A stretch of 63,915 nt of DNA, counting the filler, from Hyphochytrium catenoides (taxonomy: Eukaryota; Protista; Hyphochytriomycota), in NCBI GenBank assembly GCA_900088475.1. It is 11 parts of 11 records of this genome, joined end to end, with 100 filler letters (N's around TTAATTAATTAA, not from the genome) between each part and the next. Parts side by side here need not be neighbours in the genome. Positions count along the whole stretch, not along the records: positions 10,736 to 30,480 come from FLMG01004066.1; 10 more parts are not named here. One strand, written 5' to 3'. Every line of letters begins with the position of its first letter. Within the stretch, counting starts at the first letter, position 1. Under the pieces are notes generated by a model, which worked only from the letters and a program-made list of their open reading frames with translations, did no database searches and was not told the origin of the DNA. Below are positions 1 through 63,915 of the stretch, one piece after another. The translations under genes and the position numbers were made by a program.

Positions 1-881
1 TCTCTCTCTCTCTCCCCCTCTCTTCCTCTACACCCTAAACCTTCTCTCCTTGTCCTGGGTTGACAGGCCACCTTATTATGTCCTCATCAATATCCGGATA
101 ATAGAGTTATTATGCCTCCCGCAGCAGCGCGAGAGGAGACCTCACTGGCTCAGCAGAAAGCCCTAACTGTCCACCAGCACGGCAGGACATCATCCCATCA
201 TCAAGCTCACTACTCACTCTCCACATATAAAGGCAATGCCAAGGTGCCAGGCAAGCCAAAGTAGCAAAAAGAGCAATCTCTCTCTCCTCCTAGAAACGAT
301 GACGATGAAGCCATCAGGACAGTGGTGAGGAGAGGGTTTGCTCTTGTTGAGAAGAAGAAAAGAAAGAAAGAAAGAAAGAGAGAGAGAGNNNNNNNNNNNN
401 NNNNNNNNNNNNNNNNNNNGAGAGAGAGAGAGAGAGAGAGAGAGTGCCATCACTTCTTTTGCCATTGTCTCCTGACGGGACGTGTGAGAGTGAAAGTTGG
501 CTTTCTCTTGATGAGCAGAGAGACGTTTCTCTCTTCTGTGCTCTTCTACATGATGCGTCTCTTTCCTAGTTGTTCCTCCTTCACCCTGAGCTACTAGTGG
601 CAGCTGTCGTCTCTTGGATAAGAGGAAAGCGAAAAAGAAGAAGAGAGAAACATCGCTCAAGATTTTGGCTCTTCTTCTTCTCTCTTCTTCCTCGTCGCAA
701 GCTGCTGCTGCGGCTGGAGGAGAGAGAAGAGAGAAGGAGGAAGAGGAGATGACTTCTCTTCTGCTTTTAATAAAAAGACAGGCATCTTTAAAGTTTGGCC
801 GAAGTTTATCCAGGGAGATGGCAGCCTCCTAGCAGCGAGAAGAAGAGGAGACACCTCCCCTCTTCTCTCTTCTTCTGCTCT

Positions 882-932
<51 letters not shown>

Positions 933-1422
933 TCTTCTTGTTCCAAAATTCGTAGAGCTGCGACATAAGAAAAGAGTAAATAAGATAGAGAGAAGGAGGA
1001 CGAAAGCCTTTGCCATTGACAGGGAGAGGAAGTGCTGCGGTGCTGTGATATAGCGCAAGAGGAGGAGAGAGACCGGGAGAGAGAGAAAGACAAACAAGGA
1101 ACTTTCTCCACAGCAAAGAGAGAGAGGGAAGCATCAGCAGGTAATAATAAGACCTTGGAGAGAAAGAGGAGAGAGAGCACCTTCTTCTCTTCCTCGCGTT
1201 ATATATATAGATAAGTCATAATGGGAGTCGTCGCGATAGAGGAAGAAGAAAGTCTTCAAGAACCTTGAAAGATCTGGTGCAGATAATCCTGATAGAGAAA
1301 CAGTCTTCTGCTGCGTGGCCTTTGATTGCCGCCCGCCGCCAGAGAATAGATCAATAAAATATGTTGACAATAGGAGGAGAGAGAACAGAGAGAGAGTGAG
1401 AGAGAAGGTAGGGGGGAATGTG

Positions 1423-1454
<32 letters not shown>

Positions 1455-1600
1455 AGAGAGAGAGAGAGAGAGAGAGAATCGAGGGANNNNNNNNNNNNNN
1501 NNNNNNNNNNNNNNNNNNNNNNNNNNNNNNNNNNNNNNNNNNNNNNNNNNNNNNNNNNNNNNNNNNNNNNNNNNNNNNNNNNNNNNNNNNNNNNNNNNNN

Positions 1601-1648
<48 letters not shown>

Positions 1649-2027
1649 CTTCCTTTAAACCATCTCTCTCTTCTCTCACAGTGTGTCTCTCACCTGTTGG
1701 AGCTAACGATCCTGCTTCCCAAGGCCCCGCTACTACAAGTACTACTGCTCTTGCTCTCTCTTCTGTCTATTATTATGTGTGTGTGTCTCTCTCCTCTCTC
1801 TTTCTCTCTTTTCGTCTCTCGTTGTTTGTTCTCTCTCTGGTGCTGTTGCCTCTTCTCTTGCCTCGCTTCCCGTCTTCGTGTTTCTCTCTCTCCTCTCAAC
1901 CACCAACGTCGGCCCTGCAGCAGCATTAGCTTACACCGCAGACCACCGTTCTCCTCCAGGCCCTCGACCGAGGTATTAAGATCAGCTTTCTCTTCCCTCT
2001 TTCTTTCCTTCGTCATCTCCCTCTTGT

Positions 2028-2072
<45 letters not shown>

Positions 2073-2557
2073 ACCAGCAGATCTGTCCAAAAGCAGAGGC
2101 CATTCTCTCTTCTCTCTTTCTCTCCCTCCTCGTCCTCATTCATTTCTCGCACTGTCTCTCTTCTAAATCTCCTTCCCTGCTGTAAATCTCCTTCCCCTGC
2201 TGCTTGCAGAGAAAGAGAAGGGGCAGATAACGAAGGTCCACCAGGGAGCAGCAAGAGGAGACACGATCGATCGGTAGAAGAGAAAGCAGACGCATTAGGC
2301 AGCTGCCGCTCACTTCCTCTGTCTTCTGGGAGAAAGAGACTCGACAAACCCTTTTTAGAAACCCGTGTCTTCTTGGAGAAGAGAGGGCGGCACAATCCAG
2401 GAAAGAGAAAGAGAGAGAAGATGAGAAAAGAAATAGAGAAAGAGGCTCAGATGCTGCCATCAAAATGATGCGCCAGAAGAAGAAACACTGAGGAAAAGCA
2501 GATCATCGTTTCTCTCCTCTTTCATTCCTTAAGTCGTCGACAAACGAGGACAAGTGT

Positions 2558-2649
<92 letters not shown>

Positions 2650-2695
2650 CAGAGAGAGGAGTGAAGAGGAAGGCATCTCACTATCATCCTGAGCA

Positions 2696-4270
2696 ATGGC
2701 TGTTGTCTCTCCTACTGAGGGCGAGCTTCTCTTGGACTCTTCGGCCCTCTCACTTTGTGAGCCACTCCTGCACTTCCTTCGTGCCCGGCCCGCGCTGGAC
2801 GAGCGGTCCAAAGAGTGCCTGCTGGAGACCAGAAGAGAGATAGACACTGTTCTCTCTCCTTCTCTCTCCTCTCCTCTGTCTCTCTTTCCCTCTCCTCCTT
2901 CTCCTTCGTCTTGTCATTCGTCCCTCCCTCTCCCTTTCTTAGCAGAGACAGCAGAGGGTAGTGGCGAGAGAAGAAGGACGTCGGCTTCTCTCTCTTTGGT
3001 AAGGAGAGAAGAGGCCAACAACAAGAAGAAGGGAAGAACGGCCTCTTCTTCCTGTCAGGGGATGACAATTAACGCAGTGCAGCCTTTCTCTCCCTCTCCT
3101 TGTCCTCCCTCCTCTTCTTCTTCTCCCCTTCCTTCTTCTACTGTCAAGCCTACGTCGTCGAAGACACGGAGAGGAGAAGAGAGAGAGAGAAAGAGAAAGA
3201 AGCGGGTAATGGTCCCTGTCTATGCTTATACAGAGCTAACAGAGGAAGAGAGCAACATGACTCTTCTTGAGAGATTGGCTGGGAAAGAAGCGATGAACCG
3301 GTGGTGGCGCTGGCGAAAAGCACTGGCGGTTCTCTCTCTCCTTCTCTTCATTGGCAGTATTTCTATGGGAGTCTGCTTCATGCTTCTCCCTCTTTCCGAG
3401 AGAGAGAGAGCTCTTCTCGTTGCGGGCATTCTGCTCATCATTTTCTTCGGCTTTCTATGGCAGTCTGCGCTATGGAACTGGCACTTATTGCAGAAATCTT
3501 TGAAGACCTTTGATGCTCTCTTCTTTATGATCGAGATCACGCTGTGGGCTGTCTCTCTTGCCGGTGTCTTCTGTTTCTCTTTCTCTGCCTGTGCCTTCGC
3601 TGTAGGCGCGATCTGCACATTGATTCAAGGCTTTATGTGCTATGACAGCTGCCCGTCACGCCTGAGGAGAGCGTTTAGAGGAGGCTTTCTTGTCCTCAGT
3701 CTCTTCGGCATGTCTATTATTAGCGTTGTCTACCTCCGTCTCTCTCCTAACATGTGCTTCTACCGCCTGGACCTCCGCACAGGCTTATACCAGGAGGAAC
3801 AGCACATTGCAGAGAGAGAAAGAAGGCGCTGGAGCATGTCTCTCGTCGACTTTTGCCTCAACAGAGGGCTTACGCTGTTAATCTTAAGCTTCCGGGTGAC
3901 CTACCTGGCCTTCAAGCATCCAAATGACTGTGTGATTATTAAGAGCAGGATCAGGGTTATGGAGCTGCCGACGCCTCCTGCGGTAGCTGTTCCTCTCTCT
4001 TCTTCTTCTCTCTCCCCTTCTAGCCCTTCGCCTTCTTCTCTCTCTTCTTCTCCTGCTGCTGTCTGTTCTTCTTGTCAGTGGCTGCAGGCAAGAAGCGGAG
4101 CGGAGAGAGAAGCGCAACGAAGATCTGTTGCTCCTTTTCAGTCCAAAGATGAGTCAAATGCAGGGCCTCCGCTTACAGCAGAAGCCGTAGGGACACCAAG
4201 AACAACAGTGGAGGTTAGGCACCATCATAGAGCCTCAGGAAGCGTGAAGCGGGGCACCATCTCTTCCTGA
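2696..4270 (+). CDS. Polytopic membrane protein of unknown function (524 aa, intronless)
   Basis: Long ATG-initiated ORF. A non-repetitive core carries about 6 hydrophobic segments (ALAVLSLLLFIGSISMGVCFMLL, ALLVAGILLIIFFGFLW, ALFFMIEITLWAVSLAGVFCF, AFRGGFLVLSLFGMSIISVVYL, GLTLLILSF), flanked by Ser/Pro-rich and charged low-complexity tails. Confidence 0.8.
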   Translation: MAVVSPTEGELLLDSSALSLCEPLLHFLRARPALDERSKECLLETRREIDTVLSPSLSSPLSLFPSPPSPSSCHSSLPLPFLAETAEGSGERRRTSASLSLVRREEANNKKKGRTASSSCQGMTINAVQPFSPSPCPPSSSSSPLPSSTVKPTSSKTRRGEERERKRKKRVMVPVYAYTELTEEESNMTLLERLAGKEAMNRWWRWRKALAVLSLLLFIGSISMGVCFMLLPLSERERALLVAGILLIIFFGFLWQSALWNWHLLQKSLKTFDALFFMIEITLWAVSLAGVFCFSFSACAFAVGAICTLIQGFMCYDSCPSRLRRAFRGGFLVLSLFGMSIISVVYLRLSPNMCFYRLDLRTGLYQEEQHIAERERRRWSMSLVDFCLNRGLTLLILSFRVTYLAFKHPNDCVIIKSRIRVMELPTPPAVAVPLSSSSLSPSSPSPSSLSSSPAAVCSSCQWLQARSGAEREAQRRSVAPFQSKDESNAGPPLTAEAVGTPRTTVEVRHHHRASGSVKRGTISS

Positions 4271-5544
4271 GAAGATGAAGGACACACTCTCCTCCTCTCT
4301 GCTGCTGTCATCTCAAAGCTATTTTCTTCTATCCTTTCTCATCATTGGACCTTTCAAAGAGAAGCAAGCTAAAGAGCTTTAAGGATCGGAGACGGAGAAG
4401 CACGGCTAAAGGGCCAAGAACCGCCTAAAGGAGAACTCTCTCTCTCTTTCTCATCTCTCTCGTCTCTTTTATAACTTTATGAGAGAGACCACCTTGACTC
4501 TGACCTCCAGGGCCCAGGATCTTTCTACATATGAGATCGTGGCGTTATTTGTCTTCTTGGATGGCGTCTCACTCTCACTCAGACAGGAAAGAAGGCAGAA
4601 GAATCAAGAACTTCTCATGAGGAAAGTCCTAGAAACAGCGCCTCTTGAGAAGAAGGGAACATAAGCTATAGGATGCCAAAGGCCAAGCTGTCCTCAATCG
4701 CATAGCATCAGCTGACCTCCTTAGGCCATCTAGTTCCTTCAGGGGCCCAAAGTGATGGATTCAAGCAGCTTGAAGCGGCACACGCAGACCAACAACCGAG
4801 GAGCAGAAAGAAAGCTTTTTCCGTGTACCTTTCCTTTGTCTACTACCTGGTACTCCGCATGGTCTTCTTCGGGCCTAATAGCTCTGTCCCCACGAAGAGC
4901 ACAGACACAGCGAGAGTGCACGAGCTCTGAGGAAGTACTGGACGAGGGAAGGTGCCTCGTCATGATTATCGCTATTTAGCTAGAAGCAAGGTTGGTCGTG
5001 AGCTGACAAGCAGCGCTGGCTTGTCGTGTGCCCTTGCAGACCTTCTGCCTCAGTCACTATGTTCTTCTAAGACTATAGGTTGACTCTTGTCAGTCTTAAC
5101 GTGCAAAAGATCGCGCAATGTATCATGCTCAAGGTGCTACATTGTTCCTGGGTAAGGCTCCTTGCCTTTCGCCCGTTGTCGGTGTTGTCACTTCGTAGAG
5201 TCTCCCCAAGACGACCGAGCGGCTACGATTCTTCTCTCCTTCTTGCTCTGTCTCTATCTATCTTTCTTCCCTCTACTTTTGACGCTGATATCACTATAGA
5301 TGCTTGCCCCGTCCTAGCTGTCGAGAGGCATCAACCACTAGCGCCGTAAAGGGCTAAAGGCTCGTAGAATAGAAGGCCGCATGACGTCTGCCGTCCTCTT
5401 CAATCTAGCGAGCTGAGTCACACCTCTTTAATCTGAGTCTGAACTTAAGTGACTGTCAGCCGTCCCCAACCTTCCCTGGCTGCCTTCAGCAAGTCTTCAA
5501 GGGTCTCTTGGCTTACACTGGCGCCGTTGCGCTTCGCAAGAGAA

Positions 5545-5790
5545 GGGCAAGGAACAGCAGGACAAGGACCACAAGAACAAAGGACCAGCAGGACTTACAA
5601 GGACCAGCAGGAGAAGGGAACGACCAGCAACAGATGCTCCAGCAGGGACAAGGACCAGCGCGACAAAGGACGGGGACCAGCAGAGGCAGGACAATGAATC
5701 ATCAGCGGCAGGAGAAGGACCAGCAGGTCAAGAGAAGGGCCAGCAGAAGAAGAGGCCCCTGCAGGACAAGGGACCAGCAGGACAAGAGAT
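5545..5790 (+). repeat. Degenerate minisatellite built on GGACCAGCAG(G/A) units
   Basis: The motif ggaccagca or its variants recurs about 8-10 times at irregular short spacing; no coherent long ORF. Confidence 0.6.
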
Positions 5791-6216
5791 CAGAAGCTCT
5801 TCGCTAGCTGCTGCTGATCTGATGACAGAGACCGCGAGCTCTGGCCTGACAGGCGGCACTCGGGCCGGTGAAGTGACTGCCAAACACTTCGGGGCGCCGA
5901 TAACCTTCTAGTAGGACCGCGTTGGAGGTATGCAATTCGTTGGACTATGTATTTTTGACCGAACGGAGGCAATGAATGAAGGGTCCCGGTAGAGAGGTTT
6001 CTTAAAGGGGCTTTAAAGCTTAGGGGTTACATTGTCCGTAAATCTATGAAAGGCCCTGATCAGGAGGTTGTAACGCCCTTTCGGATCTTGAACCTCTATG
6101 ACTCTCTCTCTCTCTCTCTCTCTCTCTTCCTCCCTCTCTCTGTCTCTGTCTCGCTCTCTGTCTCTCCGTCTCTCTGTCTCTCTCTTTCTCTCTTTCTCTC
6201 TTTCTCTCTCTCTCTC

Positions 6217-6316
6217 NNNNNNNNNNNNNNNNNNNNNNNNNNNNNNNNNNNNNNNNNNNNTTAATTAATTAANNNNNNNNNNNNNNNNNNNNNNNNNNNN
6301 NNNNNNNNNNNNNNNN
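6217..6316. other. Artificial contig-joining spacer
   Basis: 44 N + TTAATTAATTAA (stops in all six frames) + 44 N. Confidence 0.97.
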
Positions 6317-6589
6317 TTCCTCTATGAGGTAGAAGTGGAATAATGTTGTCAGCGACTGCCAAAACAATCTTGTTGAACCCCCTTTTGTCATTCTTCAGCC
6401 AAGAAGACTGCATCGTAGCCCTAGACGTAGATATGGACGTGTTCTTTGAGGAGATATCAGGGGATCCTTGCTCCCGTCAACATGATGAAGGAGGTTCAGT
6501 TCATCGAGATAAGCCTCCATTTTCAATCGCCAAACAGGGTAGTCCTCCATCCCTTGTAGCTTTGATATCATAACCACGAAAGAGCTCAT
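6317..6589 (-). pseudogene. Ty1/Copia gag N-terminus, frameshifted and cut by the contig end
   Basis: MSSFVVMISKLQGMEDYPVWRLKMEAYLDELNLLHHVDG matches the Copia gag N-terminal pattern (KLxGxNYxxWxxxMxxxL). After a frameshift in the C-run near 6460 a second frame reads ...SSWLKNDKRGFNKIVLAVADNIIPLL, the W..D...I.L.V.D gag motif. Confidence 0.8.
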
Positions 6590-7189
6590 TATGTTGATGA
6601 TTCTGGGGGCTTGAAATAGGTCTTGATGATGAGAATGGAAAGAGAAATGGACAATAGTAGACTTTGTGTGCGTAGGATTTGATGTTCTTCTTGCCTTGAA
6701 ATTGGACGATATCTCCAAAACGAAGCGGTTTCAGAAGAAAATGATGGCACCAATGAACTCACCGATGCCGATTTACCCCCCGTCACTCTTTGAAAGCACC
6801 AAAAAGAGTTGATTTTGGGCCGAAATCGTGCTTGAAACTTTCCCTTTAAAAAGTGCTCGTATGGTTGAAATTTTCGTTGGAGGGGTTGGAATTTATACCG
6901 AAATTTTGGATGAACCTTTCCAATGTTTCGAACGTTTCCTCGAAGTTTCGTTGAAATATTTGCGAAAATTTCAATGGAACAGGATTGCCGTTAGCAGCTA
7001 TATGACTGTACCGATAGCCGGTACTGGCTAGTTGTTTTGGAAGCCGGCGAGACCTGGTAGCCGTTATTACCCAGTGGAGCTCGTTGGCTGCTCCAGGGGG
7101 CCGACTTGATCTTGGTCTGGGTCGGGATCGCAATGGTCCAGTGGTTGGCTCAGAGGCCTCAGAACAAGTTTCCGAGTCCTGGGGGACGC

Positions 7190-7203
7190 GTGGGCCCATA
7201 ACC
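7190..7203 (-). promoter_or_regulatory. Primer-binding site complementary to the initiator tRNA-Met anticodon arm (copia/Ty5-type half-tRNA priming)
   Basis: GGTTATGGGCCCAC immediately follows the CA LTR terminus. Confidence 0.75.
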
Positions 7204-7532
7204 TGTTGGATTTGTATGGGATGATTGGACAATGTCATTAGATGAGAGTGCTCTACCTATATGCCCAACGGGGGTCCCATAATCTAGAGCTATTCTGACT
7301 ATGCCAACTATTCCTAATAAACCCTAAGATATGGAGTTATGGAGATATCCCTGTCTAGAATAGTCAGTCCTGGAGGTATCCTGGGGTACTGACCATAAGC
7401 CATAGATATAAACAGGGACTTTTCGTATATCTCGGCCTCTACTGGGGGTTTAGAGCTGAAACTTGGGTAGTTAAGCTTGCCAGCTTGTAGGCCACATAGC
7501 TGTGCCCTCAGACTTCAACAAGAAAGAGCCAT

Positions 7533-8120
7533 CATACCTTCGAAATAAGCTATCATGTGAGCAGGGGTTCATGGCCCCAGTTTGCTATTACACTGATAGC
7601 CTCGCTTTCCTGGCAGAAGACTCCTATGCCCTGATCACTCTAATTTGCTCCCGCTCAGTCACGCTGCACCAATAGTTAGATGTTCTGTGCCTTTTGACTC
7701 AGAGTAGAACGGCCTCCATACCCTCGCAATAAGCTATGTGAGCAGCAGGGACCATAGCCCCAGCTTATTTTGCCAGCGATAACCCCACATCCTGGGCGAG
7801 AACTCCTATGTCCTGATCACCCTGATTCGCCCCGGCTCAGTCCCGCTGCGCTGCACCAATGGTTAGATGCTTGTGCGGTTTCAAATAAAGGAAAAACACC
7901 CTCCATACCTTCGAATTAAGCTCTGTGAGCATCGGCCATGGCCTCACCTTGTTATTGGTAAAGATAGCCTCGCTTTCCTGATAAGTCCAATACAGTCTGG
8001 TTAAACTCGGCTTTACCACTGTCCATCAACCGATAGTTGCCTTACTACATGTTATGCAAGCTGCATTCATCGTAGAGGCCGAGATAGCCTCCATACTGGA
8101 TGCAAGCTATGCACGCACTG
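7533..8120. repeat. Diverged tandem repeat, ~185-bp unit, about 3 copies plus a trace of a fourth
   Basis: The anchor (ctc)catac..tcg.aataagcta..tgtgagcag recurs near 7533, 7714 and 7901, weakly near 8089. The first two units share actcctatg.cctgatcac and gctgcaccaat.gttagatg. Confidence 0.75.
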
Positions 8121-10183
8121 GTATCCGCCTCCCTTTGACAGTGACGGAAGTTCGCTAGTCATTGCAATCGATCACGGATCCCGCAATGGGCGCTATCTCG
8201 TCGCATTATGAAAACCGTTGCTCCGTAGCTGTCTTTGCCTCTTCGTCTTAGGAGTAGGAATAGCTGTACTTCTTTGAATAAGCGGCGAAAGCAGTGCTCC
8301 TGGCCACAGCTTAACATATCAGAGAGGAACTAGGCCTTTCCATGATGGTGGCGGAGAGGAAGATCGATAGAGTCGTCATCCCGAGCCGACCGGACAGAGT
8401 AAATAAATGGCACTGTAGTTGCAGGCCATCATCGGCAAGTGCACTCCAGCATAGCCTCGGTATCCAGCATATAAGCCATTAAATGAGAGTTGAATGCAGC
8501 GCTTAGACGCACTGTCATTGACTGCTGCTGCTGCTTGTTGGTAGGAGTAAAGGCTAGAGGATGCAGCAGCGAAAGCAGCGTGCTGATGGTCTTTGATGGC
8601 ACATACAGAAACGGATTTGTTGTGCTTCGTAATTGCTGGATGGTACCAATGACTGTCATGGGGGGTGACACAGCTACTTAAAACGTTTTGACAAATGTTT
8701 GGCTATAAGAAAGCTGATGATAGTGAGAGGGAGATGAATGCTATCAACGGCAAGGGGCAAGTGATCCCATACAACTCACTTGCCCACCCGCACTGAACCT
8801 GGCTCTTCATGATTAATGTTAGAGCATCATCCCCCACCCATCTTCCAACAGCAAAATCACAATACTCCGGTTTCTTGTAGAGTGCAATGAGCAATTATTC
8901 TGGCACCACTGTACTCTTGAGCCGGACTTTTAGCAATCGCTGATTCAATTTCTGAATTGGGGAAGAGCGGCCGCGCTCCAGCAGCGCCGCTTTGTCAGAG
9001 CACAGAAAGTCACCGCATACAACGCCGCCGTAGGTCATTTTCCAGCTTTCTCCGCAGATTTGAGACGAGCAGCCATCAGCGATCAGNNNNNNNNNNNNNN
9101 NNNNNNNNNNNCTCTGCTTGCTGTCACTGCCATCTTTGACGAAGGCAGGGTAACATCTCTCTTCTCCCGTATACAATAGCGCCAAAGCTATTCATATGCA
9201 ATGAGCAACGGCGGCGAAAGGATCCACAACTAAGAGAAGATCAGAGGTCTCACAAGAAGTCCTCTCCAGTATCAGGTGAGGGGCTGCTCTAGTATCAACT
9301 CTGGATTCGTCCATAACTCGTGACGCACAACAAGAAGTCTGAAAATTCTTTTTCTTCTGAGAATGCAGGATGCAGCATTCTTGGACTACCACACGTTGTT
9401 GTGCTTCTGGCAATGACNNNNNNNNNNNNNNNNNNNNNNNNNNNNNNNNNNNNNNNNNNNNNNNNTTCTATCCAGCTATTTTTGTTGAGGCATTGATGCT
9501 CCAAGTTCCGGGACGAACCTATCTTGGGCTGCTTGGTGTTAAGGATGGATGGCTAGCCTGGTGTCAAGGCCTGATCCTCAGCACCACAGACTAATGGTAG
9601 AGCTGCTGGCGCCGGTGTGTGGAAGCGACGAGGCTGACAAGACTACGACAAATATGGGTAAATGTATCGAACGACGGGAATCTTCTACATCGTCCCCTTG
9701 CGCTTCAGGAGAGGCTACGATGGATGGTAAACGAGAAAGACCTCTCGTGCTCAGAAGCAGACAGAGGAGCTCCAGGAAGCAGTCGGTAGAGAATCTGGAG
9801 CGATGAGCGATGAGTGATAGCGAGCAATAGGAATTTAAAGTAAATAAGTATTATCAATAAAACCAATGGACTTGTACTTACTCAAACTCTCAGTTCTCCC
9901 CTCGTAGTAGAAGCACTGACGGGGTTCCAGGCCGCCCCCAAGAGTATTGAAACATTTCATATAATTCGGTTGAATTCCGCAGTATATGCCATGATTTCCC
10001 TGTTGATTTGTGGTAGAGTACAAATAGGTTTCCCTAACATAAAGCCCTTCGATGAATTAGTGCTAGTGTTGCAAAATGTTAGGCTTACTGTCAGACAAAT
10101 TCAGACATTTTCAGACTGAGGCCTTCAGACTTTTTCAGATAAATTAAGACAAAAACGAAGTCACATTGCTAGGGGGAGATACC

Positions 10184-10635
10184 CCTATTCAACTCTCTGT
10201 TCAGGCTGATGCTGATTGGGCTAGTGACCCAGCTGACCGCAAGTCTATCACAGGCTATTTTTTGAGCCTCAACGGCGGTGCTTTTGCATGGAAGTCAAAG
10301 AAACAATCTCTCAGAGCGTCGCCAACCACGGAAGCGGAGTGCGTCTCTCTTTGGTCCGCAAGCCAGGTCGCAGAGCACTTCAGTGTGTTCCTTGGCGAGC
10401 TTGGCTTCTCCAACCAGCTGCCCATCCCTATTAGTCAGGACAACCAAAGCGCAATTGTCTTCTGCTCCTCTTCACGACCAAAGTCAAAGACTCTAGATGT
10501 CAAGCACTGTGTCCTGCAAGAGAAGGTCGCCAATGGGAGAATTAAGCTGGTCTATAGTCCCTCTGCAGCTATGGTAGCCGATTGCCTCACCAAGCCTTTA
10601 CCTGCTCCTCTCTTTCGGACACTGCGTCCTCAGCT
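10184..10635 (+). mobile_element. Ty1/Copia pol C-terminus (RNase H domain) fragment
   Basis: ADADWASDPADRKSITGY...AWKSKKQ...TTEAE...QDNQSAI...SKTLDVK...MVADCLTKPL are the standard Copia RNase H motifs. No RT upstream; runs into the spacer. Confidence 0.92.
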
Positions 10636-10735
10636 NNNNNNNNNNNNNNNNNNNNNNNNNNNNNNNNNNNNNNNNNNNNTTAATTAATTAANNNNNNNNN
10701 NNNNNNNNNNNNNNNNNNNNNNNNNNNNNNNNNNN
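10636..10735. other. Artificial contig-joining spacer
   Basis: 44 N + TTAATTAATTAA + 44 N. Confidence 0.97.
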
Positions 10736-11614
10736 CTCGCCTCAAAAAGTAGTGGAGGAGACGAAGAGAGAGCTACTGCACAAAAGGAAGCCTTATCATG
10801 AAGAAGGAAGAGTGAGGAAGGAATCTTGCAGCAGAACTGACAGACGCGAAGTCTCTCGTGCGGCCTCTCTCCTCTCGAATAAGAGGAGAGAGAGTGCAGA
10901 AAGCCAACAGACGCTAGAGGAGGATCCAACTCTCTTCTTCCTTCTTTCTCTCCTCGTGTATGCTGATGAACTCTATCTGTACTAATTATCGTGCAAGGAA
11001 GACATTTGCCACTCCTCCAACTCAACTTTTGCCAATCATTCCTTGTCATTGCCGCCTCCTTCTCTTTGGAATGCAAGAAGAAATGAGAGAAGAGAAACCT
11101 ATTCCCCGTTCCGCAGGAAGTCCCAGGAACACTATTAGGAGAGAGAGAGAGAGAGGGGGAGAGAGAGAGAGAGAGAGAAAGACGTGTCAGCCTTCTTCCC
11201 CCTCATGCCTACTACTAGTATGAAGCATCCCCTTGTCAGCTTCCTCCTCTATCGCCAGCATAAACCTTTGTTTCTCCCTTCAGCGGGCTCTTCACAATCC
11301 TCTTAGTCGTCCTTCCAACACACCGCGTAATAACAAGGCTTATCAGCAATATCGCATATAAGGGAGAGAGAGAGAGAGAATGAATAGAAGCATCTCTTCG
11401 TTTATTTGGCCTTTCTATCACTCTTCTTCGTCTCTCTCTTTCTTCTCTATCTCTCAGATAATTGGGGAGAACACTCTAATGACCCGCGTCAGAAAGGGCA
11501 TAACGGGAGGAAGAAAAGCTAAGAGCCACAAGAGGTGACGACTCACGCAGAAAATAGAAGAAAGAACACGGACGAAAGCGAAAGCAAGCAGCAGAGACAA
11601 GAGGCTTCTGTTTA

Positions 11615-14600
11615 CTACTGCGCCTCATTGATCAGTGCCAAGGCCAAGTCCAAATAGTCTCCAGCGGGAAGAACCTCCTGCAAATCATGGCGATTGAAGC
11701 GGAGATGGTAAGCCACCGAACAAGCCAGACGGAAGCAGGCAATGATGGAGAGAGAGTAGCGGTTGTGGAGAGAGAGAGAGAGAAAGAGAAGGTAAGCATG
11801 ATTGGGGAGCGGATCCTGTCTCTCTTCCCCGTTTCTCTCTCCTGCCGTTCCTCAGCTTCTAGAAGGTCTTCCCTTCCTTCTTGTCTTGAGCACTTCCTTT
11901 CCCAGCCTTTGCTCGCCATTTACTCTCCCTCGAAACCAGCAAATTACTGCTTCTCTCTGTGTCCTCCTTTCCTTTCTCCTTCTCTCTCCTTCCTCTCTAT
12001 CTCGTCTCCTCTCCCAATCTCCCTCATCCCCCCCTTCTCCTGCTGCTCTCTTTCTCCAGTTTCACACACCCTCTGGGTTTTAAAGGCTCTCTCTCTCTCT
12101 CTCTTCCTCCCCCATCTCTCTCTTCCAATGATTTCTCCTCCTGCTCCTCTTCATCTTCTTGTCTTTCTTTTCCTTTCCTCTGCTCTCTTCTCCTTCTTCT
12201 CCTTACCCGAAGTCTCTCCGCGAGACCTTTGCCAAAGCGTTTCTTGAATGTCTCCTTTACATCTCCCGCCACTGTCTGATACCGAACAAGGCAAATGTTG
12301 AGCGGCTTCTTGTCTTGCTCATAAATCTTCTGGAAAGCTTCATCATAAATCTCAGAGACCAGCTCCAGAGGCTCCTCGACACAGCAAACTGGGAGGCAGG
12401 AGGGAGGCCGAGAGAGAGAGAGAGAGGAAGCAGACCGGAGATGGAGAATGAGCGACAAGAGAGAAGACGAAAGAGAGAGAGAGAAGAAAAAGAGAAAGAA
12501 GAGAGAGAGACAAAGAGAGGGCGGGAAAGAGTGTGTGTGAGAGAAAGAGAGAAGCAGAGCCGGAGAGAGAGAGGAAGGAAAGGAAAGAGAGAGAGAGAAA
12601 TAAGGAGAGAAAGAGAGAGGTGAGCCGACTGAACATGCAGCACCACCAAAAAGGTCATAAAGAAAGAAAAACTTCATAACTTATCATCAGTCACGAAACG
12701 ATGGAAGAGAGTGAGACTCATCGTCAGAGGAATAATCAGGAAAAGAGAAGAAGACACGCGTGGACAAGGAGGAAAGTTCTCATCAATGGACAGTCAAGGG
12801 CTAGAAACAAAGAAAAAAGCGTGCAAGAAGATAGTCAAGGAAAGAGGATGCGGGCTCGTGAGGAAGAGGAGAAGACACTCACTCAGCAAACGAGACAGAT
12901 AGTAGTGTCAGGACAAACAAGAAAGAGAGAAGGTGGACGTGAAAGAAAGAGGGAGGACGAACATTGAAGAAAGGCAGAGAGAGACAGAGAGGGGAGAGAA
13001 AACCCGCGCGAAGAGATAGCAGCAGCCCAATTTTGATGAGAAAAGGAGAAAAGAGATCGACGGACGGAAGAGAAACTGAGGAACGGCAATATGCAGAACA
13101 AAGATGAGTGAAGAGTGAAGAAATTGGAAAGAAGAGAGAAGGTAATGTGCCGATGATATTGATAAAGGAGAAGGTCTTTGGCCTCAGCCTCCTTACTTGC
13201 AAAAACGAGGGCGTCTCTCATATTTCCTTCAAACTCTTCCTCGATGACCTCGCGAAGCGTTTTCTTATTTCTCTCCTTCAAAGAAATAATTATCAGAACC
13301 AAGAGAGAGAGAAAAGATGGAGAATATGTAGACGGCCAGAGTATGGAGTTCTGGAGAGAGAAACACACTTCAATGACAAGAGAGAGAAGAACCGGAAGAT
13401 GGGGCTAAGAGAGAGAACGAAGAGGGGACGATGGACAGAAAGACAAAGCCAAGGAAACAACAAAGAGGGAAACGAAAGGAGGAAGAGAGAAGAAGAGAGA
13501 GAGAGAGAGAGAGAGAGAGGGAAAGGAGGGGAGAGTAGAGAAATGGGAAGGGCGAGAGAGACTGTTCTTCACCTTGTAAGCCTCGAGGACATTCCTGAGA
13601 TGGTTCGTCGGCCTCGTAGAGAGAAGAGAAATGAACTCTTCCTCTACTGGCGCGCTCCTTCTCCCTTGGCCGGCCTTATATAAACGTTTCACCTCATCGT
13701 CTAGAGAGAGAGAGAGGATCGAGGGAGAGGTCGGGTCTTCTTGAACAGCCTACATTTAGAGGGAAAGAGAGAGGGAGAGCAGAGGTAAGAAAGAAGCTGC
13801 GAAGGAGAGATAGTGGGATAATGGCATAAGACACTTGGTAAAGAAGCGAAGCATGAGACGAGGCACTCTCTCTCTCTCCTCCGATTTTCTTGCTTTTTCT
13901 CTCGCTTTCTCTCTCGTTCTGTCCAGTACAGTGACTGTCATGTGCCCGACTGACTTCGCTCCTGTCGTTTCTGCTACTTTCTTCGTTTTCTCCCTCTCTT
14001 TCTTTCCTTCTTTCTCTACTCTCGGCGGTAGTGTGACTCGCATCTGTAATTTTCCAGTATCAATTATGCGTCTCTCCTATTCTCCCCTTTTCCCCTTCAT
14101 CTCCCTCTCTCCTCATTCTCCTCTCTCTCTCTCTCTCTCTGTCTGTCTGTGTCTGCCTCTTTCTCACCTCAAGCGAGGTGACAATAAAGTCTCTGAATTC
14201 TCCAGCCTCAAGTTTCTCTTTCACATCCTGGACCAGATCAGTCCCATAGAGAGCCGCGTAAGAAGAACGAATAGCTTCAACCTCCACATTCGCACGGCGG
14301 ACTACCACCTAGAAAGGGAGAGAGAGAGACCGAGAGAGAGAAAACAAAGAGAGATGAGTGGGGAGAGGGCGAAAGAGAGAGAAAGAGAGAGAGAAGAAGA
14401 GAGAGAAACAAAGAGGAACAAGGAGAGAGGAAAAGAACGAGAGACACAAAGAGAGAGAGAGAGAAGGGCGGTGGTGAGGAGGATCCGCGGGAGAGACGAC
14501 AGGTACAATGACAAAAGATTGAATTAAGGGCCAAAAGGACTGAAGGAAAGGAGGAAGAAAAGAGAGAAAGAAAGCCAACGAACAGACGACAAGGAAGCGA

Positions 14601-15481
14601 GAGACGCCGAGAGAGAGAGAGAGATAATAGAGGACCTATCGTATTGAGGGAGAATACCAGGAGAAAAAGGAGAGACAGGAGAGAGAGAGGAGTAAGATGA
14701 GAGAAGGAAAACAGGGGAACAAGACAGAGAGGCGAAGAGAGAGAGACAGAGAGAGAGCATTAGGCAGGTTACCCTGATTAGATCCTTGGGGTTAGTGTCT
14801 CCCTCTTTCTCTCCCTGTCCCAGGGCATCATGGAGCAACTTTGCCTCCACCTCCGCCAACGGGGTGCCCAGGAGAGAGAGAAGCTCCCCAAAGTCTCCCT
14901 TCACTTCCTCTCGTAGGTCCTCAGAGAGAGATCGAGAGTATTTCTCTCGGTACTTCTGAAGAATAAAGGTTCTAGGATTCAATAGAAGACAGAAATAGAG
15001 GAAGAGACGAGGGAGAAGGGAGAGAGAATGGAATCAGGATTCGCACAGAAGAAGAAATCGTGAGGATATCGATAGTAGTGGCGGCAGAGACAAATGATGC
15101 CCTCAGCAGAGTAACTCTCTCTCTTCTTCTCTCTCCCGCCTCCGCTTCCTTCGATTCTCTTCTTAGTAATAAGGCCCGTATTCTTAGTTGTCCGAACTGA
15201 CATGACCCGTTCTTCCCATCTTCTCCCTCTTCTGACTCCATTTCTACACCCTGTTCTCTCTCGCGCGCGCGAGCTCTCTCTTTCTCTCTCTCCCTCTCTC
15301 TCTTCTTTCTTGTCGTTCCTCACCTCTCATAGTTATTCTTTCTTCCCAATATTTCTATGAGTCTCGCCTGGTTGACGCCTCTCACGGTTTTGATGGCAGA
15401 ATAGAGAGAGTCGCTGGCCTCCTCGACCTCTGAGGGAGGAGGAGAGCGATTGCTGTACTTGGAAGAGTTGCCCAGGATCAT
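11615..15481 (-). CDS. Annexin, divergent, complete 7-exon model (332 aa)
   Basis: Exons 15481-15324, 14971-14773, 14308-14168, 13749-13573, 13275-13197, 12388-12207 and 11677-11615; all GT-AG, phases consistent, 999 nt in total. Four annexin repeats: SDSLYSAIK..RLIEILGRKNNYER..YSRSLSEDLREEVKGDF; EAKLLHDAL..YGTDLVQDVKE; VKRLYKAGQGR..TLREVIEEEFEGN; FGKGLAERLR..GDYLDLALAL. Confidence 0.88.
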
Positions 15482-16865
15482 TGTCTCCTCTTGGCTTTTG
15501 GTTTCAATGCTTTCTCGGTACTAATGCGCCACTCTGTCTGTACAGGAGGAAAATGATGGCAGAAGAGAGAGTAATACAGGAGCAAGTGAGAGAGAGAGAG
15601 AGAGAGAGAGAATTAGAGAAATAGAGAAGTAGCAAGAGAGAGACCAGAGAGAGGGAGTAGGAGGAGCGGGGAGAAGTAGGAGAGAGGGGAGAGAAAGGGT
15701 TGAAAGATAAAGAGAGGATTAGTACATCCGGTAAGGATAACAGTAAGAACCACAGAGAGACGGAGATACAGAGACCGAGAGAGAGAGAGAGAGAGAATGA
15801 AAGAAAGATAGACTGGCGGTTTCCAGAGACATCATTCAGGGAGGAAGAGTGGACCCAGTGTTCTTGCAGACCGCGAATGGAAACAAAAGAATCTTGGACT
15901 GAGGGAAGGAAAGAAGAGGAGCCAGGGAAGAGAGAGAAGAGAGATGCGGATGTGTAAGAGAGAGAGAGACACACAGAGAAGGAAGGAAGGGAGAAAGACC
16001 TAGAGAGAGGCAGAGCTAGAGAAGAGAAGGAAGAACGGAAGATGTCCTTAGCAGCGCGAAGTCATCGGTAAAAGGATGGCGCTGTGGATCTTTACCTCTT
16101 CTTCTTCTTGTGATCTGGACGGAGAAAGATTTACTGGCGTCGCCCTCGTCATGGGAGAGAAGCGCGAAACAAAAGAGAAGAGAGATGAGAGAGAAAGAGC
16201 AAGCTAAGCAAGGGAGCGAGCGGAGGCGGAGGAGAGAGCTGAGGGAAAGGGAGAAGGCGCGACAGAAGCAACGACATCATCAGAACAAGAGAGTAGAGGA
16301 GAAGAAGATGCGGGAGAGAGAGAGAGAAGGAAGCAGCTGCTGAAAAGGTACCACCCACCGCCGCCGGGATGAGAAAAGAGAGGACGATGGCGAGAGAGAG
16401 AGGAAGCTGTCGAAGATAGAAGACAGGCCAGGCCCTCTTACTTCTCTCTCCCTCTCTTCTTCCCTCCATCACTCATTTATAAGGGCTGTTCTCTAGTCTC
16501 TCTCCCTCTTCAGTACTTTCCTCACACAAAGCTCTAAGGTGTCGCAGCGTAACTAACTGGAAGAAGGAATGAGGGGGAAGAAAGAGAGAGAAAGAGAGAG
16601 AGAACAAAGAAAGAAAAGAAAGATTTTGGGGCCAGGGGCCAGGACAAGGGAAGCTGCCTCAGCACATAAGATGCGCTAAGTCTCTCTTCTCCCTCTCTCC
16701 TCTTTCCCGCGGTTCTTCTTATCATACAGACACTTTTCTCTCTTTCTCTTCTCTTGTTTGCCTGTGTCTCATCATTCTTTCTCTTTCTTCTTCTTCTTCT
16801 CTCTTCCTCGTCATTGCTGTGTGGTCTCTTCTCTCTGCCTCTTTCTGCATTCCCTTCTTTCTGAT

Positions 16866-16899
<34 letters not shown>

Positions 16900-19035
16900 C
16901 TTTGTCTCTCTTCAACCTTATCACTTGATGCTCGTGATTCTCTAGCTGCATCCCGAATATAATAGGGTCTATCTCTAATATGTACTTACCCGGGCGATTA
17001 GATTTGTAATCCTCGTGGTCTCCCTTGTCGTTCTGATCCATTTATGCACACAAGTTTTATATCAATCGCCCTTACGCTCCCCTCTGGTGGCCCTTTTTCT
17101 CTCTTTCATTCTTGTGATGAAGGGGTTCTTCCCTCTCTCTTTCTCTCTCTCTGTCTCTCCCTGTCTCTCTGTCTCTCTCTGTCTCTATCTCTCGCTCTCC
17201 CTTCTTTCTCTCTCCCTCTCTTTAGCCTCTCTCTCACTTTCTCTCGTCCTCTCTTTCCTTTCTCTCTCTCCTCTTTCTGATGACTCTCTTTCTCTCTCCT
17301 CTTCTTTCTCAATACCACTCTCTATCCTATTGTGCTGTCTATCAGTAATATAATGGTGGAGATGTCTCTCATCTTGTCTTTCGGTCTTCTCGCTATTGCT
17401 ATCGTTATTTATTCTTCGTCGTTCTGTTTGCCTCACCACTTCTTTCTGTCTGTTCTAACCCTTGCTCCTCTCAGTTGCCTCATCAATCTTCATAATGAAT
17501 AATCAGGATTGGCTATTTCTCATGAAATTCCGTGTCTTTCTTAGTGGTCCGAATGTTCTCATCTGCGCCGCGCCACCTCGTCTCATAAGCCAGCAGCTAA
17601 AGAAGAATCTGCAGATTCTCAATGTTCCCTCGCATTTTTGCTGATGTGAATACTCTGTACTGAATTCTTTGCTGCTGATTCTCTTGCTCTCCTTTCTTCC
17701 TCAATCTGTCTGGGTCTTTTTCTTCTCTCTTGACTTAGTGTGTCGAGCGCTGCTGTACCTTTCCTCAGCTGCCTCGTCCTCTTCTCTGTCTCGTTGTTGT
17801 TGCTGTTGGTTCTGTACCTCCTTCCTCTCTCTTCTTCTTGTCTCTCTCTCTCTCTCTTCTTAACATTTCTTCCTCGGTTCTTCATCATCCTCTGCGCTCT
17901 GTCTTCTCCTCTTCCTCTAATAACTTTCCTTCATCTCTCTCTTTTTCTCTCTTTCTCTCTCTTTCTTTCTCTCTTTCATTTCCTGTCCCCCATCTCTCTC
18001 TTGCCACTAATTGCCCACCTCATCAATGAAGAATTTGTTGGAGTTGATTTCCAAAATCCCTCTCTCTCTTCCGTAATATTGTCTCTTTCTTCCGGCTCTC
18101 GCCTTCACTCTTTCTCTCTCTTCCTTTTTCTCTCTCTGTCTCACTCTCTTTCGCTCTGGTCGTTGTGTCTCCTCTTTATCCCTAGTTCTCTTCTTTCCTC
18201 TCTCTCTTCTATCTTCTCTCTCTCTCTCTGTCTGTCTACCTCTTTTCTTACTTCTCTTTCTGCGTTCCCTCCTACTATTTATCTCTCCTCCTCTGTCTCT
18301 CTGCATAGAGGACTTTTCTCCTTATTCATCTTCCTCTCTGGTTTTTACTCTGCAAAGGACGGCTCACGACGATTCAGAATATTTTATTGTCACGGAGCCT
18401 TGATGTTCGCGAATCATTTTCAGTTTTCGAAATTGAATCCCGTCGGGAAGAGGGGCTTCGGAATTCAATCTGACTACCGCGAAAGCGTTTAGAAAATAGT
18501 ACTTCAAAAGCTCTATTTCCCCTGAACTATTCTTGATTCTTCTCCTACTATTTGCTCTCTCCGTTTTCAGCTCTCTCTCACATTCTCTCTCTCTCTCTCT
18601 TTCTCTCTCTCCCCTACACATACTACACACACACTCTCTCTCTCTCTCTCTCTCTCTCTTTTCTCTTACTCAGCAGTCCTTTAATCTTTGTCTCTCTCTC
18701 TCTCTGTTTTGACCTCTGTCGCCCTTCTCTTCTCGCGCGTGCTCTTTCTTCTCTTCTTTCTCTTCTCTTCATCATTAACGAACTTACACGGTAACGCACA
18801 CCCTCCAGCCAAGAAACAGAACACCAGCACACACATTGATACTGACAAGCACTTCTTCCTGCACGGGCGCAAGCTTTCGCAGACGAAATCTTACTCTAGA
18901 GGAGAGAGAGAGTGTGCTGTCTCCTCCTCTTCTCCTTTCTTTGCTGTTCGGCTATTAATTTATCCAACTCTGTTGGTGTTTCTCTTTCTGCTTCTCTCAA
19001 TTCTTTCCTTTTCTTGCGCCCTTGTCACTTCACTA

Positions 19036-21269
19036 ATGCCTTTGCCAGGGGTCACTCTTCGCTCTTCTTCCTCTCTCCCTCTCTCCTCATCTCTCCCCCC
19101 GTCGGTGTCTTGTGATCGTCTTGCATCTTCTCTCTCTTTCTCTTCATCTTCTTCAGCTGCTGGCTGGGCTCAGTGGACAGGCGAGAAAGACAAATTTTTT
19201 CTTTTTCTCCTTCTTCATCATTCAGAGAGAGAGAAAGAAAGGGGAATCGAATGCAGAGGCACAGGGGTTAGCTCTGAAGCTTGGGGCAAGATTGTCAGTA
19301 CTTTCAACGGTAGATTTGGAGTCTCTCTCTCGGTAGATCAGCTGAAGAGAAGGTATTATCGGGTAGGTGCAGAAAGGATAGGTATAGAAGGCTGATTGAC
19401 TGTTCTTTTGCTCTTTACGATACTTTCTCCTTCTCCTTTGTCCTTGCGCTCTTTCAGCCAACTTCTGGTCTTTCTGCTTCTTCCATCTACTAATAAGATC
19501 CTCCTTCTCTTTCTTGGGCACTTCTCCTCTCTTTTCCTTTCCTGTACACCTGGCTCCTATCTCTTCCCTCGTTTCATTTTGTCTTCTCTCTCTATCCATC
19601 TAGCTGCGATACCAGTACGAGTCTTTCCTACAGTTGAAATCCCACCCCGACTTCCGCTGGGACAAGGAGAAGAACCTGCCCGTTGCCACAAAGGAGGTCT
19701 GGCAACAGTTCCTCAAGGTAAGAGGCAGCGAGAGCGAGAGCAGAGAGAGGGAGGAAGAGCTCTTAGAAGACAAAAAGAAAAAGGGGGTCGGAGGAGAGAG
19801 AGAAGAATGAGAAGAGACAATCGAGTAAAGCCATTTAGAGAGAGAGAGAGAGATGATGAGAGAGAGAGCGAAAGAGAGAGTGAAAGAGAGGGACTGGGGA
19901 GGGTAAAGGTACGGGTTTTGCCTTGAGACCGGCGAAGCGAACCACGAATGAAAGATGAGGAAAAGAGGGTCAAGGCAGAGAGTGAAGGGCTTCCAGAGAA
20001 CCGTTTTGCTTAAGCATTCTTTCTTTGCTTAGAAAGCGTCTTCTTCATCACAATTCTCGCCCTAAATCTCTTAGAAATGTCCTCGAGAGGCGAAGAAGTT
20101 CCGCAACCAAACTCTGGAAAACGTTGAGCTATTGCATAAACTCTTCGCTAGCGCAGAGGAGGAGAAGAAAGGAGAGAGAATGGCAAGAGAAGAAGAGCAA
20201 GAAAGCGATTCTTCCCCGCGCGTCCTCTCTGCTTCTACTTCCTCATATTTGCCCTCTAACAACTGTTCCTCTAGACTCCAGTAAGTGACGTCCTAATCTG
20301 CCTACTCTTTCGTTCGCCTCCACAATTGTCTCTTCCCATAGTGTCCACGTACTAGTCGTTCCTGAAAGCTGTTTGTCTCTCTCTCTCTCTCTTTCTCTTT
20401 CTCTCCTTCTCGCTCTCCCTTGACTTTGGCCTATCCCTCCTTCATCTCTCTCTCTCTCTCTCTCGTCTTTCTTTTGCTCTCATCTGTCTCTGCTTTTCCC
20501 CTTTCTTAGATGTCCCTCGGCTTATTCCCCTTCGCTCTCTCCTCGATTTCGGTAACCTTCGTCCTCTTTTTTCTCTAGGAAAAAGAGGAAGCAGGGATCA
20601 CGGTGTGAGGAAGGAAAGAGAAGAGGGTCCACCAAGAAGTCCAGAAGAAAGAAAGGAGCTACTCCAGCGACTCAAGAGAGAGAAAGAGATGGAGAGAGAA
20701 GGGAGAGACAGCGACCAGCAGCCGTCTCCCCTTTCCCTTCCTCACATCTCCCTCGTACCTCGCCAGGCACTCTGGCTCACACAACCCTGGAGAAGGCCGT
20801 CTGTATTCTGGAGAAAGAGTATGCAGAAGATGGAAAGGATAAACTCGCACTCGCATTTGATGTAATGCTGGAAGAGAGAAAAGCCTCTCTTTTCTGTGCG
20901 ATGACCAAAGGAGAGACAAGAACTTACTGGCTGGAAAGAGAGAGAGAGAGAAAGAGAAAAGAGAGAGAGAAAGAAGAGTTGGAGCTAGAACAACTACTAA
21001 GGGCCCTTGAAAAAGAGAGAGAAGAGCAAAAGAATGAGACGGACGAACAAGAACAAATCGGTGAAGAATCAGAAGAGAAAGAGAGAGAGACAGAGAGAAC
21101 GGAGGAAAAAGCGGACGACGAAGATAGGAGACGCATCCAAGAAGACGAGGAAGAGAGAGAGACAGAGGAGGAGGGAGGAATGGGGGAAGAAGAAGAAGCA
21201 CAACAACAGAAAGAGAGAGAAGAAGAAGAAGTCTCTTCGGATGCTGTACAGAAGAAGGAGAATGCGTAA
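19036..21269 (+). CDS. Myb/SANT-like DNA-binding protein (Myb_DNA-bind_3 / LIMYB-like), 4 exons, ~445 aa
   Basis: Exons 19036-19362, 19604-19717, 20075-20280 and 20579-21269 (GT-AG, in frame). The spliced protein reads WTGEKD...AWGKIVSTFNGRFGVSLSVDQLKRRYYRLRYQYESFLQLKSHPDFRWDKEKNLPVATKEVWQQFLKKCPREAKKFRNQTLENVELLHKLF, with a C-terminal KAVCILE..AFDVM..KASLFCAM..RTYWLE helix motif. Start codon is tentative. Confidence 0.8.
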
Positions 21270-22411
21270 CCTGCCGTACAATGGAATGCTTCTCTTCTTA
21301 TAAAAGTCTTCTTCTCCTCTTCTTTCTCTTTTCTGTCCATCAAAACATCAGTGTCCCCTCTAGCAAGCGCCCTTACCGTTCTTGTTAGATGATATTATTA
21401 ATAAGAGAGAAGATTGAGAAATAGTAACAAACAAACGCACTTGTAGTGCTGCGTCCTCTTCTAAGAAAGCGATGTTACTAGAGGATTCTTGCTTCCTTTG
21501 CTCTTCTTCTTCTTTCTCTATCTTCTCTCCTTCTGCTTGCATTGATCATCAACCTTCATCTTCGTCTTCCATCATCTTTTTTCCCTTTGTTTTGTTCTTT
21601 CTTTATGCTCTGCCTTTGTCTAATTCTCGTTTCCTTTTCTCCTTTCATCTTTTGTCCCTTCTAGACTTCTGTTCACAGAGCCAAACTTACCTCTTCCCTC
21701 CTCTTTTACCTCTTCTTCTTCTTGTCTTTGTCTTTCTCTTCGTCTTTGTTTTCTCTACCGTTTTCGATGATGAAAAGGTATTTATAAAGTTGATCAGTGG
21801 GCAACATAACATCATAAAACTGGTCGTTAACTTGCAAGAAAGATGTCAGAAGTTTTACAAGTAGGGAGAAAGAGGAGAAAGACCGACGACGAAGAACATA
21901 GGGTTTTCTATAGAATCACCTCATTAGTTCTCGCTCGCGTCAGTTTTTTTATAGTAGAAGTATAACAATGGGGAACCCAGGTAGAGGAGGAAGAAAAATG
22001 ACTCACCTTCCATTCTAACCATGAAGAAGAAAGACGCTTGGACACAAAATGAAGCCGGTTAATCTCTGTATTGATAAGCATAGAGAACAATTTTGAAGAG
22101 AAGCTACCATGAAATAAAATATCTGCAGTCGTTTAGACGGAAGGGCGAGCGATTTAACGGGACATCTTTCATCTTTCTTGTCCGCCCCACAGCTCTCTTC
22201 ATATTGATTGAACTTATTTGGCTCTAATCCTTTCCTCTTCAGCATCGTCCAGCATCAGGGAAGGATCAAAAAAGTTACTTGGACTCGTACTGAGTGCACT
22301 TGCTTAGCACGTTTCTTTTTTATTTATAATAATTTTTGTTGGTGGTGATGCTCTAACATTATTATTATAGAAATGCAGATGCAGCCTCGTACTGTCGATC
22401 CTGGCGTGGTG

Positions 22412-23268
22412 TTACGGAAAAGGCGCTCTATCATAAATAAAGCCCCTAACCGCAACGCTGCTAACGGCACGCATAGCGCCACAGCTAACGACAATGCTAG
22501 AGTCCCAAACACCCATGACATCTCTAGAGTTGTCTTCTAACTCTTCTGAGGAATCTCAGCTGGAATCTCCTACTTCTTCATCATCGGTGAGACCAACTCT
22601 TCTGGACGCTGATCAGAATCAATCGTCGCGCTCCTCGTCGTATTGGACAAGACCACCCCAAAACAAGCCGAGCCTAAGGAAGTTCCAGTTCAGATCTTCC
22701 AGCCTCATCAAGAGCTTCATCAACAACAATCCAGTCCTACGATCAAGGAGCGAGTGTGCGTTTAGAATAATAAGCTCAAAATCTTCCAGCTTCATCAAGA
22801 GCTTCATCAACAATCCAGTCCTATCACGGAGTGTGCGTTCAGAATAAGCTCTCTGAGCGTAACATGGTGAGGCTTGAGTGACCGTCGTTATCCCGCTCTT
22901 GGCTGCCGAGCAGTAGTAGATCTTCAGCAGGTTGTGGTGCTGAAGTCGGCAGAGAAGTGACAATGGGAGCGTTGCTCTGAACTGGAACTTCTTTAGGCTC
23001 GGCTTGTTTTTGGGGTGGTCTTGTCCAATACGACGAGGAGCGCGACGATTGATTCTGATCCAGCGTCCAGAAGAGTTGGTCTCACCGATGATGATGAAGA
23101 AGTAGTAGGAGATTCTAGCTGAGATTCCTTAGAAGAGTTGTTATTAGAGTGCTTCGAGCTGTTAGGGGTGTTTGGGACTCTAGCATTGTCGTTAGCGGTG
23201 GCGCTATGCTTGCCGTTAGCAGCGTTGCGGTTAGGGGCTTTATGTATGATAGAGCGCCTTTTACGTAA
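22412..23268. repeat. Long imperfect inverted repeat (arms 22412-22694 and 22976-23268, ~280-bp spacer)
   Basis: The arms are reverse complements with few mismatches, e.g. gatcagaatcaatcgtcgcgctcctcgtcgtattggacaagaccaccccaaaa vs ttttggggtggtcttgtccaatacgacgaggagcgcgacgattgattctgatc. Confidence 0.92.
22694..22851. repeat. Two-copy ~80-bp tandem duplication inside the inverted-repeat spacer
   Basis: atcttccagc.tcatcaagagcttcatcaacaa..ccagtccta..gagtgtgcgtt.agaataa occurs at 22694 and 22781. Confidence 0.85.
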
Positions 23269-24251
23269 AATAACAGTGGTTCTGTGTCTCGTCCTCATCT
23301 CGATAACTAGAGATGGATCAGTGGGCTGATCTGAATTCAGTGGCATTCTTGATGGCTTCTGGGTGATCAAGGTCTTTCTTTATGTTGTACAGCGACGACA
23401 GTAGGGACAGAGGGAGAGACAGAATGACCTGGAGAGAGACAGAGTGACCGAGAGAGAGACAGAGCGACAGAGAGAGCGAAAACCGGACCAGAGTGAAAGA
23501 GAGAGACATAGAGAGAGAGAGGGAAAGACAGAGGGAGGAGAAAGTAGAGCTTGTCCACTTGAGACAGCCAAAAGAGAGAGAGTGAAAGGGATTGAGAAGC
23601 TGTGAGATAAAGACCAAGATTCTTCCTGCTAGCTCTTCTGCTGGTCAAAGGGAAGCAGCTCCAAAGCTCCAGCAGTGAGATCTTCTAGGTCGCACACAGA
23701 GCGCGTGCGAAGACACAGCGCAATCATAGAGTCAGTGGCCCGCTGTCTCGCCCAGAAGGGGAAGGAGAGAAGAGGAGCCCAATCTGTCCTTTCTCTTCTC
23801 TTATCCCTCCTCTCTGATTGTTGGCCACGTCTAACGTTTCTCCTCCCTATCTGTCAGCCATCTTCCAAGCACTGCTTCTTTCTCTCTCTTGTGACAAGCA
23901 CAGTCTCTTTGTCTCTCTTATTGAACGACCTACATTTTACTTTGCTTATCTAAGGTCAGACCTTGGAGCGGGCCATTCTTGTCTTTCCCTTATCTCTCCA
24001 TCCTACCCTTGCGCCAGTGCCGGCACTCGTGGGATCTGAGACATCAAGGCTATCCCTTCCTTGCTTCTCCTTCCTTTTCTTACGCAAGGTCTCTCTCGCC
24101 ATCGCTCTCTCTCTTTTCGTCTTCCTCTCAAGCTGTTCTCCCCATGGCACCAAAGGTGGAGTGAGCTCTGTGCCGTCTGTCCGTTGATTGGCGTCTCCCG
24201 TCTCCTCGCTGGCCTTTATCGTCTTTTCTATCTCTCCTTTGTCTGGAAAAG

Positions 24252-27053
24252 ATGACGTCTAACCCCCTTCACCTTCTCTCTCGGCAGAGAAGGTTACGCT
24301 CCCCCCAATCTTCTCTTTCTCTCTCTCCTTCTCTCTCGTTCTCATCCTGCGGCGGACGACGGCGTCAGAGCATTCTCTATCGGCTCTATCTACAGAGAGC
24401 CTTTGTCGTTGATAAGCATTGGCAACGAAGGAGAGAAATTGCAGCACTGGTCCCTCCTTCTCTCCCCCTCTCTCCTCCATACCATTCTTCATCACTTTCT
24501 CATAGTATTTCCTTTCCCCTTGATGGTCCAGCCCGCAATCCTTCCAGGCGGTGGTCAACTTCCTGGGTAGAGGAGAGAGCAAAGGAGAGAGAGACGGACC
24601 TCTCTCTTTCCGAGAAGACTCTCTCATCTTCTGCTGCTATTCTCTCCGAAGGGGTTCTCTCCTCTCCTCCCCGGTCTCTCCTTTTTTCTTCTCCTTCCCC
24701 GAGGCATATGGAGGAGAGAGAAGAAACGAGGAGAGATAGAGAAAGAAATGGTGGAGAAGACAGAGAGAGAAAGGAAGACAAGGGGAGAGACGAAAGAGTG
24801 CCCATCTCACGAGAACAAGAACAAGAGCCCTCTTCCGAGGTTAGGTATCTGCTGTCGAACTTACGACACGCTCGATCCCCATCCGATGCCGTGAAGAGAG
24901 TTATATTCGGACTCGTAGACCGAAAGTACTACGCTCGGGCGGTTCAGTTCCTTGTTGAAGATCTACCGAAGACAGAGCTCAACATTCAGCCCAGTGAGGC
25001 GATGTTTGCTCTGATTCTACGCGGATTATTGCGATCTGGGGCGCTCGCGGCGGCGGAGGAGCTTCTCCTAGACATCATGCCATCACAGGGCGTCTACCCT
25101 AGTATTAGAGGCTTCACAAGGCTCGTGCAAGCTTATGCAGACCGTGGAATGATGAACCACGCAGAGAAGATTGTCCTTGAAGGTCTGCCTCTTCTCTCTA
25201 TCTCTCCGGACACCATTCTCTTCGCAGCACTCATTAAGGGATATGGCCAATGTGGAGACATTGACGCTGTTAACAGCGTCTTTTATAACAGGCTCCAGGC
25301 AGCAAAGGTTGCTCCGGACATCATTGTGTCTCGCGCTGTGCTGCGTGCCTATCTCAGGAATGGCTTATGGACCAAAGCGGAGAATTTCCTTGTAGAAGAG
25401 ATGGGAAAACACGGCGTAAGAGCCGATGTCACGCTCTATACAGCGCTTCTGGGATGCTTAGGGCAAAGTGGGCATATAAAAAGGATTGAGACTATCCTCT
25501 GGAAGAGAATGCCCGAGGTTGGCATCTCCCCAAATGACATTACCTGCGCTACGGTCATCTCCGCCTTCTGCGCTGCGGGCCGCATAGACAGAGCGCAGGA
25601 CTTCTTGCTGAAGGACATGGAAAAGCTTCACATCATTCCAAATGAGTTCCATTTTGCCACTGTTATGAGCGCGTACGCCGTGGCCGGAGATGTCCATACG
25701 GTTGAGAGATTGTTCTGGGAAATCATGCCGAAGCAGAGGGTGCCGCGAGACAGAGTGGTCTGTGCCATTCTTCTAAAAGCATACTGCAGGACGCAGAATA
25801 TCTCACGCGCAGAAGAGTTCCTAGCAGAGGATATGAGGATGCTTAACGTCCGCCCACATGTTGACCACTACCGTCCGCTCATTGCCGCTTATACCGCAAT
25901 GGGAGAGCAATCACGTGCACACCATACGCTCCATACGAGGATGGTGGCTGCGGGCGTTAAGCCAGATGAAGATCTTATCTTTCACATGCTGAGGGCCTAC
26001 TGGCAATGGGGAGCCGCGGACGAGGCGGAGCGGCTAGTCACAGTGAAGCTTCCTGAATGGGGCGTCCCCGTGACGAATCGGATGTTCCGCGTGTTACTAT
26101 GGATCTACGCTGCGCAACAGGATCATGCTAACTTCGACCGCATTCTTTATGAAAGGATGCCCGCAGCGAAGGTGATGCCTGACAGTGAAGACTGTCGGTT
26201 TGTGCTCACATGCTTTGCGCATCAGGAGCGTCCAGATAGTGCGGAAAAGTTTGTGCAGGAGGTGATGAGGCAGCAATTCAATATCCATCCCGATCCGCGC
26301 CACTTGTCGGCACTCATCGAGGCATACGCACGAACCGATTCCCCAGAGGCCATGGAAGAGGTCTTCACAAAGACGATGCCGCAAATGGGCGTGATGCCCA
26401 ACTCTGAAGCTTGTCTGGCGATGCTGAATGGTTATTGCCTACAACGGATCTCAGAAAGAGCCGAGAGGTTCATTCTTGAGATCATGCCACGTCTGCATAT
26501 CAAGCCAGAGACTGCACACTTCAATGTCCTCATGGAAATGTATGGCAAGATGGGGAGCGTGACCGAAGCAGACATGATTTTCTCGGACAGACTCCCTCGC
26601 GCCGGTCTCTCCCCTGATCTGGAGACTTGTTATTGGATGGTACGCGCCTACGCTGAGATCCAGGACCACAGGCGAGCAGAGAAGTTCTTCGAGTATGAGA
26701 TGCCAAAAATGGGCCTTCGACCGAGAGAGAGACACTTCTCAGTCCTCATAGACTCCTATATCTTAGCAGGAAATCTTGATATGGCGGAAGAGGTTTTCTA
26801 TGGAAGACTGATCGAGCAGAGACGGGCAGTGCCCGGAATCTCTTCTTGTGCAGCGTTATTGGCTGGATATCTGAAGCTTGGAAGAGAAGACAAAGCCGAT
26901 AACTTCTTGAATGTGGAGGTTGTGAGGCTGGGCTTGGACCCATATGAGTTGGAAGCAAGCACTGAGCTGAAGTGGAGGAGAAGAAGAGACATGAGATTGG
27001 AAGAAAGGCAGAGAGAAATGGAAGAAGAAAGCAAGTGGGAGGTATGGTGGTAA
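24252..27053 (+). CDS. Pentatricopeptide-repeat-like protein (933 aa, 18 tandem 36/37-aa repeats), probably organelle-targeted
   Basis: Intronless ORF. Repeats follow the PPR pattern (I/V)xP(D/N)xxx(F/Y/C)xxLxxAYxxxGxxxxAxx(F/L)xxxxM. The N-terminus is Arg/Ser-rich and acid-poor, like a mitochondrial presequence. No E/DYW or SMR extension seen. Confidence 0.92.
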   Translation: MTSNPLHLLSRQRRLRSPQSSLSLSPSLSFSSCGGRRRQSILYRLYLQRAFVVDKHWQRRREIAALVPPSLPLSPPYHSSSLSHSISFPLDGPARNPSRRWSTSWVEERAKERETDLSLSEKTLSSSAAILSEGVLSSPPRSLLFSSPSPRHMEEREETRRDRERNGGEDRERKEDKGRDERVPISREQEQEPSSEVRYLLSNLRHARSPSDAVKRVIFGLVDRKYYARAVQFLVEDLPKTELNIQPSEAMFALILRGLLRSGALAAAEELLLDIMPSQGVYPSIRGFTRLVQAYADRGMMNHAEKIVLEGLPLLSISPDTILFAALIKGYGQCGDIDAVNSVFYNRLQAAKVAPDIIVSRAVLRAYLRNGLWTKAENFLVEEMGKHGVRADVTLYTALLGCLGQSGHIKRIETILWKRMPEVGISPNDITCATVISAFCAAGRIDRAQDFLLKDMEKLHIIPNEFHFATVMSAYAVAGDVHTVERLFWEIMPKQRVPRDRVVCAILLKAYCRTQNISRAEEFLAEDMRMLNVRPHVDHYRPLIAAYTAMGEQSRAHHTLHTRMVAAGVKPDEDLIFHMLRAYWQWGAADEAERLVTVKLPEWGVPVTNRMFRVLLWIYAAQQDHANFDRILYERMPAAKVMPDSEDCRFVLTCFAHQERPDSAEKFVQEVMRQQFNIHPDPRHLSALIEAYARTDSPEAMEEVFTKTMPQMGVMPNSEACLAMLNGYCLQRISERAERFILEIMPRLHIKPETAHFNVLMEMYGKMGSVTEADMIFSDRLPRAGLSPDLETCYWMVRAYAEIQDHRRAEKFFEYEMPKMGLRPRERHFSVLIDSYILAGNLDMAEEVFYGRLIEQRRAVPGISSCAALLAGYLKLGREDKADNFLNVEVVRLGLDPYELEASTELKWRRRRDMRLEERQREMEEESKWEVWW

Positions 27054-28345
27054 GACAGCAGGGCGTGCGCGCGAAAGTGGGAGAGGAGATGAAGGTGAGT
27101 GTCATATAGAGTATAGCGTTGCGTGTCGGCAACATGTTCCTTTCTTACGTTCTTGCACATCTCATTTTCTGCTCGCCCTGCTCTGTCTCTTTACCTCAGC
27201 CTAAAAGGCGCTGCCTGTTAGTTTGTCTCGCCATTCTCTGTGTCCTTTCCTTGTTTAGTTTCATGTTCCTTCGCCTTTCTCTTCCATCTCCCTTCCCGTC
27301 ACGCTGAAGTGCTTTTGCATATTCTTTACGTTCTCCTGTCCATTATTTGACTTTTCTGGCCTCTATTTGCGTGTCGCCTCTCCTCTCTCTCTCTCTCTGG
27401 CACTTTCGCATAATCTGCCTTCTCACAATATTCGTTTTCTGCGCTGTGCAGAAGCTTCATCATACCATGCAAGGAGAGAGAAAGGGAAAGAGAAGGGTTG
27501 TCGGCAGGCGCAGGAAGAGTAGCGAGTCGTGAGAGAGGAGGTGCTTTTGTTATATAAATTTGTCTTTCTCTCTTTGTCTTTTCTTCTTTTCAGATCTATC
27601 TCTTTCTTCGCCAGAACGGGTGGGATAGGCTTCCTCTTGTTTGCGGTCTCGAATCCTCATTGCCTGTCCCATGAAAGATAATATAGCTCTTCCTTTCCAC
27701 CTCGTTCAGATCTGCTTATCTAATGTCCCACAAATCTCGGCGTAGTTCTCTCTTCCTCTCTCAGTCTCTCTTTCTCTTTCACGGTCTCATTTCACATTTC
27801 CTTTATCCATTCTCAGTCCTATCTATCTCATTCTTTCAGCTTCCCGTCCTCCTCTCCATTTCGCTCGCTCGCTCACCTTCTATATCCTTCTTTCTAGTTC
27901 TTTCCGGCTCTCTATACCCTGGCTTCAGGTCTCCTTCTCTCTCTATCTCTCCTCTCTTCTAGCTCACTGCTAGCTCGATTCCTCTCTCTTTCTCTTTTTC
28001 CTCGCTCTCCCTCTTCTCTAGCTCTCTCAACTTCTCCCTCTGGGCCCCTCTTCCCCAGATTTCGTTTGCCTCCCAGGAGGAGGAGACTCTTTACAGGGAA
28101 ATGCACAGTAAATGAAAGCATCGCATTGTATCGGGAGAGAGAGAGGACATTTGCCGAGAAAGTGAAAAAGGCAAAGACTGCAAGCAATGCAAGAAGAGAG
28201 AGAGAGAGTTTACGATAGAGGCGCACTGCAACATTGGTACCAAGCGTCCTTTATGTCAGAGTAGGACGCCTAACTGGAACCGTCCTCTCTCTCTTCTTTC
28301 ATTTGTGAGTCTCTTTCTCCTCTTTCTCTCTCTCCTTTCCCGCGT

Positions 28346-30241
28346 CTACGCCTCCCCTATGAGAGTCAGTAGAAGAGTCCGATAATCTCCACTTGTCTCT
28401 CCCTGTTACAGAGAGAGAGAGAGTGTGCGACAGGAGGAGCGTCGGAGATCTTAGTGAGAGGAGTAGGAAAGCATAACTTCAAGAGAACATAACTGCACAC
28501 AGAGAGGGAGAGACTGGAAGAGAAGGGAGGGGGTATCTACTAGTCCTGCTGCCCTCTCGCTGGATATCTCAACTCTCTCCTTTATCTTCCCTTTCTTCCT
28601 ATGACGTTCCTTGCTTTCCTTCAGGACTCTTTTTCTCTTTTTCTCTCTTGTTCCTAACTTGGTAACGGTTTCGTCTGAATCAATCTCTCTCTGCTTTCCA
28701 CGCTTTTTAAGCGTTCTGTCCTCTGGCCCGTGTCCTTCCTTTCTTCTCTCATTTGTCTCTTCCTTTCCCTCCGTGCTCCTCTTACTTTTTCTCCTTCTTT
28801 CCCTCTCTCTTTCTCTCTGTGTACTTGCTCGTACATACCTCGATTCTTTTCTTCAACGTCTTTCCATAGATTTGCTGGTAGGCGGCCTTCACCTCGTTGA
28901 TCACCAGCTGATACCTTCACCAGCCACATCAGGGATTAGAAGCGTGTCAAACGGCTTCATCCACAATCCAAACAATGCTCATAGCATATCCATGCCCTCG
29001 AGGACTGATATGGGATGGGAAGACGGAAAGGAGAGAGCATTTCGGAATATGAAGCTGTCTATACCTGATCGCAGCTCTGCTGAGGCGCTTCTCGTCGGTG
29101 CCANNNNNNNNNNNNNNNNNNNNNNNNNNNNNNNNNNNNNNNNNNNNNNNNNNNNNNNNTCGCACTAGGGAGAGAAGAGGAGGAGGAGACACAGAGAAGA
29201 GAGGAGAAAGAAGTACGAGATGCGGCAGAAGGGCCGCGAGAGAGAGAGAGACAGAGAGAGAGGAGAGACAATGAGAGTAGGGGGAAAGAAATAGGGAGAG
29301 AGAGAGTAAAAAAGAAAAGGACGAAGCGATAGAAAGATAACCGATTGAGAGAAGAGGTCAGGAAAGAGAAGAAGGAAGTAAAGCGAGAGCAGAGATCAGG
29401 CATAAAAAGTCAACAGGCAAAGGGATGGTAGAGAGAGAGAGAGTCAGAAGAGTCAGAAACGGCTTGCGAGATATACTCGTAGGAACTTGGCGACATTTGG
29501 CCTCTCTCTCTCCTTTTCTCCCTCTCTCCACTTCACTGCGCCTCGACATGCTCTCTTTCTCATGGTGACCGTTGCGATGGTCAGTAGGAGCATTAGCGGA
29601 CTGCCTTTGCTTCTTCTCCAGGCGCTTTCCCCTTTCTCTCCTTCAGCATCTCCGCCTTCTCTTTCCATCTCTAGCGCTTTTCTCTCTCTCTGTCTCTCTC
29701 TGTCCCCCTCTCTGTCTCTCTCTCTCTCTCTTTCCATGGTTTATTACCAGCATAGAGCAGTCCCTGCTTCAGGTTGCCGCCAAACTCCTTCTCAATGGCC
29801 TTCTCCATGGTATAGCCGTACATGCTGGAATAGGTGTAGAAGACTTGCCTAAGTGTGAGAGACAGAAGAAACGAGAGTAAGAGAAAGAGATAAAGAGAGG
29901 AAAGGGGATGGAGAGAGACAAAGAGCGGAAGAGAGAGAGACCAAAGAAAGAGGCTTCTGAATGGAAGTCTGCATATACAGAAATAGCTCCGGTGCACTCC
30001 GCCCTAGAAGTTCTTTCCTTACCCTTTTCAAGACTATGTCTCTGTTTTTCTCTTTCCTTGTCCTTTCTCTCTCTTTCTCTCTTTTCCTCGCCTTTTACCT
30101 GAGATGGTGGTCAGGCCTTCCGCATAAGACTCTAATGAAGGTTTTTTCATCGGTCCCTAGTCTTCCCTGGCCTGCCTTGTAAAGTCGTTCTGCGTCCTTC
30201 TCCGCGTCGTAAGCCACTGTGCCACTCTCGTCCTGGAAAGC
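28346..30241 (-). CDS. Annexin, canonical type, 3' half (repeats 3-4); 5' exons lie beyond the segment end
   Basis: Exons 30241-30099, 29848-29748, 29164-29065 (spans an N gap), 28914-28839 and 28402-28346. Reads DAERLYKAGQGRLGTDEKTFIRVL..YGYTMEKAIEKEFGGNLK..GTDEKRLSRAAIRY..YQQIYGKTLKKRIEGETSGDYRTLLLTLIGEA*. Confidence 0.92.
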
Positions 30242-30480
30242 CTTTGGAGCGGAAAGACAAAGGAATACCGGCGAGAGAGAGGAAAGGAAGAAGCGAGTTA
30301 GAATCCTTCTTCCTTCTCTGCCCTCTCTCTCACCCTCGCTTCGCCTCGTTGACTCTGTCTTTTCAATTCCTTTCGATGGCCTCAAATACGGGTCCCCCTT
30401 CCGCCTTTTCCGCTTACTTTCAGTCCTTCTCTCTCTCTCTCTCTACTCTCTCTCTCTCTCTCTCTACCTCTCTCTCTCTC

Positions 30481-30580
30481 NNNNNNNNNNNNNNNNNNNN
30501 NNNNNNNNNNNNNNNNNNNNNNNNTTAATTAATTAANNNNNNNNNNNNNNNNNNNNNNNNNNNNNNNNNNNNNNNNNNNN
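30481..30580. other. Artificial contig-joining spacer
   Basis: 44 N + TTAATTAATTAA + 44 N. Confidence 0.97.
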
Positions 30581-31263
30581 TAGCGGTTCTCCTACTAACG
30601 TCTTCGTGAGAAGGGCCAGCAAGCATAGGTTCCCTTCGGTACATTATCACGCCGCATGATAGGCCCAAATCCGTGGTATGAGTCACTGCAGATGAGAAGC
30701 CTGCCTCTCCTCGCCACAAGTACCGCCAGCAGTAATGACTTTGACGGCACAAGCAACGAGATGAAGCAGGTAGAGCTGAACTGACGGGCCACCGAAAAAA
30801 GGATGGAGATGCTCAAGAAGAGATGGTAAAAGTATGTGCATTATTGCTTGGGCCAAATCCCGAATCTATCTAATAGACTTCAAAGACTTCAAATGGCTTA
30901 TCCTAAGACCCCAAATCTTGTTGCGGCCAGTCACCTCTCATCTGCAATGGCGATCCTCTCTCATCACGTGAGAGCTGTCATCGATAATGCAAGCTCTTCC
31001 TGGGTGAGCCTTGCTAATAAAATAAATATTAGGAAGAGTGCGCTGCACGGGTGGAGGTAAGGAGAATCGAGCCGCAAGAGCAGTATTGATAGAAGAGAGG
31101 GGAGGAAGCCCGTGGGCTACGAAGAGACAGCGGCGAATCATCTACGCAACCCTTTACATTTATTACATTGGACTGACCAGGTAGAGAGGAGACATGTGCT
31201 ATCTGGAAGAAGAGGATATGGCCAAGATGCCCAGATAAGAAAACTTTAGAGAGAAAGAAAGAC

Positions 31264-33942
31264 CTAGCGGAGAGCTTTGTTCCCTTCCGCCGGCTGAGCT
31301 TGTGGAGCCTTTGCCTGTTGCTCTTTAACGGGATTTGCCTGCTGGGTCTGCTGCTGCTTCTGTCCTGCTGGTGCCTGCTGCTGCTGCTGAGCCGCTTTGG
31401 CCTGCTGAGCTGGGGCACTTTGCTGACCCGCCTGCTGTTGCTTCTGTGCGCCTTGAGCCTGCTGTTGCTTCTGTGCGCCTTGAGCCTGCTGTTGCTTCTG
31501 TGCGCCTTGAGCCTGCTGTGGTGCGGCCGCTTGAGCTTGCTGCGCTTGTTTGGCGATTTGAGCCTGCTGCTGTTGTTTCTGTGTCCCTGCAGCTTGCTGT
31601 TGCTTGGTCGCCTGAGCTTGTTGCTGTTGGTTCTGCGCCACCTGAGCTTGCGGCTGCTGTGCGGCTTGGGCCGCTTTTGGGGTCGGCTGAACAGCTGGTT
31701 GTGGCTGTTGCTTTTTCTGGACAACTTGTGTCTGTGGCTGCTGCTGCACTGTGGTTGCAGTGGGTGATTGTTGCTGAGCTGCTTTAGCTTGCTGGGCCGC
31801 CGTGTTCGATTGTTGCTGCGGTGTCTGGGCCGTCCTCGCCTGCTGTGCTGCTTTCGCTGTCTGCGCCTGGACAGGTAGAGAAGGCATAACAGGCTGTGCT
31901 GCTGGCTGACTTTGCTGCTGTTGCTGTCCTGTCTTCACCTGTGGAGCTGGCGCTTGTTGTTGTGCGGTGGGCTGTGGCTGCTGAGCTTTAGCCTGCTGCG
32001 CCTGCTGTTGCGCTGCTGTCTGCTGCTGCTGCTGGCCAATTCCTTGCCCCTGCTGCTGTGTTGGTCGTGCTGTGACCACATTGATGGCCTTCATTGTTGG
32101 CGTGTTCGCGGCAACCGTTGGGACCACAGCCGTCACCACCTTAACCGTGGGTGCCACGGCAGTCGGTCCTCTGGTCGGCGCTTGAGCCGTACTGACAGTG
32201 ACCGCGGGTCCAACTGTTGTAGTCACTTTAGTGGAAGGTGTGACGACTGCTGTTACCTGCTGTTGCTGCCCGTTCACAGCTGTAGGGGTAGCAAGAGTGC
32301 TGAGACCAGTAGGTACTGCTGTCAGTATTTGGGCAGGGGGCAAATTCACTGGCTGCTGCTGCTGCTGCTGCGTGCCTGTTCCTGGGCCAACCCCTCCTGC
32401 CGTACTTCCGAGAGGTGGATTGACGACTCCTGGTTGCTGAACACCAGTGCCAACGTTGCCCGTGGGTCCAGCAGTATTGCCAACAGTTATTACCGGATTC
32501 TGCTGGACATTTACATTCGTGGTGGTTGTGGCACCCATCCCACCTGCAATGGCGCCATTAGGCGCAGCCAGAACCTGGTTATTGACGTTGTTATTGATTG
32601 TGTTCACGGTGTTCACACTGTTGACTACGTTTGTCCCTTTGTTGACGTTTACATTCGTTGTGCCTACGTTGTTAACGTTGGCCTGGCCCTTGTTCACTTG
32701 CTGCACAACCCCAACAGTGTTGACATTATTGCCGCCCACAACAGTGTTAGTACCTCCTACAACGGTGTTACTGGTACCGATGCCCGCGTTGACCTGCTGG
32801 AAGCCGCCGTTGTTGACAGTGTTAACCGCATTGATAGTGTTGACTCCATTAACAGCATTGACACCATTCACGTTGTTGATTGTATTGACCGCGTTGACAT
32901 TATTAAAGCCTCCACCACCGGTGCCAACCACGGTGTTGACCGCGCCGAACCCCGTGTTTATTTGCTGGACGCCGCCTACCGTGTTGATGGTGTTAACCGT
33001 GTTAAAGCCCCCGCCGTTGCCAATGATAACTGTCCCTCCATTCACCGCGCAGCCGGTTGTCAGAGCTTGGGATACAAGGTTTTGCACAGCGATAATGCAG
33101 CCAGAGCTAAGGTATGGGTTATTAAAAGCTCTGAAGCTGGTACTAAAGCTGCTGCTCCACCCGCTTGAGGTCCTGAAGTTGTTGATGTTGTTCCCTACCG
33201 CCGACATAAGGTTCAGCACTGCCACAGCACACTGGGGACTGATGTTCAGCGTATTGACAGCAAAACCATTGTTCAGTCCAGCAGCATTAATGACCGCATC
33301 AGTATTAATGAAGACTGTGCTTGTGAGGGCTGCATTCATGGCCGTCAGGCTTTGGATTGAGCTGCCGAGTTGTTGCACAGTCGCAGTGTTCAGTGTAGGC
33401 ATGATGACAGCAACATCTAGAGGGGGGAGCTGGCCACACTGTGGTAACATATTAGCTCCGCCGAGGTAAAAGCAGCTGTGTAGCCCTAGGGCTTGTTGTT
33501 GCTGGGCCACAGTCAAACCCTGACACGCCTGGACGAGCTGGTTGCCTGTAACGATGACCGCGTCTGACATGAAGGGGTCCATCGCTACTGGAGGGACATT
33601 AATGAACATTACGCCTAGTGCATTCCCATTGTTCACTAAGTTGGTGGCCACAGCTGCGGCGCAGCTTGCTTGGTCTTCCACAGTCAAGCCGAACATTGCG
33701 CCGGCGAGATCTACCGGTGGAGAAGGACAGGGTACGATGTTCTGTGTCACGCAAGAGCTGACTGCCTGTAAGGCCGCCTGGTTTGTGGTGTCAAACAATT
33801 GAGACATTGTGTCAGTGGCCAGCTGAACTTGGTTGACATCCACAGGGCAGGCGGTACCCAAGCATGCTCCTCTGACTGTGGGAGGCAGCAAAGCACAGAA
33901 CGCCGATGAGGCTAGGAGAGCGGCAAGCTCTGCACCGCGCAT
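31264..33942 (-). CDS. Secreted low-complexity protein (892 aa): signal peptide, Cys-containing head, Asn/Val/Gly/Thr repeats, Thr/Pro/Val linker, Gln/Ala/Lys tail
   Basis: Intronless ATG ORF with a hydrophobic N-terminus (MRGAELAALLASSAFCALLPPTVRG), 11 Cys in the mature head, (N/G)xVNT(V/I)N repeats and QQQQAQGAQK repeats. Synonymous variation among the Asn/Val repeats indicates real coding. Confidence 0.85.
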   Translation of the reverse strand: MRGAELAALLASSAFCALLPPTVRGACLGTACPVDVNQVQLATDTMSQLFDTTNQAALQAVSSCVTQNIVPCPSPPVDLAGAMFGLTVEDQASCAAAVATNLVNNGNALGVMFINVPPVAMDPFMSDAVIVTGNQLVQACQGLTVAQQQQALGLHSCFYLGGANMLPQCGQLPPLDVAVIMPTLNTATVQQLGSSIQSLTAMNAALTSTVFINTDAVINAAGLNNGFAVNTLNISPQCAVAVLNLMSAVGNNINNFRTSSGWSSSFSTSFRAFNNPYLSSGCIIAVQNLVSQALTTGCAVNGGTVIIGNGGGFNTVNTINTVGGVQQINTGFGAVNTVVGTGGGGFNNVNAVNTINNVNGVNAVNGVNTINAVNTVNNGGFQQVNAGIGTSNTVVGGTNTVVGGNNVNTVGVVQQVNKGQANVNNVGTTNVNVNKGTNVVNSVNTVNTINNNVNNQVLAAPNGAIAGGMGATTTTNVNVQQNPVITVGNTAGPTGNVGTGVQQPGVVNPPLGSTAGGVGPGTGTQQQQQQPVNLPPAQILTAVPTGLSTLATPTAVNGQQQQVTAVVTPSTKVTTTVGPAVTVSTAQAPTRGPTAVAPTVKVVTAVVPTVAANTPTMKAINVVTARPTQQQGQGIGQQQQQTAAQQQAQQAKAQQPQPTAQQQAPAPQVKTGQQQQQSQPAAQPVMPSLPVQAQTAKAAQQARTAQTPQQQSNTAAQQAKAAQQQSPTATTVQQQPQTQVVQKKQQPQPAVQPTPKAAQAAQQPQAQVAQNQQQQAQATKQQQAAGTQKQQQQAQIAKQAQQAQAAAPQQAQGAQKQQQAQGAQKQQQAQGAQKQQQAGQQSAPAQQAKAAQQQQQAPAGQKQQQTQQANPVKEQQAKAPQAQPAEGNKALR
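31431..31520. repeat. 30-bp coding tandem repeat, ~3 copies (QQQQAQGAQK)
   Basis: cctgctgttgcttctgtgcgccttgag repeated head-to-tail. Confidence 0.85.
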
Positions 33943-36798
33943 AGTTTTATGTCTCTACCTTCTTCCCTCTATTGCTGCCTTTGGCTTGAATAAGAAGACA
34001 ATCGCTAATCTGCTTCGCGCAACGTTTATGGCACCGATAGAGCCACCACCGTAATATGATAGAGGAGTGATCCTATCACCCGGAGCTCAAGCAGAAGAGT
34101 AGAAGAGACGATAAGAAAAGGCAAGCGTAGGAGGTAATAGGAGACGGAAGAGCAAGACCAGCGAACCTCCAAGTTCTCCACAGAGTAATTTGAAGAATGA
34201 CCCTGGCCTTTGAGCGAGGGGTGTTTTTCTGATTCCATGCTGAGTGCATTTTCCAGCTTGCCTCCGTACGACGCCGCGGCTTCTACTCGGACTGCCAGTG
34301 GTGGGCCTAGTGACACCACAGTTTCTCTCCTCTTTCTCTTCCTCCCTTTCAGCTCGGTTGATTACGTCTCGTACTCCTGGTTTAGCCCGCTAACCCGTCC
34401 CTCTCTTCCGCTTCTTTGTTCCTCTCGGCTGTCCTCGGTTCACTCTCCTCGAGCTTTCGACATAAGTTACTGTTAAGCAGCTTGCACCTTCCTCCGCAGC
34501 TGCCGTTGCCTCAAGAGCACACCAAAGATAGCTGTGCAACGTTGACACCATCACCGTGTCCTCTGTCTTACTTTATGACGTCCTGCTACTTTCTAACCAA
34601 GAGGCGATGAAGAATGGTCTTGTTCTCCTAGTAGTAAGCACTGTGCCCACTATGACAAAAAGCACTTGGTCAAAAGAAAGGCGCGAGGAGTCAGAGGATG
34701 TACCATCAGATGCTGGCCGCGTCGTCATTGAGCTGATGACGGAGTCGACGCTAAGAAGCAGCAGCGCTGAGGCAACATCAGGAGCGCGGCGGCCGTCTGG
34801 TTGTCGGTGGGCGGCACGATAGGTGTGAGGTAAAAGATCGGAAAAGGGAACTGCAGTCATCAGACAGAGGAGGAGGAGAGTGAGTGACAGTCGAGAGACA
34901 GAGTGAGCGAGTGACAGTAGAGATACAGTAAGATTGAGGAGGAGAGTGTCGAACACTAGCGCGAGAAAGAGTGGTGACAGAGCTAGAGACAAGCGAGACA
35001 GACCAAACTCCAGAAGGGCCTCACTCTTTACTTCTTACCGACAGGAGTTTCTATTCCCAGGAATCGAGTCATTGGCAAGTCTCGAATAGATTAAACAGCA
35101 TTTGAAAGTAAATGATGGAGGAAAACCTATAGATCCCAATTCACTAGAGCCGTGATCCGAGTACTAACCCAAATAAAGGGCCCGGGGTTTGTAAAAGTAA
35201 AACCAATTCTTGGCTTCAGTTCTATTCCCAGTGTTACAATCTTGTGTGCCTTGGTCCCCCTTCCTCTGTCTCCTTGCCTCCATCCTGCCTCTGTCTCCCA
35301 CCCACCATCTCCCAATCTTATTCCGCCTTCCGTACATCACCAGCCGCTCTACTGCGTCTCAAGGGCAGAACGCCGAAGGCCCGTAAAACGACTTCCCCCA
35401 ACTAACATCCCACGGTCCCGATACTTTCAATAGATTTCATGACCACAACAAAATATCTGAATACTTCGCAACAAACACACCGACCCTACGTCCAAAGCCC
35501 TTTGGTTATGTTGGTACTTTGATCCTCGACCACATCTGTGTAAGGAGGATGCTTCCTCATCTGGAGCTTTCTCCAAATTTTCCAGTCCTGGAAGAGTAGG
35601 CACCCAGCCAGCGAACCGCCAGCCAAGGAGTTGCTCTGCTCTACCTATTCTATCGCCGAATATCCGTGTAGGTCACGAACATCATGAAGCAGCTGTACCT
35701 CATCCTTCGCCGCTGATATCACCTGTTGCTATCTCTTCACGTTTAGCGCTGGTCCTGTCCGCTACCTGCTCCTTCGCCTCTGTGGGCCGCGAGACAGAAT
35801 GAGTGAGGCACTAGAAGCAGCACCAGAAAAGCTCCAGATAGCTGGCTTCTGCTTCCTGCTGCTGCTGCGGCGGTGGCGGCGGCTCCTCCTCCTCCCTGAC
35901 GCTGGCTCAAGTGTAGAGTCTTGTCTGTTTGCCTTCATCACTGCAGCAGCAGCAGCATCAGCGTGTGCTGTCTCTCAGCGCACTAGCAGCAGTGGAAGGG
36001 AAAAGCAGAAGGAACGACCGACGTCGGGATGAAGAAGAAGAGGAAGGAAATATGAGGAAGAGAGGACCGACCAGGCAGCAGGACGGCAGCTGAGGAGGTG
36101 AGGATGCAGCTTCTGGCGCGTCCAACAGGTTGTGTGCTGACTATCGTGATTCCTCCAACTTCTGCAGCCCCTCGCCTCCTCTTTACTACTCCTGAGGTTG
36201 GCAGAAGGGGCAGCGGCATGGGAGCTTCTTCTCTTCAGTCATTATGTAACAGAGTGGCAGACAGTCGTGCTCTCTTCTGGTTAGAATTGTCTATTCCTAT
36301 CCCTACACCTTATTTGCTAATCGCAGACGACAACAAACGCCGGACCTTCGCATGGCATCACGCAGCTTGTTCTTCGTGTCTATGGTAGGACAGTTTCATG
36401 CTGAGTCTTGTGTGGCACCTCTTGTTGTCATCGCTGCTTCCTTTCTCCGGAACTACTTATTTTACCTCCTTTTATTCTCCCTTCGATGAATGTAATGACG
36501 CCGCAATGAGCCAAAGTTTGCTTCTTTGCCTTTGCCACTGGCACATACTACTCGTCACGCCCCGTGCACAGTAAAGAAGGAGAGAGGTAGGAAAGAGAGT
36601 CATAGACGAAGAGAGAGTGAGGAGGCATACGACAGGAAAGAAGAGAGACGAAAGCCACGTCGTCTTGATCTTCCTGTCTGCCTTCCGCGGCCGCATTGGA
36701 AGAGGCATCAAAAGTAGCAGTTGTGTGTAAATTACCGAACTTGAGCAGCAGTGATCCGCTGCGTCGCTCTCCTCAGTGCTAGACCTGCAACAGTTACT

Positions 36799-36898
36799 NN
36801 NNNNNNNNNNNNNNNNNNNNNNNNNNNNNNNNNNNNNNNNNNTTAATTAATTAANNNNNNNNNNNNNNNNNNNNNNNNNNNNNNNNNNNNNNNNNNNN
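36799..36898. other. Artificial contig-joining spacer
   Basis: 44 N + TTAATTAATTAA + 44 N. Confidence 0.97.
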
Positions 36899-37128
36899 AG
36901 AGAGAGAGAGAGAGAGAGAGAAAAGAGAGGTAAGAGAAGAGGAACTCCGAACGAAGCCACTCAACTAGACAATGCGAACTGAAGAGGAGCCAGACTTTGA
37001 TGAAAACTTTGAAGCAGTAATGTAGGGACAATGGAGAGAAAGAGGTCGCTCTTCCTCCTTCTCTTCTCTTTCTCCACTTCTCTCTCTCTCTCCACCTTTC
37101 TCTTTCTTCGTGGTCTGGCGTAACTTAC

Positions 37129-37352
37129 CCATCAGCTCATTCTGTGTGAAGAATTTGGTCCACTTCGCCTCATCAACGTGAAGATCCTCAGGAGAGAGCT
37201 CTGAAGACTTCTCTTCTCTCTTGGAGGCAGGGGCGCCTGCAGGAGCTAAATCTGGCTTGGGGATCGCTAGACAGAATAGCGTTCAGGAAGGTAAGTCAAG
37301 AGGGAGGGACAGAGAGAGAGGAGAGGAGAAAAGAGAGAGCGGAGAGAAAGAA

Positions 37353-37387
<35 letters not shown>

Positions 37388-37798
37388 GGGAAAGCGAGCA
37401 AGGAAGGTGAGACAGAGGCACAGACAAAGTGCCAGGCATTTTTGAGAAATTTGGCAGCCGAGAGAAGGACTCAGAGCGGGGAGGGTAAGGAAGGGACAAG
37501 ATACGGCTAGATCACTGCTGAGAAAAGGAGGAAGCAAGAGGATTCACCAAGATAGAGAAAAGCTGGACGTACTAAGAAGGCAAGCAGAGCAGAGAGAGAG
37601 AGAGAAAAGAGGAAAACAAAGAGACAGAGAGAGGAGAGAAAGAGAGAGAGAGAAAGAGAGGAAGGACGATAGAGAAATAGAGAGATCACCTCGTGCCGCA
37701 GCCTGCATCGAGGGCTCTTTCTCACTCTTCGGCCCGTCAGCAGTGCCTGCCCTGGCCCGCTTCTCTTCTCTCTTCATCTTAGATGCTGACTTGCCCAT
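37129..37798 (-). CDS. 5' exons of a probable N-myristoylated protein (3' end truncated by the segment edge)
   Basis: Exons 37798-37690 and 37266-37129 splice in frame: MGKSASKMKREEK...AIPKPDLAP...DEAKWTKFFTQNELM. MGxxxS is the myristoylation consensus. Confidence 0.55.
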
Positions 37799-38107
37799 GT
37801 TTCTTCTATTCTCTTTCTCTAGCTTAAGACGGAAACACTGCTGAATCAGTAACAACGAGACTGGATAGAACGAAGCGAGAGAGAGAGAGAGAAAAAGAAG
37901 AAGAGATCGGGTATCTGTCTGGAGTCTTCGCGGCGACCAGGAAGAGAGATTCTGGCGCGCTGTGGATGGCTTGGCCCTGGAGAACACGCTGGTAATCCCA
38001 GATCACTCAGAACCTTCGGGAGGGACGAGCAGAAAAGACGACGACAAAGAAAGGGAACGCATCATCCAAGTTAGAGTTAGCAGTGGAAGATTACAAGCAT
38101 CAGTCCA

Positions 38108-38136
38108 TGAGAGAGGGAGAGAGAGTGAAAGAGAGG

Positions 38137-38186
<50 letters not shown>

Positions 38187-38385
38187 GAGAGAGAAAACGA
38201 GAGGAAAAGAGAGAGATCACTGAGAGAGAGAGAGAGCGAGAGCGAGAGAGCCGAGAGGGAGAGATGGAGCCGAGAGAGAGAGAGAGAACCGAGAGAGAGA
38301 GAGAGAACCGAGAGAGAGAGAGAGAACCGAGAGAGAGAAAGAGAGAGAGAGAGAGAGGTCACAGGGGGTGGGGAGAGAGAGAGAC
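38108..38385. repeat. Representative long compound (AG)n microsatellite; dozens of similar tracts occur throughout the window
   Basis: Near-pure gagaga runs; others at e.g. 2565-2660, 40600-40700, 41290-41340, 58605-58690 and 63610-63830. Many N gaps and contig ends fall in such tracts. Confidence 0.95.
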
Positions 38386-39286
38386 ACATCTGAACAAAAT
38401 CCTTTCCCAGTACGAACAAGCACAAAACACAGGAACAAAGAAGGGACAAAGCAAGGAGCCGGTAACCCCCACAGGTCAAGATCTAAGATCTTCCAGAAAT
38501 AATCAGAGGAATAATCAGAGAGAGGATAATCCTATACATGATCTATCACTGTGAGTAGAGGAATAGATTTTCTTCTGAGATGTTATGAAGCGTTGTCTCC
38601 ACAGATCTCTCGCATCTTCGTCTTCACTTTGTATGGCGAGCCAGGCAGGCAGGAGGAAAGGGCTCGCTCGATGTCCCCATGGCGACTTCTCTTTAACTGC
38701 TGCAGCATTGCACCTTTGGGACTCTAGACTGTACGAGGATGATCTCAGTCTCTCCTCGTCGCGATCGCGTTGTTTTGGTTTTACGTGGCGTGCCTGGAAG
38801 TATTTATCACGAAGTTTCCTCTTTCCTCCTGGAGAGAGATGACAGGCACGTACGAAGGACAAGCAACACGAAGGGAGAGGTACTTCTAGAGGAGATACGA
38901 TGAAGGACCACAAAGAACTGGGGGCCAATTATAGCTGCTGCAGCGTCCAGATTGTTTGGCCACCAGGCTGATTCCTTGGAAGCACGATAAACAGCATCAC
39001 CTCTTTCTATCCAACATCTAGAAGCGAACCTCGCTAGGCGAGACTGACTGATGCTTGGGAGGACGAGGAAAAGGGAAGAGAAAGTACTATATATGCTTAT
39101 CCTTACTAATAGCGGGCACACAAGGATGTGACAGCCTTTCCCAAGATGCCAGGAAGTAGTTGTTCGCCCTGCCTGTGTCTATCGATGCACCAGATGGCTC
39201 ACGCTCGTGCTGGCTGGCGATAAAGAAGGGTATAAGGCTAGGAAAGGAGAGAGAGACACTAGTGACGTAAGATGAAGAAGGACAAT

Positions 39287-40021
39287 CTACAAGTTAAGGG
39301 TGTGGCCGTCGTCAGGTTGCAACTTGGCCTTGTTGTTTGGTGTGAGTGTGATGGAGTCAGCCTCCTGAGCTCTCTGTCGCCGCTCTTTCTTCCTCTTATG
39401 GCTCCTCACCATAAGCGCGGCCGCCACAGAAATGAGTGCAGCGCCAGCTACAGCGCACACAATGATCACTGCATAGAAGCCGGCACTCTTTCCCTCTTTG
39501 GAAGGGGCAACGTCACTGACTGCATCGTCCAGCGCATGAACCATGCTGCTCGCGTAGTGATTGAAGGCTGAGATGATGTTGAAGCCATTCCAGCTCTTAT
39601 GATGATGGTGCGGGTTAGCGTCCTCCATAGCGTTGGCTGAGGAAAAGCTATTGGCGAGGTTTGGGACACGGTGGTAGGGTCCATAGTCCTCCTGTTTAGG
39701 GCCATAATTCTCTGCCAGAGGAGTGTCTAGAAGGTAGTTGAAAGCTCGAATATTCTGCTGGCGCTGTCCGGCCTGAAGGTTCTGTTCACCACCAGGGCCA
39801 ATGTAGTTCCTAGGATAGTTGATTAGCTGACCGTATGAAGCCTGATAATCTTGATTGCCAACGTACTCCGGTTGATGGTATGCGCCGCTGTCGTAGGGCA
39901 TCTGAGGCGGCATACCACCGTTATAAAAGCTGGGGATCCCCACAGAAGAGGCATGTGTGAGAGAGAAACAGAGAAGGCTGCAAATGCACAGAAGGGTACG
40001 ATGACGATGTTGAGAAAGCAT
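39287..40021 (-). CDS. Single-pass type I membrane protein of unknown function (~244 aa)
   Basis: The ATG at 40021 gives a signal peptide (TLLCICSLLCFSLTHA), a Tyr/Gln/Asn/Pro-rich ectodomain, a TM helix (FYAVIIVCAVAGAALISVAAALMV) and a basic stop-transfer (RSHKRKKERR). Confidence 0.75.
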   Translation of the reverse strand: MLSQHRHRTLLCICSLLCFSLTHASSVGIPSFYNGGMPPQMPYDSGAYHQPEYVGNQDYQASYGQLINYPRNYIGPGGEQNLQAGQRQQNIRAFNYLLDTPLAENYGPKQEDYGPYHRVPNLANSFSSANAMEDANPHHHHKSWNGFNIISAFNHYASSMVHALDDAVSDVAPSKEGKSAGFYAVIIVCAVAGAALISVAAALMVRSHKRKKERRQRAQEADSITLTPNNKAKLQPDDGHTLNL

Positions 40022-40609
40022 GGCAGGCAGGACGCCAAGCGCAGTCAAGGTGCAACTACGAGATTTCTTCCTCTGTTTCCTGTTCTTCAACTGTGCGCAG
40101 ATGCAATGACCTTGCAGAAGCGTCGCTTTGGAAATCTGGTGAATGACCAGCAAGTGATCTTTTGGCTGATAATGGAAAGACAAAGAGATCTTAGCAAAAA
40201 GAAAGGAGACTTATAGAGGAAAAGAGGTTTGACTCTCTCCTGTCTCTCTCTCTCTCTCTTGCTCTGTCTCTCTCTCTCAGAATCTCTCTCTCTTTCTCAG
40301 AAGCTCTCTCTCTCTCTCCCTTCTTTCGCTTTCCCTCTCATCTGTACGCTGTAACCTGGGAGACGCTGAGAGACGCGGGTGCGGAGCTGTCAAGAGAAGT
40401 GCTCTCACAGACACGACGATGGACGATCCTGATTGGCTATCCTTCTTGATTAATTTAGTCATATCCCTAATATTACCATTCGGATCACGTTTTAATGAGT
40501 CCTTTATTCAGAACAGGTATAATAGTCGCTTAGACGCCCTGTGATTGGTTTAAAAAATTCTTTCTGCTTGCTAGAGAGTCATGAGATCTTTGCCATCACA
40601 GAGAAAGAA

Positions 40610-40672
<63 letters not shown>

Positions 40673-41285
40673 AGGGAGAGGGAGAGGCAGACAGACAGAG
40701 AAAAAGAGAGAACAGAGAGAGGCAGACACAGAGACACAGAGATTGGCGATTGGGAAGCTGAAGCGTGCGTCGGAAGCATGGGCATGCAGAACGCTTGGAG
40801 TACCTGTTGAGGAGAGAGAGAGAAAGAGAGAAAGAGAAAGTCAACAAGAGAGAGATGAGAGAGAGGCTCGACAACCAGGGAAAGGCTCTTACATTCCGTA
40901 AAAGGAGCTGAGGATTGTAGTGGGATGGACAGTCTATTTTTCAAGGAGGCTGAAGAGATCGGCAAGTCTCTCTCTCTCTTTCTACTATGAAGCTGGAAGC
41001 AAAAGAGTGATGGCTTCCTCCTCCTACACAGAAACAAGAAAGAGGCTAAGAAAGAGTGAGAGGGAGCGAAAGAGAGAGACAGGAACAACGCACAGGAAAG
41101 GAGACAGAGAAAGACAGGAAAGAGAGACACGAAAAGACAGAGAAGACAGAAGGAAGACGAAGGTGATGAGACCGGCAACAAAGAAGGCTGCAAGGAGGGA
41201 ATGAGAAGCGCGTGGACAACGAAGAGCAGCGGGGGCACCGAGCTTGAAAAGTTAATATCCGTTAAAAGTGTGGAGAGAGAGGGAA

Positions 41286-41344
<59 letters not shown>

Positions 41345-42024
41345 TTTGGGGCGAATGGGAAGGACAATTTGAGAAAAAGCAAGAGATGCCAAGCTCTAGT
41401 TCACCTTCTTGTCTCCCAGCTCATATCTTGCATTGAAGGCCTGATCAGACAAAGTAGCTTCAGCAATCTCTATCTGCAGGAAGCGAAATCAGAAACAATG
41501 AGGACGTCCAACGGACAGGAGCGAGAAAGTGAGAGAGGGAGAGCATTGAGCGGCACGAGCTTCAGTCTCCCTACCCGCGATCTCAGCTCCTTCGTTTTTC
41601 TCCGGAGTTGTCGCTGCCATGACGCCATTTTCAGATGAACGAGCTATCAAAACGCGGCACCCTGTGTGTGAGTGAGAGAGAGAAAAGGAAAATGAAAGAT
41701 AAAAGAGTGAGAAAGGCCAACGTAGCGACTACCTTTTCTGCCCATTCACCTCTTTTGTCTGCTGGTGCAAGAGAGAGAACAAGAGACTAGACGAGAAGCC
41801 TCTTTGTATTTACTTCCACTCTTCTGCTGCTTTAGCTCTCCCGAACCGGCGCCGCCATCCTGCTAGCGTTGGTAGACCGTCGCCTATGAAGCAGAGGGAA
41901 GAGGAGAGGAAAGAAGGCAAGAGAGAAAGGGAGAGAGAGAGAGAATGGTCAGACGTGAGGGGAGAGAGGCGAGGACGAGGAGAAGAGCGAGGAATGAAAG
42001 GCTCGCGCCGTCCAACATCCGCAC

Positions 42025-42690
42025 CTTACCGTCGGTTCACAGGCATCGACATCCTGAACAATCTATCTCTCCTCTTTCCTCTCTCTTTCTTGGTTAACCC
42101 TAATATTGGAGTCCGCTATCCATATCTCAGCTGTGCTCTGTCTCTTCAACCCACCCGAAGACCTCAACGACTAGAGTTCAAGAGATGAGAAGAGAGTGAA
42201 AGAAGGGAGAGAATGGAGAACAGAGACATGAGAGAGAGGAGGAAGGAGAGGCAAAGAGAAACAAAAGAGAGGAGAAAACCAGCTTCTTAGGCAGGCTTGT
42301 CATCAGGCACGTGAGGAGAGAAAGGCCGGACGAGGAGAAGAGAGAGAAAGGAATGCTCGCGCCAAGAAGATTCTTTAGCATTGGCATCTTACCTCAGTTC
42401 ACAGGTATCTATCTCTTGATCAATCTGTCTCCTCTGTCCCTCCTCTCTGTGCTTTCTTAACCCTCAGGGTTTTTGCTGCTAAGGATACCTCATCTCCACT
42501 CTGTCTCTTCAAACCACCTAGTAAACCTCAACCCGCAGGGAGAGACGTTGAAAAAGTGATGCGAGTTCCGGGAGAGAGAGAGAGAGAGCTTGGCGATCAA
42601 GAAGAGAGAAAGCAAGAGACTAAGAGAGAGAGAGGCGACCAACTTTCCGGACAGGCTTGTCCTCAGCATCACCTAAGAGATGTCAAAGCC
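42025..42690. repeat. Diverged two-copy tandem duplication, ~360-bp period
   Basis: cttacc..gttcacagg.atc...caatct.tctc...ttaaccct...ctctgtctcttcaa.ccacc...acctcaac at ~42025 and ~42388; caggcttgtc.tcag at ~42292 and ~42652. Confidence 0.7.
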
Positions 42691-43024
42691 TTGTCTTCCC
42701 AGACGAAGCTCTTCTTTTTGTCCTCAGAAGAAGCAAGAACAGGAGAGAGAGAGAGACAGAAAGAGATGTTGGACAATCGACCGCGAGAGATTAAGGAGCA
42801 AGAGAGAAAGAGCAAGACGGTCGAGAGAGAGAGCGAAACACGAGGAAAAGAAAGAAGAAAGAGAAGGAGAGGGGCAGAAAGAAGAAGAGAAAAACAAAAC
42901 GAGATAGAAAGGGTAACTTGTTCCTTGGTCAGAGTAGTCACCATAGATAGCACAGATAAGGACGGTACGGATAATAGAAGCAGGGAACCAGACAGTGACG
43001 TCTATGATGAAGGGGAGAGAAGGA

Positions 43025-43056
<32 letters not shown>

Positions 43057-43124
43057 CCCAGGCCGTGTGTCAGAGCTCCGCTCTTCTGTGTGGACGCGCA
43101 AGACCTCAATGCTCTCTGTCCTTG

Positions 43125-46100
43125 CTAGGAGAGAGGTACCTGCGGCGAAGGCCGCCTAGCCGCTAGGGGTCCCAGCAGGTGGAGAGGAAAGCGAGAAGAG
43201 ATGCCACCCTCCTGTGGTCTCTCTCTTCCTGACTGTCTCTCTCTTGCCGCTTCTGAATTGTTGTCCTCAGCACTATGTTGTTCCTCATCATCAGTGAGCT
43301 CTTCTATCGCGGAGGAGAATGTCTCTCCTTTCTCTTCCCTTTTCTCCAGGATCCGTTCTCTCTCTCCTCTTTCTCTGTGTCGTTTTCCTCTTTCTGCTTG
43401 CCTTTCTCCCATGGTTCCTGGTGTCTCTTTGCTTTCTTCCCTCTCTCTCTCTGGTCCACAGGCGTCCTTCCTCTGCTGGTTGAGCCTGGGAGCCGTCGCC
43501 TTCAGGAAGTCAGAAGAAGGAAGAAGCTTGTCCCTTTCCTTCTCTTCTTTCTTCTCTTCTCTTTCTCCACTCGCATTGGCGTCCTCCTTTTCTGGGAAGC
43601 CGCGTTTTGCTATCTTCCCTGTCGTCTTTCTAGCCTCTCTCTCTTCATCCTGGTTGCTGTTCTCTTCTTCTTCAAAGGAAAGAGACTCTTCCTTCTTCAT
43701 CTTCTCTGTTAGACACTCGTTCTTCTTCTCTTTCTCTTCGTCTTGTTCTCCCTTCTGTAGGTTTCCTGAGACCTGTTGTGGCGGCTCTCCTGATAAAGAG
43801 AGAGATATGCTGCTCTGGAGAGAGAGAGGAAAGGTGAAAGAAAGTCTCTCTCTTCTACTTTCACTGAACACTTGTGGGGTTGGAGGTCTGTTGATGATGC
43901 CTCGAGACCTAGGGTGCCGACGCAAGGAACGGCCAAAGGTAAAGCCCCACTGAGGAGTCCCGGGAGGAGAGAGAGGAGATTGAGACTGCTTCTGTCTCTC
44001 TCTTCTCTCTTGCGTGTCTTTTCTCTCTTCCTGAGGAGAGCTAGCCAAAGAGTAGTCAGCCTCGTATCTTCCCTTCATTTCTTCTTCAACCTTCCCTGTT
44101 GCCGTCGGTAGGAGTGTGGTTAGCTCTTCTCCTTGTGGTTCTTGCTTCAGTCTTCTCTCTCGTTCTCTCTCTTCTATTTCTCTCTTCTCCCCATCAGTCT
44201 TCTCTTCTTCCTCTTCCTCCTGTTGACTGCTCAGGAGTGGCCCACTGACTATGATAGGCGGCGGCCTGCGTCTCTCTCTCCTCCAAGCAGCATGAAGAGA
44301 GACTTCCTCCTCCTGTTGCTGTGTCTCTTCTGCTTCCGGGCTCTCCGCTACAACGTCTTTCTTCTCTCTTTCTTTCTTTTCTTTCTCTCCTCCGCCCACG
44401 GCTGGGGAGAGCTCGGCTACTTCTCTGTTTGTCTCTTCTGGAATCTTGTCTCCTTGTCTTTCTTCGCTGCTTCTCTCCTCCTGAGACGACGTAGAAATTG
44501 ATGGTTTCTCCGTCTCATTCTCTTCCTTCGCTGTCTTTGTCTCTTCGCATTCAATTTCTTGCTGTTCCCATATCTCTTCCTCGTTCCAACGTCTCCCATT
44601 CTCTCCTTCTTCTTCCTCCGTTGTTGCTTCATCTTCAAGAAGAAGAGACAGCTCCTCCTGAGTGATCGGCGCGTAAGTAGGAAAGAGACGCGCTCGGGTC
44701 TTGGCTCTCTCTCTGGCAACAGTAGCAGGAGAATCTGCAGATGTCAGCACAGAAGAGAAGGCAGGTGGTGTCTCCCTCTCTCCTCTTCTCCTCTCGCCCT
44801 TCCGGAAGGAGAGGGATGCAAAGAGGCGGTAGCAGTCCAAGTAGGGGAGAGACCGCGCCAGCGAAGGCAGGACATAGTCACCGAAGAGAGAGGAGAGAAG
44901 AGAGACACAATGAGCCTCTGCAATTGCTCTCCCCTTAGCCAAGAATAGAGCAAAGAGAGAGAATAAGCGGGAGAGGAGAGAGAATGCACCGGAGAGAAGA
45001 GAGAAGAAACGAGATAAGAGAGAGACGAGACGTGAGAAGATGGAGAAGACGACGGCAAAGGAAGGGAGAGGAGGAGAGAGGCGGCTCTCCAGAAGAGAGA
45101 GCAATGCCAAGAGAAGGAAACAGTCTCCAGGTCCTATTTCCACTCCAAAGAGGCAGAGAACAAGCCGCATGCCGGGGAGGAGAGAGAGAGAGAGAGAAGA
45201 GGCACAGCTCTCTTCAGATGTGTCCACGATGTAGACAAATAGAAGAAGGAGCCCAATATAAAGAGAGGGAAAGTGAAGACCGGCACGAGGCTTCTCTCTC
45301 TCTTCTGCTACTTTGTCTTCTCTCTTCTCTGGCATCTCTTGAGGGTTGTCTCTTCCTCCTTCGGCCTCCGGGAGCCTTAGAGTCTCAATCAGGCGTCTTC
45401 CTTGCTTCTTTTCTCGTTCGACTTCATCTCCTAGATCGTCCTTTCTTCTCTTCTCAAGAAGAGAGGCCTTCTCCTCTTCTCTCTTCTTCGCCGTTTCTTG
45501 CAAGCGCCTCGTTGTTTCTCTTCTGTTCCCAGCTTCTGAGGCGGCTTCTTTCTCTTCTCTTCTGTCTGTCTCCTTTTCTCTTTCTCCCTTCTTTGTCTCT
45601 TCGGTCGCCTGGAGCCTCTCTGAAGGCAGACACTGAGCATCTCTTTCTCTTGTTGTCTGGCCTGTCAGCCCTTGTACTTGCGCTTTGTTGGCTGCTTCCT
45701 CCTCCTCGTCATGCTTCTTGGTATCTGTCTCCGTCTCTGTCTCTGCCTTCGACATTCCTTGCTCCGATGATGGCTCTTCTTGAAGACTCCTTTCCTCCTC
45801 TGTCTCTCTCTCTTCTTCTTCCCGTTTCCGCCAGTCTTCTTCCCATGATAACTCTTCTCCTTCCTCCGAAGATGTCACTCTATCGTGGAGCTGCTCTAGT
45901 CTTCCCATCAAAAGATCCGCACAAGAGCAGGAGAGAGAGACTGGATCCTCATCTTTTCCTTCCCTTCTTCTTTCTCTTGAGACAGCACAGACCAGATGGA
46001 AGAGGGAATAAGAGCTCTTTCTCTCTTCCGCAGCCAATCCTCTCTCTAGATAGTCCATCAGAGAGAGAGAGAAGAGACGATGCAGCAGAGATTGGCATTT

Positions 46101-47132
46101 CTCCTTGGAAGAGAGAGGAGAGAGACCCAGAAGAGGCCGAGTCTCTTCTTCTAGGTCCGTACAAGCACTTGTAGCGGCTCTGTCAATAAGAGAGAGAACA
46201 GTCTCTTCACTTTTCTTCACGTCTCTTCTCCTCAGGAGACCGGCAAGCCTCACTCTTCCAAAAACAACGACGTCGGAAGAGGAGAGAGAGGAGGGGAATA
46301 GCTCTGGAGAAGAGAAAATAACCTCTCTTCTCTCTCTTCCGCTCTTGTCTTGCTTCTCTTCTCTCTCTCTCTTCTCTTCTTCTCCTCCTGCCATAAACCT
46401 ATTCACTGCGGCAACAGCGGACTTGCGGCAGGAAATATCAGAGTGAAGATCATAACGAAAGCAGACGCTACCTTGGACGAAGAATATCAACTCGGAAGCT
46501 TTTCTCTCTCTCTTTTTTTCTTCTTCTATGACACTTAGCGGCGATGTAGGTTTGTTGTTGCTCATAAGGCGAGAGGGAGGAAGAGAGATAGGCAAGAGAA
46601 GAAGCTTCTCCTCTTTCTTCTTCTCGTCCTTTGTCTCCGCAGCTCCTACTATTGATGATGGCGGACGGTAGGAGGTGGGATAGGCCTTAAAGGTGAGAAA
46701 GGAAGAGGAAGAAAGAGAGAGAAACTCCTTTGAGAAAGGGTCAACCACAACCGCGAGATCCGCCAAGTATTTCCTTGTCTTTTGCAGGCAATCTCTCTCA
46801 TAAACGCGCTCGAACGGCCTCTCTCTGTCTCCTCCGTTCGGAGGAGCAGTGAAGACAATCGTGAACGGACAGAGACGACGAGCCATGTTTACTATAGTGA
46901 CAGGAGCAGGAGAGTGAGGCTTCTCTAGCAGCTGCGCAGCAGGGTCCATTGCTAGCCAGTCGAGAAGAGAGAGAGAGAGAGAAAGAGCCTTTTCTGGATC
47001 CTCGACCTCTTTCTTCAGCTGTTTGACGGTAGAAGAGAGAGTCTCTAGGTCCAAAAGAGAGAGAAGCGTCTTTACAGAGGAAGGTTGTGGCTCTGAAGTG
47101 GCGACATGGCGTTCCAGTGAGCCATCTCTCAA
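43125..47132 (-). CDS. Large hypothetical protein (1335-codon open frame, probably the last exon); Glu/Arg/Lys-rich with a central hydrophobic block
   Basis: 4-kb stop-free frame with globular-looking N-terminal segments (FTIVFTAPP, LIFFVQGSVCFRYDL, VVVFGRVRLAGLL). The listed start is a TTG; small upstream exons near 47990-47900 and 47425-47335 may supply the true N-terminus. Confidence 0.7.
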   Translation of the reverse strand: MRDGSLERHVATSEPQPSSVKTLLSLLDLETLSSTVKQLKKEVEDPEKALSLSLSLLDWLAMDPAAQLLEKPHSPAPVTIVNMARRLCPFTIVFTAPPNGGDRERPFERVYERDCLQKTRKYLADLAVVVDPFSKEFLSLSSSSFLTFKAYPTSYRPPSSIVGAAETKDEKKKEEKLLLLPISLPPSRLMSNNKPTSPLSVIEEEKKRERKASELIFFVQGSVCFRYDLHSDISCRKSAVAAVNRFMAGGEEEKREREEKQDKSGRERREVIFSSPELFPSSLSSSDVVVFGRVRLAGLLRRRDVKKSEETVLSLIDRAATSACTDLEEETRPLLGLSPLSSKEKCQSLLHRLFSLSLMDYLERGLAAEERKSSYSLFHLVCAVSRERRREGKDEDPVSLSCSCADLLMGRLEQLHDRVTSSEEGEELSWEEDWRKREEEERETEEERSLQEEPSSEQGMSKAETETETDTKKHDEEEEAANKAQVQGLTGQTTRERDAQCLPSERLQATEETKKGEREKETDRREEKEAASEAGNRRETTRRLQETAKKREEEKASLLEKRRKDDLGDEVEREKKQGRRLIETLRLPEAEGGRDNPQEMPEKREDKVAEEREKPRAGLHFPSLYIGLLLLFVYIVDTSEESCASSLSLSLLPGMRLVLCLFGVEIGPGDCFLLLALLSLLESRLSPPLPSFAVVFSIFSRLVSLLSRFFSLLSGAFSLLSRLFSLFALFLAKGRAIAEAHCVSLLSSLFGDYVLPSLARSLPYLDCYRLFASLSFRKGERRRGERETPPAFSSVLTSADSPATVARERAKTRARLFPTYAPITQEELSLLLEDEATTEEEEGENGRRWNEEEIWEQQEIECEETKTAKEENETEKPSISTSSQEERSSEERQGDKIPEETNREVAELSPAVGGGEKEKKEREKKDVVAESPEAEETQQQEEEVSLHAAWRRERRRPPPIIVSGPLLSSQQEEEEEEKTDGEKREIEERERERRLKQEPQGEELTTLLPTATGKVEEEMKGRYEADYSLASSPQEERKDTQERRERQKQSQSPLSPPGTPQWGFTFGRSLRRHPRSRGIINRPPTPQVFSESRRERLSFTFPLSLQSSISLSLSGEPPQQVSGNLQKGEQDEEKEKKNECLTEKMKKEESLSFEEEENSNQDEEREARKTTGKIAKRGFPEKEDANASGEREEKKEEKERDKLLPSSDFLKATAPRLNQQRKDACGPEREREESKETPGTMGERQAERGKRHRERGERERILEKREEKGETFSSAIEELTDDEEQHSAEDNNSEAARERQSGRERPQEGGISSRFPLHLLGPLAARRPSPQVPLS

Positions 47133-48095
47133 GATGAGAGATGGGAAGGTTCAGGATGAGAGGAGAAGAAATATTGTCTTCGCACACTCTCTCTCCTCTT
47201 CTCGTCCCTACCTAGGCGGCTACCCTTGTAGAGGCCCAGAAAGAGACAGAACATGGAGAAAAGGATCAGGACCGTGGCCTTTCCCCGGTCCATAGTTAGC
47301 GAACATCAAAGGCCCGGGCCAACGCGAAACTTACTCTTATCGGACTCTCAAGTGCTGCCAGGCACGTAGAAAGTTTGGCTCTGCAGCTATTTCTCTCGCA
47401 GATCAAGGCGGACATCGTTGGAAACCTAAGCACTTCCGTGGAGGAAAGGTGGTAGAGAGAAGAGGGAGAAGGGATGGGACAGAGAAGTGAATCGACGGAG
47501 AAAGTAGAAGAGCGATTTGCAGGGAGAAAGTTAGGAAGAGAAAGAGAGCGAAGACGGGAGGGAAAGTTAAACGGTGAGGAGAGAAAGAGGAGGCAGAGAG
47601 AGAGAGTGAGAGAGGGGACAAGAGAGAGAGAGAGAGAGAGGAGGCAGACAGACAGAGAAGAGACATACTGAGAGAGAGAGAGGAGGCAGAGAGAGGAGGC
47701 AGAGAGAGAGGAGACATACATAGAGAGAGAGAGGAGCCAGAGAGAGGAGGCAGAGAGAGGAGGCAGAGAGAGGAGGCAGAGAGAGGAGGCAGAGAGGCGA
47801 GGCAGAGAGAGACTGTGTGTAAGAGAGAGCAAGAGAGAGAGAGAGAGAAAGCGAAAGAGTATACGAGTTCTAACGGAACCAGGAAAGCAAGAGTAACACC
47901 TTTGCATAAGTGCGATCTGGACTACTAGGACTCCCCAACCTCCTCCTCCCTTTCCCGAGTCATCTGATTCTTTCACCTCGCTACCCATAGTCTGCTCTTT
48001 CTTTCTGCTGTGGTCGACGGTCAAACCTACTGCTTGCTCTCTCGCTCTGTCTTCCTATCTTGCTCTGTCTTCCTCTCACTTTCTCTCTCTTCTCT

Positions 48096-48137
<42 letters not shown>

Positions 48138-50014
48138 TCTCTCTCTCTCTTCCCTAGTGATGCCTTAGGTCTCCTCGATCCGAGCGTTCGAATGTAACCG
48201 CAACTCCGTGTTCTCCGGGCAAAATTTATGCTTCCGCTTGCGTCTTTCCTCGATAGTACTGGCTCTGACGGGAAACACGATGGCCGGGCCCATGACTGTT
48301 ATCACCGCGGCCCGACCAGGAAGCAGACGAGACTTTCTCGCGATGGAAAGGTCGGAAGAGTTCCGGAATCTTCATGCTGTCGAGGCGTCGGCCTGAATGA
48401 AAGCAAAGAGAGATCTGGAATCCTCATGGCTCCCTCTCGGTTGATTATGCGCCTTCTTTGCCTGTTGGCGGTTTCTTTTCCCTTATCTCCGCTCTGGTCT
48501 TCTCTTTCTCTCCTCTCTCTCTCTCTTCTCTCACTCTCTCTCTCTTCTCTCTCACTCTCTCGCTCTCTTTCTCTTCCTTCGTTTTTTCTTTTCTCCCCAC
48601 TTTCTCTCCCCCTCTTCTTTCTCTCTTTCGCTCGAACCTTCTCCCTCAGCGGTATTCTAACGGCTTCTGATGACGCCTTGGGCTCGCTTGTTCTCTCCAT
48701 TCCTTTATACAAATCCATCTACAACCTGCCTGGGGGATGAATCAGGTGAGAGCGTCCTCTCTGTACAAAGGAGCCATGCACTAGAAGAGAAAGAGTCACG
48801 AAGACGATGAGGGAGAAACATCTGCATAGAGAAACGGAGACAGGGTGAGGATGTGAGAGAGATGAGGAGACACGAAGAGAAAGATAGCAACAGACGATCT
48901 AAAAAGAAGGGCGAAAGAAAGATGAAGACAGAGACAGGCTAGAGAAGGAAGAACGAAAGAAAGAGAAGAGAGAGGGGAGAGAGATAGGAGGAGAGAGAGA
49001 GAGAGCGAGAGAGAGAAAGAGAGAGAAAGACAGACAGACACGGCACGGGAAAAAGGGCCAAGGCTCTCACTGTCATCTAACGGCTCTGTGACCCCTTAGT
49101 CCAGTTCAGGATAACAAGAGGCACCAGATGTCCATCCTAGTGGCCCCTTGAGACAGTGCTGACAACCAAAGGACACTTTCTACGCTAAAGACCTGTACCG
49201 TTTTATTGCAAATATCGCCTGTCTCGATACATTATGTGCACAGCAGGTCTGCTGTCAGAACCCCATACATTCTTTTAGCTTATTACAGTACTGTAGTACT
49301 GTTTTGAGGTGGGTGGGAGAGGTAAGGAATTTGGACGGGTGGGAGAGGCAGGAGAGGTCGGAAGGTAATATCTATAGCGCCGTACAGCTTGGTCTCTTCT
49401 CCTCTCTATCTCCGTATTGCGGCCGCGGCTATAGCAGGACCTAGAGCTTTCTTCCTGATGAGGTGACGTGCGCTGGGCTCTTTGTCTCCTTCTTCTTCCA
49501 CTCTTTCTTGTTCGTTCATTCGTTGGGCCTCCCTCGTTAGACCTTCTTCTTCTTCTTCTTGGAAGTGATCATCAAGCATCATTTGACTAGTGTTTGAAGA
49601 GGGATAATGCCACCATGATCATGCCCAGCAGACAGCGTGACAGACAGTAGGTAGGAGTCATCCAATGGCGGGCTCCCAACAGACGGACAGACATCTCGTT
49701 AGGACAAGGAGAGGTGTTCTGCTGATAATAAGTTGTCCGTTTGTTGTTGGGGCCTTTTATGTTATAGGAAGTCCCTCTGTCCCGCCATGCAAGTCCTACA
49801 TATTCTATTCCCCCGCTGCTGTTGGACAAGATGCTATTTCTCTGAGGGTTAGCTGATGGAAGGAAACAGCCTGCTATTGAAGGATAGCGCCCCAAAAGTT
49901 TCTGGCTGGCAGATGATTCTCATGCTATCGCTTGTTTATGCGAACATGCCGAGGTTGAAGTCGGCCCCTTGTAAAGAGTACTGGAAGTTACTGCTTACGT
50001 TCGGACTCTGCACT

Positions 50015-50114
50015 NNNNNNNNNNNNNNNNNNNNNNNNNNNNNNNNNNNNNNNNNNNNTTAATTAATTAANNNNNNNNNNNNNNNNNNNNNNNNNNNNNN
50101 NNNNNNNNNNNNNN
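50015..50114. other. Artificial contig-joining spacer
   Basis: 44 N + TTAATTAATTAA + 44 N. Confidence 0.97.
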
Positions 50115-51215
50115 AGCAAGGATAGCTTTGCCAACATCGTGACTCTCACTGATAAGAAATAGAAGAAAGATGTGGTTCCAATTCCCTTCTTTGCGTATAC
50201 AGCAGCAGTCCCTCGGTCTGCCTGCTTGCTCCGTGTCTGTCGGAGAAGTAACAACTGAAGCTGCGTGTAAATCTCAGGAAGAAAAGCACTAGGCAGCCGC
50301 CGCACTGAAGGTTTGAATGATCAAATGCCTGGCAGGAGAGAAGCGGCGAGCGTTGGCTCCAGGAAACACATCGGGAAGGGCGGGAAGGGAGGTGACGGAA
50401 GGAAGGAAGAGAAGTAGGAGGAGGGAGAGGGGCAGAACGGCGCTTCGTCGTGATGTTCGCCAGCAGGGAATCGAGATTTTTGCTCAATAAGTCCGCGATA
50501 AGGCCATTCAAATACAATGCACTGCGGCCGGCAGAGTCAGCGGCAGTATGTGAGTCATAGGATACACGATAGAGGAGTAGAGAGACATCACTGGGTGGCC
50601 GTTTCAATGAGAGCTCTTCTATCTTCTATGGGGGGACTGAGAGAAGAGACACCAGAACAGATCGAAGAACGGCCAAACAACCTGTACAACTACTACACAC
50701 CAGTCGGACCCTGAATGGGTGTATGATGAGGTGGGGTTGGGCTCAATAATGATGATGACTTCCCTTTATACGAGTACGAGTACTTCATTAGCCCGACGAG
50801 TAATGATTATCGGTCTATGGCAGATATTTCGAAGATAGATTCGGCCCCCATACTTTGTCTTATTAGAACTATTACCGGGCATTTTTTAAAAGTCGAAAAA
50901 TTTGGGCCGATCCTTATAATCACGTTTTGAGCCCCCCCCCTGCCCAATTGTGAAGAAAGGGCATTTAAAGAAAAACGTTACAATCTGCCGTTCTAGTTCA
51001 TGATAGAAAGCATCCTGATCAACGATATTGACTTGTGCGCTTGCGCTGTCGCGCCGCCTGCTGGCGCGTTTTTTGTTGGTTTTTGAACTGCATCATTTGA
51101 ATACGGTTCATCACAGAGACAACGTCAGCAGCAAAAATAGAAAACGGGAAGCTGAAGAGCATATATATATATGCCGCCTCGTCAATCTTCACCATCATCT
51201 GATACCAGCTTCCCT

Positions 51216-51315
51216 NNNNNNNNNNNNNNNNNNNNNNNNNNNNNNNNNNNNNNNNNNNNTTAATTAATTAANNNNNNNNNNNNNNNNNNNNNNNNNNNNN
51301 NNNNNNNNNNNNNNN
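51216..51315. other. Artificial contig-joining spacer
   Basis: 44 N + TTAATTAATTAA + 44 N. Confidence 0.97.
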
Positions 51316-52064
51316 TCAGAGCCTTTTTACCCTAGGTTTACTGGAGTCACCTACTAAGAATTTTTAAGCTTATTAAGTCCTTAAGTAAGCTTCCTAGAAA
51401 TTCGGCGACTTAATAACTTAAAAAAGATTTGCCTTAATAAGCTTATAAAATATGCCAACACTGCTGCTTTTCTCTTATTATTTACCTCCTCCTTTTCTCT
51501 TCTTCTCTCTGTCTTGCCCTTTACTTGGCTCGGGCTACTATCTGAAGCCGCACAGCAATAATAATAGGGAGTCATAATGAGTGATCGTGATTGATCCCCG
51601 ATCATTATCTTCGTCTCTATCAATTAATGATAAGAATGGAGCCCTTTGCGGAAGAAGGAGGAGAAAAGAACTAGGCGGGCGAGGGCGGACGCAGCAACCG
51701 ACGACCAACAACAATCATCATCAGAGAGATCATCATTCTTCACAAACGGCATTGCTTTTGTCTTCATGTACTAGTGGTGGTGGCGGCGGTAGTGGTGGTG
51801 ATTGAACGGTGGTTTATTATCAAATTGTTGTACGACAGGCGGTTATTATAGCCCTCCTGAATGAAAAGAAGGCTGTATGATAGTTGAGTCTTTGACTAGA
51901 GACGAACTGTAGGGGGATGCGCCGCTGCACTAAGAGGTCATCCTAGCCAATAACCAATATCAACATTAGTACGCGTCTATGTTGATGATGGTGGTGCTTC
52001 CTAGAACTGAGGAGGTTATTATAACATGAAGGACCTCTATAGCTAACTAACTACCTGCTATTCC

Positions 52065-52204
52065 TTGTTGTTGCAACACAAATAAAGAAGAAGAGAGACG
52101 CGTCCGCATTGAGACAGTGTTGTCATGTCCAGGAGTCTTTGTTGTTGCAACACAAATAAAGAAGAAGAGAGACGCGGTGAGACAGTGTTGTCATGTCCAG
52201 GAGC
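52065..52204. repeat. Two-copy ~70-bp tandem duplication
   Basis: ttgttgttgcaacacaaataaagaagaagagagacgcg...tgagacagtgttgtcatgtccaggag occurs twice. Confidence 0.88.
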
Positions 52205-53459
52205 CGACGCGCCTGAGCCCCAAAGTAAGAAAACGTAGATGTCCACGACAATTGGAACCATTCGCTCATGATCAAAGTGTGCTACGTGGACGGCGGAGAC
52301 ATTGAAGTCTCTACTTAACTTCACTCTGAGTCTATAAAGACGATGTCCATAACTGATGTCCTTGCTTAGACAGGACAGTGTGTGGACACTGGGTCACCGA
52401 GAATTGATCAATCAGGGGAGGTGACTGAAAATCAGTACGCGTACTGCTATTATCTTCAATATGCATCATTATTATGGGAAGGGTTCAAGGACTGAATTTT
52501 CTGACAACCACCTTCAGTGAAGAGTGATGGTCTCCACCGCCTTCTTCCTCATCATCAAGAAGAGTTGTTGTCTCTTTCTTTCTTCGGTCGTCATCATCAT
52601 CTTCTTCATTTTCCTTCCTCTTCTATTCGCAAATCAGCAGTTATTCTGAGTCTCCATTATCTCCCAGTTGTTATATCAACAAGGCAGCGGTTGTGAGCGG
52701 TGGTGGCGCGCGGTAGTAGTGTGCCTACTAATGGAAAGTAGGAGTAGGACCAAGCTATAGTAGTATTAGACTGAATTGACCATGATGGTTATTATGGAGG
52801 AGATGTGTCAAGCTATATCCTGCCCAGTCACCGCCTTCATCAACGAATGTCGGTCCTTGCGCCATGTTCTTTCTTCTGGTGCTACAGCAGGAGCAGAGCT
52901 TGTTGGAACACTCGATGAAGAAGAAATAGCTACCTATGTACGATCGGGCTGGAAGTCTCCTCATACCGCTCCGGGAACTAGTCTGTAGGACTAATTAATG
53001 ATAGCATCAGTACCTCCTTCGCCGACAGCACCCCATGTAGTGATATAAGAAGAAGGACGAGGTACCACGAAGTGTAAGGTCTCTGTATGCTTTCAGAGTA
53101 AAGCAAGTTCTTAGGTGACCAGTACCATTATCATAGCCACAATAAAGCCAACGCGCGTAGCACTAATTCAGGTCATCATGCGACATTAGGACTAATCGGT
53201 TTTCTTGGGCGACGACAATATAAGATAAAGACAGAGATGATACTTCTTTTCGCCGTATGAGACACCCTTATGGCTTGTTATCGTACCTTTCTTTTGTTGC
53301 AAGCAGCAGCCACGTGAAGACCATCGACGTGATCGATGAATGATAGTAGTTGTGGTGGTTACTAAGATGGAGCGATAAAAATTGGGAAAGGGACAACGAA
53401 CGAAAGGACGGAGAAAGGAATCCTTCTAATAGAAAGGGAGGAAAGCAGTCATCTGACAA

Positions 53460-54165
53460 ACAAAAGAAGGCAAAAGGAAAGTTTGATGTCCACGAAAATC
53501 TGATCCAATTGATTTGATGTAGGAGATGTGTGCTACGTGGACGAGTTGGAGGTGTGAGCTCTCAACTGAAGTGTCAGTGTAGGCAGTCCTTCTTAAAGGC
53601 CAGATGACTGGTGGTTTGTCTGGGATGGGGAACAAGTTGGAGAAAGGTGGAGGGAAAAAGGAGATCACGAGATGATGCCTACTACGAGATGAAAGAAGGG
53701 GACGTTGGTCGTGTTCTGGCAACAGCAAAAGAAGTGAATGAAGAACATTGCAAAAGAAAGGTTGATGTCCACGAAAATCTGATCCAATTGATTTGATAGG
53801 AGATGTGTGCTACGTGGACGAGTTGGAGGTGTGAGCTCGCAACTGAAGTGTCAGGGCAGGCCAGTCCTTCTTAAAAGGCCAGATGACCGGTGGTTGCTGG
53901 GATGGGAAACAAGTTGGAAAAGGGACGAGGAGAAAAAAAACAGAAATCACATGAAGATTCCTACTACGAGATGGAAGAAGGGGAAGTTTTCGTCTTCTAG
54001 CAACAGCAAAAGAACTGAAGAACAAGGCAAAAGAAAGGTTGATGTCCAGGAAAATCTGATCCAATTGATTTGATAGGAGATGTGTGCTACGTGGACGAGT
54101 TGGAGGTGTGAACTCGCAACTGAAGAGTCAGGGCAGGCCAGTCCTTCTTAAAGACCAGGTGGCTA
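53460..54165. repeat. ~278-bp tandem repeat, 2.5 copies
   Basis: gatgtcca.gaaaatctgatccaattgatttgat.ggagatgtgtgctacgtggacgagttggaggtgtga at ~53486, 53764 and 54041. Confidence 0.9.
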
Positions 54166-56096
54166 GGAGAAGCAAGAACAGCCAGTTTGATGGTTGAGGT
54201 GTGCTACGTAAACGAGGTGAGGCGCTCAACCTCACTGACAAGTCCTCAGCACTGTGGGTCTCATATATGAAGACACTGCAGGAGCGGCAGGTGGGGCAGA
54301 GGGATAGACAAACCATCATCAGAGATAACAAAGTATGAAGACTAGGAATTTGAGGAGAAGAAGAGAAACGACAACGAGTGAAGGTCATGTCAGACAGTAT
54401 TATTGCTCGACTCCCCTCTTCTAAAGCATTCTAAGGGGTACTACTACTGCCAAATGACAATCACTCTTGACATTAACAATTAGGAGTGAATGTCACCAAG
54501 GCTACTACTACGACTACTACTACTCTCTCGCTGCCTACAGAAGCGTAATGGTTATTATTACTACTGCTGGACAGCACACTTCCCAATTACCATTCTATCC
54601 TCCCTTGACCATCATCATCATCATCATCGGCTTCCGCTGCACTAATTACTCTTCTTCTTGTTCTCCTAGTTACCACCACCGCCAATCTTCATCATAGAAA
54701 AGCTTGTTTAGCGCCATTGACGGTCCTTTATTATAAGATCTCTTCGCCCGGCGGGTCTATTGCCCGGCCGCCCGGCACAACTTGCTGGACATAGTAAAGG
54801 AGAAGAAAAAGAGAGAAGAGAGATTGAAGGTCAAGAGAGGAAAAGATTGACAGTGATAATTTTATCATCGGACCACGACGTAGCACGACTCAGTCAGCAG
54901 CCACAGTCGTCATCTGGTGGGTGGCGGAGGGAAATAAGGAACGTTAGAAGGAGGTATTACTTCGCGCTTGATCGTCAGTCATCTGGCAATCTATCGCCAT
55001 CTTCGAGTGCCTCCTCCTCTTTTCTATCCTTGTTGGTCACCTTGTTGGGCGGCAACCGTCGTTAATTTTACTTAGTGCTGAACTGTTCTTGTTCGTCTCA
55101 CGAGCTGGTCGACCCGTCACCAGAGCTTTTGTTGTTGTTCTACTACTTATGCGCAGTCCGGCTACTGATTGACTAATGGCCGGCGAGATTGGCCGCTGGC
55201 TGAGGACAGCACCCTAAGAGCCATTCCAAGAAGAAGACGAAAAGAATGCGTTGTACCACCTAGGAGGTAGAAACGAGGTAGGAGGAGGAAGAATTGCTGC
55301 AGTTAGCATCATCCCTTCGTTCTATATGCTTTACTGGAGCCGCCGTCCTTCTATCTCATAATCTTCTATAACAGAACAAAGCTTTGTTGAGGTTCTCAGT
55401 AGAAGAGGGGTAGTCGATAATATAGTACTTTGTAACCATTCGTTATCAAGTGACACGACTTGCCAGGGCCGCCACAGACGACGTCAGTGCTCGGACTTCG
55501 AGGACCGATAGATTTATTGATTTGAGACCAACAACATAATAAGATATGCGGAGGTCATCCTCCTCCGTCCGTATCTGCCTTCTGTTGCTAATAAAGCCGA
55601 GGAGGAGAAGTAAGGTCATCCTTCTGATAATAATAAGAACCCCCACTATGGACGGGATTCAGATAAGTTTAGCGGCAGGAGGATGAGTTTGCACATCACC
55701 TTTTATTGGACTTACTGATCGTAATAGCGAAGGCTCGCTAAAGGGTGGTCGCTTCCCATCAGTGGAGTCGAGAAAATTGGGAAAAGGAAAAAAAAGAAAC
55801 AGAGCCGCGCCGCAAGGGAAGAGGAGAAAATAAACAGAAAAATAAGGTTGATCTCCACGATCGATAGTCCGACGATCCAATGCTTTGAAGTAGAAGTGAA
55901 CTACGTGGACGAGTAATGGGAAGTATGAGCTCTCAGATGACTGTTGGCTAGCAGTCCTTCATTTATTATTATAGGCCAGACAATGGAGGGAGACCATGAG
56001 GGGTTCAAGAAAAGTAAAAAAGACATTAACAAAAGAAAAGAGGAGTTGATGTCCACCACGAGGATGTGATACTACATCCAGATTGAAGTGAGTTGT

Positions 56097-56973
56097 TGTG
56101 CTACGAGCCTGGGGTATGGGCTCGCAACTGGAGTGTCAGTGTAGGCAGTCCTTCAAGGCTAGATAACCGGTGGTTGCTGGGATGGGAAACAAGTTGGAAA
56201 AGGGAGGAGAAGGGACAAAAAATGGAAATCACGAGAAGATGCTCACGAGATGAAAGAAGGGGAAGTCGGTCGCCTTATAACGACAGCAAAAATTGAAGAG
56301 GACAAAAGAAAGGTTGATGTCCACGAAAATCTGATCCAATTGATTTGATAGGAGATGTGTGCTACGTGGACGAGTTGGAGGTGTGAGCTCTCAACTGAAG
56401 TGTCAGGGCAGGCCAGCCCTTCTTAAAGGCCAGGTGGTTAGGGGCAGCCAGAAGGAGATCACACGGACGAGCAACAAAAATGAAGGAGATGCTGTCCACG
56501 AGGAATTGATCTACAGCCAGTTTGATGGTTGAGGTGTGCTACGTGGACGAGGTGAGGCGCTCAACCTCACTGACAAGCCCTCAGCACTGTGAGTCTCATA
56601 TATGAAGACACTGCAGGAGCGGCAGGTGGGGGCAGAGGGATAGGCAAAAGTCCATCATCAGAGATCACAAAGTATGAAGACTAGGATTTTGAGAGAAGAA
56701 GAGAAACGACAACGAGTGAAGGTCATGTCAGACCGGATTATTGTTTGCTCGACTCCCTTCTTTACAGCATTCTAAGGCGTATTACTACTGATAGGCAACA
56801 ATCACTCTTGACCTTGGAAACTAGGAGTGAGTGTCACCAAGGCTGATCCTACTACTACTACTAAAACTTTCTCTCTGCCTACATAATAAGCGAAATACCA
56901 TATTATTACTACCACAGGGCACTTCCCTATTACCAGTCTTCCCTCCCTTGACCTTCATCACCATCATCGGCTT
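56097..56973. repeat. Direct segmental duplicate of ~53800-54633
   Basis: Colinear shared blocks (ccggtggttgctgggatgggaaacaagttggaaaaggga; cagccagtttgatggttgaggtgtgctacgt; gaaacgacaacgagtgaaggtcatgtcagac; catcatcggctt). Confidence 0.9.
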
Positions 56974-57073
56974 NNNNNNNNNNNNNNNNNNNNNNNNNNN
57001 NNNNNNNNNNNNNNNNNTTAATTAATTAANNNNNNNNNNNNNNNNNNNNNNNNNNNNNNNNNNNNNNNNNNNN
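56974..57073. other. Artificial contig-joining spacer
   Basis: 44 N + TTAATTAATTAA + 44 N. Confidence 0.97.
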
Positions 57074-57541
57074 GAGAGAGAGAGAGAGAGAGAATCAAAA
57101 AGAGAGAGAGAGGCGCTTATAGTTTGTGTTGATGGTGATGGAGAAGAACTGAGTACGGAGAAGAGAGACGGGGAGTGTGAGAGAGAGAGAGAGGCACAGA
57201 GAGAGAAGGGGGGGGAGACTGAGAGAGAGGGAGGAGACACAGAGATAGAGAGCATGAAGAAGAGGCCGGGAGAAGGACAAGACAAAAGAAGACAGACAGA
57301 AGAAGAGAGAGAAGGTAGCCTCGTATAGACAGACTGACAGGGTTGTACATCTGCCTTGAAAAAAAGAGAGGCGGTGATCGGAAAGGGGTGAGAGGGGAGA
57401 AAGCTTTGTACTTCTGAAGAGTCTTTCCTCTCCGCCTGTACGTCTCTTTCTCCAGGTCTGACCTTTCCTGTCATTAGATCGCCTGTCCTGCCGCTCCTCT
57501 TATCCCTCTCCTAACATTATGTCCGCTTATCCTTGATCTCT

Positions 57542-57574
<33 letters not shown>

Positions 57575-57635
57575 CCCTTTTCTCTCTCTCTCTCTCTCTT
57601 TCACTCTCTCTCTCTTTCTCTCTCTCTCCCTCTCT

Positions 57636-57666
<31 letters not shown>

Positions 57667-57678
57667 GTGCCTGTGCAG

Positions 57679-57919
57679 AGCATGAGCGGATTACTGATGT
57701 TCTAATAGCGCACGGGTGCGACCCGATGGACGCCTCGCGTTGGATTGGAAAGTACAAAGAGCATCAGACGAACTGGGTCGCAGGATCCGTCCTAAAGAAA
57801 CACGGTGAGAGAGAGAGAGAGAGAGAGAGAGACAAGAATGCGGCTGTGTTGGTGAAGAGAGAGAAAAGAAGAAAAAGGAAGATTAAGGAAAGAGGGAGAG
57901 AGAAAGAGAGAGAAAAAAG

Positions 57920-57958
<39 letters not shown>

Positions 57959-58136
57959 TATATATTAAGAGAGACAGTTGACAGTAATGGAAATATCGGT
58001 GCTCACATTCTAATATTTCTCTCTCTTCTTCCCATTTTTCTTTCTCTCTCTCTCTTTCTTTCTCTTGCAGCTTTCCAGAACCCTGCTTTCCTTGATAAGC
58101 TTCGGCAGCAGTGGATGAAGATCTTTGATTCTGACG
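57679..58136 (+). CDS. Two internal exons of an unidentified gene
   Basis: 57679-57804 and 58071-58136 have CAG acceptors and GTGAG/GTAAG donors and join in frame: HERITDVLIAHGCDPMDASRWIGKYKEHQTNWVAGSVLKKHAFQNPAFLDKLRQQWMKIFDSD. Confidence 0.6.
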
Positions 58137-58381
58137 GTAAGACAGGCCGCTTAATACGCTGCAGGGAGAGACAGCGGAGCAGAGAGAGAGAGTGCAATCA
58201 CAGAGACAGAAAGAGAGAGAGAGAGAAGGGAGAAAATGAAAGAGAGAAGAAAGAGAGAGAGAGAGAAAAAGAGAGAGAGTAATTTTTATGAGAAAAAACA
58301 AGTGGTAAGGCTTTAAGGCTCGTGCCCTCCTTCCGTCGCCTCAAACTTATTGATTGATTGCTCTCTCTCTCTCTCTCTCTC

Positions 58382-58481
58382 NNNNNNNNNNNNNNNNNNN
58401 NNNNNNNNNNNNNNNNNNNNNNNNNTTAATTAATTAANNNNNNNNNNNNNNNNNNNNNNNNNNNNNNNNNNNNNNNNNNNN
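58382..58481. other. Artificial contig-joining spacer
   Basis: 44 N + TTAATTAATTAA + 44 N. Confidence 0.97.
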
Positions 58482-58604
58482 AGGAGCTTTCCCACCACCT
58501 CATGGTAGACAATGTTGGGAAGCAGCAGGTACGCCCTTTAGACCGGGATGCGACCAAAGAGGGAAGATTGAGTGAGATATGGGTGAGGAGAGAGCGAACA
58601 AGAA

Positions 58605-58689
<85 letters not shown>

Positions 58690-59075
58690 AGGGAAGGAGC
58701 GACAACTAAAAGAGAGGGAGGAGAGAAAGCGAAGGTGTGGAGAAAGAGGGAGCAGCAGCAAGAGAACGAAAGAGACTGGAGACAGGCAGCAGTACTGAAG
58801 AGAGGAGCGGCTCCCAGCACTTACAGCAGGGGCGTGTAGCGGTAGGTGGCGCGAGAGAAGGGTGATCTGCCCTCGGCGACGGCTCTGGCAGCATCCGTGT
58901 AGACTGCATAATCTATGTCCGTGTACTTCACTGCCAGGTGCGCGTCTTGCCAAGCTCCATAAGCAACTAGCGCGAGACGAAGGAGGAGACCGCCGCCATA
59001 ATAAAGAGTCATATACGGAGAGGAAGAAGTAAAAGACCCCGAGGAAGAACTGAGCTTCTTTTGCTGAAGGGCCAT
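58482..59075 (-). CDS. PIGM: GPI mannosyltransferase I (PIG-M/GPI14), first two exons, 3'-truncated
   Basis: Exon 59075-58825 gives [53 protein letters not shown] (DxD motif and YRYTP signature); exon 58535-58482 continues [18 protein letters not shown]. Confidence 0.93.
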
Positions 59076-59097
59076 CCTGATGGCATCTGTGCGGCAG

Positions 59098-59132
<35 letters not shown>

Positions 59133-59357
59133 CCTCACGATGGGATAGAAGAAATTATCGCCGAGTGTCCTCTGAGTCCTTAATTTCAGACAGTGAACGA
59201 AGGTGCGAGACTAGGCCAGGGCTCAAGGGTCAAAGACGCTTCCTAGCTCTGGAGAAGAGAGAAAGAGACCAAGCTTCCTACTCGCCAACAGCAGACGCTT
59301 AGCACCGAGCTGAGAAAAGAGAAAGAGAGAGAGCGAACGAGCGAGCGAGCGAGAGAC

Positions 59358-59400
<43 letters not shown>

Positions 59401-60452
59401 AAGAAAGAGAAGATAGAGATAGCAAGAGGAGAAACCCAAGAAAGGAAGATAGATACAGGAAAAGATAACTAAAAAAGATCTTTCCTCCACACAACTAACA
59501 TCGTGGTTGTGCGTAACCTCAGCCTCCAAGGCATATTTGGTGTATAGAATTGACCGCGACAGAGCGCTCCCTTTAGTGCGCTTTCTCCTAGCTCTTTAAC
59601 AAAGATTGTACCAGTCAAGGCACACAAAAGCATGAGTTCCTCGCTGCGGCCCTCACCGCCGGCGCCGCCACTGTCAAAGAAAGAAGACGAAGAGGCCAAG
59701 CAGTACTGCACTTCTCTTCTCGCAGCACGGCCGATGGCCGTCCTTCATTGATGTTGGTCGCTGTTGGTGCACTGCTAGATAGGCCTACGTCTTCACGCCA
59801 CCAGATGGGGCATGTAGAAGTGAAGCAGGAAACGAAGGCTCTGGCAATTCTTCAGGAGCAATGGCTCGCTGTCTGTAGCATCATGAGGCGTCATCTGACA
59901 CTTGCTTCACTACCTCTTCTCTTTCTCTCTTCTCATCCTCTGCAGTTGCTGTCGCTTTGAATTCCTTATTCCCAGAACGACTCCCTTCCCTTGGGTTGGG
60001 CGTCTTCTATTTGTGGAGGGTCGGTCACTTGCACACGCATAATCCTCGGTCCTCTTGCTCTGACCAGAACAGGGGGAGAGAGAAGACACTTAGAGAGAGA
60101 GAGAGACAGAGAGAGCGAGAGAATAAAAGGAAAAAGGGAGAGAGAGAAGACGGAGAACATGAAGAGAAGAGATCAGAGAAGAAATGAGAAATCAAGAAGA
60201 AATAAAAAGGGGTACATTCAAAGAGAGAGAGAGAGAAGAGAGGCTAGAAAAGAGAGAGTGAGAGAGGACAGGATCGACTGGATAGATATGAATAGGGCAA
60301 AGATAATAGAAAGAGCAGAGCCCTTGCGAGAGCTGAGGCCAGGCTGATGATATATCCAGCAGATCTGACGTGTCCTCCATCTGTCGACGGAAGGGTTTAG
60401 AGAACTCGATAGGCAACAGGACATGGTACGAAGGGGGAGGAGAGAGAGAGAG

Positions 60453-60483
<31 letters not shown>

Positions 60484-61349
60484 AGGGCAGGAGAAAGAGG
60501 AGGAGAGACGGATGAGTGTTGTTTCTAAGGTTTATCGATGTCTCGAGCCATGTTTTCTTTAGATCCTACTTCATCCTACAGCGCAATCGTCTCGCAAGGG
60601 CGCACAGAGAAAGCGCAAAATTAGGAGTGCAGCTTATGACCAACTCGAGCCTTTTCTCTTAACGCTGCCCCATGATGGGCGCCGACGTGGAAAGCACCGG
60701 CAAAAGCACTGGTAAACACAAGGAAACTAGAGGAGAAGAGCTATCAAGAAGAAAGAGAGACACCTGGCAATGCTGCTGCGTGATCAAACCGCAAAAGCAG
60801 AGATGCTTCATCTGTCTTCCCGCCTGCAGCTTTCCTCTGCTCTATAAATGGCTTGCCTAGCATCGGCCTCACTCTATCAGCTGGGATAAAGAGAGAGAAG
60901 AAACCTAAACCTCACGTTCGGTATATAAGATGATGACGCCGCTGCTAACAGAGTCCCTCTCCCTCTTCGTCTCTCCTTCTTCCTCTGTTGCTCCTTCGCC
61001 TGCTGCCTCAAGAACATAGGCCAGACGTTCTTCCCTCAACACTGATGTCAAATGATCGGGGAGGAGGAGACAACGCTATCACGAGGTCAAAGGCTGGAGA
61101 GAGTGAGACGAAGAAGAGGTCAACTCATTCTTGGGAGCATGGGCTATGACCCTGATTATTTATCTTCTACGCAGCACTATTTCTGTCTCTCCCAGTGTCT
61201 CTCCTTCTCTAGAGAAGACGGAAGAAGTGCCCTCGTTCTTCCCTGAACATTTCCATGATCATCGCCAATGAGTGATTGATCCCCATCCGGACCGTGATCG
61301 GAGGAGCGAGGACATCATAGAGTCTTTCTGCAGATGTGGTTCTCTCTTT

Positions 61350-61449
61350 NNNNNNNNNNNNNNNNNNNNNNNNNNNNNNNNNNNNNNNNNNNNTTAATTA
61401 ATTAANNNNNNNNNNNNNNNNNNNNNNNNNNNNNNNNNNNNNNNNNNNN
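61350..61449. other. Artificial contig-joining spacer
   Basis: 44 N + TTAATTAATTAA + 44 N. Confidence 0.97.
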
Positions 61450-62470
61450 CTGTGCTAGTAGAACCAACTTCAGGCAACACCGGTATTGGTCTTGCTTTTG
61501 CTGCCGCCGCGAAGGTAATACATATGAACCCAACAAGACTAGAAAGCTTGATGTGCCTTGTCTCTGTCCACGACCCCTTCGATTCTTTTGGGCTGCACAG
61601 CTGAACTATTGACAAGATTCGTGCTAACCTGTCTCTCCAGGGCTACAAGCTCAAGGTTGTTATGCCTGACACTGCGTCTTTGGAGCGCAGAATTCTCCTA
61701 AAAGCTTTTGGAGCGGAGCTAATTCTTACCCCTGGCGCTAAGGGTATGACTGGGGCTGTGGCAAAGGCGAAGGAGATTGTCAGTCAGGAGTCCAACACCT
61801 ACATGCTCCAACAGTTCGAGAACGCTGATAACCCTCAGGTAAGGTCAACTCAAGAGTCCCGTGCCCTTACAGGCTGTTGGACTGACTGCTGACTACTAGA
61901 TCCACTACGAGACTACGGGACCAGAGATCTGGAATGACACGGACGGGAAGGTTGACTACTTTATTAGCGGAGTGGGCACTGGTGGCACCCTGACGGGTGT
62001 CAGCCGCTACATCAAGGAGAAGAAGGCATCTGTAAAGACGATCGCTGTCGAGCCTGAGGAGTCTCCCGTTCTCTCTGGTGGCTCGCCAGCACCGCACAAG
62101 ATTCAGGGAATTGGTGCTGGGTTAGTGCTCGTACTGGGAGTCTCACAGAAGACCTCCTTGTCTCCATCTTTACCTATCTCAACTCACTTCTCCTGCTCTT
62201 TTGCGCTTGCTGCAAGGGCCCTCGGCCTCTCTTCTATCTGATCCCTTGTCACGTGTGTCAGTTCTGAAGCTCATAATGTCTTTTTTTCATAAAATAGGTT
62301 TGTTCCGGGCGTCCTTCGAACCGATCTTATTGATGAAATTATCACGGTTAACGCTCCTACGGCGATGGAGATGGCGAAGAGACTAGCTAAGGAGGAAGGC
62401 CTGTTAGTAGGCCCGTCATCCGGGGCGGCAGTGGTGTCTGCTCTTAGAGTAGCTCAGAGACCCGAGACAG
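61450..62470 (+). CDS. cysK: Cysteine synthase A / O-acetylserine (thiol)-lyase, internal 4 exons, both ends truncated
   Basis: Exons <61450-61514, 61641-61838, 61900-62120 and 62298-62470: [69 protein letters not shown]. Confidence 0.95.
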
Positions 62471-62478
62471 GTAAGATG

Positions 62479-62578
62479 NNNNNNNNNNNNNNNNNNNNNN
62501 NNNNNNNNNNNNNNNNNNNNNNTTAATTAATTAANNNNNNNNNNNNNNNNNNNNNNNNNNNNNNNNNNNNNNNNNNNN
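62479..62578. other. Artificial contig-joining spacer
   Basis: 44 N + TTAATTAATTAA + 44 N. Confidence 0.97.
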
Positions 62579-63915
62579 TTTTAGGGTTACCTCTTTTGGA
62601 TGATGAGTAGACTACTGTTTTACACGAATTTTATGGGTTTAATTCTAGTTCTTAATTTTATAGCGTTTTATGCAGTTGATGTGGCCTTCATTACCCAAAA
62701 ATAAGTAAAGAGTGTTTTCTAGTTGACTACTTACTGTTCGAAGGGACAAATGGAAGAGATGCAGTCTTCATTTTAACAACAGCTCTCCGAGTCAAGTACA
62801 ACAAAACCGGTCGTATATACCTTCTTATTCCCTACCTTATGGGGAATACAGCCATGTGTCAATTACGAGAATATCTGGTCAGGGTGCGAAGATATTGGGA
62901 AGCACGTGAGGCCAGGTCAGGAAATTTTGAGCTTCAGATTACACAATGGCCGCACCTTTTTTACAGTACTTTAACTTAGGAGAAATCTCCAGATTAATTC
63001 TGAAGCTCAAAGTCTTATACAGAAAATCTTAGGGAGTCTCAGGACAGTGTTCGGCTCGTTGACTCTCCCAAAGTGCATCCCCATACAATTGCTATATAAC
63101 AGGTGCGGCCACCATAGAAACCTGCCCTACTTTGAGACTCCATAGCTCTGGCCCCTGTGGACATATGAGTGCAAAAGCTATATTCCTAGAATCAGCTAAT
63201 TACGGACGTTTGAGCGGTATAGGCCACGATTAGTTATTCAAGACTCCGGAATTAGGTGTCTGAAAATTTACCCCCGAAAACAGGTGTTTTTGTTGTACAG
63301 GTAGTTGACTCAGATAACTGTTGGTAAAAAAAAGTACAAGACAACATGGTACCTGTACAAGGGCCTTGTACGGTACAAGTAAGTATGTGGGACGGTACAA
63401 GCGCTTGCTAGGTACTCCCTACAACGTAGCCCTAAGATATATTCAGCCATACTTGTGATCTTGTGGTACTTGTACTTGTGTAAATGACCATGGGAGACGG
63501 ACAATCCCTTCAAGTCTTGCAAGTTGCTTAATTATTTCAGGAAGCTACTACTTGTCTGCGTACATTTATTAACCCAGTTCTCTAGATAAATCTATTTCTT
63601 ATATAAGTGAAAGAGAGGAGAGAGGACGAGAGACGAGAGCCAGAAGGAGAGAGAAAGAGAGAGAGGGAGGGAGAGGAGAGGAAGAGAGGAGAGAGCGACA
63701 ACGAGAGAGAGAAAGAGAAAGAGAAAGAGAGAAAGGAGAGAGAGGAGAGAGAGAAAGCGAGAGAGAGAGGAGAGAGAGAAAGAGAGAGAGAGGAGAGAGA
63801 CAAAGAGAGAGAGAGATAAGAGAGAGAGTGTAAGGGATGATTGTACAAGTACAGTAGAGTAGCCTAGACATCCCCCTGGAGCCATGGAGTGACTGAGGTC
63901 ATCGAGTGGCTTGGG

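What the first reader, a model, noticed from the sequence alone, without database searches (positions are those of the whole stretch)
24984..26933. PPR-like array made of 36-aa repeats in a strict two-type alternation (72-aa dyad)
Seen: 650 aa divide exactly into 18 repeats, sixteen of 36 aa and two of 37 aa, none of 35. The extra residue sits in helix B (A-x7-M here, A-x6-M in the P-type consensus). Even repeats mostly have Cys at the usual Tyr/Phe position (6, 8, 12, 14, 16, 18) and A(E/Q/D)xF. Odd repeats have (H/L/M)(F/Y/L) there and R(M/L) at the end of helix B (3, 5, 9, 11, 15, 17). The base-reading position 5 reads A,T,A,R,T,A,A,A,R,F,R,R,S,L,N,Y,S,A, mostly outside the N/T/S code. Established: P-class PPRs are 35 aa and PLS arrays cycle P-L-S. 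Inference: a distinct PPR subclass grown by dyad duplication, possibly with altered superhelical pitch, a different RNA code or a scaffold role in mitochondrial RNA metabolism.
Basis: partly seen in the sequence, partly recalled or inferred. Interest (0 to 1): 0.75.

Follow-up and report, generated by a model that had tools for sequence, protein, structure and literature searches.

The report
PPR protein built of alternating 36-residue repeats
This gene encodes a helical-repeat RNA-binding (PPR) protein whose 36-residue repeats alternate strictly between two types, and it belongs to a gene family found so far only in this water-mould-like protist, which grew by copying the two-repeat unit; it is a new variant of a well-known protein class, not a new class.

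Summary
ORF 24252-27053 (+) encodes a 933-aa PPR protein (Pfam PPR_3 6.7e-36; TIGR00756 2.4e-50). Residues 245-894 form 18 repeats: sixteen of 36 aa and two of 37.

The odd/even alternation is real (permutation z = 6.5). HMMs built only from paralogues label repeats 3-18 correctly, 16 of 16.

The genome is almost certainly Hyphochytrium catenoides, a plastid-less stramenopile. It holds at least 18 further ORFs on 13 contigs with the same A/B alternation: 227 of 228 adjacent repeats alternate. Several are 216-bp DNA tandem arrays, so the two-repeat unit (dyad) is the unit of duplication.

Both types are P-type PPR motifs with one extra residue late in helix B. AlphaFold gives 36 helices (pLDDT 92), and the best structural matches are PPR10 and designer PPRs.

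A dyad-profile HMMER search of 1.84 billion proteins found no other 36+36 member. Other PPR super-repeats do exist there (PLS triplets; 70-, 72-, 74- and 81-aa units).

In the expanded paralogues, type A carries canonical code pairs and type B does not. The window protein is mostly non-canonical at both.

The most likely function is mitochondrial RNA binding. That function, and any change in superhelical pitch, remain untested.

The parts
24252..27053 (+). Whole ORF, 933 codons plus stop: PPR protein with no catalytic C-terminal domain.
   Evidence: ORF. Pfam PPR_3 6.7e-36, PPR_2 2.9e-35, PPR_long 1.5e-25, TIGR00756 2.4e-50; no E, DYW, SMR or RAP hit; designer PPR dPPR-U10 8.5e-46, PPR10 about 1e-39.
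24252..24431 (+). Residues 1-60: basic, Ser/Thr-rich N-terminus, possibly a mitochondrial presequence (inference).
   Evidence: 12 K+R against 1 D+E, and 13 S+T. No targeting predictor was available.
24432..24869 (+). Residues 61-206: low-complexity stretch (Ser/Leu/Pro runs, then Arg/Glu/Asp runs). Its coding status and the true start codon are uncertain.
   Evidence: GC at codon positions 1/2/3 is 0.56/0.57/0.44 (residues 1-100) and 0.54/0.50/0.48 (101-206), against 0.59/0.40/0.58 in the repeat region. TC-rich simple repeats at 24312-24343.
24870..24983 (+).
   Evidence: a 19th repeat labelled B, 38 aa before R01; only weak partial matches to the end of the dyad profile, at different places in this segment (negative scores).
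24984..25199 (+). Dyad 1 (R01 + R02), the least typical pair.
   Evidence: 27.8 bits to the paralogue-only dyad profile; the type labels of R01 and R02 are ambiguous.
25200..25415 (+). Dyad 2 (R03 type A + R04 type B).
   Evidence: 61.4 bits, in register; both labels as expected.
25416..25631 (+). Dyad 3 (R05 A + R06 B).
   Evidence: 66.3 bits.
25632..25847 (+). Dyad 4 (R07 A + R08 B).
   Evidence: 55.3 bits.
25848..26063 (+). Dyad 5 (R09 A + R10 B).
   Evidence: 36.3 bits.
26064..26282 (+). Dyad 6 (R11 A + R12 B); R12 has 37 residues.
   Evidence: 39.5 bits; spacing of 37 after R12.
26283..26498 (+). Dyad 7 (R13 A + R14 B).
   Evidence: 53.7 bits.
26499..26714 (+). Dyad 8 (R15 A + R16 B).
   Evidence: 56.1 bits.
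26715..26933 (+). Dyad 9 (R17 A + R18 B); R17 has 37 residues.
   Evidence: 36.5 bits; spacing of 37 after R17.
26934..27050 (+). Residues 895-933: short charged C-terminal tail with no recognised domain.
   Evidence: 9 K+R, 12 D+E; no Pfam hit there.

Best explanation
The gene encodes a P-class-derived pentatricopeptide repeat (PPR) protein of Hyphochytrium catenoides, or a near-identical assembly. Its array is built from a 72-residue super-repeat, which consists of two 36-residue helix-hairpin motifs.

- Type A shows H-F in helix A, a G-Y-G turn, and an aromatic residue followed by R-M-P late in helix B.
- Type B shows Cys in place of the usual aromatic residue, K-A-Y, and A-E-x-F-L in helix B.
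- Each type is an ordinary P motif with one extra residue late in helix B.

The protein belongs to a family found so far only in this genome. Ten or more genes of that family share an N-terminal leader and are tandem arrays of near-identical 216-bp dyads. The window gene and one on contig C2495 are old, diverged members in which only the type-specific framework residues survive.

Shown: PPR identity, the 36-aa period, the A/B alternation, the family, growth by dyad duplication, and the solenoid fold.

Inferred:
- The array binds single-stranded RNA along its inner groove in the mitochondrion, one nucleotide per repeat.
- A and B must alternate because their helix-B and helix-A side chains pack against each other in a complementary way.
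- In the expanded paralogues type A reads any of the four bases by the canonical 5/35 code, while type B is a low-specificity, purine-leaning position.
- The window copy has few canonical code pairs. It therefore more likely acts as a low-specificity RNA stabiliser, a translation factor or a ribosome-associated factor than as a programmable reader.
For: PPR identity:
- Searches give the family matches.
- hhalign of types A and B against a 35-aa P profile gives probabilities of 97.5% and 97.45%, each with a single one-residue insertion.
- The AlphaFold2 model has mean pLDDT 92 and 36 helices in a regular pattern of roughly 13-14 helix A, 2-3 turn, 14 helix B and 6 loop residues.
- The top Foldseek hits are PPR10 and designer PPRs, with E-values of 1e-15 to 1e-10.

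Alternation in the window protein. In a maximum-likelihood tree, one branch (SH-aLRT 88) holds 26 type-A repeats and nothing else. The A/B labels need 7 changes on the tree, against about 25 when shuffled (0 of 500 shuffles as low).

Family:
- The own-genome search gives 66 matches.
- HMMs trained only on the window's odd and even repeats label 254 repeats in 18 ORFs on 13 other contigs. There, 227 of 228 adjacent repeats alternate and 226 of 236 spacings are exactly 36.
- A conserved leader of about 105 aa occurs at 10 places.

Dyad duplication: a 216-bp tandem array of 9.6 copies with 89% matches in L021, and no such repeat in the window gene; lag-72 autocorrelation is far above lag-36.

Restriction to this genome:
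- The paralogue-only dyad profile scores the window protein at 445.8 bits in 9 in-register dyads.
- The same profile gives the best database protein 280 bits, with single stretches of at most 44 bits.
- The searched profile A1, which also includes the window's dyads, gives that protein 329 bits.
- 124 of the 150 top database hits have a 35-aa period, and none has a run of 36-aa spacings.

Code: paralogue type A carries ND 34, TN 25, TD 21 and NN 19; type B carries ST 32, SS 14 and SN 9. Ser, Thr, Ala, Cys or Gly at position 5 favours purines (PMC6468296).

Organism and compartment:
- The cytosolic HSP70 is closest to oomycete HSP70s, at 84-89% identity.
- The assembly has 4759 records, matching 4758 scaffolds plus one mitochondrial genome.
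- The paper reports no plastid genome (PMC5795050).
- Contig C4759 is a 48,127-bp, 30.5% GC mitochondrial DNA carrying cox1.
Against: - No direct evidence exists for expression, for the start codon, for import into mitochondria or for RNA binding.
- The first 206 codons have a codon-position composition unlike the repeat region, so the presequence-like N-terminus may not be translated.
- The window protein has only about 4 canonical code pairs in 19 repeats.
- A code-based scan of the mitochondrial genome found no site better than column-shuffled controls, for the paralogues or for the window protein.
- Per-column pN/pS at the most variable sites is only about 1.0-1.3, with saturated pS (0.44), so diversifying selection is not shown.
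- The complementary-packing idea was not tested on coordinates.
- Records of the genome itself appear to be hidden from the protein databases, and hyphochytrids are barely sampled. 'Only in this genome' therefore means 'not in any other sampled lineage'.
Confidence: 0.7

Rival explanations
1. This is an ordinary P-class PPR protein. On this view the A/B pattern is only a leftover of past two-repeat duplications and carries no structural or functional constraint.
For: - Two-repeat and three-repeat duplication units are common in database PPRs, for example a 70-aa unit in a Sphagnum cluster.
- In the tree, type B mixes with canonical 35-aa repeats of the same genome.
Against: - Same-type repeats in the window gene share only about 26% identity, yet they keep their type-specific residues.
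- The same A/B signatures are shared with paralogues that are only 30-39% identical and, by 12 of 13 labels, with the C2495 gene.
- 227 of 228 neighbouring repeats alternate across 18 ORFs, and deletions of a single repeat are essentially never seen.
- All repeats keep 36 aa rather than drifting back to 35.
Confidence: 0.12
2. The window protein is mainly a protein scaffold or a mitoribosome or complex subunit, like rPPR/mS39-type or LRPPRC-type PPRs. On this view it is not a sequence-specific RNA reader.
For: - Position-5/35 pairs are mostly non-canonical: AS, AD, RD, FT, LE, YR and others.
- Plant mitoribosomal PPRs (mL102, mS77, mS80) and LRPPRC appear among the sequence and fold matches.
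- There is no catalytic domain.
Against: - The best matches are RNA-binding P-class proteins: designer PPRs and PPR10.
- No orthology to any ribosomal PPR was found.
- The paralogues do carry canonical codes.
Confidence: 0.2
3. The expanded subfamily, and by extension this gene, behaves like plant Rf-like PPRs. These are fast-evolving, clustered genes locked in a conflict with mitochondrial transcripts or selfish mitochondrial elements.
For: - Genes lie in same-strand clusters on C2965, C2767 and C1634, and many arrays sit at contig ends.
- Among the most variable columns are A4 (the residue that serves as position 35 of type B) and B9 (position 5 of type B). Type A switches between N and T at its position 5.
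Against: - pN/pS does not clearly exceed 1, and other non-code columns (B26, A18) are just as variable.
- No predicted mitochondrial target was found.
- The window gene itself is single-copy and old, with no DNA repeat.
Confidence: 0.15
4. The ORF is a non-functional relic or is not expressed as annotated here. It could be a pseudogene or part of a spliced gene with a different N-terminus.
For: The N-terminal 206 codons look compositionally non-coding. No transcript data were available.
Against: - The frame stays open for 933 codons.
- Framework residues are conserved in all 18 repeats.
- The fold is predicted with confidence.
Confidence: 0.05

Closest known systems
P-class PPR proteins (maize PPR10; consensus designer dPPR/cPPR)
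   Same: - Both are helix-hairpin repeats that form a solenoid.
- They are the strongest sequence matches (8.5e-46 to dPPR-U10) and fold matches.
- Neither has a C-terminal E/DYW domain.
- The paralogues' type-A repeats use the same 5/35 code pairs.
   Different: - Every motif here has 36 residues rather than 35, with one residue added late in helix B.
- Two motif types alternate in a fixed order.
- The window copy lacks canonical code pairs at most repeats.
PLS-class PPR proteins (P1-L1-S1 / P2-L2-S2 triplets)
   Same: - Both show a higher-order repeat of different motif types in fixed order.
- L motifs are 35-36 aa and differ from P motifs mainly in the second helix (PMC13041630).
- One motif type is weak in base reading: L there, type B here.
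   Different: - The period here is 72 (36+36), not about 101-102 (35+35/36+31); such triplets are visible in database hits.
- There is no 31-aa S motif and no E or DYW domain.
- The organism is a heterotrophic stramenopile, not a land plant.
Restorer-of-fertility-like (RFL) P-class PPR clusters of flowering plants
   Same: The genes are clustered, recently duplicated and mitochondrial-type PPRs that vary at specificity positions.
   Different: - Expansion here is mostly inside genes, by tandem copying of a 216-bp dyad.
- Positive selection is not demonstrated.
- No link to a mitochondrial target is known.
Other organellar helical-repeat RNA binders with longer units: HPR (37 aa, alveolates) and OPR (38 aa, green algae)
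   Same: Both are alpha-solenoid repeat proteins of organelle RNA metabolism whose unit is slightly longer than 35 aa.
   Different: The sequence here is clearly PPR by Pfam, TIGRFAM and PDB matches. The period is 36, not 37 or 38, and no RAP domain is present.
Undescribed two-type PPR arrays seen among the database hits
   Same: They show fixed alternation of two PPR-like motif types. Examples are P0257 (72-aa unit, 35+37), the diatom Grammatophora protein P0265 (74), P0367 (81) and a Sphagnum cluster represented by P0294 (70).
   Different: The motif lengths and signatures differ. None scores as a member of this family: single stretches reach at most about 45 bits, against 28-66 for the window protein and more than 100 for the paralogues.

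Membership tests
PPR superfamily | Significant match to curated PPR profiles. | tested here: met
   Pfam PPR_3, PPR_2, PPR, PPR_1 and PPR_long all score above their cut-offs, and TIGR00756 scores 165.7 bits against a cut-off of 20.
PPR superfamily | Tandem helix-turn-helix motifs that form an alpha-solenoid. | tested here: met
   The AlphaFold2 model has pLDDT 92 and 36 regular helices. The top Foldseek matches are PPR10 and designer PPRs.
PPR superfamily | Motif length of 35 residues (P motif). | tested here: not met
   The period is 36. One residue is inserted late in helix B relative to a 35-aa profile.
PPR superfamily | Canonical specificity residues at positions 5 and 35 (N/T/S with D/N/S). 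| tested here: inconclusive
   In the window protein about 4 of 19 pairs are canonical (TD, TN, SN, ND). In the paralogues type A is nearly all canonical and type B is mostly ST or SS.
PPR superfamily | Organellar localisation and binding of single-stranded RNA. | not testable with these tools
   Only indirect evidence exists: a basic N-terminus, no plastid genome in the organism, and no predicted mitochondrial DNA target.
P class | Array made of a single motif type, with no E/DYW extension. | tested here: not met
   There is no E/DYW domain, but two motif types alternate in fixed order.
PLS class | P-L-S triplets (35, 35-36 and 31-32 aa), usually followed by E/DYW. | tested here: not met
   Spacing is a uniform 36 aa with a super-period of 72, and no 31-aa motif is present. 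No E/DYW hit was found. PLS hits in the database show a period of 101-102 instead.
PLS class | Assignment of motifs by the P1/P2/L1/L2/S1/S2/SS HMMs of Cheng et al. 2016. | not tested
   Those motif HMMs are not in any library offered here.
Rf-like PPR | Genomic clusters with diversifying selection at code positions. | tested here: inconclusive
   Clusters are present. The top column pN/pS values are only 1.0-1.3 with saturated pS, and they are not confined to code sites.
36+36 dyad PPR family of this genome | In-register, full-length matches to the 72-position dyad profile built without the window protein. | tested here: met
   The window protein scores 445.8 bits with 9 consecutive dyads of 28-66 bits. 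The best of the top 150 database hits scores 280 bits, in fragments of at most 44 bits.

The most novel reading that the evidence does not exclude
The 36+36 dyad may be a functional unit of a new PPR sub-class. In it, type-A motifs read bases with the canonical code, while type-B motifs act as obligatory low-specificity, purine-leaning struts whose side chains pack in a complementary way with type A. The array would then recognise RNA with a two-nucleotide rhythm. The family would have expanded in hyphochytrids by dyad slippage, as an Rf-like response to the mitochondrial genome.
Probability: 0.25. Interest if true: 0.7.

Novelty: new variant of a known kind. Interest (0 to 1): 0.5.

Why it matters
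PPR proteins are the main programmable RNA readers of organelles, and they are being engineered as RNA tools. Their recognised architectures are the uniform 35-aa P class and the plant P-L-S triplet class.

A family with a fixed A/B order and a longer helix B, in a heterotrophic stramenopile, would add a third natural architecture. Its near-identical natural dyads look like ready-made consensus scaffolds. It would also show that lineage-specific PPR expansion by copying repeats within genes is not confined to plants.

If type B proves to be a spacer, it would give a natural example of how non-reading motifs are tolerated in an RNA-binding solenoid. For the window gene alone the gain is modest: it is one diverged member with unknown targets.

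Tried and rejected
1. Exact look-up of the window protein in public assemblies found nothing on record; records of the genome itself appear to be withheld.

2. Organism guesses of a coccidian or other alveolate were dropped. There is no SAG-family hit (the control genomes cannot ring for this family) and no TTTAGGG telomere array. HSP70 then pointed to a relative of the oomycetes.

3. Two word-index searches, with the window protein and with a paralogue, returned only generic 35-aa PPRs at 20-31% identity. Both protein-atlas look-ups gave generic PPR clusters and no useful taxon.

4. I scanned both strands of the 48-kb mitochondrial genome with position weight matrices derived from the 5/35 code. 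The matrices covered 15 paralogue arrays and the window protein. No best site exceeded column-shuffled matrices (z from -1.5 to +1.2). The code table I used came from general knowledge of the published code, so it is approximate.

5. The canonical 35-aa PPR on C3753 (L031) was also labelled B-A-B-A by the HMMs. The score margins are small and no pattern is visible by eye, so I treat this as chance.

6. Superhelical pitch could not be measured, because model coordinates are not exposed to scripts. Global TM-scores of only 0.4-0.5 to PPR10 say nothing reliable about pitch in long solenoids.

7. Column-wise pN/pS gave no clear sign of positive selection.

8. Pfam scans of ten neighbouring ORFs in the window gave one weak Myb/SANT-like hit and nothing related to the PPR gene.
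Full report
**What is there**

The piece holds one long ORF, 24252-27053 on the + strand, of 933 codons. It matches every Pfam PPR model above threshold (PPR_3 6.7e-36, PPR_2 2.9e-35, PPR_long 1.5e-25) and TIGR00756 at 2.4e-50. No E, DYW, SMR or RAP domain is present. Against PDB sequences the best matches are consensus designer P-class proteins (dPPR-U10, 8.5e-46) and maize PPR10 (about 1e-39).

**Checking the observation**

- Period. Autocorrelation of substitution scores shows a single sharp period of 36. Values are +0.54 at lag 36, +0.93 at 72, +0.64 at 108 and +0.93 at 144. Every other lag lies between about -0.8 and -1.3.
- Repeat lengths. Repeat starts projected from a repeat HMM are spaced 36 x11, 37, 36 x4, 37.
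- Extra repeat. One more degenerate type-B repeat lies just upstream, at residues 207-244.
- Alternation. In an alignment of the 18 repeats, same-parity pairs score 37.1 on average and opposite-parity pairs 20.8. This is z = 6.5 against 20,000 label permutations, of which one was as high. Identities are 25.9% against 20.2%, and 15 of 18 nearest neighbours share parity.
- Residues.
- Insertion. Profile-profile alignment of each type to a 35-aa P-motif profile, built from 395 strictly 35-spaced repeats of database PPRs, is end to end. It shows one inserted residue late in helix B (probability 97.5% for type A and 97.45% for type B).

**The organism**

The assembly G000 has 61.0 Mb in 4759 contigs and is a eukaryote with introns. 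A cytosolic HSP70 on another contig is most similar to oomycete HSP70s, at 84-89% identity, followed by other stramenopiles.

The Hyphochytrium catenoides paper reports 4758 scaffolds of 1 kb or more plus one mitochondrial record. [quoted passage not shown] The last contig, C4759, is a 48,127-bp, 30.5% GC molecule carrying cox1. I therefore take the genome to be H. catenoides.

That paper does not mention pentatricopeptide proteins.

**The family**

A six-frame search of the genome with the repeat region gave 66 matches. Many are 32-39% identical and lie in long open frames, several per contig.

These paralogues have an overwhelming 72-aa period. Autocorrelation is 2.0-4.6 at lag 72 against 0.3-1.1 at lag 36 in nine of the eleven paralogue frames. 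The other two, on C58 and one on C2965, are weaker at 1.3-1.5. Each unit is one type-A motif plus one type-B motif.

Two independent cross-checks tie the window protein to this family:

- HMMs built only from the window's odd and even repeats label 254 repeats in 18 ORFs on 13 other contigs. Of 228 adjacent pairs spaced 36-37 aa, 227 alternate, and 226 of 236 spacings are exactly 36.
- HMMs built only from 112 paralogue dyads label window repeats 3-18 correctly, 16 of 16. A paralogue-only dyad profile aligns nine consecutive in-register dyads in the window protein, for 445.8 bits.

Further points on the family:

- In a tree of 75 repeats, one branch (SH-aLRT 88) holds 26 type-A repeats and no others. 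Type B mixes with canonical 35-aa repeats of the same genome. The A/B labels need 7 changes, against about 25 when shuffled. Resolution is poor with 36 columns.
- At the DNA level, the paralogue on C4408 is a 216-bp tandem array of 9.6 copies with 89% matches. The window gene has no DNA repeat. The dyad is therefore the unit of duplication, and the window gene is an old copy.
- A conserved R/S/T-rich leader of about 105 aa occurs at 10 places on 9 contigs. This sets a minimum of ten genes in the expanded subfamily. The window gene lacks that leader.
- Many arrays end at contig ends, so copy numbers are lower bounds.
- A further diverged 36-aa member lies on C2495, with 12 of 13 labels alternating.
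- The genome also has ordinary 35-aa PPRs, for example on C3753.

**Is it found elsewhere?**

Word-index searches with the window protein and with a paralogue returned only generic PPRs at 20-31% identity. These came from plants, Symbiodinium, Polarella and unnamed transcripts.

The claim rests on absence of relatives, so I ran the exhaustive HMMER search with a 72-position dyad profile (A1) against 1.84 billion representatives.

- It found 27,348 proteins at E <= 1e-3. The best scores 329 bits, spread over 16 overlapping partial stretches of at most 45 bits.
- The same profile gives 1257 bits to a paralogue and 689 bits to the window protein.
- Of the 150 top hits, 124 have a 35-aa period. 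None has more than four 36-aa spacings, and type labels alternate at chance level (mean 0.48).

Two caveats apply. Records of the genome itself seem to be withheld from these databases, and other hyphochytrids are hardly sampled.

Higher-order repeats as such are not unique:

- PLS triplets show a period of 101-102.
- P0257 has a 72-aa unit of 35+37.
- Diatom-type proteins have 74- and 81-aa two-type units (P0265 from Grammatophora, and P0367).
- A Sphagnum cluster has a 70-aa unit.

One unnamed environmental eukaryote protein, P0272, has 36-aa repeats. It aligns to the window protein almost without gaps over many repeats, at 23% identity. The one-residue-longer motif may therefore be older than the dyad family.

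**Structure**

I gave AlphaFold2 an alignment of eleven paralogue arrays. The model has mean pLDDT 92 and pTM 0.67. It shows 36 helices in a regular pattern of roughly 13-14 (helix A), 2-3 (turn), 14 (helix B) and 6 (loop) residues. Foldseek ranks PPR10, PEP-associated and mitoribosomal PPRs and designer PPRs first.

Pitch could not be measured here. A 2026 review also warns that AlphaFold does not predict the superhelical state of PPRs well (PMC13041630).

**How it probably works**

- In the expanded paralogues, type A carries the canonical 5/35 pairs ND, TN, TD and NN, which together cover all four bases.
- Type B carries mostly ST, SS, SN and AT.
- Ser, Thr, Ala, Cys or Gly at position 5 favours purines (PMC6468296).
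- The most variable columns include the residue that serves as position 35 of type B and position 5 of type B. They also include non-code columns, and pN/pS there is only about 1.0-1.3 with saturated pS.
- The window protein has only about four canonical pairs.
- A code-based scan of the mitochondrial genome gave nothing above shuffled controls.
- The first 60 residues are strongly basic: 12 K+R against 1 D+E. However, the first 206 codons differ in codon-position composition from the repeats, so the start is uncertain.

My best reading is a mitochondrial single-stranded-RNA-binding solenoid in which A and B must alternate for packing. In the paralogues, A is the reading motif and B a low-specificity motif. 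The window copy is a low-specificity stabiliser, translation factor or complex-associated factor. Only the architecture is shown; the function is inferred.

**Verdict**

It is a new variant of a known kind: P-class-derived, 36+36, in fixed A/B order, and not seen in any other sampled lineage. It is not a new class, and other two-type PPR arrays exist undescribed in databases. The ideas about altered pitch and a different code remain untested.

Noticed in passing
window 18688-19392 (+): This ORF has a weak Myb/SANT-like DNA-binding domain (PF12776, E = 7.8e-6), a domain often linked to Harbinger/PIF-type transposon genes. The other nine ORFs tested in the piece had no Pfam hit.
   Followed up: no
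window 16736-18735: There is strong strand asymmetry here: GC skew of -0.41 to -0.50 and AT skew of about -0.55. This is a C/T-rich low-complexity stretch on the + strand.
   Followed up: no
G000:C1785:9748-11091 and G000:C4759:43188-44531: cox1 is present with identical scores on the mitochondrial contig and on a second scaffold. Either a mitochondrial fragment is duplicated among the nuclear scaffolds or there is a recent nuclear copy.
   Followed up: no
L017 (G000:C2965:2807-6622) and L019 (G000:C1634): Long paralogue ORFs consist of two or three A/B arrays joined in frame. On C2965 the linkers are 57-59 aa and each new array restarts with a type-A repeat (spacings of 93 and 95 aa). On C1634 there is a shorter break of 57 aa. 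The proteins look multi-module, but these could be fused gene copies.
   Followed up: partly
L012 (G000:C2495:7762-9633): This is a second diverged PPR gene with 36-37-aa repeats. 12 of 13 labels alternate between A-like and B-like motifs, and it is 26% identical to the window protein.
   Followed up: partly
P0272; loci L037-L039 (metagenome contigs of 13-15 kb): An unnamed environmental eukaryote with compact, apparently intron-poor genes encodes a 689-aa PPR with 36-aa repeats. It carries the same M-P-x-x-G end of helix B and is 23% identical to the window protein. Its organism was not identified.
   Followed up: partly
P0257, P0265, P0367, P0294 (database proteins): Other PPR proteins have fixed two-type super-repeats of 72 (35+37), 74, 81 and 70 aa. 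P0265 is from the diatom Grammatophora, and the P0294 cluster includes Sphagnum. The literature searches made here turned up no description of such dyad arrays.
   Followed up: partly
P0247 (Parashewanella curva, RLV58935.1): A gammaproteobacterial protein of 1283 aa matches the PPR dyad profile at 262 bits and has a strong 85-aa super-repeat. It is a bacterial PPR-like repeat protein.
   Followed up: no
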